Translations under genes and position numbers: made by a program
Notes under the pieces: model-generated
Told to the model about the DNA's origin: nothing
Databases searched by the model: none
Seen by the model: the letters and a program-made list of their open reading frames with translations, nothing else
Shown here: piece after piece, positions 1-59,133 of the stretch
Layout of the letters: each line of letters begins with the position of its first letter
Numbering within the stretch: the first letter of the stretch is position 1
IMG/VR virus record: IMGVR_UViG_3300002098_000039
Reading direction: 5' to 3' (one strand)
Source: a virus
DNA length: 59,133 nt

Positions 1-54
1 CTACGGCTACGGCTCCGGCGACGGCTCCGGCTCCGGCTCCGGCTACGGCTCCGG
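1..54. repeat. Terminal duplication: nt 1-54 are identical to nt 59080-59133, consistent with the assembly overlap of a circular or circularly permuted genome
   Basis: Base-by-base comparison of the two window ends. The frame of the repeat gene is continuous across the junction (final gg plus first c gives ggc). Confidence 0.9.
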
Positions 55-97
55 CTCCGGCTACGGCTCCGGCTCCGGCGACGGCTACGGCTCTTAG
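1..97 (+). CDS. 3' part of the (Gly-X)n repeat protein gene that starts at 58940 and wraps the window junction; stop TAG at 95-97
   Basis: In-frame GGC-TCC/TAC/GAC hexamers from nt 2 to 94, then TAG. Same frame and same codons as 58940-59133. Confidence 0.6.
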   Translation, partial: YGYGSGDGSGSGSGYGSGSGYGSGSGDGYGS

Positions 98-144
98 CTT
101 GTATGCCACTTAAATAGATAACGGTATGGGTAGGAGAGGTTAAA

Positions 145-336
145 ATGAAAACAATATGGGTGTTGGTGATTGTGTTGCATGGCTGGGATCGCGGGTATAT
201 CGGTGATAAAGATGGAAATGTTGGTAATGCTATAGCAACAGTAGAATTTACTTCAGAAGAAAATTGCATGGATGCTGGCAGTCTTATCGGGAAGGGCACA
301 GATTCTGTTACTAAAACATTTTGTGTGAAAAAATAG
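145..336 (+). CDS. Small protein with hydrophobic N-terminus (MKTIWVLVIVLHG...); paralogue of 5353-5541
   Basis: ORF with SD GGAGAGG upstream. Shares the N-terminal MK[TS][IV]WVL..V.HG and an internal [FY][TA][ST]E[EQ].C motif with the 5353 ORF. Confidence 0.6.
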   Translation: MKTIWVLVIVLHGWDRGYIGDKDGNVGNAIATVEFTSEENCMDAGSLIGKGTDSVTKTFCVKK

Positions 337-366
337 GACAACGATTTAACGGTTCAGGAGTGAAGG

Positions 367-882
367 ATGCAGAAAATACCGACAATGTTTGAGCGTGATG
401 AATCCGTTAAGGGGCATCCCGTTAAAGATCATATCAAAACTGAATGCTATTGGGTTGTGGATGGTGAAGGCGTAGCCACGCATAAACTTGATGGTACTAA
501 CGTCAAGATCGAAGCAGGTGCTTTATATAAGCGCCAGAAGCCAGCAAGCGGCGATTACGACGAAGCTTCATATGTTTTGGTTGATAGTGGCGAACCAGAG
601 AATAAATACATCTGGGAGGCATTTGAAGCATTGGATGATAAGCAGGACGGAATCTATGAGGCACTTGGCCCAAAGATTCAGGGGAACCCGGAAAAGCTTG
701 CCAGACATCGGCTAATAAGAGTCGTGCCATTTAATGAAAATTTCACCCTTAATGATGCGCCTCGTACTTTTGATGCGTTGAAAGAATATCTAGCCAACAA
801 AGACATTGAGGGTATCGTTTTCCATCACCCTGATGGCAGGATGGCAAAGCTAAAGAAACGTGATTTTGGTCTTAAAAGATAA
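367..882 (+). CDS. ATP-dependent RNA/DNA ligase-family nucleotidyltransferase-like protein
   Basis: Motif I KxDGxN (HKLDGTN). The downstream YEALGPKIQGNPE resembles small phage RNA-ligase-like proteins. SD AGGAG upstream. Confidence 0.55.
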   Translation: MQKIPTMFERDESVKGHPVKDHIKTECYWVVDGEGVATHKLDGTNVKIEAGALYKRQKPASGDYDEASYVLVDSGEPENKYIWEAFEALDDKQDGIYEALGPKIQGNPEKLARHRLIRVVPFNENFTLNDAPRTFDALKEYLANKDIEGIVFHHPDGRMAKLKKRDFGLKR

Positions 883-913
883 CTGATGTAAATGTTCGGA
901 CGGGAAGGTTAGT

Positions 914-1060
914 ATGAGCGATGCAGCAAATTGGGTATGGGCGGGAACACGGCGGATTTACGAGGGCTGGTATTGGCCTGTGATTATCGTCAATGTTCTG
1001 CCGCCGCGTCCTGCACAACCTAAACAGACGAGGGAATCAGGAGTCAAGGTTAATGAGTAA
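914..1060 (+). CDS. Hypothetical small protein (48 aa)
   Basis: ATG with GGGAAGG SD. Its end overlaps the next start. Below the ORF-track cut-off and translated by hand. Confidence 0.3.
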   Translation: MSDAANWVWAGTRRIYEGWYWPVIIVNVLPPRPAQPKQTRESGVKVNE

Positions 1061-1235
1061 AAACCACGACATTATAGAAATCGCTGGAGAGATTAAAGGC
1101 GAGACTGACAAAGCCTATCGCTTTTACGATGGCAAAACTACCGATTGGGTTCCTAAATCGCAATGCGAATGGGATGAGAAAGATAAAACCATGCAGATGC
1201 CTGAATGGTTGGCAATGGATAAGGGGTTTTTATGA
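1053..1235 (+). CDS. Hypothetical protein (60 aa from ATG 1053; the ORF track extends it to 993)
   Basis: ATG 1053 is preceded by CAGGAG. The pattern ...WVPKSQ...MPEWLAMDKGFL is typical of small phage proteins of unknown function. Confidence 0.5.
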   Translation: MSKNHDIIEIAGEIKGETDKAYRFYDGKTTDWVPKSQCEWDEKDKTMQMPEWLAMDKGFL

Positions 1236-1408
1236 GCAACAAGCCGATACAGTGGGAAGAAGTCGCCTCCATGGGAAAGGTGCAGGCGGATCATCCTGAA
1301 TGGAGTGAGGTGCAGTGCCGTGAAGAATTTAACCGCCTTGGGCAAGCCGCACTTCAAAAAATGCTGGATGAGCAGGAAGGCCGCAAACGCAAAAGGAAAA
1401 AACCATGA
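1232..1408 (+). CDS. Hypothetical small protein (58 aa) with a basic C-terminus
   Basis: ATGA start/stop overlaps at both ends (1232-1235 and 1405-1408), implying translational coupling. Translated by hand. Confidence 0.45.
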   Translation: MSNKPIQWEEVASMGKVQADHPEWSEVQCREEFNRLGQAALQKMLDEQEGRKRKRKKP

Positions 1409-1620
1409 AACCAAACGATCTGATAGATCGTTTGCCGGACGGACTTTACTGGAAACTCAGGCATACAGCCCTGTTCCTGCTAAACCTGCCGTTCATGCCT
1501 GTCAACGCCATGTACTGGGTCATTCGGGAAGTGATCCATTGGGGCGTGATGTGTTTCACCTGCGACGGCTCCGAACAAATAGAGCCATTCTGGCATTGGA
1601 AATGGAGAAATGAAGAATGA
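1405..1620 (+). CDS. Hypothetical protein
   Basis: ORF coupled to its neighbours by ATGA overlaps. Confidence 0.5.
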   Translation: MKPNDLIDRLPDGLYWKLRHTALFLLNLPFMPVNAMYWVIREVIHWGVMCFTCDGSEQIEPFWHWKWRNEE

Positions 1621-1832
1621 CATTAAAACCAGATACGAGCTTGGGTGAGCAATGGAAGAAATGGCCAGATGCCCCAGATTTTAATAGGTTCGGCGTTTAT
1701 GTCGCATACTCGCCAATTCATGGGTTTATCGTTTGTCATTTTGAAACTGGAAAAGGTCTTTGCACTAGACCGAGCGAATCTATTAGCGCTTGGTTCGGAA
1801 CAACGCATGTAATGGAGTTAAAAATACCATGA
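1617..1832 (+). CDS. Hypothetical protein
   Basis: ORF with ATGA overlaps on both sides. Confidence 0.5.
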   Translation: MTLKPDTSLGEQWKKWPDAPDFNRFGVYVAYSPIHGFIVCHFETGKGLCTRPSESISAWFGTTHVMELKIP

Positions 1833-2470
1833 CCAACGATTCGCTGATAGAGAAGTTGCAACGCCGTTCTGATCTCGCTGCTAAAGAAAGCGTTGAGCAT
1901 AAAGATGAATTCAATGCTGGGCTATGCGCTGGATTGAGAGAAGCTATTTATGAAATTCGTCAAACCTCATGTGAGATTCCGGTGGTCGATGAAGCGCGAA
2001 GCGCTGCTGACAAGGTTATAACAGATCATTTATCGAGATTGGATGGCAATAGCTCGCAGAAACTTAAAACCAGCACGATGGCTTGGGCTGTTTACGTTGC
2101 TTTAATTCCATATCTCCGCACAACGGAGCCGGTGTCGAGTGCGCCAGAATGCGAATGCGATGAGATTAGCAATGGTGAGACCTGCGTGAAGTGTGGGCCT
2201 TCTTCTGAACAGCCGGATCAGAAGCCGCTGCATGTCATTACCAGTACGGGTTGCTCTATTTGTGGAACAGATGCCCTGCATTGCAGCTTTTGGAAAACCT
2301 ATCGCAAACCAGAGCGGGAAATCAGTTTAGTGCGTGTTACTTGTAATAACGGGCATAAGTTCAATAGCCCAGCACAACATTTGGTAAAAACAGAGGGGCA
2401 TCAATGCCCAGAATGCGGCTTATGCGTCTATGACCCAACTCGTATAGAAGATGGGCACACCGATGTATAG
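1829..2470 (+). CDS. Hypothetical protein with C-terminal Cys-rich (zinc-ribbon-like) region
   Basis: ATG 1829 overlaps the stop at 1830-1832. Contains CVKC, CSIC and CPEC pairs. Confidence 0.55.
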   Translation: MTNDSLIEKLQRRSDLAAKESVEHKDEFNAGLCAGLREAIYEIRQTSCEIPVVDEARSAADKVITDHLSRLDGNSSQKLKTSTMAWAVYVALIPYLRTTEPVSSAPECECDEISNGETCVKCGPSSEQPDQKPLHVITSTGCSICGTDALHCSFWKTYRKPEREISLVRVTCNNGHKFNSPAQHLVKTEGHQCPECGLCVYDPTRIEDGHTDV

Positions 2471-2612
2471 CCGCGCAGCATGGGAGACTTGGCAGGATAT
2501 ATTTGATGCCGTCGCGTCTGGTCTTATAGAGCCTTTTGTAATGGCTTGGGGGCTACCAGAAAGCCCGTGGGTCATTGAAACTAACAAAACTGATTCCAAG
2601 GATGAGACATGA
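2463..2612 (+). CDS. Hypothetical small protein (49 aa)
   Basis: Hand-translated ORF filling the gap between 2470 and 2641. It overlaps the upstream stop by 8 nt. Confidence 0.3.
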   Translation: MYSRAAWETWQDIFDAVASGLIEPFVMAWGLPESPWVIETNKTDSKDET

Positions 2613-2640
2613 ACAATGAACTGACGATAGGGTAGTAACA

Positions 2641-2940
2641 ATGACCAAATTAACGCATGATCCAGATAGGCATTTAGCGGAAGAATTGCGGATTATAATT
2701 CAGATGTTCGATAACAGTCATGCGACTGGCGATCCTTTGACTGCAAGTGAGTTTTTAGTCCAAATCCCCAGAAAAAAATTTGAGCGTATTTGCAGACTGG
2801 CACTGAAATATTTGCAGCAACCTCATTTGTATGCCTTTGGCCCAATATCCACCACTACGATTGATCGTAAAACTGGCGAGTTCATACATACCGAGGAATA
2901 CCCAAGCGAGTATAGTGTTACTGAGGTTAATCCAAAATAG
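2641..2940 (+). CDS. Hypothetical protein
   Basis: ORF convergent with the integrase; the 3' ends overlap by 14 nt. Confidence 0.5.
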   Translation: MTKLTHDPDRHLAEELRIIIQMFDNSHATGDPLTASEFLVQIPRKKFERICRLALKYLQQPHLYAFGPISTTTIDRKTGEFIHTEEYPSEYSVTEVNPK

Positions 2941-3769
2941 AGCGTAGATGCTCGGTATCTTCGCCTAAGTGTTGGTAGACAGTAGCCAACATATTACCGT
3001 TTACGTGACCCATGACCTCTGCGATCTCGATATGGCCGAATTTGGCTTTAAGCTTACGCTGGGCAAAACCGTGACGCGCATCATACATGCAAAGTTTCAG
3101 TTTAGTAAGTTCGGACAGCTTGGCCATACGGCTGCATAGCGCGTATTTCGTCCACGCTTCGTTGCGCGTATTACGGAATACTTTGCCATCAGCATTCTTG
3201 CCCATCCAGCGCTGGAGTATCTCCGTCGCTGTGGCGTTGAGAATGATCCTGCGCGAACGTCTTTTTCCTTTCGACTCTTCCTTTGGGAAAACGATAAACC
3301 CTCTGTCGATAGCTACATGCCTGTGCTCGATGTGGCGTATCTCCTGTGGGCGTGCGCCTGTGTTCCACGCGAAAACCAACACATCACGAAACGGATCTGT
3401 CGGCGGTATGTGCTCTAGGATGAGATCGTAGTCTTCAGGCTTCATGTAGGTATTGCGGCGTTGCGCCGTGGCTTTCTTCATTTTTTTAATAGGATTACCC
3501 TCGCCATAGCCCATACTTTCGGCCCAGTTGAAAATGCGCTTAATAGTTACAACAGCGCCACCGCGATAGGTACTACCCCAGTCCTTACCGTGGCTGTCGA
3601 TCCACTCCTGCACATGGTAGGGCTTGAGGTCATACGCTGGCGTGTCTCCGATACCCGCATAAGCACACGCCATATCAATGTAATTTTTGTACCATGCGTA
3701 GGTGCGTTCAGCCTGATGGTTGAAGCACCAGTCCAGATATTTTCCTGATAATTCTTTGAAAGTCAGCAT
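2927..3769 (-). CDS. int: Tyrosine recombinase / phage integrase
   Basis: Catalytic signature TGARPQE (Arg), KGKRRSRR hairpin, ARHGFAQR (His-x-x-Arg), MGHVN (His) and VYQH (Tyr). ATG at 3769 with a GGGGAAA SD is preferred over the TTG at 3805 used by the ORF track. Confidence 0.85.
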   Translation of the reverse strand: MLTFKELSGKYLDWCFNHQAERTYAWYKNYIDMACAYAGIGDTPAYDLKPYHVQEWIDSHGKDWGSTYRGGAVVTIKRIFNWAESMGYGEGNPIKKMKKATAQRRNTYMKPEDYDLILEHIPPTDPFRDVLVFAWNTGARPQEIRHIEHRHVAIDRGFIVFPKEESKGKRRSRRIILNATATEILQRWMGKNADGKVFRNTRNEAWTKYALCSRMAKLSELTKLKLCMYDARHGFAQRKLKAKFGHIEIAEVMGHVNGNMLATVYQHLGEDTEHLRSILD

Positions 3770-3809
3770 TGTAATTTTCCCCAAAATAGTTATTGACTCA
3801 ACCAATCAA

Positions 3810-3838
3810 ATTATGCCATAGTCTTGTCATAAGGTCAA
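3810..3838 (-). promoter_or_regulatory. Candidate sigma70-type promoter for int (-35 TTGACC, 17-nt spacer, -10 CATAAT)
   Basis: On the plus strand, the reverse complement of CATAAT lies at 3810-3815 and of TTGACC at 3833-3838. It overlaps a rightward TTGACT(3793-3798)-18 nt-CATAGT(3817-3822) candidate for the RHH gene. Confidence 0.4.
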
Positions 3839-3859
3839 CAACTGATTGAATCAAAACTT

Positions 3860-4012
3860 ATGAAAAATGTTGAGGAACGGGCGGTGTATAAAGTGCAGGC
3901 GCATTTAAACCCGCAAGATTTTATCGCTTTGGAAAAATACTGTGAGAAGAAGAAGAAACCAATCAGCTCCGTGGTGAGAGATCTCATCAAAGAGCATTTA
4001 GCAACCCGTTAG
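3860..4012 (+). CDS. Small ribbon-helix-helix-like DNA-binding protein (50 aa), divergent from int; candidate excision/lysogeny regulator
   Basis: Hand-translated MKNVEERAVYKVQAHLNPQDFIALEKYCEKKKKPISSVVRDLIKEHLATR. Its beta-alpha-alpha pattern resembles CopG/Arc. Confidence 0.45.
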   Translation: MKNVEERAVYKVQAHLNPQDFIALEKYCEKKKKPISSVVRDLIKEHLATR

Positions 4013-4038
4013 ATCTAGAACTCCAGTAGGGAAGTGAT

Positions 4039-4293
4039 ATGGAAAGCGGGAAAAACTATAGCCCTTGCGAACACGGGCCTAAAGGCACAGTCAATTTCTT
4101 TCCGCGTAATGACGGAGCTATTGAGCGCGTTGAAGCGAGAACCAATTCTGTCGTCATTAGCTATGTTGAAGATACCGACGATGAAGGCGAAAAATATCTT
4201 CGCCGGTTCGTATGGGTGGAATGTAAAGACCAACATCTTAAGGATGATCTGCTGGTAAAAGCACGAGAAATTATAGCTAAGATCAATGAATAG
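4039..4293 (+). CDS. Hypothetical protein
   Basis: ORF with ATG. Confidence 0.5.
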   Translation: MESGKNYSPCEHGPKGTVNFFPRNDGAIERVEARTNSVVISYVEDTDDEGEKYLRRFVWVECKDQHLKDDLLVKAREIIAKINE

Positions 4294-4311
4294 GAGATAC
4301 GTTGAGGTGAT

Positions 4312-5292
4312 ATGGCAGCTTATTACAACGAATTCAAACCAGAAGCCGCGCACATGCTTCGCCATCTTATTAAGGACGGGCTTATTGCTGATGGCGAAGT
4401 CGATGAAAGGAGTATTGTAGATGTTAGAGCAGACGACATTCGGGGCTTCGACCAGTGCCACTTCTTCGCAGGAATCGGCGGATGGTCAGTTGCACTTAGG
4501 CTTGCCGGATGGCCTGATGGCAGGGAAGTCTGGACAGGAAGCTGCCCCTGCCAGCCCTTCAGTTCAGCGGGGCGGCAAAAAGGCAAAGCAGATGAACGCC
4601 ATCTTTGGCCCGAATGGGTCCGCCTCATCCGCGAGCTACGCCCTGCAACAGTCTTTGGAGAGCAGGTTGAAAGCGCAATTGCCCACGGGTGGCTTGACGA
4701 TGTTTACGATGATATGGAAGGACAAGGCTACGCCGTTGGAGCGGCGGTATTGCCAGCTTGCGCTGTCGGCAAGCCGCACCAGCGAAAAAGATTGTGGTTT
4801 GTGGCTCAGTCCGAGAGCGAACGAGATAGTAGAACCGTTTGGGCAGGGGGCAGCGAGATTGGGAGATCGTCGATCGACGACTGCAACGAGCTTGGGAGAG
4901 CAAGCAACTGCGGCACTATGGGCGACTCCGAACACGATGGACAACCTAGCCGACAGATCGCAGGAAGCGAAGGACAGGCAATTCTCAACCACGCGCAAGG
5001 GACGGACAGCACCGGCGAATTTACGGGAGCAAGTGAACCCGTCGATGTGGCCAACGCCGACATCACGCGACCACAAGGATGGGAGCTTCACACCGAATGT
5101 GGAAGTGAACGGGATGCTGGGCAGGATGGTTTGGAATGGCTCCAATGCCCCGATGGAAAAGCAAGGCCAGTTAAACCCGGAATTCGTCTGCTGGCTCATG
5201 GGGTACAGCACCGCACACCTGTCCTCCATGCTTTTGGCAATGCAATCGTACCGGAAGTTGCGGCGAGGTTTATCCGAGCTTACTGTGGATGA
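4312..5292 (+). CDS. DNA (cytosine-5)-methyltransferase
   Basis: Motif I FFAGIGGW, motif IV PCQPFS, motif VI FGEQV, motif VIII QRKRLWFVA and motif X GNAIVPEVA, all in this frame. Confidence 0.85.
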   Translation: MAAYYNEFKPEAAHMLRHLIKDGLIADGEVDERSIVDVRADDIRGFDQCHFFAGIGGWSVALRLAGWPDGREVWTGSCPCQPFSSAGRQKGKADERHLWPEWVRLIRELRPATVFGEQVESAIAHGWLDDVYDDMEGQGYAVGAAVLPACAVGKPHQRKRLWFVAQSESERDSRTVWAGGSEIGRSSIDDCNELGRASNCGTMGDSEHDGQPSRQIAGSEGQAILNHAQGTDSTGEFTGASEPVDVANADITRPQGWELHTECGSERDAGQDGLEWLQCPDGKARPVKPGIRLLAHGVQHRTPVLHAFGNAIVPEVAARFIRAYCG

Positions 5293-5302
5293 TTTAATAT
5301 GA
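4421..5302 (+). CDS. Overprinted ORF (293 codons) in the +1 frame of the methyltransferase gene; W-x-[ST]-P repeat protein of unknown function
   Basis: Own SD AAGGAG (4407-4412) 8 nt before the ATG. Conserved-looking motifs SLESRLKAQL, WKDKATP, SASRTS, WLSPRA, WATPNT, WPTPTSRDHKDG and QLNPEFVCWLMGY. Confidence 0.45.
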   Translation: MLEQTTFGASTSATSSQESADGQLHLGLPDGLMAGKSGQEAAPASPSVQRGGKKAKQMNAIFGPNGSASSASYALQQSLESRLKAQLPTGGLTMFTMIWKDKATPLERRYCQLALSASRTSEKDCGLWLSPRANEIVEPFGQGAARLGDRRSTTATSLGEQATAALWATPNTMDNLADRSQEAKDRQFSTTRKGRTAPANLREQVNPSMWPTPTSRDHKDGSFTPNVEVNGMLGRMVWNGSNAPMEKQGQLNPEFVCWLMGYSTAHLSSMLLAMQSYRKLRRGLSELTVDDLI

Positions 5303-5352
5303 ATACAACCAGATAAACACATCGGACTTATAGATTAACAGAGGGAAATAAA

Positions 5353-5541
5353 ATGAAATCAGTTTGGGTGCTATTATTAGTTACGCATGGTTGCATGTAC
5401 GAAAAAGTTTCTGTCAAAGGATACGCGACGGAGCAAGAATGTATAAAAGTGTTGAATGAAGGTCAGAGAAATACTGATTTCTTTACCGATGTTCGCGGCC
5501 AATGCGAATCTGGTGACGCACTAATGTCAGAGACTAAGTAA
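5353..5541 (+). CDS. Small protein with hydrophobic N-terminus; paralogue of 145-336
   Basis: MKSVWVLLLVTHG... Preceded by the conserved leader GACTTATAGATTAACAGAGGGAA. Confidence 0.6.
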   Translation: MKSVWVLLLVTHGCMYEKVSVKGYATEQECIKVLNEGQRNTDFFTDVRGQCESGDALMSETK

Positions 5542-5567
5542 CCGAAGCAACTAATCTGGAGTAAAGC

Positions 5568-5786
5568 ATGAGTATCAACGGCGCAATATCTATTCTAACC
5601 CACGCCTATGAATGGTGTGAGTCCAAGGGCATCGATCAAGAATATATTGGCCGAGCGATCTACACCGCCAGAGCTAATTTACAGGATGGGGAGGGTGTCG
5701 GTACGGCGCAGCCTCTTATGGGAAGCAGCATTGATGGGACATTCGCTGCCGATGATAGCCGTACAACTGATGTGGAGGTACGTTGA
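5568..5786 (+). CDS. Hypothetical protein
   Basis: ORF with SD GGAG upstream. Confidence 0.5.
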   Translation: MSINGAISILTHAYEWCESKGIDQEYIGRAIYTARANLQDGEGVGTAQPLMGSSIDGTFAADDSRTTDVEVR

Positions 5787-6007
5787 CAATGGCATTTAGG
5801 CACGGAAGTTTTGTAGAGGCGATATGGCTAAAATCTGTTGGTGATACCATCCAAGTGCATATTGAACGCGATGGCGAATGGCAATGTGTCATACATGAGA
5901 AGGCGTATAGCGCAGATGGCAAGTTAAGCCCCATAAGTCACATCGTAGAGGCGCGAGGGTTAGCGCCTCAGCAGTTTCGCACAACCCAATCGGATAATCA
6001 GTCATGA
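5783..6007 (+). CDS. Hypothetical protein (TTG at 5783 or ATG at 5789)
   Basis: ORF overlapping the upstream stop and the downstream start (ATGA at 6004-6007). Confidence 0.5.
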   Translation: MTMAFRHGSFVEAIWLKSVGDTIQVHIERDGEWQCVIHEKAYSADGKLSPISHIVEARGLAPQQFRTTQSDNQS

Positions 6008-6504
6008 AGGCTAATTTAGTTACAGAAACCACTAATTATATCCTTTGCCCGAAGTGCGATATTGGTAAAAGTGATATTAGCCATTTATCCGATGGAACCA
6101 AAACGCGCTGGCATTGCCATGAATGCGGCATTCAATACGATTTACAGGTAAATTCGCAAACCGATGTCGATACCGAAATAGTGAATAAGCCTGCCGACAA
6201 GAATCTTTTAACTCTGTTGGTTTTGGAGCCGCACGATAAACCCGTGTATTTTGTTATAAACGATAAGGCGTATGAAGGTGAAATAGATGGCAAGGAATAT
6301 CTATATAACGAACATACTTGCCCTACAAATTATGTATCACAAATTCAAACCATTATAGATGGCGATGATTATGATCCTCACGGAATATTTCAGTACGTGG
6401 GATCATCCTTTGTCGAAGATGACTTTGATTTCGATGATGACGATAAGGTTAGGAGCATTGTAGACAATTTAAAGGCTACCGAACAGAAAGATGGGGCGGA
6501 ATGA
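6004..6504 (+). CDS. Hypothetical protein with N-terminal zinc ribbon (CPKC...CHEC) and acidic C-terminus
   Basis: ORF with Cys pairs and coupled starts. Confidence 0.55.
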   Translation: MKANLVTETTNYILCPKCDIGKSDISHLSDGTKTRWHCHECGIQYDLQVNSQTDVDTEIVNKPADKNLLTLLVLEPHDKPVYFVINDKAYEGEIDGKEYLYNEHTCPTNYVSQIQTIIDGDDYDPHGIFQYVGSSFVEDDFDFDDDDKVRSIVDNLKATEQKDGAE

Positions 6505-6671
6505 CCGACCAGATCAATAATACGGTAAAGCGTAATGCCGATACTCTTGTCGAAATAGCCGCATGGGTTATTGGCTATCAACATCTTGGGACTAGCCCAA
6601 GGCAATGCGCGGATAAAATTTTGGAGTTAATGATAAGGGAAGGCTACGTGCGCAAATGGCCCAACCGATAA
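6501..6671 (+). CDS. Hypothetical small protein (56 aa); last gene of the plus-strand arm
   Basis: ATGA overlap with the upstream stop. Translated by hand. Confidence 0.4.
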   Translation: MTDQINNTVKRNADTLVEIAAWVIGYQHLGTSPRQCADKILELMIREGYVRKWPNR

Positions 6672-6759
6672 GCCGTTCAGTTCCCCGCGTTAGGAAACAA
6701 CGCCGGACATATACCCCAATCATGGCATGAGCAACCGGATAGAAGGAGGGCGATAAGGA

Positions 6760-7167
6760 TTATTTTTGCCACGGCATTTGCGCTTTATCGGACATTTTTT
6801 CAACAGTACGAAGGCTTCCCAAGCCAAGCATACCCATAAGAACGGTAGAAAGCGTACTCATATCAAACTCAGGAAGGTTTACTTTACCGCCTAATTGCAA
6901 AATAATGAAAACCAACAATGGTTGAAATACATAATGATATGCAAAAGCCGCAACGCAAGTCCACCCTAGGGCTGGCCTCCAACCTGATATAAAGATATTT
7001 TCGTTCTTGGCTTCTTCTTGGTCTACCGCTATCTGTGCTAATTCGCCAGATTGCTGGATCTGCAAAAGCTGTATTTGCGCTGCTGCGCGTTGTGTCGGAT
7101 CAGGGAACAATTTATCTAATAGTTTCCCCGCGAAATCTAATCCAGCCGTGAGCGGATCAAGAGCCAT
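6760..7167 (-). CDS. Holin, 3-TM GTA-release type
   Basis: DKLFPDPTQRAAAQIQLLQIQQSGELAQ...EEAKNENIFISGWRP, followed by hydrophobic segments and LRTVEKM. This matches the pattern of the GTA/alphaproteobacterial-phage 3-TM holin family. Confidence 0.7.
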   Translation of the reverse strand: MALDPLTAGLDFAGKLLDKLFPDPTQRAAAQIQLLQIQQSGELAQIAVDQEEAKNENIFISGWRPALGWTCVAAFAYHYVFQPLLVFIILQLGGKVNLPEFDMSTLSTVLMGMLGLGSLRTVEKMSDKAQMPWQK

Positions 7168-27102: not shown

Positions 27103-27878
27103 CCCGGCCATACCATCCCTTGCGGTCCGTAATAACCTCCGTTACTACACGCCCCCCATGACGCGCCCCCATTACGCGCCGTTATCCACTCAGGATAATG
27201 ATCCTGACATGTCGTGTTTTCATTGCCATCTCTGACTCGCGCCTGAGCTATCATACCTTCTGCGCGTTTCATGGCTGCGCCCATTAATGGCAGATTCATA
27301 GCCAATGCCGGAACAAGGTACGCCGCAAGAGACTGAACCATTGCTTCTTCAAAGAGTGAATCCCAGATTACCGGATTAGATTGGTTGACAGTGTAGACGA
27401 GTACCGCCTGTGTCTGGTTAGTCAATACTGTCTGAATTGGATTACCTGAAACATCCGTCGCATATGCTACCTGGAACGGTATCTGGCCGTTTCCCGACAG
27501 CCAACTCTGTGACGCTACAAATGCGCCGCCGATACTTCCTGTGCCTTGTGCTGGGAAGTTAGGGATTATGTTCCGCGCTTGGAGACAATCTGAAGGTAGC
27601 TGGTAACTGTACAACCACGGGGTCGGCGGTAACGGTAATGTTGTGCCTTGTGGATTCTCCGGGGTTCCGGCTGCTGCGGTTAGGAGGCTAAGAACTGCTT
27701 GCTGGCGGAGACAGTTCCAAAAAGCACTCCGAGCTAAACTTTCAAAACAGGGGTTATAGAGAACAGAACAGGCATTGGCTTCTGTGCTGCCTTCGTTCAA
27801 ATTACTAATTTGGGCGCGTGCGCCCAGACTTAGCAAACTACGGTTGCAAACCGAAACTACGGATGTCGATGCGGTCAT
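27099..27878 (-). CDS. Tail tubular protein A / adaptor-like protein
   Basis: N-terminal VCNRSLLSLGARAQISNLNEGSTEANACSVLY...FWNC pattern and its position. Confidence 0.5.
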   Translation of the reverse strand: MTASTSVVSVCNRSLLSLGARAQISNLNEGSTEANACSVLYNPCFESLARSAFWNCLRQQAVLSLLTAAAGTPENPQGTTLPLPPTPWLYSYQLPSDCLQARNIIPNFPAQGTGSIGGAFVASQSWLSGNGQIPFQVAYATDVSGNPIQTVLTNQTQAVLVYTVNQSNPVIWDSLFEEAMVQSLAAYLVPALAMNLPLMGAAMKRAEGMIAQARVRDGNENTTCQDHYPEWITARNGGASWGACSNGGYYGPQGMVWPG

Positions 27879-27902
27879 TAGGCTCTCCTACGCCCAATGG
27901 CA

Positions 27903-28244
27903 TCAGCCTAACGGGCGAAATTCTGGTTCTTTTTCGTCTTCTTCCTCGTTCTCTTCCGATTCGTCCTCTAACGCGATATGCGTCATACAGAGTTCGATAC
28001 GGCATTTTGGCTCCCCATTCACTTCGTTTTTGGAAACCGAAGTTACTTTAGCGAAAGCGAAAACATGGATGTAATCACCCACTTCTACGTCATCATCAAG
28101 ATCGAGCTTTGACAGCTCCTGCTCAGTCAAGCAAAAGTGAAGGCCATACGGGTAGTCCGGTTGGCTGTATTCAGCTAAGGAAGGCAGTGCTTCCTTCTCT
28201 TCTGTCGAACGCGCCATGTCGGCCATTGCGGGGAGTTTACGCAT
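27903..28244 (-). CDS. Acidic protein of unknown function
   Basis: ORF in the late operon; C-terminal EDESEENEEEDEKE. Confidence 0.5.
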   Translation of the reverse strand: MRKLPAMADMARSTEEKEALPSLAEYSQPDYPYGLHFCLTEQELSKLDLDDDVEVGDYIHVFAFAKVTSVSKNEVNGEPKCRIELCMTHIALEDESEENEEEDEKEPEFRPLG

Positions 28245-28254
28245 AAATAACCTT

Positions 28255-29286
28255 TTAGTTCATCGCGTTTGCTTGTGAGAACCAGTAGAGGATGTCGGTG
28301 GCGGTCGTCGCAGCGTTGCCAGTGATGGCCACGATAATAGGGGATGCAGTTGTGCCAGCGACCGTTTGCGGCGTCACCAGAGTAGAGACTACTGCACCTA
28401 TCTGAGTTGACTCATGCAAACAAAGTTGGGTATTAGCCGTAGAAGTATTGAACACTTGGGCGTTAATCTGCCAGCCGGCCGCCCCAGTTGTGGTGTAAGC
28501 GCCGGAATCAGCGATTACAATCCCGCCGGTCACGGTGGATCCGACAGTCGCTGTAGTGCAATTATAGTATATCTTGACACGTTTACTGTTCGTGTTGCTA
28601 GCTACGCCGCCGCAAGCAGTGATCGCTATACCACGTCCGTTAATGTCAAAAGAGTTGGCCGGAATAGTGAAAGTGGCTAGAACGTAATCCCCAGCAGTAC
28701 CGGCTGGGTTCGTGGCCGCGCCCTTAATGTCACGGTAGATGTTACCTTCTTCCGGAAAAGTGCCGGTGCCTGAACCAAATAAAGTAACTTCGGTCGGGGG
28801 GTTAGCACCTGAGAAAGTATTGTAATCCGATTCGACAGCGTACAAAGTTATGGTTGACGCAGTAGAGTAAGTGAGCAACAAACGTGTAGTGCTATTCGCG
28901 CCTACCGTGGTGATGTTACTGATAGTTACGTTCGCACCGCCAGTTAAAGTAGCCGTGTATGCGGTATTGTTCACATAAATAACTTCAAACGACTCCCCTA
29001 CTACTGCAAGCGCCGGAAGCGCGGCGATAATATTCGCAGCAGTATCTGTTGTGTCAGTAAAGGCCGAAGTCGGGCCGGTGCGCGTGATTAACCGCGCAAC
29101 GAGCAAAGCCGCCGTTAGAGTCCCCGCGCCGACTGTCGTCAAATTGTTGTTAACGATAGTTGGCTGCCCGCCCGTTACAGCTAACGCTGCAACTTGACCG
29201 GTAGTTACTTGTTGCGTAACAGGTGAAAGACCGCCGGTTGGAGATACACCTTGTACCTGAAAAACTTCCGTACCTAGTAAAGCCAT
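28255..29286 (-). CDS. Virion structural protein (unknown role)
   Basis: 343-aa Thr/Ala/Gly/Val-rich ORF in the head-tail module. Confidence 0.5.
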   Translation of the reverse strand: MALLGTEVFQVQGVSPTGGLSPVTQQVTTGQVAALAVTGGQPTIVNNNLTTVGAGTLTAALLVARLITRTGPTSAFTDTTDTAANIIAALPALAVVGESFEVIYVNNTAYTATLTGGANVTISNITTVGANSTTRLLLTYSTASTITLYAVESDYNTFSGANPPTEVTLFGSGTGTFPEEGNIYRDIKGAATNPAGTAGDYVLATFTIPANSFDINGRGIAITACGGVASNTNSKRVKIYYNCTTATVGSTVTGGIVIADSGAYTTTGAAGWQINAQVFNTSTANTQLCLHESTQIGAVVSTLVTPQTVAGTTASPIIVAITGNAATTATDILYWFSQANAMN

Positions 29287-29293
29287 GATTCAT

Positions 29294-29728
29294 TTACTCC
29301 TTGGATTTTTCTACTTTTTCAATTTTCGCTTCACCAGCGCCTGACCCTTCAGTGCCGTGTTCTTTCTCGTGGCGCTCATGCATTTTTTTCATTTCTGAAT
29401 GATGACGCTCATGCATTTCTTTGTGTTCACGTTCATGTTTTTCATGTAAGGCGTGTTTCTCGCCCTTAGCGTGCATGTGTTCCATAGCGTGTTTAGTATG
29501 CAGATCCACATGCTCTTTAATGTGGCGATGGCGCATCTCCATACGCTCACCCGCATGACGATCAGGCATACCAAAGCCGTCAGCCGGGACATTAGTCCCT
29601 TCAGCGCGTTCTGTCTGCTCTTTTTCCGTATCTTTCTCCTTACGAACTTTCATCTCACCGGAAGCATCGTCACGCTTCATTTTAGGAGATTCTTTGTACA
29701 TTTTAGTGTGCATTGGTTCTTTAGCCAT
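29294..29728 (-). CDS. Histidine-rich charged protein
   Basis: 19 His in 144 aa, 18 of them in a 67-aa stretch (HAGERMEMRHRHIKEH...HERHEKEH). Confidence 0.6.
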   Translation of the reverse strand: MAKEPMHTKMYKESPKMKRDDASGEMKVRKEKDTEKEQTERAEGTNVPADGFGMPDRHAGERMEMRHRHIKEHVDLHTKHAMEHMHAKGEKHALHEKHEREHKEMHERHHSEMKKMHERHEKEHGTEGSGAGEAKIEKVEKSKE

Positions 29729-29738
29729 AGTGTTTCCT

Positions 29739-29975
29739 TTACTCTTTTGAGCCGTACATCTTATGACGCAGTGCTTTGTGATTAACTTTATGACTCATAT
29801 TCATAAGTGTCTTCGCTAAACGCGCTTCTTTACCGAGTTTTCCTTTATCGCCTTCATGCTCAGAGGCGAATTCTGCTGTGGATTTCCCTGCATGTTCAGC
29901 TTTTTCTTTGAACAGCCCTTTATGAGAAGGTTTAACCGCGCCTTTGATCCACTTATGTTTTTTCTTATCAGCCAT
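29739..29975 (-). CDS. Lys/His-rich small protein
   Basis: ORF in the late operon. Confidence 0.5.
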   Translation of the reverse strand: MADKKKHKWIKGAVKPSHKGLFKEKAEHAGKSTAEFASEHEGDKGKLGKEARLAKTLMNMSHKVNHKALRHKMYGSKE

Positions 29976-29981
29976 TTCAGC

Positions 29982-30479
29982 CTACTTCCTGTTCAAACCG
30001 CTGTCGGTCGTACCGTTAGCCGCATCACGCCCAACATTCGTTTTATCGACGATATCAATACCTACTACATCGCTAACGTCAATTTTAGCCGCGCGAGAAG
30101 CTTTACGTTTGTCATTGCCGAGGATAGGCGCTTCGCGTTTAGCACCTAACACATTAGCTTTACGACTAGAGTGGGTGGGCGCAGTGTAAATATTATCGAA
30201 AGCATCTAGGACGCTGATAAAGGCCGTGTTTTCTTTATCGGCTTTAGCGCGTCCTAGATTATCCAACTTACTAAGGAAATTACGCATACTTGAGATCGCC
30301 AACTCGTTCAAAGGCTCCATGTCCTGATTAGGTTCATCCGTAAACTGAATGATTGTGCCAGGAGTGAGCAGTTCGTCATCGCAATAGAAACCCGAACCTG
30401 AAACCCGGTAGACAGGTACGTCTTGCGGGATTGCTACAGGTGCTACATTGCGATTAGGTGGGGAACTGAAAAGCTGCAT
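29982..30479 (-). CDS. Hypothetical structural-module protein
   Basis: ORF in the late operon. Confidence 0.5.
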   Translation of the reverse strand: MQLFSSPPNRNVAPVAIPQDVPVYRVSGSGFYCDDELLTPGTIIQFTDEPNQDMEPLNELAISSMRNFLSKLDNLGRAKADKENTAFISVLDAFDNIYTAPTHSSRKANVLGAKREAPILGNDKRKASRAAKIDVSDVVGIDIVDKTNVGRDAANGTTDSGLNRK

Positions 30480-30497
30480 AAAAATCCTATTTAGTTA

Positions 30498-31022
30498 TTA
30501 AAAGTTCAAGTTATTTCCATACTTGGTGACATCACGTACTGTAGCCGGATTCAACACTAAGTTAGCGTTGAACGTAGCCGAGAACGTGCTGGAAACCGTA
30601 TAAACCAACTGGTAAAAACGCGGAAGCGCAATGCCGGGAGGTGTAGGCGGAACTTGGAAAATATGCTGAAAACCGGCGGTAATAGCAGTACCAGCAAATG
30701 CCGCCGAAGTGTAAAGCACAGTGTAGCTGCCAGCGGAGCCGCTACCGTTATCCGGCGCGGATTGTAAGGTGAACGTTACAGTACCCGCGCCCGTACCAGC
30801 GGTCGATAGCGCGTTGGTGATAACGACATCAGGGATGGCCATACCATCGCCTGCGCCAATATCAAGAAAGATGTTAGTGTTCTTTCCGCTGGTGCCGATC
30901 ATAGCCGTAGGAAGATTGCCCACGCCCGCGCCCGTAACATCAAACACGTTAGTAGCGTTAGCAGTGGTAGTAATCGCCTGTGCGACAGAAAACTGTGCGC
31001 CAGAGGTTGTTTCAACGTACAT
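30498..31022 (-). CDS. Capsid-associated protein (decoration/minor capsid candidate)
   Basis: 174-aa ORF immediately downstream of the major capsid gene. Confidence 0.45.
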   Translation of the reverse strand: MYVETTSGAQFSVAQAITTTANATNVFDVTGAGVGNLPTAMIGTSGKNTNIFLDIGAGDGMAIPDVVITNALSTAGTGAGTVTFTLQSAPDNGSGSAGSYTVLYTSAAFAGTAITAGFQHIFQVPPTPPGIALPRFYQLVYTVSSTFSATFNANLVLNPATVRDVTKYGNNLNF

Positions 31023-31033
31023 AGGTGTTCTCC

Positions 31034-32086
31034 TTACGAAATGGTGGATTCAGTGTTGATAAGCGCATCGCAAACACGCACTGGGACATCACGCCACATC
31101 AGAACAGGCTCACCAGCATATTCTTTAAAGCCGATAAGAACGTTCTTGTCACGGATTGCTTGAATTTCCAAGTACGTCTTCACAGTACGATTAGCGTAGA
31201 TAGCAGGATTGATACCTGGTTTTGGATCACCTGGAGAATCTACTTCTTCAATACCGGACAGACGGCGTGTTGCAGTCGGCAGTTTATTAGCCGCCGTAGC
31301 AAGAAGCACATTTAAGTCAGGAGGATTGGTACCAGCGAGACCAGCGGTTGTCGTATCTAAGTTAGCGATACGAACGTTGTACTGCCAGTTCTTTACGCAA
31401 AGACCGATTTTCCATTCAAAGTACGAGGTATAGCCTTCATAACCGTTGCCGTTGGTGTCGTACAACTCACGGACATCGCCCTTATCTTCGTACACAAGAC
31501 CTGCTTGTGAACCTTTTGGAAAGATAGCGAATGTGGTATTGTCGCCCCAACCTACCAACCAGATAGAAGAATTAGAACTACCTGTACCGCCACCGTTAAT
31601 GACGTTTTTAGCTGTCTGCGCGGTGGTCTGAGTAAGAGTATTGTAGTATGGAGCAAAACCGGTGAACTGATTCTGGTTAACCTGTTCGTTTGAATAGAAC
31701 ATGGCGGTAGCAACCTGCTGGCTCAAACCTTCGATATGCGCCTGATCCTGAGTCCAACGGAATTTGCCAACTTGACCGTTCAGAGTAGCTTCAGCCTTAT
31801 CTACCTTGCTGTAATCGGTCAACATACCAATACTGAACTGGTATTGTGCGAACAAAGGTTTGCTCGAAGGCGTGCCTTGGTTATTACCACGCCAAATACC
31901 CTGTGGCAAACCGCTGTTGATAGAGACTTTATGTCCTAAAGGCATGTTGCCTTCTTGGAAAATCATATCTTTTAAGACATCGTTTGCTTGCGCGAGCAAC
32001 CACGCGATATCGGCTATTTCGCCGTCTGGGTCAACCATACGCGCCCAGTCAACTAGATTCGGGTAGATATTATTGCTGAAAGCCAC
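31034..32086 (-). CDS. Major capsid protein
   Basis: 350-aa ORF after the scaffold gene. N-terminal NLVDWARMVDPDGEIADIAWLLAQANDVLKDM and overall pattern typical of podovirus HK97-fold capsid proteins. Confidence 0.75.
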   Translation of the reverse strand: MAFSNNIYPNLVDWARMVDPDGEIADIAWLLAQANDVLKDMIFQEGNMPLGHKVSINSGLPQGIWRGNNQGTPSSKPLFAQYQFSIGMLTDYSKVDKAEATLNGQVGKFRWTQDQAHIEGLSQQVATAMFYSNEQVNQNQFTGFAPYYNTLTQTTAQTAKNVINGGGTGSSNSSIWLVGWGDNTTFAIFPKGSQAGLVYEDKGDVRELYDTNGNGYEGYTSYFEWKIGLCVKNWQYNVRIANLDTTTAGLAGTNPPDLNVLLATAANKLPTATRRLSGIEEVDSPGDPKPGINPAIYANRTVKTYLEIQAIRDKNVLIGFKEYAGEPVLMWRDVPVRVCDALINTESTIS

Positions 32087-32100
32087 GGTAAGTACTCCTT

Positions 32101-32889
32101 TTATAACGAGAAATCTGTGTTTCTCTTGTGTTTAAATTGTAGTTTTTCACGGATACGCAAAGTGTGCTTTTCCGAGTAGTCCATAAGGCCCAAAACCTGG
32201 TTTTTGTTCTTTTCGAGATTGCCTAGTAAAGTGTTGCAGTGAAAACAAAGAAGCGCCCTAAACTCCCCGGTATTATGGCAATGGTCGATAAAAGCTCTAT
32301 CATTACCACGTACTACATCGATGAATATCTCTTTGCCGCACGCTCTATTCGCGCACAACCCGTGTTGAGACTCATAAGCCGTTTTAAGTTCACCAGAACT
32401 TATCCCGTAGACTCTTCCTAAATATTTATCAGAAAGAATGTACTTTTTATGACTCTTAGCCACGGCCTCTTTATGACGCTTCATCTTTTCAGGAAATTCC
32501 TTAAGACTGTCCATAAAACGTTGGGTGCGCGCCGCTGTCAAATCAGCATTAAGCCGACCTTCTTGGCGCCACTGTTTCTTTAGGACTCTATCGCAAGGCT
32601 TACACTTGTATGAATGCCCACCATTTTTCTTCACATTCTGCGCTTTATACGAGAACTCAGAAATTGGCTTCAGCATCCGACAAGCAGAGCAAGTCGCCTC
32701 AGAAGGCAAAACCTTTGTACGGTCATTTTTAGGATGCGCCATGCGATAAACTTCATTTACGCACACTTTGCACCTAGGAACGCAGCCGGTATCACCCTTT
32801 TTAGAGTAAGCAAACTCGGTACGTGATTTTTCAATCTTGCAACGAGAACAAACCTTGGTTAATTCTGCGATTTTCAACACATTGCTCAT
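32101..32889 (-). CDS. Free-standing endonuclease VII-type (HNH-superfamily) homing endonuclease with N-terminal repeated zinc fingers
   Basis: IDHCHNTGEFRALLCFHCNTLLGNLE (T4 endonuclease VII motif). Two N-terminal CxxC...CxxC modules. Inserted between the scaffold and capsid genes. Confidence 0.8.
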   Translation of the reverse strand: MSNVLKIAELTKVCSRCKIEKSRTEFAYSKKGDTGCVPRCKVCVNEVYRMAHPKNDRTKVLPSEATCSACRMLKPISEFSYKAQNVKKNGGHSYKCKPCDRVLKKQWRQEGRLNADLTAARTQRFMDSLKEFPEKMKRHKEAVAKSHKKYILSDKYLGRVYGISSGELKTAYESQHGLCANRACGKEIFIDVVRGNDRAFIDHCHNTGEFRALLCFHCNTLLGNLEKNKNQVLGLMDYSEKHTLRIREKLQFKHKRNTDFSL

Positions 32890-33695
32890 GACGTGCTACC
32901 ATAACGCTTGGCAATCTTACTTTTAGACTCCGATACAGGTTTTGGCGCTGCCAATTGCACAGGGGTCTTAAAAGTAGAACTGTTTTTAACATTCATGATG
33001 AAACGAACGATGTCAGGGTGCGCATCAGCTCCGGTTTCTTTCAGCGCAGCATAGAAAGCATCTTGCTGCGTTTGAGTTCCGCCATGAGTCTTAATAAACT
33101 CTTTCGCTTCGCGCAAAGTAGTCTCAAATCGATTACCCCCTAATTCGGGATCCGCCTTAAAACTCTCCACCCACGCCGTCTTTTTCTTATTCCATTCCTG
33201 AACATAAGACTCGCGTTGGCGTGTCAACACGTTCTGAATTTCTGCAATATGCCGGTCTACTAACTGCTGGCCGAGCTTCTGCACTTCCTCATGCGAGGCT
33301 TTTGTAGTGCGTTCAAACTCTGCTAGCTGATTAGTGAACTCGCTAAGTTTACCTTCCTCGATGGTCACGCCTTCGGGTACAGTAAACTTCTCATAAGTTG
33401 GCAGCGGAGCTGGTTCTTCAGACTGGCTGGCGTCCTTATTCTTTGCCTCTACCGGCTTTTCAGCTTCGGCGGGCTTAACTTCTGGTTCTTTTACGTCTGG
33501 GGTGAGAAGCGACGTTTCAGCAGGTTTCGTTTCTGCTGGCGCTTCGACTACCGTTTCGACAATCGGCGCCGCAGCTTCTGCTACTGGCGCGGTGGTAACT
33601 GTTTCAGTAACCACTGGACTCGGTGTTGGGGCTGCAGCTTCGGTCGCTACCGGTTGTGCCGCTGGAGTTGTGCTGTTTACAATCTCATCAACCAT
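32886..33695 (-). CDS. Scaffolding protein
   Basis: Acidic, helical ORF with a Pro/Ala/Val/Glu-rich N-terminus, located between portal and capsid. Confidence 0.55.
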   Translation of the reverse strand: MVDEIVNSTTPAAQPVATEAAAPTPSPVVTETVTTAPVAEAAAPIVETVVEAPAETKPAETSLLTPDVKEPEVKPAEAEKPVEAKNKDASQSEEPAPLPTYEKFTVPEGVTIEEGKLSEFTNQLAEFERTTKASHEEVQKLGQQLVDRHIAEIQNVLTRQRESYVQEWNKKKTAWVESFKADPELGGNRFETTLREAKEFIKTHGGTQTQQDAFYAALKETGADAHPDIVRFIMNVKNSSTFKTPVQLAAPKPVSESKSKIAKRYGSTS

Positions 33696-33791
33696 TTATA
33701 CGTTCCGTATTTCGGACTTCTTGTTTCTCGATCTTTGTCGAGATTTGAAAACAGTATCACATAAAACATGTAGTCTGTAAATAGGGAAATA

Positions 33792-34175
33792 TCATTCCAA
33801 ACCGTTAGGCGGAAATAACGGCGATAGTTTTTTCGCTTCACATTCACCCAGCATAACACCAAATTTATCCGGTGCGGCCTTACGCATATCAGATAATAAT
33901 TGCAACCCTACAAACCTTTTACCTTCTCGAAAAGCCGTGCCTTCTGCGGGTTCCCCGAATACATAGCTAGTGCGAAAAACATCCGTCGTAACTAGGAGCA
34001 TGTACAGCCATTCCCGGCCATCTTCATGCTCCATAAGCGCTTGTACAACTTTCAGGCTTTTCTTTTTGCGCCGCCCAGCTCTAGCCCTAGCAACGTTCAC
34101 TTGTTGCGGGTCATTGGCATCATAATTTTCTTCTTGAAGTATCTCTTGTTCGGCAATCCCTGGAAAATCGGTCAT
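33792..34175 (-). CDS. Hypothetical protein
   Basis: ORF in the late operon. Confidence 0.5.
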   Translation of the reverse strand: MTDFPGIAEQEILQEENYDANDPQQVNVARARAGRRKKKSLKVVQALMEHEDGREWLYMLLVTTDVFRTSYVFGEPAEGTAFREGKRFVGLQLLSDMRKAAPDKFGVMLGECEAKKLSPLFPPNGLE

Positions 34176-34426
34176 TAATGTACTTCAGGGGCATCTGTCG
34201 CGGTTCGCGCTATGATCGCATCCAATCGACGATTTTTTGCTGTTTCAGAGATGGAAGCAGATCTGTACGCCGCTTCACCCCGCTGACGTAATATTTCTAA
34301 TTGTTGCGCCATTTTATTCCAAGTTATATTACTCGTGAGTCTACGTAGCTCATCGCAGCGCGATACTGCTTTTTTTAAATTCTCCGAAAATATCTCTTGC
34401 GCTTGTTTCTCTGTAAGATCACTCAT
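34175..34426 (-). CDS. Hypothetical protein
   Basis: Coupled ORF. Confidence 0.5.
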   Translation of the reverse strand: MSDLTEKQAQEIFSENLKKAVSRCDELRRLTSNITWNKMAQQLEILRQRGEAAYRSASISETAKNRRLDAIIARTATDAPEVH

Positions 34427-34638
34427 ACAACTAACGGCTTTCTGGCGGTGGCCAACATCGACGACCTAGATGCCACGGCTAAAACACCTTCTTTTGTGAG
34501 TTCGAGGGCGTCACGGATAACCATAAAACTAGGAGCATCGCCGCTATAGTACATCAGTCCCGTAGCCGCGCCACTGGCCTGACTTATGGCGTCGATTAAA
34601 TCTTTCAACAGTTCAATCTTTGTTTTTGCGGATGTCAT
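34423..34638 (-). CDS. Hypothetical protein
   Basis: ATGA-coupled ORF. Confidence 0.5.
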   Translation of the reverse strand: MTSAKTKIELLKDLIDAISQASGAATGLMYYSGDAPSFMVIRDALELTKEGVLAVASRSSMLATARKPLVV

Positions 34639-34781
34639 TTTTCGTCCTCCCTAACTATCTCTAGTCTAGCAGGGTATTTCAATTTTTCAACTTTTTCTTT
34701 AAAAGCTTTTTGTGATCCAATGGGTGCTATAGCCTTCACAACAGCCATTTCAATCTTCGGAAATGGTTTCCTTGATTTCAT
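34635..34781 (-). CDS. Hypothetical small protein (48 aa from ATG 34781; the ORF track extends it to 34847)
   Basis: The internal ATG lies 1 nt after the portal stop. The longer version would overlap the portal gene by 65 nt. Confidence 0.4.
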   Translation of the reverse strand: MKSRKPFPKIEMAVVKAIAPIGSQKAFKEKVEKLKYPARLEIVREDEK

Positions 34782-34782
34782 A

Positions 34783-36687
34783 TCACCGACCTGCAAAAGA
34801 CCCTGAAGGCTGACCACCCAATACCGCTGAGAGAGCGTCCTGGCCACCGCCTATTTGGGTGTTAGCTAAAGTCTGCGCGGCCTGCGCTCCAACAGCGGCG
34901 GTCTGCGCCACATGCTGCTGCGCCGCCATTTTTTGTGCCTGTCGAGCCTGCTGTGCGTCTTGCTGCGCGAGTTTCTGCACATCCTCCGGCGAACGAAGAA
35001 TAGACTGCGGATTATCCAACATATCACTAAATTCGCGCACAAAACCTTCTGGGTCAAGAATGTTTTTTACTTGCGGGTAGACAGCCACCATATTACCTAT
35101 CAAGGCCACAATCCTCTCTAACCCCCCTGTTTTAGAAGCTTTCTGCGCCAAAGCGAGAATAGAAATAAATTCTAAATCTAACGGTACGCCCTTCATGCTG
35201 TCCGGCGCAGGAGGCAGCATGCCCTTACGTTGCATAATGCCGTAAATAGTTTTCAATTTAGGTTTAAGGGACTCTGTCAAAAGATTCTCAATAACCGGCC
35301 CTAGCACTTGCATCTTTTCTTGAACTTTTTGAGCAACCTCGTAGGCTGTCTGCCTCTGCGTAGGGTTTTCGGATAACATCAAAAACAGGTCAGTGAATAA
35401 CCCTTTTCCGATTCGGGTTCCTATTTGCTGAATCAACCCCGCTAACCCCTTAATATCTGGATTCACTTCGTACAAAGACCGCATACCCTTACCTGGGCCA
35501 ATGTCTGGCACATACGTTACATGCCCCGGTAAAGACGACGATGGCTGGTTCTTCATCGACATATCCGCGATTAATGGCGGGCGAACTTGTTTTTCAATGG
35601 CCTCAGATAACCGCACAGTCATAACCTGCAACTGGATAACATCAGGCAATACATCCATACCCGGTGATCTGCCGTATGCGTCATTGGATTGCGTAGCCCA
35701 ACGGGCGGCGGTAAATGGCGCCTCCACAAAACCCCGCACTGATAAGGCCTGCTTACCCCCGCTGCCGTACACCCAATATACTTCGCGGTACGTAAAATTG
35801 CCCGGAACTTTGCCTATTCCTTTTACCTCATAATTAGGCTCAATAGCGTGGGCTACAGTTCGTTCGGTATCCATAGCGCTCCCCTTAGCATCCCACAACT
35901 TACGCACATCTTCCGGACAGTTCTCTAGTCCGAAGAAATCTACTATTTGTGAAATAGTCATAACAAATTGGCGGAACAACCCGTCTATACGCATAGTCGC
36001 CCCACTAGATAGATAATACTCGCCGTTTGCGGGGTTATAACAACGTATTAGATCTTGCTCGTCTTCATAAATTATGGTCGGGGCGGTGCCATATACAACT
36101 AAATCCTCGCATTCTTGTGCAAAAGAATTATAAAAATTAGACCCCGCAGCTACGGTGTACATACGGTTCTCTATTTCGTCCATCCACGCCCTTCCGGCTG
36201 CATCTGCTTGAAAACTCTTATTCTTTGGAACTACTTTAAACCAAGGGCGCGAAGGGGAAGCCAAACCGCTCATCAAACCTGCGGAACAAACACGTACAGA
36301 AAAAGTACCTGTGGGGTCTTTAATAGCGTCATTCAGCAATCGACCGCGTGTCATATTATTAGGCGAAGGTATGCCCCCTGTGGACTGCGTCTGCCATATC
36401 GACCTACGCGGAAGAAGATACATTGCAAGCGTAGACCAATTTTGTGTCCACCAGCTATTTCGCCACATCCTGAGCGAAACAAGCCGCGATTCTAAATGCC
36501 CTTTCAGTATGCTCCACTCGTTTATGGCTTTTTCAGAAATCACTTTCTCATCTATGTCACCATCTTGTTGCGCTAGCAGCGAAGGGGACGCATGTGTGTA
36601 AGGGGCGTCTTCGGACGCCTCTGACTTTTCTGCCTTATTAGCTTCCCCGTAGAGTTTAGCCTGTAGTTTAGACGGGCTTGTAGTCAT
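34783..36687 (-). CDS. Portal (head-to-tail connector) protein
   Basis: 634-aa ORF. The pattern LRMWRNSWWTQNWSTLAMYLLPRR... is characteristic of T7-like connectors. Gln/Ala-rich C-terminus. Confidence 0.8.
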   Translation of the reverse strand: MTTSPSKLQAKLYGEANKAEKSEASEDAPYTHASPSLLAQQDGDIDEKVISEKAINEWSILKGHLESRLVSLRMWRNSWWTQNWSTLAMYLLPRRSIWQTQSTGGIPSPNNMTRGRLLNDAIKDPTGTFSVRVCSAGLMSGLASPSRPWFKVVPKNKSFQADAAGRAWMDEIENRMYTVAAGSNFYNSFAQECEDLVVYGTAPTIIYEDEQDLIRCYNPANGEYYLSSGATMRIDGLFRQFVMTISQIVDFFGLENCPEDVRKLWDAKGSAMDTERTVAHAIEPNYEVKGIGKVPGNFTYREVYWVYGSGGKQALSVRGFVEAPFTAARWATQSNDAYGRSPGMDVLPDVIQLQVMTVRLSEAIEKQVRPPLIADMSMKNQPSSSLPGHVTYVPDIGPGKGMRSLYEVNPDIKGLAGLIQQIGTRIGKGLFTDLFLMLSENPTQRQTAYEVAQKVQEKMQVLGPVIENLLTESLKPKLKTIYGIMQRKGMLPPAPDSMKGVPLDLEFISILALAQKASKTGGLERIVALIGNMVAVYPQVKNILDPEGFVREFSDMLDNPQSILRSPEDVQKLAQQDAQQARQAQKMAAQQHVAQTAAVGAQAAQTLANTQIGGGQDALSAVLGGQPSGSFAGR

Positions 36688-36729
36688 TTTTTATCTTTCC
36701 GCCCTCTTGATCGGGGCGTTTTGAGTGTG

Positions 36730-36885
36730 TTAGTTATTAGAAATGCGCGCTCCATCAACTAATTCGTTATTTGCCACTTTAGTAATAGCTGAAAAAGTCA
36801 TCGACGGATTTACTAACTTAAAAAGAGATTCAGCTATACGCTCTAGCGCTTCAGCTATGCGTATATCGGGGTGTATTTCATCCAT
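36730..36885 (-). CDS. Hypothetical small protein (51 aa)
   Basis: Hand-translated; its start overlaps the upstream stop by 1 nt. Confidence 0.3.
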   Translation of the reverse strand: MDEIHPDIRIAEALERIAESLFKLVNPSMTFSAITKVANNELVDGARISNN

Positions 36886-37283
36886 TATTTAGTCCCTCCA
36901 AGTAAAGTAGCAGTTGCAGTGTTCGGATCTTGAGCTTGCGTGCCTAGCGCTGCGCCCGCGCCTGCTGCTGAACTCCCAGCCGCCGCTGCCCGTGCGCGGT
37001 TAGCCGCTGTGGCTGCTGTAGCTCCTGCTACATTATTCACCGGGCTAGACGCTGCACTCGCCAGCGTTGGGGCGTTCGCCTGCGTTGGAGCCGCCGCCGG
37101 GGGCGCTAGCAGCGACTTGTTATACGCCTCTTGCGCAGTCATGTTATACACCGTTCCTGCAAAAGACGCTAAAGACCCTATAGCCCCTGCAGTACCCACC
37201 GCCGCCGTAACATCCGCAGCCGTCACCGCACCTAATCCTATGTCTGTTATAACTGCTGCCGTCCCTGCTGCCGTAATACCCAT
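36885..37283 (-). CDS. Ala/Gly/Thr-rich protein
   Basis: ORF in operon orientation. The antisense ORF 36940-37302 is judged a composition artefact. Confidence 0.5.
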   Translation of the reverse strand: MGITAAGTAAVITDIGLGAVTAADVTAAVGTAGAIGSLASFAGTVYNMTAQEAYNKSLLAPPAAAPTQANAPTLASAASSPVNNVAGATAATAANRARAAAAGSSAAGAGAALGTQAQDPNTATATLLGGTK

Positions 37284-37284
37284 A

Positions 37285-37911
37285 TCACGCTTCCTTGTTT
37301 AACGGTATCGCACCCATACGCACTAAACGTATTAATTCTCGTTTACACAAACTCTTAAAACTGTCAATTCCAGATTTATTCTGAAAACGGTATAATACTA
37401 AAGACCTAAAATCCACCTGTATGTTCATACCCCGCATATACTCCCACCACCCTTTATCGAATTTATAAGGTAGGCAAAATTCAAATATAGTCGCACAAGT
37501 TTCTTCTTTATCAAGGTCTTCATAATTTACTACCAACACTGAAGGATCGCGCGTTATACGATCAATAGCCCGACGCCCCCGATACAAAACTTTACGCAAT
37601 TTATCTCGGTCAAAAGTAGCTACGCCGCTTAAATCTAAACGCATCACGCTCTCTACGCAGTCTTCTACTGGACGCAAAATGACTACTTCTTTAAGCCCCG
37701 GAATCATATATTTTAGCAAACACCTGCCATAAGGCGCACCGGTTTCTATAGTCCCTGTGTTAGATTGTAAAAAGAGATCCCGAATGTCTGAAAGAGAACG
37801 CATCACCATAGCTTTCTCATGGTGGCACACCCAATCACCATAACTCAGAAACATAGACAACCATGCGGTACGGCTGCGTGGTAGTGCGTATACTACGAAA
37901 GGTGAAGCCAT
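37285..37911 (-). CDS. Sulfotransferase-like protein (tentative)
   Basis: N-terminal VVYALPRSRTAWLS resembles the 5'-phosphosulfate-binding loop (PKSGTTW) of sulfotransferases. About 200 aa. Confidence 0.4.
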   Translation of the reverse strand: MASPFVVYALPRSRTAWLSMFLSYGDWVCHHEKAMVMRSLSDIRDLFLQSNTGTIETGAPYGRCLLKYMIPGLKEVVILRPVEDCVESVMRLDLSGVATFDRDKLRKVLYRGRRAIDRITRDPSVLVVNYEDLDKEETCATIFEFCLPYKFDKGWWEYMRGMNIQVDFRSLVLYRFQNKSGIDSFKSLCKRELIRLVRMGAIPLNKEA

Positions 37912-37959
37912 GTACTATGTCGCGCCGTTGGGTTTCGTGATGATTGTATACTATGCCTG

Positions 37960-38310
37960 CTAAAGCTTCAATATGATTTTTAATCTTACTCGTAGTACCC
38001 CTACGTCTATATCTGCCATTTCACACCACAAATCTAATTCTCGGCTATTAAGGAAGTTTCTTGCCATTGTGCGGTTATACGCCGCTTCATTCTTACGTGC
38101 CACCACTTGCGCGTCTTGAATTGCTTGCGCTATTTTAGCTTTGGCCAATGCTCTTAAAGCTTTCATTTCACGGTTAACATCGGGGGAGTCATACGCCATA
38201 CTAAAATACCGCACAATCATACTACCCCGCACCCGTATCACAGGGTCAATACCGGCGGCTATCCCCGAAGGACAATATGTCACAGGGAAATCGCCGGTAT
38301 CTACACCCAT
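37960..38310 (-). CDS. Hypothetical protein
   Basis: ORF in the late operon. Confidence 0.5.
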   Translation of the reverse strand: MGVDTGDFPVTYCPSGIAAGIDPVIRVRGSMIVRYFSMAYDSPDVNREMKALRALAKAKIAQAIQDAQVVARKNEAAYNRTMARNFLNSRELDLWCEMADIDVGVLRVRLKIILKL

Positions 38311-38313
38311 GCG

Positions 38314-38484
38314 CTACTCTTTTCCGTATCGTTTGGCTATTTTAGACTTCTTGGCGGCTTTTTCCTTATCTGCTTCATGGAACTCCTTAGCCACCGATTG
38401 AGGTATACCTGCTTCCGCCGCAAATTTAGCGTTATGCGCCGCAGCGTTCATAAACTTTTTCTGTTTTTCGCTTTTAGATGGCAT
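38314..38484 (-). CDS. Small basic protein (56 aa), DUF3008-like
   Basis: Hand-translated MPSKSEKQKKFMNAAAHNAKFAAEAGIPQSVAKEFHEADKEKAAKKSKIAKRYGKE. The ATG overlaps the upstream stop by 1 nt. Confidence 0.45.
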   Translation of the reverse strand: MPSKSEKQKKFMNAAAHNAKFAAEAGIPQSVAKEFHEADKEKAAKKSKIAKRYGKE

Positions 38485-38780
38485 CAGCGCCCCACATACA
38501 TCGAACCGTACATCGTATCGACAATGCGGGGTTGCGAGTTCAATTGCTGCTGTTGTTGATCGATCTGGCGTTGCATGTTCTGAAATTGGTCTTGTTGCAC
38601 CGCCCGGGCTTGCTCCATATGCATTTGTTGGCTAAAAGCATTGGCGGATTCTGCGGCGGAAGCGGCTTGGGCGTTGTTCATCTCGAAACGCATCTCGTCA
38701 GCAGCATAATCCGCCACCGCAGGAAAAGCGAAAAGCAAGTTGCTCACTAGTACAAAATACTTTATTTTACCTGTAGCCAT
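38484..38780 (-). CDS. Secreted Gln-rich protein
   Basis: Signal-peptide-like N-terminus KYFVLVSNLLFAFPAVA|DY and a poly-Gln stretch. Confidence 0.5.
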   Translation of the reverse strand: MATGKIKYFVLVSNLLFAFPAVADYAADEMRFEMNNAQAASAAESANAFSQQMHMEQARAVQQDQFQNMQRQIDQQQQQLNSQPRIVDTMYGSMYVGR

Positions 38781-38851
38781 GTGATGACTCCCTCATTGCG
38801 TGGTTAGGGATAGATCGAAGGTGCTAAAGACACCTCTCTATCCCGACCAAC

Positions 38852-41569
38852 TTATCTGTTTTTGTTCAGGTAGTCAACTGATAAGCTGTCATAATTCGAT
38901 TTATGGTTTCCACTCAGCTCCTGATTCACATAACTTAATGCTAGAGGGTCGTACTGGTACGAGTGCCCCGACCCATGCCGACTCTCCAAAGCTCGGCGAT
39001 GATCGGAAGGAACTACAGCATAAGAAAATGTCAGGGCTAGGCTGTCGGCCTTATCTGGGGAAGACAGCCCCCGCTTCTTCATATCGCCCTTCTTCTCCAA
39101 AATTATAACATCCCTGCCATCTTTGTACACATAACCGTACTGCACAGAAGTCAGCTCATCGGCCAGATCTGGGTCATCGGGTATCGATCCTCCCGCCAAC
39201 CAGTCCCGCATGTACCCCCACATCTCAGCGCGCTTATTCGCATAACGTACCGCTCCACTCTCGGTGTCCATCGACCGGTCGGCCCGACCGCCAAACTGCA
39301 CTTCGATCACCGGCTGACGCAACATCCGCAGACGATCCACTACACCACCGCCTACACCGCCAGCATCCACGAATATCGCATCGGGCTTAAATTCCGCCGC
39401 TGCATCTACTATCGCTGCTGCCAACGTCATCGTATCAACACCGCGAAATATCTTCCAGCGCAAAGATGAAGCATCCCTACCTACTCTGAAACAGATGCTT
39501 GATGCATCATCGCCAAATCGCGCCACGTCCACACCCATTACCCGCACATCGTTTAGATGCGCTTCGGCAGGACGCCGACGTGCTTCTTCCACGATATCGC
39601 TTGGAATAAACTGCAAACTACCACTGCGCGGAAACTCACCGCGAACGCGAACCCGTACAAAGTCGCTATCCTCACCGTAATCGTCGATCCAAGTTTGGAT
39701 CTGGGCTTTATTCGTGCCATCCACCGTTCGGCTGTCGATCTGCCGCGTCACCCATCTATGTTTAAACTTTCCGAAGCATTCCCGGAACCGCCCCGTATTT
39801 TGCGTTGGGTTCCCGAAGGCCAGCCAAATGATCTCCGTATCGGCGTCGGTCATCGCGCCTTCAGCTACTTCCCATACTTTGTCTGAGATTGCGCTGCTTT
39901 CATCGAAGACCAGTACAAGGCGTTTTCCCTGATTGTGCAAACCCGCGAAAGCCTCAGTATTGTTTTCGCTCCAAGGAATCGCATCTGCGCGCCAGTTCAG
40001 CTCTTGGCCCTTCTCCGTGGACAACACCGCCGTAGCTGTATTCTCAAACCAATGCGCATTTATGGAATTACGTACCCACTTTGTCACTTCCGGCCACGTT
40101 TTAGTGCGTAACTGATTTTCCGTATTGGCCGTGACAACCACCTTAGCACCAGTGCAGGTCGATAGCGCCCAATCAATTAACATGGAGACTAATGAGCTAT
40201 TGTGGGTGACTATAAAATCGTTGGCGAGATACAAATGGTCGGGGGCGTCAACAGTAATGCAGTGCCCATCGCCTGTGTGATCGTACTCTATCGAACGCAC
40301 AATCTTTATCGGTTCGCGTTTCGTCGTAGCAACATAGTCGTCGTACATTTCCGCTTTACGTTGCAGATAAAACGGATTTATGGAATTTGGCAAATTGATA
40401 TGCACTTCGTAGTTATCCGCCGTTGCGCCGTACCCTGTACCCCGCCGATCATCCACGCTGTAGCTCGCTGTACCTCCGAGAGATCTGACCAGCCACACCA
40501 CATCATCGCGTAATCGCTCGGAAGACGTGGAGTACTGAACCTTGTACCCTGCGCGTCCGTTGTCACCTTTACGCGGGGAAATCGTACCGTCGCTATCCAT
40601 CAAACCTCGAAGAAGATGAATCCGGTTTTCTGCGGAATTGTATTTAAAAAAATCAGGAATAAATTTGTCATGGCCGTGCTGTCCGTGGATACCTAGCCTC
40701 AGCAGCTCAACATAAACCGGATTGAAGCTGTAGCCGTCGCTGTCCCAGTTATTGGCCGTTATGTTTAGATACGTCTTATCACTGCCTCGGAATGCGCACT
40801 CCTTTGGCAATAGCGAACCCATGTAGCCGTATAGCTCAGGCTCGTGGCAAGAAACTTTAACGGCTCCGGGCGTGCGCATACTTCCGTTCCCTAACAGATA
40901 CCCCATGAGGTAAGGATGGACAGCGCAATCGCTGTGAGAGTACTCGACAGGTGCTGTCAACGGCACGCTGTACCCGCGCTTCAAATTCTTACGTATGTCG
41001 TCTGTGGTCACTATTTCGGGTGCATAGCCTCTAACGCGCCCCCACTTTGTCATCACCTGCCATTGGTGCTCCAAACCCGCGTAGGTGAACGTTCCGTCGC
41101 TGAACGTGACTTTGTAAAACTCCCAATCCGCATGGACGTATTTGTTTATAACTTTGGCGGGTTTTCCGTCACGCCCCCAAACACTGGACCCTACCTCAAC
41201 GTCGCCCCACTTCTTCTGACCTTCAGGAGTATCTAACCCTATGATATTACTCAAAACTTTGCCAATCCCATGTCCTGATGCCACGGCGATCTGTAGCGGT
41301 GTGTGCCGCGTAGCCGGATTGCGCAGATGCTTGCCGATAGTGTTCGCTATATCCGATTGCCATGTACGCAGACCTTGCGACTTTGCGAATTCACCTTCAC
41401 CCCACGGATACGCTATTTTACAAAAAAGCGCAGGATCGTAGCGCGATAACGCCATTACCTCCAGTAGCCTGCTTTCGTGTGAAGCTTTTGGGTTGGCCAA
41501 GGCTTCCGCTGCTTGCGCGTAAGCTTTGTCTGGGTTGTAATTATCGCCAATGATGTCATCTGGTGTCAT
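38852..41569 (-). CDS. terL: Terminase large subunit, interrupted by an intein in the Walker A motif
   Basis: Exteins: ...VASGHGIGK | SSLVSMLIDWALST... (P-loop), VLVFDESS (Walker B) and a C-terminal nuclease domain. 353 extra codons lie between K104 and S458. Confidence 0.9.
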   Translation of the reverse strand: MTPDDIIGDNYNPDKAYAQAAEALANPKASHESRLLEVMALSRYDPALFCKIAYPWGEGEFAKSQGLRTWQSDIANTIGKHLRNPATRHTPLQIAVASGHGIGKVLSNIIGLDTPEGQKKWGDVEVGSSVWGRDGKPAKVINKYVHADWEFYKVTFSDGTFTYAGLEHQWQVMTKWGRVRGYAPEIVTTDDIRKNLKRGYSVPLTAPVEYSHSDCAVHPYLMGYLLGNGSMRTPGAVKVSCHEPELYGYMGSLLPKECAFRGSDKTYLNITANNWDSDGYSFNPVYVELLRLGIHGQHGHDKFIPDFFKYNSAENRIHLLRGLMDSDGTISPRKGDNGRAGYKVQYSTSSERLRDDVVWLVRSLGGTASYSVDDRRGTGYGATADNYEVHINLPNSINPFYLQRKAEMYDDYVATTKREPIKIVRSIEYDHTGDGHCITVDAPDHLYLANDFIVTHNSSLVSMLIDWALSTCTGAKVVVTANTENQLRTKTWPEVTKWVRNSINAHWFENTATAVLSTEKGQELNWRADAIPWSENNTEAFAGLHNQGKRLVLVFDESSAISDKVWEVAEGAMTDADTEIIWLAFGNPTQNTGRFRECFGKFKHRWVTRQIDSRTVDGTNKAQIQTWIDDYGEDSDFVRVRVRGEFPRSGSLQFIPSDIVEEARRRPAEAHLNDVRVMGVDVARFGDDASSICFRVGRDASSLRWKIFRGVDTMTLAAAIVDAAAEFKPDAIFVDAGGVGGGVVDRLRMLRQPVIEVQFGGRADRSMDTESGAVRYANKRAEMWGYMRDWLAGGSIPDDPDLADELTSVQYGYVYKDGRDVIILEKKGDMKKRGLSSPDKADSLALTFSYAVVPSDHRRALESRHGSGHSYQYDPLALSYVNQELSGNHKSNYDSLSVDYLNKNR
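40199..41257 (-). mobile_element. Intein (353 codons) with LAGLIDADG homing-endonuclease domain; class-3-type WCT signature
   Basis: Ends with ...FIVTHN followed by Ser. Block B is DGTFTYAGLEHQW and block F is GHCITVD. LAGLIDADG motifs are YLMGYLLGNGS and LLRGLMDSDGT. The first residue is Val, which is not a nucleophile. Confidence 0.8.
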
Positions 41570-41981
41570 TGCTAGAAATTTTATATTTTTTTTATAAAAA
41601 AATCAAGCATCTCCCGTGATTATCAGGATCTAGAGGTGTCTAGACGTTGCGTACTGGGTACATAAGTCTTTGAAAAGTTTGAGATTTTATAATTATGCGG
41701 CGGGTACGACACCCCTCTATGTTACTAGAGAACGGTACCTGCCAGCGTTGTGGGGCGTTCGACCTTTTTTAGACCCCCGGCATGTCGCTAATCGCTACAC
41801 CGCAACGCCTCTTAATCACTAAGCCGTTGAATTATATCAATTCAACACACAACCGAATATATTATCCAGTAGTATAAGCGGATTAATAGCCGTTTCATCT
41901 TGTAGGTCAGATTCGTTGGGCCGGTGATGCCAGTGTTATATTAGCTGAGTATCGCAAGGCGCAACGTTCATACGCAAGGCG

Positions 41982-42473
41982 CTAGATAATATCATCAGGC
42001 GCGATAGTTGCTTGGTGCTCTATAACTTTGGTTTGTGGGGTAATATCCTTTAAAAGACGCTGCTGCGCTGCGATAAGACGCAGGGAAAGCGGCTCACCAT
42101 CTTTGCCAGATATTTCTACTTGCTGCTTATCTGCGTACTTTTTAGACCATTTAGCTAAAAGCTTCAATGTCGTTTCTACCACCAGTTTATCGCGGTTTAT
42201 ATCGCCTGTAGAATAGTTCTCTACCCCTTTTGCCACTAATAAGCTTTGTTCGGCTAGTGAATCATATCCACGTTCGCGCGCCTGCGCGATGTTTGCTTGT
42301 ATGTTAGGGATTTTTCCATCTGCTAACCAATGTTGGATAGTATGAAAACTAGGTAAATGCTCATCCCGGCAAATACTTGTCAAAGTTTCCCCCTTACCGA
42401 TACGCTGGTATATCTCATCCATTACTGCGGGAGTATAAACCGTTGTATGCGTTGTAAAGTTACCTTGAGCCAT
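41982..42473 (-). CDS. terS: Terminase small subunit
   Basis: N-terminal HTH-like TPAVMDEIYQRIGKGETLTSICRDEHLPSFHTIQHWL, then ...ARERGYDSLAEQ...LKLLAKWSKKYADK. First gene of the late arm. Confidence 0.65.
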   Translation of the reverse strand: MAQGNFTTHTTVYTPAVMDEIYQRIGKGETLTSICRDEHLPSFHTIQHWLADGKIPNIQANIAQARERGYDSLAEQSLLVAKGVENYSTGDINRDKLVVETTLKLLAKWSKKYADKQQVEISGKDGEPLSLRLIAAQQRLLKDITPQTKVIEHQATIAPDDII

Positions 42474-42586
42474 AAAAGCATTATACTTCAGTACGCATCG
42501 TTAGTCAACTGCCCGCCTGAAATACGCATAATCAGTACGTTGAACAATTCTTGGGAATATTGAATTGGTGAGTTTCGCATAATACC

Positions 42587-42615
42587 AATGTAATTCAATA
42601 CGCTTAATCTGTCAA
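42587..42615 (-). promoter_or_regulatory. Candidate late-arm promoter (-35 TTGACA, 17-nt spacer, -10 TACATT)
   Basis: On the plus strand, the reverse complement of TTGACA lies at 42610-42615 and of TACATT at 42587-42592, about 110 nt upstream of terS. Confidence 0.3.
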
Positions 42616-42991
42616 TGCTTAGTCATATAGTAGTTACTACTAGAAAATACGCATAATCGCAACATTATAACCTTGCTTATACTAGCTACAATAACGCTCT
42701 AATCCCTGCCAGCTTGTCAACCCTCACTATCGCCCTAGCCATTACATACGATTTAAACCGATTCTCAGGCGATTCTAGCACTATTGAATGTATTTTAGGT
42801 TACTTTGTAGCTACGGCGCATTGCAGCGCGTTCTAACGCTGCATTATCCGACATTACTACTTTGCATCTTTTCTAACTATCCGAACGACGACCTCACGCC
42901 CGGAGTCCGACCGGCGGCATCAAGCCGCAGGAAGGGAGGACGAGGACGGAAGGGAGGAGTTGTATGATTTATACACGCGCGCGCATTAGGC

Positions 42992-43124
42992 AATCCTCTA
43001 AGGACGCTTTTTAGCAGGATATGCTAATCCTCTGAGGATTTCCTCTGAGGACGTTTTAGACTATTTACAAAAACATGGTAAAAGCGTATTGTGCTATTAT
43101 CCTCAGAGGAAATCCTCAGAGGAC
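42992..43124 (+). promoter_or_regulatory. Early rightward promoter flanked by five TCCTC-N-GAGGA palindromic sites
   Basis: -35 TTTACA at 43064-43069, 17-nt spacer, -10 TATTGT at 43087-43092. Sites at 42992-43006 (variant), 43026-43038, 43039-43053, 43100-43110 and 43111-43124. Confidence 0.5.
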
Positions 43125-43152
43125 ATTTAACACCTAAAACAAGGATTGTAGC

Positions 43153-43776
43153 ATGAGAAATATCAATAGTGGCGATTCCTTAGAGGATATTAAACCGGGC
43201 GATAAAGTAACTTTCATAAACAGATTAAACCAAGTATTCACTTGCATATCCATAGGTGACGCATGGGGTAAGGAAACGGTACAGTTAAGCGCACCTTGCG
43301 AAACGTGCTCAGAGATTTTTGAAACATCTATGGGCCGGACTGCCACTTATCCTACGCGCAAATGTAAGGATCACCGCAAGAGAGCTGGAGAACAGAAAGC
43401 CGCGCCGGTTAAAGACTTCAAAGGCATGTGCTACATGGAATATGCTGTAAAGAACGGCTCAGCCGCGCCTTATGAGGAGCGTAAACCTTTCGGTGAGGAA
43501 TTGGCGTGGGATCAGTGTTTAGGTACGCGTGATGGCTCGCTGCTCACTATGGCTTTATGGGACGCGTATAATGACGCGTCAAAGCGTTTAGAGCGCAAGC
43601 ATGGTTTAACTAATGCTTGGTGTGATGCATTAGAAAAATGGGCGCTAAAAAACAATCTTATCCTCATGGAGTACGGCGTTCCATGTGAATTTGATACGCC
43701 TGAAAGCGCCGAAATAGCGCGGTCATGGCGGGAAGAACTACGCAATCATATCGCAGTTGATGACATTATAGGTTAG
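43153..43776 (+). CDS. Hypothetical early protein
   Basis: First ORF of the rightward arm; SD AAGGA. Confidence 0.6.
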   Translation: MRNINSGDSLEDIKPGDKVTFINRLNQVFTCISIGDAWGKETVQLSAPCETCSEIFETSMGRTATYPTRKCKDHRKRAGEQKAAPVKDFKGMCYMEYAVKNGSAAPYEERKPFGEELAWDQCLGTRDGSLLTMALWDAYNDASKRLERKHGLTNAWCDALEKWALKNNLILMEYGVPCEFDTPESAEIARSWREELRNHIAVDDIIG

Positions 43777-43890
43777 TTTTATTGTGATAGTGGCTATAAT
43801 ATCTTTATATCTCAATAGGTATAAAAATAATGTAGTCACTATCATTTTTGTTGTTGACTACTGGTTTTAGCTAGTATATAGTCACTATTA
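43773..43890 (+). promoter_or_regulatory. Tandem promoter candidates overlapped by three copies of a 12-nt TAG[TC]CACTAT[CT]A site
   Basis: TTGACT at 43854-43859, 17-nt spacer, TATAGT at 43877-43882. Upstream TTAGTT(43773-43778)-16 nt-TATAAT(43795-43800). Sites at 43785-43796 (inverted), 43833-43844 and 43879-43890. Confidence 0.45.
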
Positions 43891-44067
43891 GAAATTGATT
43901 AGTTGATCGGTTTCGGGAATGAACATTATGGAAGGTTTTTTATGAAAGAAGCACGCGCCGGGATAGTGGCGGTATTCGATGAACTAAGGCAGAAAGCATT
44001 TTAATCGGCTTTTGAACAGGTGGCAGGTTAATTCCTGCCGCCGATTGAAAGGCTGTTACTTATTGTT

Positions 44068-44292
44068 ATGCGTGCTCTTGGTTGGCTTACCCTTTCACCA
44101 ATCAAGAGCACGCGCCAGAAAGGATTGAATATGGAAGTGCAACACACAAAAGCGCCCGAACTGCTGGAAATGCTTAAGCTTATGGTTGATATGTTTGAGC
44201 GCCATATAGAAGGCAGGGAAGGCCCGGACGATGCCGCTATACGTTGGGATATGGCCCGCGCTGCAATCGCAAAAGCAACGGGGAAACTATGA
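44068..44292 (+). CDS. Hypothetical protein (alternative start at ATG 44131)
   Basis: ORF whose stop overlaps the next ATG. Confidence 0.45.
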   Translation: MRALGWLTLSPIKSTRQKGLNMEVQHTKAPELLEMLKLMVDMFERHIEGREGPDDAAIRWDMARAAIAKATGKL

Positions 44293-44489
44293 CACAAACA
44301 CAAAAAGCAGACATTAAAATGGCCTTGGCTTTTGGCTTCGCAATCATAGCAACCTTTTTTATTATCGGTATGTTTGACGGCATAGACAGGGCCTTAGAAG
44401 CGCAAGAAAGGCGTAACCGGTTAAGCGTGTATTGCCAGCAAGCCGGAGCGATAGAAACACTTTGCAACCAAGGGGAGTTAACCAAATGA
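44289..44489 (+). CDS. Small membrane protein
   Basis: ATGA-coupled. TM segment MALAFGFAIIATFFIIGMF. Confidence 0.5.
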   Translation: MTQTQKADIKMALAFGFAIIATFFIIGMFDGIDRALEAQERRNRLSVYCQQAGAIETLCNQGELTK

Positions 44490-44734
44490 GCTACAAACCG
44501 CGTTTTAGAAATATCGAAATATCACCGCAGCATGATATGCAAATGTACAAGGCCGAATCCATGATGAAATATTGGGTTATAGCGTTTATCGCTGTAGCTT
44601 GGTTTACACGTAGTGAAGTAATACCGGAAAGCCAGCCGTTGATCCATGTGCAATACCAGCAACCGCATCACCATAAAGCCAATGAAGTGAATATATTGCG
44701 CTCGTTAGGTTTAACCGATTATGAGGGCGAATAG
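44486..44734 (+). CDS. Small membrane protein
   Basis: ATGA-coupled. TM segment YWVIAFIAVAWF. Confidence 0.5.
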   Translation: MSYKPRFRNIEISPQHDMQMYKAESMMKYWVIAFIAVAWFTRSEVIPESQPLIHVQYQQPHHHKANEVNILRSLGLTDYEGE

Positions 44735-44736
44735 GT

Positions 44737-44973
44737 ATGGAAACAAAAACACCGCAACCGCCAAAAACGGACTTTAAGCGTATCAGCCCGCTGACGCTGG
44801 TAATTCTATTAACCATTGGCATTATAGCATTAATGTCACAATGCACGTATCACATACCAGAAAGGCATGTGCTAGTATGGGCTAACCACAAAGCGGAGAT
44901 GCTTGCAAATGTATATGGCCTAACGCCGGAAAGCGTAGATAATGCAATCGACATATTTGGGGAACGCAAATGA
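44737..44973 (+). CDS. Small membrane protein
   Basis: TM segment LTLVILLTIGIIALM. Confidence 0.5.
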   Translation: METKTPQPPKTDFKRISPLTLVILLTIGIIALMSQCTYHIPERHVLVWANHKAEMLANVYGLTPESVDNAIDIFGERK

Positions 44974-45125
44974 AAAACCACACGTGGAGAAACAAGAAAC
45001 ACTACCCGGCATTTGGTGAAGCGTTGTCATTAGACGCCGTGGAAGATCTAAAAACGGACGACTACGCCCCGGCGCTATTAGAAAGGAAGTTATACGATGA
45101 AAGCTTACAAAATCGGGATATGTGA
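44970..45125 (+). CDS. Hypothetical small protein (51 aa)
   Basis: ATGA-coupled; translated by hand. Confidence 0.35.
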   Translation: MKNHTWRNKKHYPAFGEALSLDAVEDLKTDDYAPALLERKLYDESLQNRDM

Positions 45126-45270
45126 CGGATTGCTAGGACGTGAGTGCAAGAATCCGTATAACTGGAAAGAAAAGCGAAAAATGCTGGCTTATCAGGCTGG
45201 CTATTCCAAAGGCAAGGAATTACGCCTCGATAACAACATAACACTAACTATAGAGGATGATAGACTATGA
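45097..45270 (+). CDS. Hypothetical small protein (57 aa), weakly ribosome-modulation-factor-like
   Basis: SD GAAAGGAAG. Pattern GICDGLLGRECKNPYNW...AYQAGYSKG. ATGA-coupled to the next gene. Confidence 0.35.
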   Translation: MKAYKIGICDGLLGRECKNPYNWKEKRKMLAYQAGYSKGKELRLDNNITLTIEDDRL

Positions 45271-45461
45271 AAGTTACACCCATTATCCCAACGTATAAGC
45301 CTGTAAACCCTCCCCCAAGGGCTTACATGGTGATACACCGTAACAAGCATGAAGTAGTTGCTGCTAACGGTGAGCGGTTTAGTCTGCCAGCGAAAGAAGC
45401 GTGGGCAAAATACGATGAACTAGAACGATCGGCAAACGCAAGGCGCAACAATAGAGAGTAA
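45267..45461 (+). CDS. Hypothetical protein
   Basis: ORF whose 3' end contains repeat copy C (45436-45476). Confidence 0.5.
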   Translation: MKVTPIIPTYKPVNPPPRAYMVIHRNKHEVVAANGERFSLPAKEAWAKYDELERSANARRNNRE

Positions 45462-45476
45462 AACAATTTAAAATCG
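45436..45476. repeat. Repeat copy C: ACGCAAGGCGCAAC-AA-TAGAGAGT-...-AAAATCG
   Basis: Matches copy D at 45904-45939. The core CGCAAGGCGC also occurs at 41953-41965 and 41972-41982. Confidence 0.8.
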
Positions 45477-45488
45477 GGATAGCGTATT

Positions 45489-45749
45489 ATGATAATGAAC
45501 AAAGAACCTAAAATGGAGTCATTGGAAGCCGCAGCAATCATAGCAGAAGTATTTGGCTATAGAGGTCAATCGAAAGCCGCTGCGGCGCTGCGGCGCACCG
45601 ATGCCACTATAAACCGCTGGTGCAATGGCGTAACGCCGGTGCGCTCGATGGAAGCGCGGGTATTGCGCTTGCTGCTGGCATTGCACCGCGCAGGGGTAGA
45701 CTGGCGGCCTATGCTGGAAGGGACTCGCGTAATGGATGATGTAATATGA
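45489..45749 (+). CDS. HTH-like (Cro/YdaS-type) small regulator candidate
   Basis: GQSKAAAALRRTDATINRWCNGVTPV resembles a helix-turn-helix. Confidence 0.45.
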   Translation: MIMNKEPKMESLEAAAIIAEVFGYRGQSKAAAALRRTDATINRWCNGVTPVRSMEARVLRLLLALHRAGVDWRPMLEGTRVMDDVI

Positions 45750-45904
45750 ACTACCGGGATAAAGTACTATCGCGTAAGGAGCTGGATATTCTGGTCAGGC
45801 GATGGGAAGGCGGGGACATTATCGACACGAAGCTATTGATCCGCGAACTGATTAAGGTTTTCAGGGCTTGTGAGGCGGAGCGGCGTCGGGATAGCGTAAT
45901 CTGA
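45746..45904 (+). CDS. Hypothetical small protein (52 aa)
   Basis: ATGA-coupled; translated by hand. Confidence 0.4.
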   Translation: MNYRDKVLSRKELDILVRRWEGGDIIDTKLLIRELIKVFRACEAERRRDSVI

Positions 45905-45939
45905 CGCAAGGCGCAACGGTAGAGAGTTAAATAAAATCG
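45904..45939. repeat. Repeat copy D: ACGCAAGGCGCAAC-GG-TAGAGAGT-TAAATAAAATCG
   Basis: Direct comparison with copy C. Confidence 0.8.
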
Positions 45940-47999
45940 TCCACGTTGTTTTTGCTGAAAGGCAAATAACTAAGGAAAACTTCATCTGCTTTTCCTTTTA
46001 TTGCTTTTTTATCACGGTGGATGAAGCCTAGTTCGCCGGTGCATACGCCATCGGGGAAAAGGCGGGTTATTTTAGTGGATAATGCGCCTTCTTTGGCATC
46101 GGCGTACAGCGCGTGATCGTTGGTTTTCAGGATAGCCACAACGTCTTTTTGCTTTATTTCTCCCCGACTGCGTAGTATGGCCTCGATAGCGATAACCAAT
46201 TCTTTAACGCTATCTTTGCGTGTATCGACTTTAGCAAGATTGGCGGGTTTAAGTACGCCTACGCTTTCATTGTCCTGGCCTACGGCAACGCCGATACGCT
46301 CAAAATACATCTGGTGTTCGCCTGGTGCCGACATATTGGCTTTGGCTTGTTCAAGCAGTAGGTAGCGGAAACGCTGGTCTTCTTCCATGCCCCGGCGTTT
46401 GGCATCCGCTTTGCTCATGACGTTGAGCGTGTAGGCGACACGCACGATTCCGCCAAGGCTGGAAGCGCCACGGGCGGAATCGAGATTGCCGTTATGACCC
46501 TCACTGCCGGACTGAGTAAGTTTGCGAGTGTGGTGCACAAGAATAACGGCGCAATTAGCGCGGTTGGCTACTTCAGCGTACAGATTGCCAACAATAATCA
46601 TTTCTTCGTTTTTGTTTTCATCGGCGGGGTGGGTCATGGCCAGTGGGTCTACAATAAGCATCTTTACATTATGCTTAATCAGATACTCGGTGAGTTCCTT
46701 GGCCTGATGGGCTACAATCTTTCCGTGTTTATCGCGTTTGGCAATGGTGAGCGGGGCATTATCACGTCCGTTGAGTAGGAGCCGTGAGCCGTCTATGGCG
46801 TCGCTGATGTCTGCGTTGCTAATGTCGTAATGCAGGCCAGCCGCAACTAAGCGGCGCGATTGTTCCTCGATATTGTCCTCGTTATTGAAAATAGCGACCG
46901 TACCTTTGCCAAGGGAATCTATTCCGAAGATGTCACGTCCTGCGGCTTTGCTTAGTCCTATGCCGAGGGTGAGTGTAGTTTTACCAACACCTGGTGGTGC
47001 GATGATGAGCGTCACGTTTTTGGCAAGTGCCAGCTTGCCGTAAACCCATTCGCGGGCAGGAAACGATTTAGCGTCAGGGAGCAGGAAACCTTCACTAAAG
47101 CGTGTTGCAGTTTTTGGTTCTTCCGGTTTAGTGCCAAAATCGTCTTTCGGAATATCGAACTCAGCATGCGGTGATGTTGCGCCGGTGGCATTGTGTGCGT
47201 AACGGTAAGCGTTTTCTGCTTTTTTTCTTAAATCCTCCGGCTCCCAAGTAGGCGCGCATTTCGGATTCCAGTGTTCGAGCGCAAGCTCCATAGCGGTTTC
47301 CATCGAAATGCCTCGCTCTTTAAGCTTGCAAAAAGTAACATAAGTGTGCTGGTCGCCGCCATCGTCCTCAATGGCGGGTGGATGGTTTTGCAGGAATTCG
47401 ATAGCAGCGGCGATGTCGCCCTCGTTATCTTCGATAATAGTTTTGCCGCTGTTTCTTGCGCTGATTGGCTCCGCTTTTCCTATAGCAGTAAGTTTTTCTT
47501 CCAACCAAGTAGGCAATGGTTTTGGAGCGATATTGTTAAACAAGGTGTATTCGCCATTTGCTTTTGTACTACCAGCAGCAACGTAGAAGCCACCATCACC
47601 GCGTACATCGATGCCTGGTGCCAATTTTTCAACGCTATTCTTAAAACCCGCCGCTCTATAGATAAGATGGAAACCATTGGAAGGTGTTTTTTGGACATGT
47701 GTCTCGCCCCAACCGAATTCTGTTTCCCAAGCTTCATATGATTCTCTACCCAGCTTTCCATTCTTTACATCAATGTCAATGGCGGTGACACCAGACTTGT
47801 AACAATCTACGCCAATATTATAATCTTGCTCCCAACCGGTAATAGGGCAAATGAACCATTTTTTGATTGTGTCGGGATTTACTGTGGACGCCTCGCGCCA
47901 ATTGATAGCAGCAAGGGGAAATGAAGTATTAGGGGCGAGCCGGAAGATGTAGAAGCCATCAGACGCGAGCCGTAGTGCGTGTTCGAGCTTAGTCGCCAT
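45927..47999 (-). CDS. Bifunctional primase-polymerase (prim-pol) / RecA-fold helicase
   Basis: N-terminal prim-pol motifs (AIDIDVKNGK, GFHLIYR, DVRGDGGFYVAAGS). C-terminal P-loop IIAPPGVGKTT with Walker B MLIVDP. Inverted relative to its neighbours. Confidence 0.85.
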   Translation of the reverse strand: MATKLEHALRLASDGFYIFRLAPNTSFPLAAINWREASTVNPDTIKKWFICPITGWEQDYNIGVDCYKSGVTAIDIDVKNGKLGRESYEAWETEFGWGETHVQKTPSNGFHLIYRAAGFKNSVEKLAPGIDVRGDGGFYVAAGSTKANGEYTLFNNIAPKPLPTWLEEKLTAIGKAEPISARNSGKTIIEDNEGDIAAAIEFLQNHPPAIEDDGGDQHTYVTFCKLKERGISMETAMELALEHWNPKCAPTWEPEDLRKKAENAYRYAHNATGATSPHAEFDIPKDDFGTKPEEPKTATRFSEGFLLPDAKSFPAREWVYGKLALAKNVTLIIAPPGVGKTTLTLGIGLSKAAGRDIFGIDSLGKGTVAIFNNEDNIEEQSRRLVAAGLHYDISNADISDAIDGSRLLLNGRDNAPLTIAKRDKHGKIVAHQAKELTEYLIKHNVKMLIVDPLAMTHPADENKNEEMIIVGNLYAEVANRANCAVILVHHTRKLTQSGSEGHNGNLDSARGASSLGGIVRVAYTLNVMSKADAKRRGMEEDQRFRYLLLEQAKANMSAPGEHQMYFERIGVAVGQDNESVGVLKPANLAKVDTRKDSVKELVIAIEAILRSRGEIKQKDVVAILKTNDHALYADAKEGALSTKITRLFPDGVCTGELGFIHRDKKAIKGKADEVFLSYLPFSKNNVDDFI

Positions 48000-48099
48000 C
48001 TATATAATCTCTGAAAGCTGAAAATATGAACCACCAATGTAGTACAAAGGCTTCATGAATGTAAAGTGGAAAATGTAGTTAGTAAGATACATTTTTATG

Positions 48100-48126
48100 T
48101 TGCAGTTTTTGAAAAGGTGATATAAT
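48100..48126 (+). promoter_or_regulatory. Candidate promoter with extended -10 (TTGCAG-15 nt-TGaTATAAT)
   Basis: -35 at 48100-48105, TG at 48118-48119, TATAAT at 48121-48126. Lies in the divergent intergenic region between the primase gene and 48138. Confidence 0.45.
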
Positions 48127-48137
48127 GTTCGTACACT

Positions 48138-48344
48138 ATGATGACAAACAAAACATTATTAAACGACATAGAACGCTTTATAGAAAAGTTTGGCATGTCG
48201 CCATCAGGATTTGGGCGGTTGTTTCTCAACAACCCTAATTTTGTTAGCGATCTACAGAAAGGCGAAGATACGTTCTCTCCTAAAATGAAGACAGTGAACA
48301 AACTAAAAGTATTGATGAAAAACTATAAACCGAAAAAAGGATAG
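48138..48344 (+). CDS. Small HTH-like protein
   Basis: ORF with the pattern FIEKFGMSPSGFGRLFLNNPNFVSDL. Confidence 0.5.
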   Translation: MMTNKTLLNDIERFIEKFGMSPSGFGRLFLNNPNFVSDLQKGEDTFSPKMKTVNKLKVLMKNYKPKKG

Positions 48345-48349
48345 AAGCC

Positions 48350-48763
48350 ATGCCCGATCCAATTCGTAAACAAGTGCTCGATAAAGCGGCAACTGCCACG
48401 TTAGGCGATAGGGCTAGAGCGTATGGAACACCAACGCCTAACATGACCTGCGCGGGAAAGTTAAAAACCATATACCAGTTGTACGCTGGCGATAAGTACA
48501 GTTTAGCGCATGATGAAGCCATTGAGCTATTGTTAACTAAGATCGGGCGTATCGCTACTGGCGAGAAAGGCCATTTAGATAATTACGTAGATGGAGCGGC
48601 GTATTTTGCTATCGCCGCAGAATGCCAGAGCGAAATTGATGCCCTTGATAAAGCCAACGCGGATCAATACGAACTACCGCTAGAAGGCAAAAAAGTGCAG
48701 GACATTAACGCCGCAGAATTTAAGCGGGTGAAACCGTTACCGTTTCCAAAGAAGAAAGTGTGA
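48350..48763 (+). CDS. DUF6378-like protein
   Basis: LGDRARAYGTP...LLLTKIGRIATGEKGHLDNYVDGAAYFAIAAE pattern. Confidence 0.5.
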   Translation: MPDPIRKQVLDKAATATLGDRARAYGTPTPNMTCAGKLKTIYQLYAGDKYSLAHDEAIELLLTKIGRIATGEKGHLDNYVDGAAYFAIAAECQSEIDALDKANADQYELPLEGKKVQDINAAEFKRVKPLPFPKKKV

Positions 48764-49275
48764 ACATGCGTTTCTTTCTCGGTATTGATCCGGGGTTGAG
48801 CGGAGCTTTAGCTTTTTTTGACCCATCGGCTAATGAGTTGGAAATATTTGATACACCTACACACGCAATAACTGTAAATAGCAAAAAGAAGAACCTAATT
48901 GATATGCATCAAATGGCCAACATAATTGATTGTAGATCATCCGACGTAAAGATGGCGGCGATTGAAGAAGTCGGCGCTATGCCGGGGCAGGGTGTGACCA
49001 GCATGTTTAGTTTCGGTTTTACTGCGGGCGCTACACAGATGGCAGTAATCGCCAACGGGGTCGGTCTAATGTTGGTTCGCCCGGCAGTATGGAAAAAAGC
49101 TATGGGCGTAACGGCGGATAAGGACGGGGCTAGGAGAATAGCTTCGCGGCTAATGCCAAAACATTCGGCTAAATGGACACGGGCTAAAGATGATGGGCGT
49201 GCGGAGGCTGCGTTAATCGCATTATGGTTAGCGCGTATGCAAATGGGCAGGATAACAGAAGCGGATTTGATATGA
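48760..49275 (+). CDS. ruvC: RuvC-like Holliday-junction resolvase
   Basis: FLGIDPGLSGALAFF and AIEEVGAMPGQGVTSMFSFG motifs. Confidence 0.8.
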   Translation: MNMRFFLGIDPGLSGALAFFDPSANELEIFDTPTHAITVNSKKKNLIDMHQMANIIDCRSSDVKMAAIEEVGAMPGQGVTSMFSFGFTAGATQMAVIANGVGLMLVRPAVWKKAMGVTADKDGARRIASRLMPKHSAKWTRAKDDGRAEAALIALWLARMQMGRITEADLI

Positions 49276-50561
49276 CCCCCTTCCCCTACCAACTCACCGG
49301 CATTGACTTTTTAGCTTCTAGGCGGCGGTGCCTGTTGCTCGATGATCCGGGCACTGGTAAAACGTTGCAGCTTATTAAAGCCGCTGAAAAGGTGAATGGC
49401 GACATGGGCACTATCTGCCCTGCGAGCGTGGTCAGGCAATGGGAGAAAGCGTATGCGGGGTTATCTCGGTCAGGCAAAACATTCAATGCGTATTCCTACG
49501 AAAAGGCTAGGGATAAGGGTATCTGCGGAAGCCCCACTGTACTCAGTCTCGATGAGATTCATTACCTCAATAACCCGAATTCCGGACGGACGGTTGCAAT
49601 TCTCGGTCGTGAACGATACGGTTCTGATGGCCATATATTTAAGGCCGAATACGTATGGGGGGCCACCGGCACTTGGATGACCCGTGACCCATCGGTGCTT
49701 TACCAAACCATGTTCGCTGTGATCCCCGGTTCGCTGGTTCTGAAAAATGGCAACACCATGTCATATTGGCAATTCATGAAAAAGTTCTGCGTGATGTATG
49801 ATTCCGGTAACGGAATGAGAGTGGTTAATAGTCAGAACTTAGATGAACTGCGTGACAGGTTAGCCCCGTTTATTTTGCGCCGTACTAAAGCCGATGTACG
49901 CAAGGATTGGAGAGAACCAGTCACAGCGGAATTGTGGCTTGATGCGTCCAAGGCTGGCGCTGATATGCGTAAGGAAGAACTAGAACCGGAAGCCCGCAAC
50001 GTCGCTGAGGCTTTTAACAAGGGAGGATTCAATGAGTTGGAAAGATTTGCGGATTGCGATTCTACAGGCATTAGTCGTTATCGCCGTTATTGTGGTCTGC
50101 TTAAAGTTATACCAGTTGTCACCTGGCTCTTAGATCAGTTTGATGATGGGTTAGAAAAAATCGTTGTGGTGTGCGTCCACAGAGAAGTGATTGAGGGCAT
50201 TCAAACGAAGCTGGCTGAGGCAGGAATACCCGCCTATGTCTATTATGGCGGCATGACTGGTAAAGAGAAAGACGCGGCGCGGGACGGTTTCATCGCTCGT
50301 GAGGGCAGGGCAGTGCTGATTGGCCAGATTGACGCGATGGGTACTGGAGTGGATGGTTTACAGACCGCCACCGGTCGGATGCTGTTTGTCGAGTGGTCGT
50401 GGATAGCCACACATAATTGGCAAGCATTGGATAGGCTCGATAGGATCGGGCAAGAGGAAAACGTACTAGGCCAGTTTGCCGCGTTTGAAGGGTCGCTTGA
50501 CGGTGCGATAATGACCGTTGCTGCCCGCAGGGCGAAAGACTCAAAACAACTATTTGGATAA
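49272..50561 (+). CDS. SNF2/DEAD-like helicase
   Basis: Motif I DDPGTGKT, motif II LDEIH and a C-terminal helicase domain. ATG 49272 overlaps the ruvC stop (ATGA). Confidence 0.8.
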   Translation: MTPFPYQLTGIDFLASRRRCLLLDDPGTGKTLQLIKAAEKVNGDMGTICPASVVRQWEKAYAGLSRSGKTFNAYSYEKARDKGICGSPTVLSLDEIHYLNNPNSGRTVAILGRERYGSDGHIFKAEYVWGATGTWMTRDPSVLYQTMFAVIPGSLVLKNGNTMSYWQFMKKFCVMYDSGNGMRVVNSQNLDELRDRLAPFILRRTKADVRKDWREPVTAELWLDASKAGADMRKEELEPEARNVAEAFNKGGFNELERFADCDSTGISRYRRYCGLLKVIPVVTWLLDQFDDGLEKIVVVCVHREVIEGIQTKLAEAGIPAYVYYGGMTGKEKDAARDGFIAREGRAVLIGQIDAMGTGVDGLQTATGRMLFVEWSWIATHNWQALDRLDRIGQEENVLGQFAAFEGSLDGAIMTVAARRAKDSKQLFG

Positions 50562-50570
50562 GGATTATTT

Positions 50571-51038
50571 ATGACTGTTACTATTACGATAAGTGGCGAG
50601 AACTCTTACGACGCTGTTACTGAAATTCGTAACTTCGCCAGCACACTGAAAGGCCAGACTACGGGAGGAGAGAAAACCGACCCTTTCGTAACTTCAGATG
50701 CAGTTGCGAAGACACCGGTGGTTGCATCGGTTACTGCTGCCGAACCTGAGAAGAAAACACGCAAAGCCAAAGAGGAAAAAGTAGCGGAGCCTAAAGCGGA
50801 AGTGCTGCCACCTGAAAAACCGAAATATGTTTTGCAGGATGCAATTGATCGTGCTCGTGAAATCGCTGGCGATGGCTCGAATGAAAAGATCATGATCGCT
50901 TTGAAGGGGATTAATACCCGCCTAGGCATTTCTAAGGTGCGCGAGATTCCGGCTGAAAAGTTGGATGGCTACATGGAAGAACTCGACAAAGAGTTTCCTC
51001 GTGTAGTTAAAGAAGAAACCGCTAATATGTTCGATTAG
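50571..51038 (+). CDS. Hypothetical protein
   Basis: ORF with ATG. Confidence 0.5.
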   Translation: MTVTITISGENSYDAVTEIRNFASTLKGQTTGGEKTDPFVTSDAVAKTPVVASVTAAEPEKKTRKAKEEKVAEPKAEVLPPEKPKYVLQDAIDRAREIAGDGSNEKIMIALKGINTRLGISKVREIPAEKLDGYMEELDKEFPRVVKEETANMFD

Positions 51039-51042
51039 TTCT

Positions 51043-52221
51043 ATGGCAGCACATGCGACCCTATCGGCTTCAGGTTCTTCGCGATGGATGTCGTGCCCGG
51101 GATCTATCCGCATGTCAGAAGGCATTGCGAACGAGAGCAGTCCTTATGCTAGAGAAGGCAGTGCTGCCCACGAAATAGGAGAAATGGCGTTACGCGAAAA
51201 CCGTGACGCCATTCACTATCTCGGTATTACATTAGAAAAATACCCGGAAATTAAGATCGACCATACGCTGTGCGCAGCGGTGCAACAATACCTCGATATG
51301 GTACGCTGGGAAATCGAACGCTATGAACTAGCCGGTTATGACGATTACGAGCTGGGGATTGAGATACGTTTCGATCTTACGCATATCGATCCCGATATGT
51401 TTGGGACTTGCGATTGCATACTTTATTTTCCAGCGTGGAAGCGTTTACATGTGATAGACTATAAACATGGGTGGGCATCGGTGCCGGTAGAACGTAACCC
51501 GCAGACCATGTACTATGCGTTAGGAGCTGTGACCGGAAAACACAACCGTGAAGTGACGCATGTTGAATTGGTAATCGTTCAGCCGCGCACCGGCCAGCAT
51601 ACAGCGGTAAAACGTTGGAGCTGCCCCGTTAGCGAAGTTATGGCGTTCAAAGATGAACTATTAGCAGCAGCGGCGAAAACCCGCGAAGCCGGATCAGCGC
51701 TAATACCGGGCGAGTGGTGTAAGTTTTGCCCAGCGGCAGCGGTGTGTGGTACTTTAGCAAAGAGAGTAGGAGAATTAGTTATGCTACAACAAGACCCAAT
51801 TGAAGGCGCAGTGTTGCCCAACCCTGAAAAGATACCTTTCGATAAATTGAAATCAATCTGGGAACACGCATCTATGATCGAAGCGTGGGTTAAGAACGTA
51901 AAGTCCTATTGCCATAAGCAAGCACTCGAAGGCAACTTACTTCCCGGTACAAAGTTGGTCGAGGGCCGAGCGAACCGTGACTGGAAGGATGAAGCCGAAG
52001 CGATGAAAAGTCTGCAAGGTATGAAAGCCATAGGTGAAATTGATGGCGAGATATTTATAACCAAACTAAAATCGCCGGCGCAAGTCGAGGATATGCTGCC
52101 TAAGAGCGCCAAGAGCCGCATAGCTGACCTTTGGGCAAAGGGCAAAGGCGCGCTGACACTGGTGTCTGCGAGTGACGGGCGTTCAGATGCCAAGGTGGAT
52201 GCGATGAAGGAATTCTCCTAA
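51043..52221 (+). CDS. PD-(D/E)XK nuclease, DUF2800/Cas4-like
   Basis: N-terminal LSASGSSRWMSCPGS, DYKHG and a C-terminal Cys cluster WCKFCPAAAVCG. Confidence 0.7.
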   Translation: MAAHATLSASGSSRWMSCPGSIRMSEGIANESSPYAREGSAAHEIGEMALRENRDAIHYLGITLEKYPEIKIDHTLCAAVQQYLDMVRWEIERYELAGYDDYELGIEIRFDLTHIDPDMFGTCDCILYFPAWKRLHVIDYKHGWASVPVERNPQTMYYALGAVTGKHNREVTHVELVIVQPRTGQHTAVKRWSCPVSEVMAFKDELLAAAAKTREAGSALIPGEWCKFCPAAAVCGTLAKRVGELVMLQQDPIEGAVLPNPEKIPFDKLKSIWEHASMIEAWVKNVKSYCHKQALEGNLLPGTKLVEGRANRDWKDEAEAMKSLQGMKAIGEIDGEIFITKLKSPAQVEDMLPKSAKSRIADLWAKGKGALTLVSASDGRSDAKVDAMKEFS

Positions 52222-52277
52222 AAGGAGATTAGGGGCCGCGCCTTACAGCGGCAAACTGAAACTAAGGAACCTACACA

Positions 52278-52919
52278 ATGTTAGATCTAACCACGATAGA
52301 TAAAAACCTACTTGTATCGAGAAAAGCTAATAACGGCAATAACATCGTTATCTTTGGCCGTATGTCATGGCCGAAGCTGTTTACCGCAGAAGTCAATAAA
52401 GCAGATGCGGGTAAAGCAGATGCCAAAAAGAAGTTTCAATTAAACCTCCTTATCCCGCCATTGGCCGATCTCAGTTACCTGAAAGGCCGTTGTCAGGAAG
52501 TGGCAAAAGAACGTTGGGGTGATAAGCTCAAAGATATGAAGCTTAAATCCCCCTTCCTGAAAGCTGAAGACTATAAGTATGAAGGCCATCTCCCCGGCTG
52601 GACGTATATACGCCTTTCCGCGATTTCCAAGCCACAGGTGGTGGAAGCCAAAGACGGTGCCTTATTCCGTATCACCGAAGAAGATCCGGAGTTGGTGTAT
52701 TCGGGCCGCTGGGCGCAAGTAACGGTCAATCCGTTTGCTTACCCGAAAGCCGGAACGCAGGATCTCGGCAATCGCGGAATCAGCATCGGTCTGAACAACG
52801 TCAAGCTGCTGATGCACGATGAAAGCTTAGGCGGTCGCATCAAAGCTGAAGATGAGTTTGAAGCGGCTGAAGTGCCTGAAGGTTCGACCGGCGGCAGAAC
52901 CGTTGACGAGCTATTTTGA
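52278..52919 (+). CDS. DUF2815-like single-stranded DNA-binding protein candidate
   Basis: Follows the DUF2800 gene as in the usual DUF2800-DUF2815-polA modules. Contains FGRMSWPKLF. Confidence 0.5.
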   Translation: MLDLTTIDKNLLVSRKANNGNNIVIFGRMSWPKLFTAEVNKADAGKADAKKKFQLNLLIPPLADLSYLKGRCQEVAKERWGDKLKDMKLKSPFLKAEDYKYEGHLPGWTYIRLSAISKPQVVEAKDGALFRITEEDPELVYSGRWAQVTVNPFAYPKAGTQDLGNRGISIGLNNVKLLMHDESLGGRIKAEDEFEAAEVPEGSTGGRTVDELF

Positions 52920-53137
52920 TGATTGACCCGGATGATTTTGTAGATCCGGACAAAGCCGCCGAGATCGCAGAACTGGATAAGCTGCTAAGCAAACTCCAAG
53001 ACTGCGATCTCGACGTGTGGGATCAGGATTTCGTTGATGGGATGCTTAAACGGCTTACGCTGTTTAGCCATCGCGTCAATATAACGCCACGCCAGTGGGA
53101 ACAATTAGAAAGATTAAGGAGTCAGTACAATGCCTAA
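52916..53137 (+). CDS. Hypothetical protein
   Basis: ATGA-coupled ORF. Confidence 0.5.
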   Translation: MMIDPDDFVDPDKAAEIAELDKLLSKLQDCDLDVWDQDFVDGMLKRLTLFSHRVNITPRQWEQLERLRSQYNA

Positions 53138-53420
53138 AGCTATAGCAAAAACAGGCCATAACAGTAAGAGCATCACTGTAGAACAGCTTATTTCTATTAT
53201 CGAAAGAGTAGAAAAACTCAATGAAGAAAAAGCGGGAGTTCTCGAAAGTATTCGCGATATTTACGCAGAAGCGAAAGGTAATGGCTACACTGTCAAGGCC
53301 ATCCGTGAGTGCGTAAAACAACGCGCTATCGATGCGCAAGAACGCGAAGAGTTTGAAACAATACTTGATACTTATCGCGCAGCTATTGGCTTAATTCCCG
53401 AACTTGATGATGTTGTATGA
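53130..53420 (+). CDS. gapR: GapR-like (DUF2312) nucleoid-associated DNA-binding protein
   Basis: [47 protein letters not shown] closely resembles Caulobacter GapR ([44 protein letters not shown]). Confidence 0.8.
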   Translation: [96 protein letters not shown]

Positions 53421-53647
53421 GTGCTCTTATTCTCCAATTTGATAAAGGCTTTCTCAATAGCATTAACAGTGTCGATGCACGGCTTACTGCCGTTCTTCCA
53501 CCGCCACGCGGTCGAGAAATCCACCTTTGCCATAGCGCAAAAATCAGCAAGAGAAAGCGTATTAAGCGCATAGAGTCGCTTCATAACAGCTTTGTAAAAG
53601 AGTTTACCGTCATGGGCGTGATTAAGCAGAGGACTAACAGTTTTCAT
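53372..53647 (-). CDS. HTH (XRE/CI-like) repressor candidate
   Basis: LSLADFCAMAKVDFSTAWRWKNGSKP helix-turn-helix. Opposite strand; its 3' end overlaps the gapR-like 3' end by 49 nt. Confidence 0.6.
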   Translation of the reverse strand: MKTVSPLLNHAHDGKLFYKAVMKRLYALNTLSLADFCAMAKVDFSTAWRWKNGSKPCIDTVNAIEKAFIKLENKSTHTTSSSSGIKPIAAR

Positions 53648-53660
53648 TTAATTCCCTTTA

Positions 53661-53729
53661 TTGCGTTTACGCAATGTTTATTGTTGACTTATTCTTATGA
53701 ACAGTTCTACAATACTTGCGTAAACGCAA
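53661..53729. promoter_or_regulatory. Divergent control region: two TTGCGT-N2-ACGCAA palindromes bracketing a rightward promoter
   Basis: O1 at 53661-53674 and O2 at 53716-53729. -35 TTGACT at 53684-53689, 18-nt spacer, -10 TACAAT at 53708-53713. Confidence 0.55.
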
Positions 53730-53751
53730 TAAGTCAAGAAGGAGAATAAGT

Positions 53752-59133: not shown

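What the first reader, a model, noticed from the sequence alone, without database searches (positions are those of the whole stretch)
4312..5302. Two conserved-looking proteins encoded in overlapping frames across nearly the whole C5-methyltransferase gene
**Frame 1 (4312-5292).** This frame has all the C5-MTase catalytic motifs: FFAGIGGW, PCQPFS, FGEQV, QRKRLWFVA and GNAIVPEVA. The 120 or so codons between motifs VIII and X read as low-complexity Ser/Glu/Gly/Asp/Arg sequence.

**Frame +1 (4421-5302).** This 293-codon frame has its own SD, AAGGAG at 4407-4412, 8 nt before the ATG. Over the same nucleotides it encodes sequence with strong, repeated motifs:
- SLESRLKAQL...WKDKATP...SASRTS
- three W-x-[ST]-P units (WLSPRA, WATPNT, WPTPTSRDHKDG)
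- QLNPEFVCWLMGY near the C-terminus

From memory these resemble conserved prophage and phage proteins, and the target-recognition or motif-IX-like regions of other phage methylases. That recollection needs a search to confirm.

**Scale.** The two ORFs overlap for 872 nt, which is very unlikely by chance. An antisense ORF (4636-5322) is also open, which suggests strong multi-frame constraint or compositional bias.

**Possible explanations.**
- Genuine dual coding: an MTase plus a second protein, perhaps a specificity or partner subunit.
- An MTase whose recognition domain is reached by frame changes.
- Compensating assembly errors.
Basis: partly seen in the sequence, partly recalled or inferred. 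Interest (0 to 1): 0.8.

Follow-up and report, generated by a model that had tools for sequence, protein, structure and literature searches.

The report
Two-protein methylase in overlapping frames
One phage gene is read in two frames: frame A encodes the catalytic body of a DNA cytosine methylase and frame B probably its DNA-recognition partner, a layout shown experimentally in 1995 for M.EcoHK31I and found here to be very common in phages, where gene callers usually miss B.

Summary
- ORF A (4312-5292) and ORF B (4421-5302, +1 frame) overlap for 872 nt.
- Both frames are open in about 66 of 70 related viral loci and 47 of 57 prophage loci. The third frame is not kept open.

**Selection alternates between the frames.**
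- A is constrained over motifs I-VIII and motif X.
- B is constrained over its N-core, its W-x-T-P modules and a motif-IX-like helix.
- A's middle, predicted disordered, and B's first ~72 residues are passengers that are only kept free of stops.

**Other evidence.**
- A's synonymous sites are frozen where B is conserved: Gly296 is GGG in 66/66 loci.
- B's ATG has a Shine-Dalgarno signal.
- In mycobacteriophage Kristoff, the B-like part and motif X lie in one chain (gp76), which overlaps gp77 (motifs I-VIII).

**Best explanation.** This is a two-polypeptide C5-methyltransferase. Alpha (A) is the large catalytic domain. Beta (B), nested in the +1 frame, supplies the small recognition domain.

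**Precedent.** M.EcoHK31I has this architecture, and both of its chains are required. The gene is therefore a new member of a known kind. Assembly error and chance are excluded. A double frameshift is unlikely.

**Apparently undescribed.** The size of the family (33,251 cluster representatives) and the location of recognition in beta.

The parts
4312..5292 (+). ORF A (alpha): C5-cytosine methyltransferase large-domain chain, 326 aa plus stop
   Evidence: PF00145 E 2.5e-21 and phrog_363 E 6e-74. More than 8000 homologues. AF2 pLDDT is 90-98 for residues 1-170 and 76-93 for 270-326. Foldseek matches M.HhaI and M.HaeIII at E 2e-9.
4312..4806 (+). A residues 1-165: catalytic core with motifs I (4462-4485), IV (4546-4563), VI (4654-4668) and VIII (4780-4806). 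A-frame purifying selection.
   Evidence: A codon position 3 is the most variable: 0.47-0.69 against 0.13-0.38 for positions 1 and 2. phmmer aligns residues 72-165 to M.HhaI 73-170.
4807..5118 (+). A residues 166-269: low-complexity passenger linker occupying the usual TRD position. Kept open but not conserved.
   Evidence: pLDDT 35-50 and no secondary structure for residues 178-266. A position 1, which is B position 3, is the most variable. The A frame is open in 58/59 loci although P(open) is 0.066.
5119..5289 (+). A residues 270-326: conserved hairpin (WLQCPDGKARPVKPG, 5137-5181) and motif X helix (FGNAIVPEVA, 5233-5262)
   Evidence: Nearly invariant columns W276, C279, D281, G282, K283, R285, G309 and N310. 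The last ~20 codons show an A-frame selection pattern. The A profile C-terminus aligns to Kristoff gp76 185-209 at E 0.02.
4407..4412 (+). Shine-Dalgarno AAGGAG for ORF B, built from A's Arg-Ser codons AGG AGT
   Evidence: Anti-SD duplex energy is -8.2 kcal/mol in the window. Family mean is -5.4 against -2.7 for internal ATG controls, Mann-Whitney P 4e-14. AGG AGY recurs in loci whose B ATG lies at -47.
4421..5302 (+). ORF B (beta): 293 aa plus stop, +1 frame, starting 109 nt inside A and ending 10 nt after A's stop
   Evidence: phrog_1008 E 1.6e-24. 581 homologues. 33,251 cluster representatives at E<=1e-3. Annotated as a separate CDS in PhiXhv-5, K1ind3 and Paenibacillus phage Leyra.
4421..4636 (+). 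B residues 1-72: passenger leader overlapping A motifs I-IV. Kept open, with its sequence dictated by A.
   Evidence: B position 2 is the most variable. A codon heterozygosity is 0.56 here against 0.60 upstream of B. AF2 shows it disordered, pLDDT about 50. The leader is open in 59/59 loci, joint log10 P = -19.
4637..4810 (+). B residues 73-130: N-core (helix LQQSLESRL, hairpin ..MIWKDKATP..QLALSASRTS) overlapping A motifs VI-VIII. Doubly constrained.
   Evidence: A synonymous sites are frozen: V118 GTT 63/66, L134 NTG 58/59, E135 GAA 58/63, V163 GTG 57/63. AF2 gives helix 70-86 and hairpin 96-116 with block-mean pLDDT 65-86. The segment from B residue 91 onward aligns to Kristoff gp76 from residue 14.
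4811..5155 (+). B residues 131-245: variable region with W-x-T/S-P modules (WLSP 4802, WATP 4919, WPTP 5048). B-frame purifying selection. Candidate target-recognition part.
   Evidence: B position 3 is the most variable. The number of modules varies from 1 to about 5 among relatives. The region aligns to the LPTP modules of gp76.
5156..5221 (+). B residues 246-267: EKQGQLNPEFVCWLMGYSTAHL, a motif-IX-like helix. Doubly constrained with A 282-303.
   Evidence: It is the only hhalign hit to M.HhaI, at residues 269-290 (GKTRKLHPRECARVMGYPDSYK), E 0.13. W258, L259 and G261 are invariant. A's G296 is GGG in 66/66, L293 NTG in 64/64 and P288 CCC in 56/57.
5222..5302 (+). B residues 268-293 plus stop: passenger tail overlapping A's motif X
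   Evidence: B position 2 is the most variable (0.59), the A-frame selection pattern.
4636..5322 (-). Antisense ORF, 228 aa. A by-product and not part of the system.
   Evidence: No Pfam or PHROG hit. It lies in register with A's codons, so it is open wherever A lacks TTA, CTA and TCA. Such a run reaches 200 codons or more in only 17% of related loci.

Best explanation
**Model.** The 4312-5302 locus encodes a two-polypeptide DNA (cytosine-5) methyltransferase of the M.EcoHK31I type.

**Alpha (frame A).** It is the large catalytic domain.
- Motifs I-VIII are joined to a conserved hairpin and the motif X helix.
- The join is a disordered low-complexity spacer of about 100 residues. It sits where a single-chain enzyme has its small domain.

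**Beta (frame B).**
- It starts at its own SD and ATG inside alpha and is read in the +1 frame.
- It first runs through a ~72-residue leader whose sequence is merely the by-product of alpha's motifs I-IV.
- It then encodes an N-core (helix plus hairpin), a variable set of W-x-T-P modules and a motif-IX-like helix.
- Together these are the equivalent of the small domain (target recognition plus motif IX).

**Inferred function.** The two chains are inferred to assemble into the active enzyme. The likely role is to protect phage DNA from host restriction.

**Shown here.**
- Both ORFs are kept open by selection.
- Purifying selection alternates between the frames.
- B has translation-initiation signals.
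- A's middle is a passenger.
- The B-like region and A's motif X are contiguous in one chain in a related phage system.

**Inferred, not shown.**
- Separate translation of B in vivo.
- Physical association of A with B.
- DNA sequence recognition by B.
For: **(1) Conservation of the layout.**
- Both frames are open over 750-1100 nt in about 66/70 viral loci and 47/57 prophage loci from many phyla.
- The third frame is open for only 12-150 codons.

**(2) Stop avoidance.**
- There are 0 B-frame stops in 15,434 codons after B's ATG, against 6.56 per 100 codons just upstream.
- Synonymous shuffles give P(open) of 0.24 and 0.066, while the observed counts are 59/59 and 58/59 open.
- The third frame shows no stop avoidance.

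**(3) Codon-phase diversity switches A -> B -> A.**

**(4) A's synonymous sites are frozen where B is conserved.**
- G296 is GGG in 66/66 loci.
- V118 is GTT in 63/66.
- L293 is NTG in 64/64.
- E135 is GAA in 58/63.

**(5) SD enrichment before B's first ATG.** Mean energy is -5.4 against -2.7 kcal/mol, P 4e-14.

**(6) Structure predictions.**
- The A model has a confident large domain (residues 1-170 and 270-326) and a disordered stretch at 178-266. It matches M.HhaI and M.HaeIII.
- B's leader is predicted disordered.

**(7) Link to a single-chain layout.**
- The B profile aligns to mycobacteriophage Kristoff gp76 residues 14-176 at E 7e-5.
- A's motif X aligns to gp76 185-209 at E 0.02.
- gp77, in the other frame, carries motifs I-VIII and stops after VIII.

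**(8) Motif IX.** B 246-267 aligns to M.HhaI motif IX.

**(9) Experimental precedent.**
- M.EcoHK31I beta is encoded entirely within alpha in another frame.
- Both chains are needed for activity.
- Beta's first 42 residues are dispensable in vitro.
- Silently removing beta's start codons abolishes methylation (PMC2836561; PMC3404938).
Against: - There is no expression, proteomic or methylation data for this locus or its close relatives.
- Homology to M.EcoHK31I itself could not be tested, because its sequence was not at hand.
- The B model is poor (pLDDT 64, pTM 0.32) and has no fold match in the PDB.
- Scans of A(N)+B(mid)+A(C) chimeras did not recover motifs IX-X in Pfam, PDB or PHROGs.
- The literature places the TRD of M.EcoHK31I in alpha. 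Here the evidence places the constrained variable region in beta.
- The position of B's first ATG varies among loci (-35 to -95 nt from motif I), so the true start is not pinned down.
Confidence: 0.8

Rival explanations
1. One conventional single-chain methyltransferase is made by two programmed frame changes. The ribosome shifts +1 near motif VIII (about 4806) and -1 after WLMGY (about 5206-5220), joining A(N), B(mid) and A(C).
For: - The pattern of purifying selection is exactly A -> B -> A.
- The order I-VIII, variable region, IX, X is the canonical one.
- In Kristoff gp76 the B-like part and motif X lie in one frame only 8 residues apart.
- Two loci (L045, L137) carry in-frame A-to-B junctions.
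Against: - It does not explain why A's roughly 100-codon passenger middle and B's roughly 130 upstream codons stay free of stops in 58-59 of 59 loci while the third frame does not.
- It does not explain why an SD and ATG precede B.
- I saw no slippery site at either junction in the window. The junction sequence (A's motif VIII) differs among relatives, but no systematic scan was run.
- Two efficient shifts in one gene have no precedent that I know of.
- In M.EcoHK31I the two chains work when expressed from separate plasmids.
Confidence: 0.06
2. B is an accessory protein unrelated to methyl transfer, for example a regulator or an anti-defence factor. It was overprinted on the tolerant variable region of the methylase, and A works alone.
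For: - B has no Pfam, NCBIfam or PDB sequence match, and its fold is not recognisable.
- The variable region of C5-methyltransferases is the part most tolerant of sequence change.
Against: - A's variable region is unconstrained and predicted disordered, so A alone lacks any candidate recognition domain.
- B carries a motif-IX-like helix.
- B is homologous to gp76, which continues in frame into motif X. It therefore derives from methyltransferase sequence and did not arise de novo.
- The M.EcoHK31I precedent.
Confidence: 0.1
3. Artefact: compensating assembly errors or compositional bias leave a second frame open by chance.
For: - The window is a metagenomic contig.
- An antisense ORF is also open.
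Against: - The same two-frame layout occurs in isolate phage genomes: epsilon15, K1ind3, Leyra, PhiXhv-5, Cr-LKS3 and XAP3.
- It also occurs in more than 100 metagenomic and prophage loci.
- The third frame shows no stop avoidance.
- The antisense ORF is not conserved.
Confidence: 0.01

Closest known systems
M.EcoHK31I (YGGCCR C5-methyltransferase of E. coli; Lee, Kam & Shaw 1995, as described in PMC2836561 and PMC3404938)
   Same: - Beta is encoded entirely within alpha in a different reading frame.
[quoted passage not shown]
- Beta's N-terminus is dispensable, which parallels the passenger leader found here.
- Both chains are required.
   Different: - It is part of a restriction-modification system. 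This gene looks like a phage orphan methylase, and I did not look for a nearby restriction enzyme.
- From memory, alpha is 309 aa and beta 176 aa. Here the sizes are 326 and 293 aa.
- The literature assigns the TRD to alpha. Here alpha's variable region is an unconstrained, disordered passenger, and the constrained variable modules are in beta.
- Sequence homology was not tested.
Mycobacteriophage 'DNA methylase' gene pairs (e.g. Kristoff gp77/gp76)
   Same: - A +1-frame second ORF starts inside the first, over motifs VI-VIII.
- gp76 is homologous to B (E 7e-5): N-core, (L/W)PTP modules and FSEWMMGWPEGW.
   Different: - gp77 stops just after motif VIII, so the overlap is only about 60 codons.
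- Motif X is on gp76, not on the first chain.
M.AquI alpha/beta (Karreman & de Waard 1990; Pinarbasi et al. 2002, cited in PMC3404938)
   Same: A natural two-subunit C5-methyltransferase split within the variable region.
   Different: - Alpha carries motifs I-VIII plus part of the variable region. Beta carries the rest plus motifs IX and X.
- The genes are not nested along their whole length.
Lambda Rz/Rz1 spanin genes
   Same: One gene is embedded in the +1 frame of another, and the two products are subunits of one complex (my own knowledge; also noted in PMC9409062).
   Different: - The proteins are unrelated, and Rz1 is short.
- Here the embedded ORF spans about 90% of the outer gene, and constraint alternates between the frames.
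Out-of-frame HNH insertions in actinophage methylases (ShiLan domain, PMC11855218) and synthetic alternate-frame insertion (bioRxiv 10.1101/2024.11.07.622342)
   Same: A functional sequence is read in an alternate frame, while the host frame reads through it as a stop-free, unstructured loop.
   Different: Those are mobile or engineered inserts. Here the alternate-frame product is an integral part of the enzyme.

Membership tests
C5 cytosine DNA methyltransferase (PF00145), chain A | Catalytic motifs I (FxGxG), IV (PCQ), VI (ENV-like) and VIII (QxRxR) in one chain | tested here: met
   FFAGIGGW, PCQPFS, FGEQV and QRKRLWFVA. PF00145 scores 76.9 bits against a cut-off of 22. phmmer to M.HhaI gives E 9e-11.
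C5 cytosine DNA methyltransferase (PF00145), chain A | A structured small domain (TRD plus motif IX) between motifs VIII and X in the same chain | tested here: not met
   A 178-266 has pLDDT 35-50 and no secondary structure. It shows no A-frame constraint. The Pfam match covers only residues 73-170.
M.EcoHK31I-type nested two-polypeptide C5-methyltransferase | Second ORF encoded within the first in another reading frame on the same strand | tested here: met
   B (4421-5302) lies in the +1 frame of A (4312-5292). It starts inside A and ends 10 nt after A's stop. The layout is conserved in more than 100 loci.
M.EcoHK31I-type nested two-polypeptide C5-methyltransferase | Alpha carries motifs I-VIII and X | tested here: met
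   Motif positions. The C-terminal helices pack in the AF2 model. Motif X aligns to gp76 185-209.
M.EcoHK31I-type nested two-polypeptide C5-methyltransferase | Beta carries motif IX | tested here: inconclusive
   hhalign aligns B 246-267 to M.HhaI 269-290 at only E 0.13. The pattern L-N-P-x-F-x-x-W-L-M-G-Y-P resembles L-H-P-R-E-C-A-R-V-M-G-Y-P. Pfam and PDB profile searches were negative.
M.EcoHK31I-type nested two-polypeptide C5-methyltransferase | Both polypeptides are made and both are required for methylation | not testable with these tools
   Only indirect evidence is available: ORF maintenance, SD signal and synonymous-site constraint.
M.EcoHK31I-type nested two-polypeptide C5-methyltransferase | Sequence homology to M.EcoHK31I alpha and beta | not tested
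M.AquI / mycobacteriophage gp77-gp76 type split methyltransferase | The first chain ends after motif VIII, and motif X is on the second chain | tested here: not met
   In the window A reads through to motif X, and B ends without it. The feature is met in Kristoff.
Programmed ribosomal frameshift gene | The zero frame closes soon after the shift site, the alternate frame opens only near it, and the slippery site is conserved | tested here: not met
   Both frames stay open for about 290 codons. I noticed no slippery heptamer in the window, but I ran no systematic scan.
De novo overprinted gene | The alternate-frame product has no homologues encoded in an ordinary non-overlapping frame | tested here: not met
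   The B-like region of gp76 lies mostly outside the gp77 overlap and continues in frame into motif X.

The most novel reading that the evidence does not exclude
**Recognition sits in beta.** In this very large phage and prophage family the real target-recognition apparatus would lie in the hidden beta chain, as a variable number (1 to about 5) of W-x-T-P modules. Alpha's 'variable region' would be only a stop-free spacer.

**What would follow.**
- The textbook description of M.EcoHK31I-type enzymes, with the TRD in alpha, would need revising.
- Tens of thousands of annotated 'DNA cytosine methyltransferase' genes would be incomplete enzymes without an unannotated partner.
- The modules may confer multispecificity, as in the Bacillus phage methylases.

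**Inserts in the beta frame.** The beta frame may also carry out-of-frame homing endonuclease inserts (as in L168). That would answer how such 'hidden' endonucleases get translated.
Probability: 0.45. Interest if true: 0.7.

Novelty: new member of a known kind. Interest (0 to 1): 0.6.

Why it matters
**Annotation.**
- Gene callers and most annotations keep only frame A. There are more than 8000 A hits but only hundreds of called B proteins in the same database.
- Methylase specificity predictions, REBASE-style assignments and heterologous expression of these phage enzymes may therefore fail or mislead if beta is ignored.

**Overlapping-gene biology.**
- The locus is an unusually clean, deeply conserved example of long same-strand dual coding in dsDNA phages.
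- Constraint is handed from one frame to the other and back.
- It is a natural counterpart of engineered alternate-frame insertion, and a good test case for methods that detect overlapping genes.

**Enzyme mechanism.** If beta carries recognition, swapping modules in one frame while the other frame only needs to stay open would be a cheap way for phages to evolve new anti-restriction specificities.

Tried and rejected
- **Chimera scans.** I scanned A(N)+B(mid)+A(C) chimeras against Pfam, PDB sequences and PHROGs, hoping that motifs IX-X would be picked up as one unit. There was no gain over A alone: 79 against 76.9 bits, and no C-terminal match.
- **B against solved structures.** The B profile found no PDB sequence at E<=10. 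Foldseek with the B model gave no match better than E 1.7, as expected for a pLDDT 64 model.
- **Single-chain relatives.** I looked for proteins combining PF00145 with a B-like region. None of the top 120 hits nor the 10 longest of 150 representatives has any Pfam domain. Only two indel-type fusions turned up, L045 and L137.
- **Close relatives for a dN/dS analysis.** None exists in E. coli genomes or phages at megablast level. I used codon-phase diversity and synonymous-site heterozygosity across divergent loci instead.
- **M.EcoHK31I sequence.** The 1995 paper is not held, the 2009 paper has no supplement held as text, and plasmid and protein searches returned no named entry.
- **'Mte8-like'.** The label on K1ind3 ORF29 may be a UniProt-style mnemonic for an E. 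coli methylase entry. That is my guess and is unverified.
- **Literature.** Searches for a description of this phage-wide dual coding found none.
- **Antisense ORF.** Rejected as functional.
Full report
**1. Observation**

- The window holds two same-strand ORFs. A is 4312-5292 (326 aa). B is 4421-5302 (293 aa) in the +1 frame. They overlap for 872 nt.
- A matches PF00145, but only over residues 73-170. It matches phrog_363 over its full length at E 6e-74.
- B has no Pfam or NCBIfam match. It matches phrog_1008 at E 1.6e-24.
- The antisense ORF 4636-5322 has no hits.

**2. The layout recurs widely**

There are no close DNA relatives in E. coli genomes or phages. Distant relatives show the same two-frame layout.

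| Phage | What is seen |
|---|---|
| Xanthomonas phage PhiXhv-5 | Both ORFs annotated as CDS |
| Cylindrospermopsis phage Cr-LKS3 | Only B annotated, A open |
| Salmonella phage epsilon15 gp41 | B unannotated |
| Xanthomonas phage XAP3 | Both frames open |
| E. coli phage K1ind3 | ORF30 and ORF29 ('Mte8-like') |
| Paenibacillus larvae phage Leyra | gp61 and gp62 |

- B has 581 homologues in the 5.8-billion protein set, none with a Pfam domain.
- A has more than 8000 homologues.
- A B profile finds 33,251 cluster representatives at E<=1e-3, of which 7,525 are at E<=1e-30.
- Among 80 IMG/VR loci recovered with the B profile, both frames are open over 750-1100 nt in about 66 of 70 usable loci. 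The third frame is open for only 12-150 codons.
- In bacterial genomes, 47 of 57 prophage loci have both ORFs. They come from Alpha- and Gammaproteobacteria, Acidobacteriota, Planctomycetota, Verrucomicrobiota, Bacteroidota, Cyanobacteria and Desulfovibrio.
- Assembly error and chance are therefore excluded.

**3. Both ORFs are maintained by selection**

- Inside A but upstream of B's ATG, the B frame has 6.56 stops per 100 codons, and 52 of 59 loci have at least one. From B's ATG to its WLMG motif there are none in 15,434 codons.
- I permuted synonymous codons within each locus. This test is conservative, because the codon pool is already depleted of stop-making codons.
  - Mean P(open) is 0.24 for B across A's N-terminal half. 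The observed count is 59/59 open.
  - Mean P(open) is 0.066 for A across the middle. The observed count is 58/59 open.
  - The third frame has 5.2 stops against 5.05 expected.
- B's leader alone is open in 59/59 loci, with a joint log10 P of -19.

**4. Constraint alternates between the frames**

Codon-phase nucleotide diversity over 66 unique loci gives this pattern.

| Region | Most variable position | Frame under selection |
|---|---|---|
| Start to motif VIII | A position 3 | A |
| W-x-T-P region through LNPEFVCWLMGY | B position 3 (= A position 1) | B |
| Last ~20 codons (FGNAIVPEVA) | A position 3 | A |

- B's first ~72 residues and its tail are passengers. So is A's middle.
- Where both proteins are conserved, A's synonymous sites are frozen in the codon that B needs:
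  - V118 is GTT in 63/66 loci.
  - L134 is NTG in 58/59.
  - E135 is GAA in 58/63.
  - V163 is GTG in 57/63.
  - P288 is CCC in 56/57.
  - L293 is NTG in 64/64.
  - G296 is GGG in 66/66.
- Mean codon heterozygosity falls along the gene:

| Region | Mean codon heterozygosity |
|---|---|
| Upstream of B | 0.60 |
| B leader | 0.56 |
| B N-core | 0.46 |
| C-terminal doubly constrained stretch | 0.36 |

**5. B has its own start signals**

- B's first ATG lies at one of a few positions 35-95 nt before motif I. It is made from A's Asp codons (GAT followed by G).
- Anti-SD pairing upstream averages -5.4 kcal/mol, against -2.7 for background and for internal ATG controls (P about 4e-14). In the window it is -8.2.
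- In loci that share the window's start position, A's Arg-Ser is usually coded AGG AGY, or CGG AGC in two loci. Both spell GGAG.

**6. Structure**

- AF2 on A with 110 homologues gives three zones:
  - residues 1-170 are confident (pLDDT 90-98);
  - residues 178-266 are unstructured (pLDDT 35-50);
  - the C-terminal hairpin and helices are confident.
- Foldseek matches M.HhaI and M.HaeIII over about 195 columns, about the size of the large domain.
- AF2 on B gives a disordered leader (1-69), a helix (70-86), a hairpin (96-116) and scattered confident helices. Overall confidence is low, pLDDT 64. There is no PDB fold or sequence match.

**7. What B is**

- hhalign of the B profile against M.HhaI gives a single hit: B 246-267 (EKQGQLNPEFVCWLMGYSTAHL) on HhaI 269-290 (GKTRKLHPRECARVMGYPDSYK), which is motif IX. 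The E-value is 0.13.
- Stronger evidence comes from mycobacteriophage Kristoff.
  - gp77 carries motifs I-VIII and stops just after VIII.
  - gp76 starts 60 codons earlier in the +1 frame.
  - The B profile aligns to gp76 14-176 at E 7e-5. The match covers the N-core hairpin, the LPTP modules and FSEWMMGWPEGW.
  - A's C-terminal motif X aligns to gp76 185-209 at E 0.02.
- So the pieces that lie in two frames here are consecutive in one chain there. B derives from methyltransferase sequence and was not overprinted de novo.
- In solved C5-methyltransferases the large domain holds most of the conserved motifs, including X. The small domain holds the variable region and motif IX (PMC3404938).
- Here, A corresponds to the large domain and B to the small one.

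**8. Known precedent**

- M.EcoHK31I consists of two polypeptides. [quoted passage not shown] - The two chains reconstitute activity from separate plasmids.
- Beta's first 42 residues are dispensable in vitro.
- Silent removal of beta's start codons abolishes methylation (PMC2836561; PMC3404938).
- This is the architecture found here, and the dispensable N-terminus parallels the passenger leader.
- M.AquI and the mycobacteriophage pairs are the sister arrangement, with motif X on the second chain.
- I could not obtain the M.EcoHK31I sequence, so homology remains untested.
- I found no paper describing the phage-wide family, the alternation of constraint, or a recognition role for beta.

**9. 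Rival explanations**

- *Double programmed frameshift.* It fits the selection pattern. It does not explain stop avoidance in the passenger segments or the SD signal, and I saw no slippery site.
- *Unrelated overprinted accessory protein.* This is contradicted by the gp76 homology and by A's lack of any constrained recognition region.
- *Artefact.* Excluded.

**10. Verdict**

- The finding is real, and its first interpretation is right.
- It is a new member of a known but obscure kind, the nested alpha/beta C5-methyltransferases.
- Three points add interest:
  - the family is huge and largely unannotated;
  - the evidence places the constrained variable region in beta rather than alpha;
  - the locus is an exceptionally clear natural case of alternate-frame domain encoding.

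Noticed in passing
L168:1380-2918 (contig carrying P0111): A ~190-codon insertion sits between A's motif VI and the following WLDEV segment. It is stop-free in both frames. In frame A it reads as junk. In frame B it reads as a Cys-rich, endonuclease-like domain that is part of the 455-aa B protein, with no Pfam hit. This resembles the 'hidden out-of-frame HNH' of the ShiLan methylase (PMC11855218) and suggests such inserts could be translated as part of the beta ORF.
   Followed up: partly
L084:1497-1560 (Pseudomonas phage PMG1): Frame A is broken near its N-terminus by an indel in a CGATCGATCGATCG repeat, while B is intact. B is the ORF annotated there as 'DNA methyltransferase'. This could be a sequencing error, a pseudogene or a slippage-prone tract.
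   Followed up: partly
L169:1138-2131 (Mycobacterium phage Kristoff gp77/gp76). Many other mycobacteriophage records list two 'DNA methylase' CDS under the match.: This is the sister architecture. The first chain stops after motif VIII. The +1-frame second chain overlaps it by about 60 codons and carries the B-like region plus motifs IX and X.
   Followed up: partly
L045:1342-2256 and L137:1811-2893: Two loci have A's N-terminal half fused in frame to B's C-terminal part (LNPxFxxWLMG) and lack motif X. They could be natural indel variants or assembly errors.
   Followed up: no
window 4636-5322 (- strand): A 228-aa antisense ORF lies in register with A's codons. It is open wherever A lacks TTA, CTA and TCA codons. 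It is not conserved in relatives and has no homologues.
   Followed up: yes
window 2927-3805 (-), 3860-4012 (+), 4039-4293 (+): Upstream of the methylase lie an ORF that reads like a tyrosine recombinase or integrase, and two small ORFs. I judged this by eye and ran no search. Together with the PHROG hits it suggests a temperate phage. P0121, identical to A, is recorded on a JGI contig of 59,133 bp, the window's length.
   Followed up: no
L087:940-1737 (E. coli phage K1ind3 ORF29): The B-type ORF is labelled 'putative Mte8-like protein'. The name looks like a UniProt-style mnemonic for an E. coli modification methylase entry and might point to the characterised beta chain. This is unverified.
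   Followed up: partly
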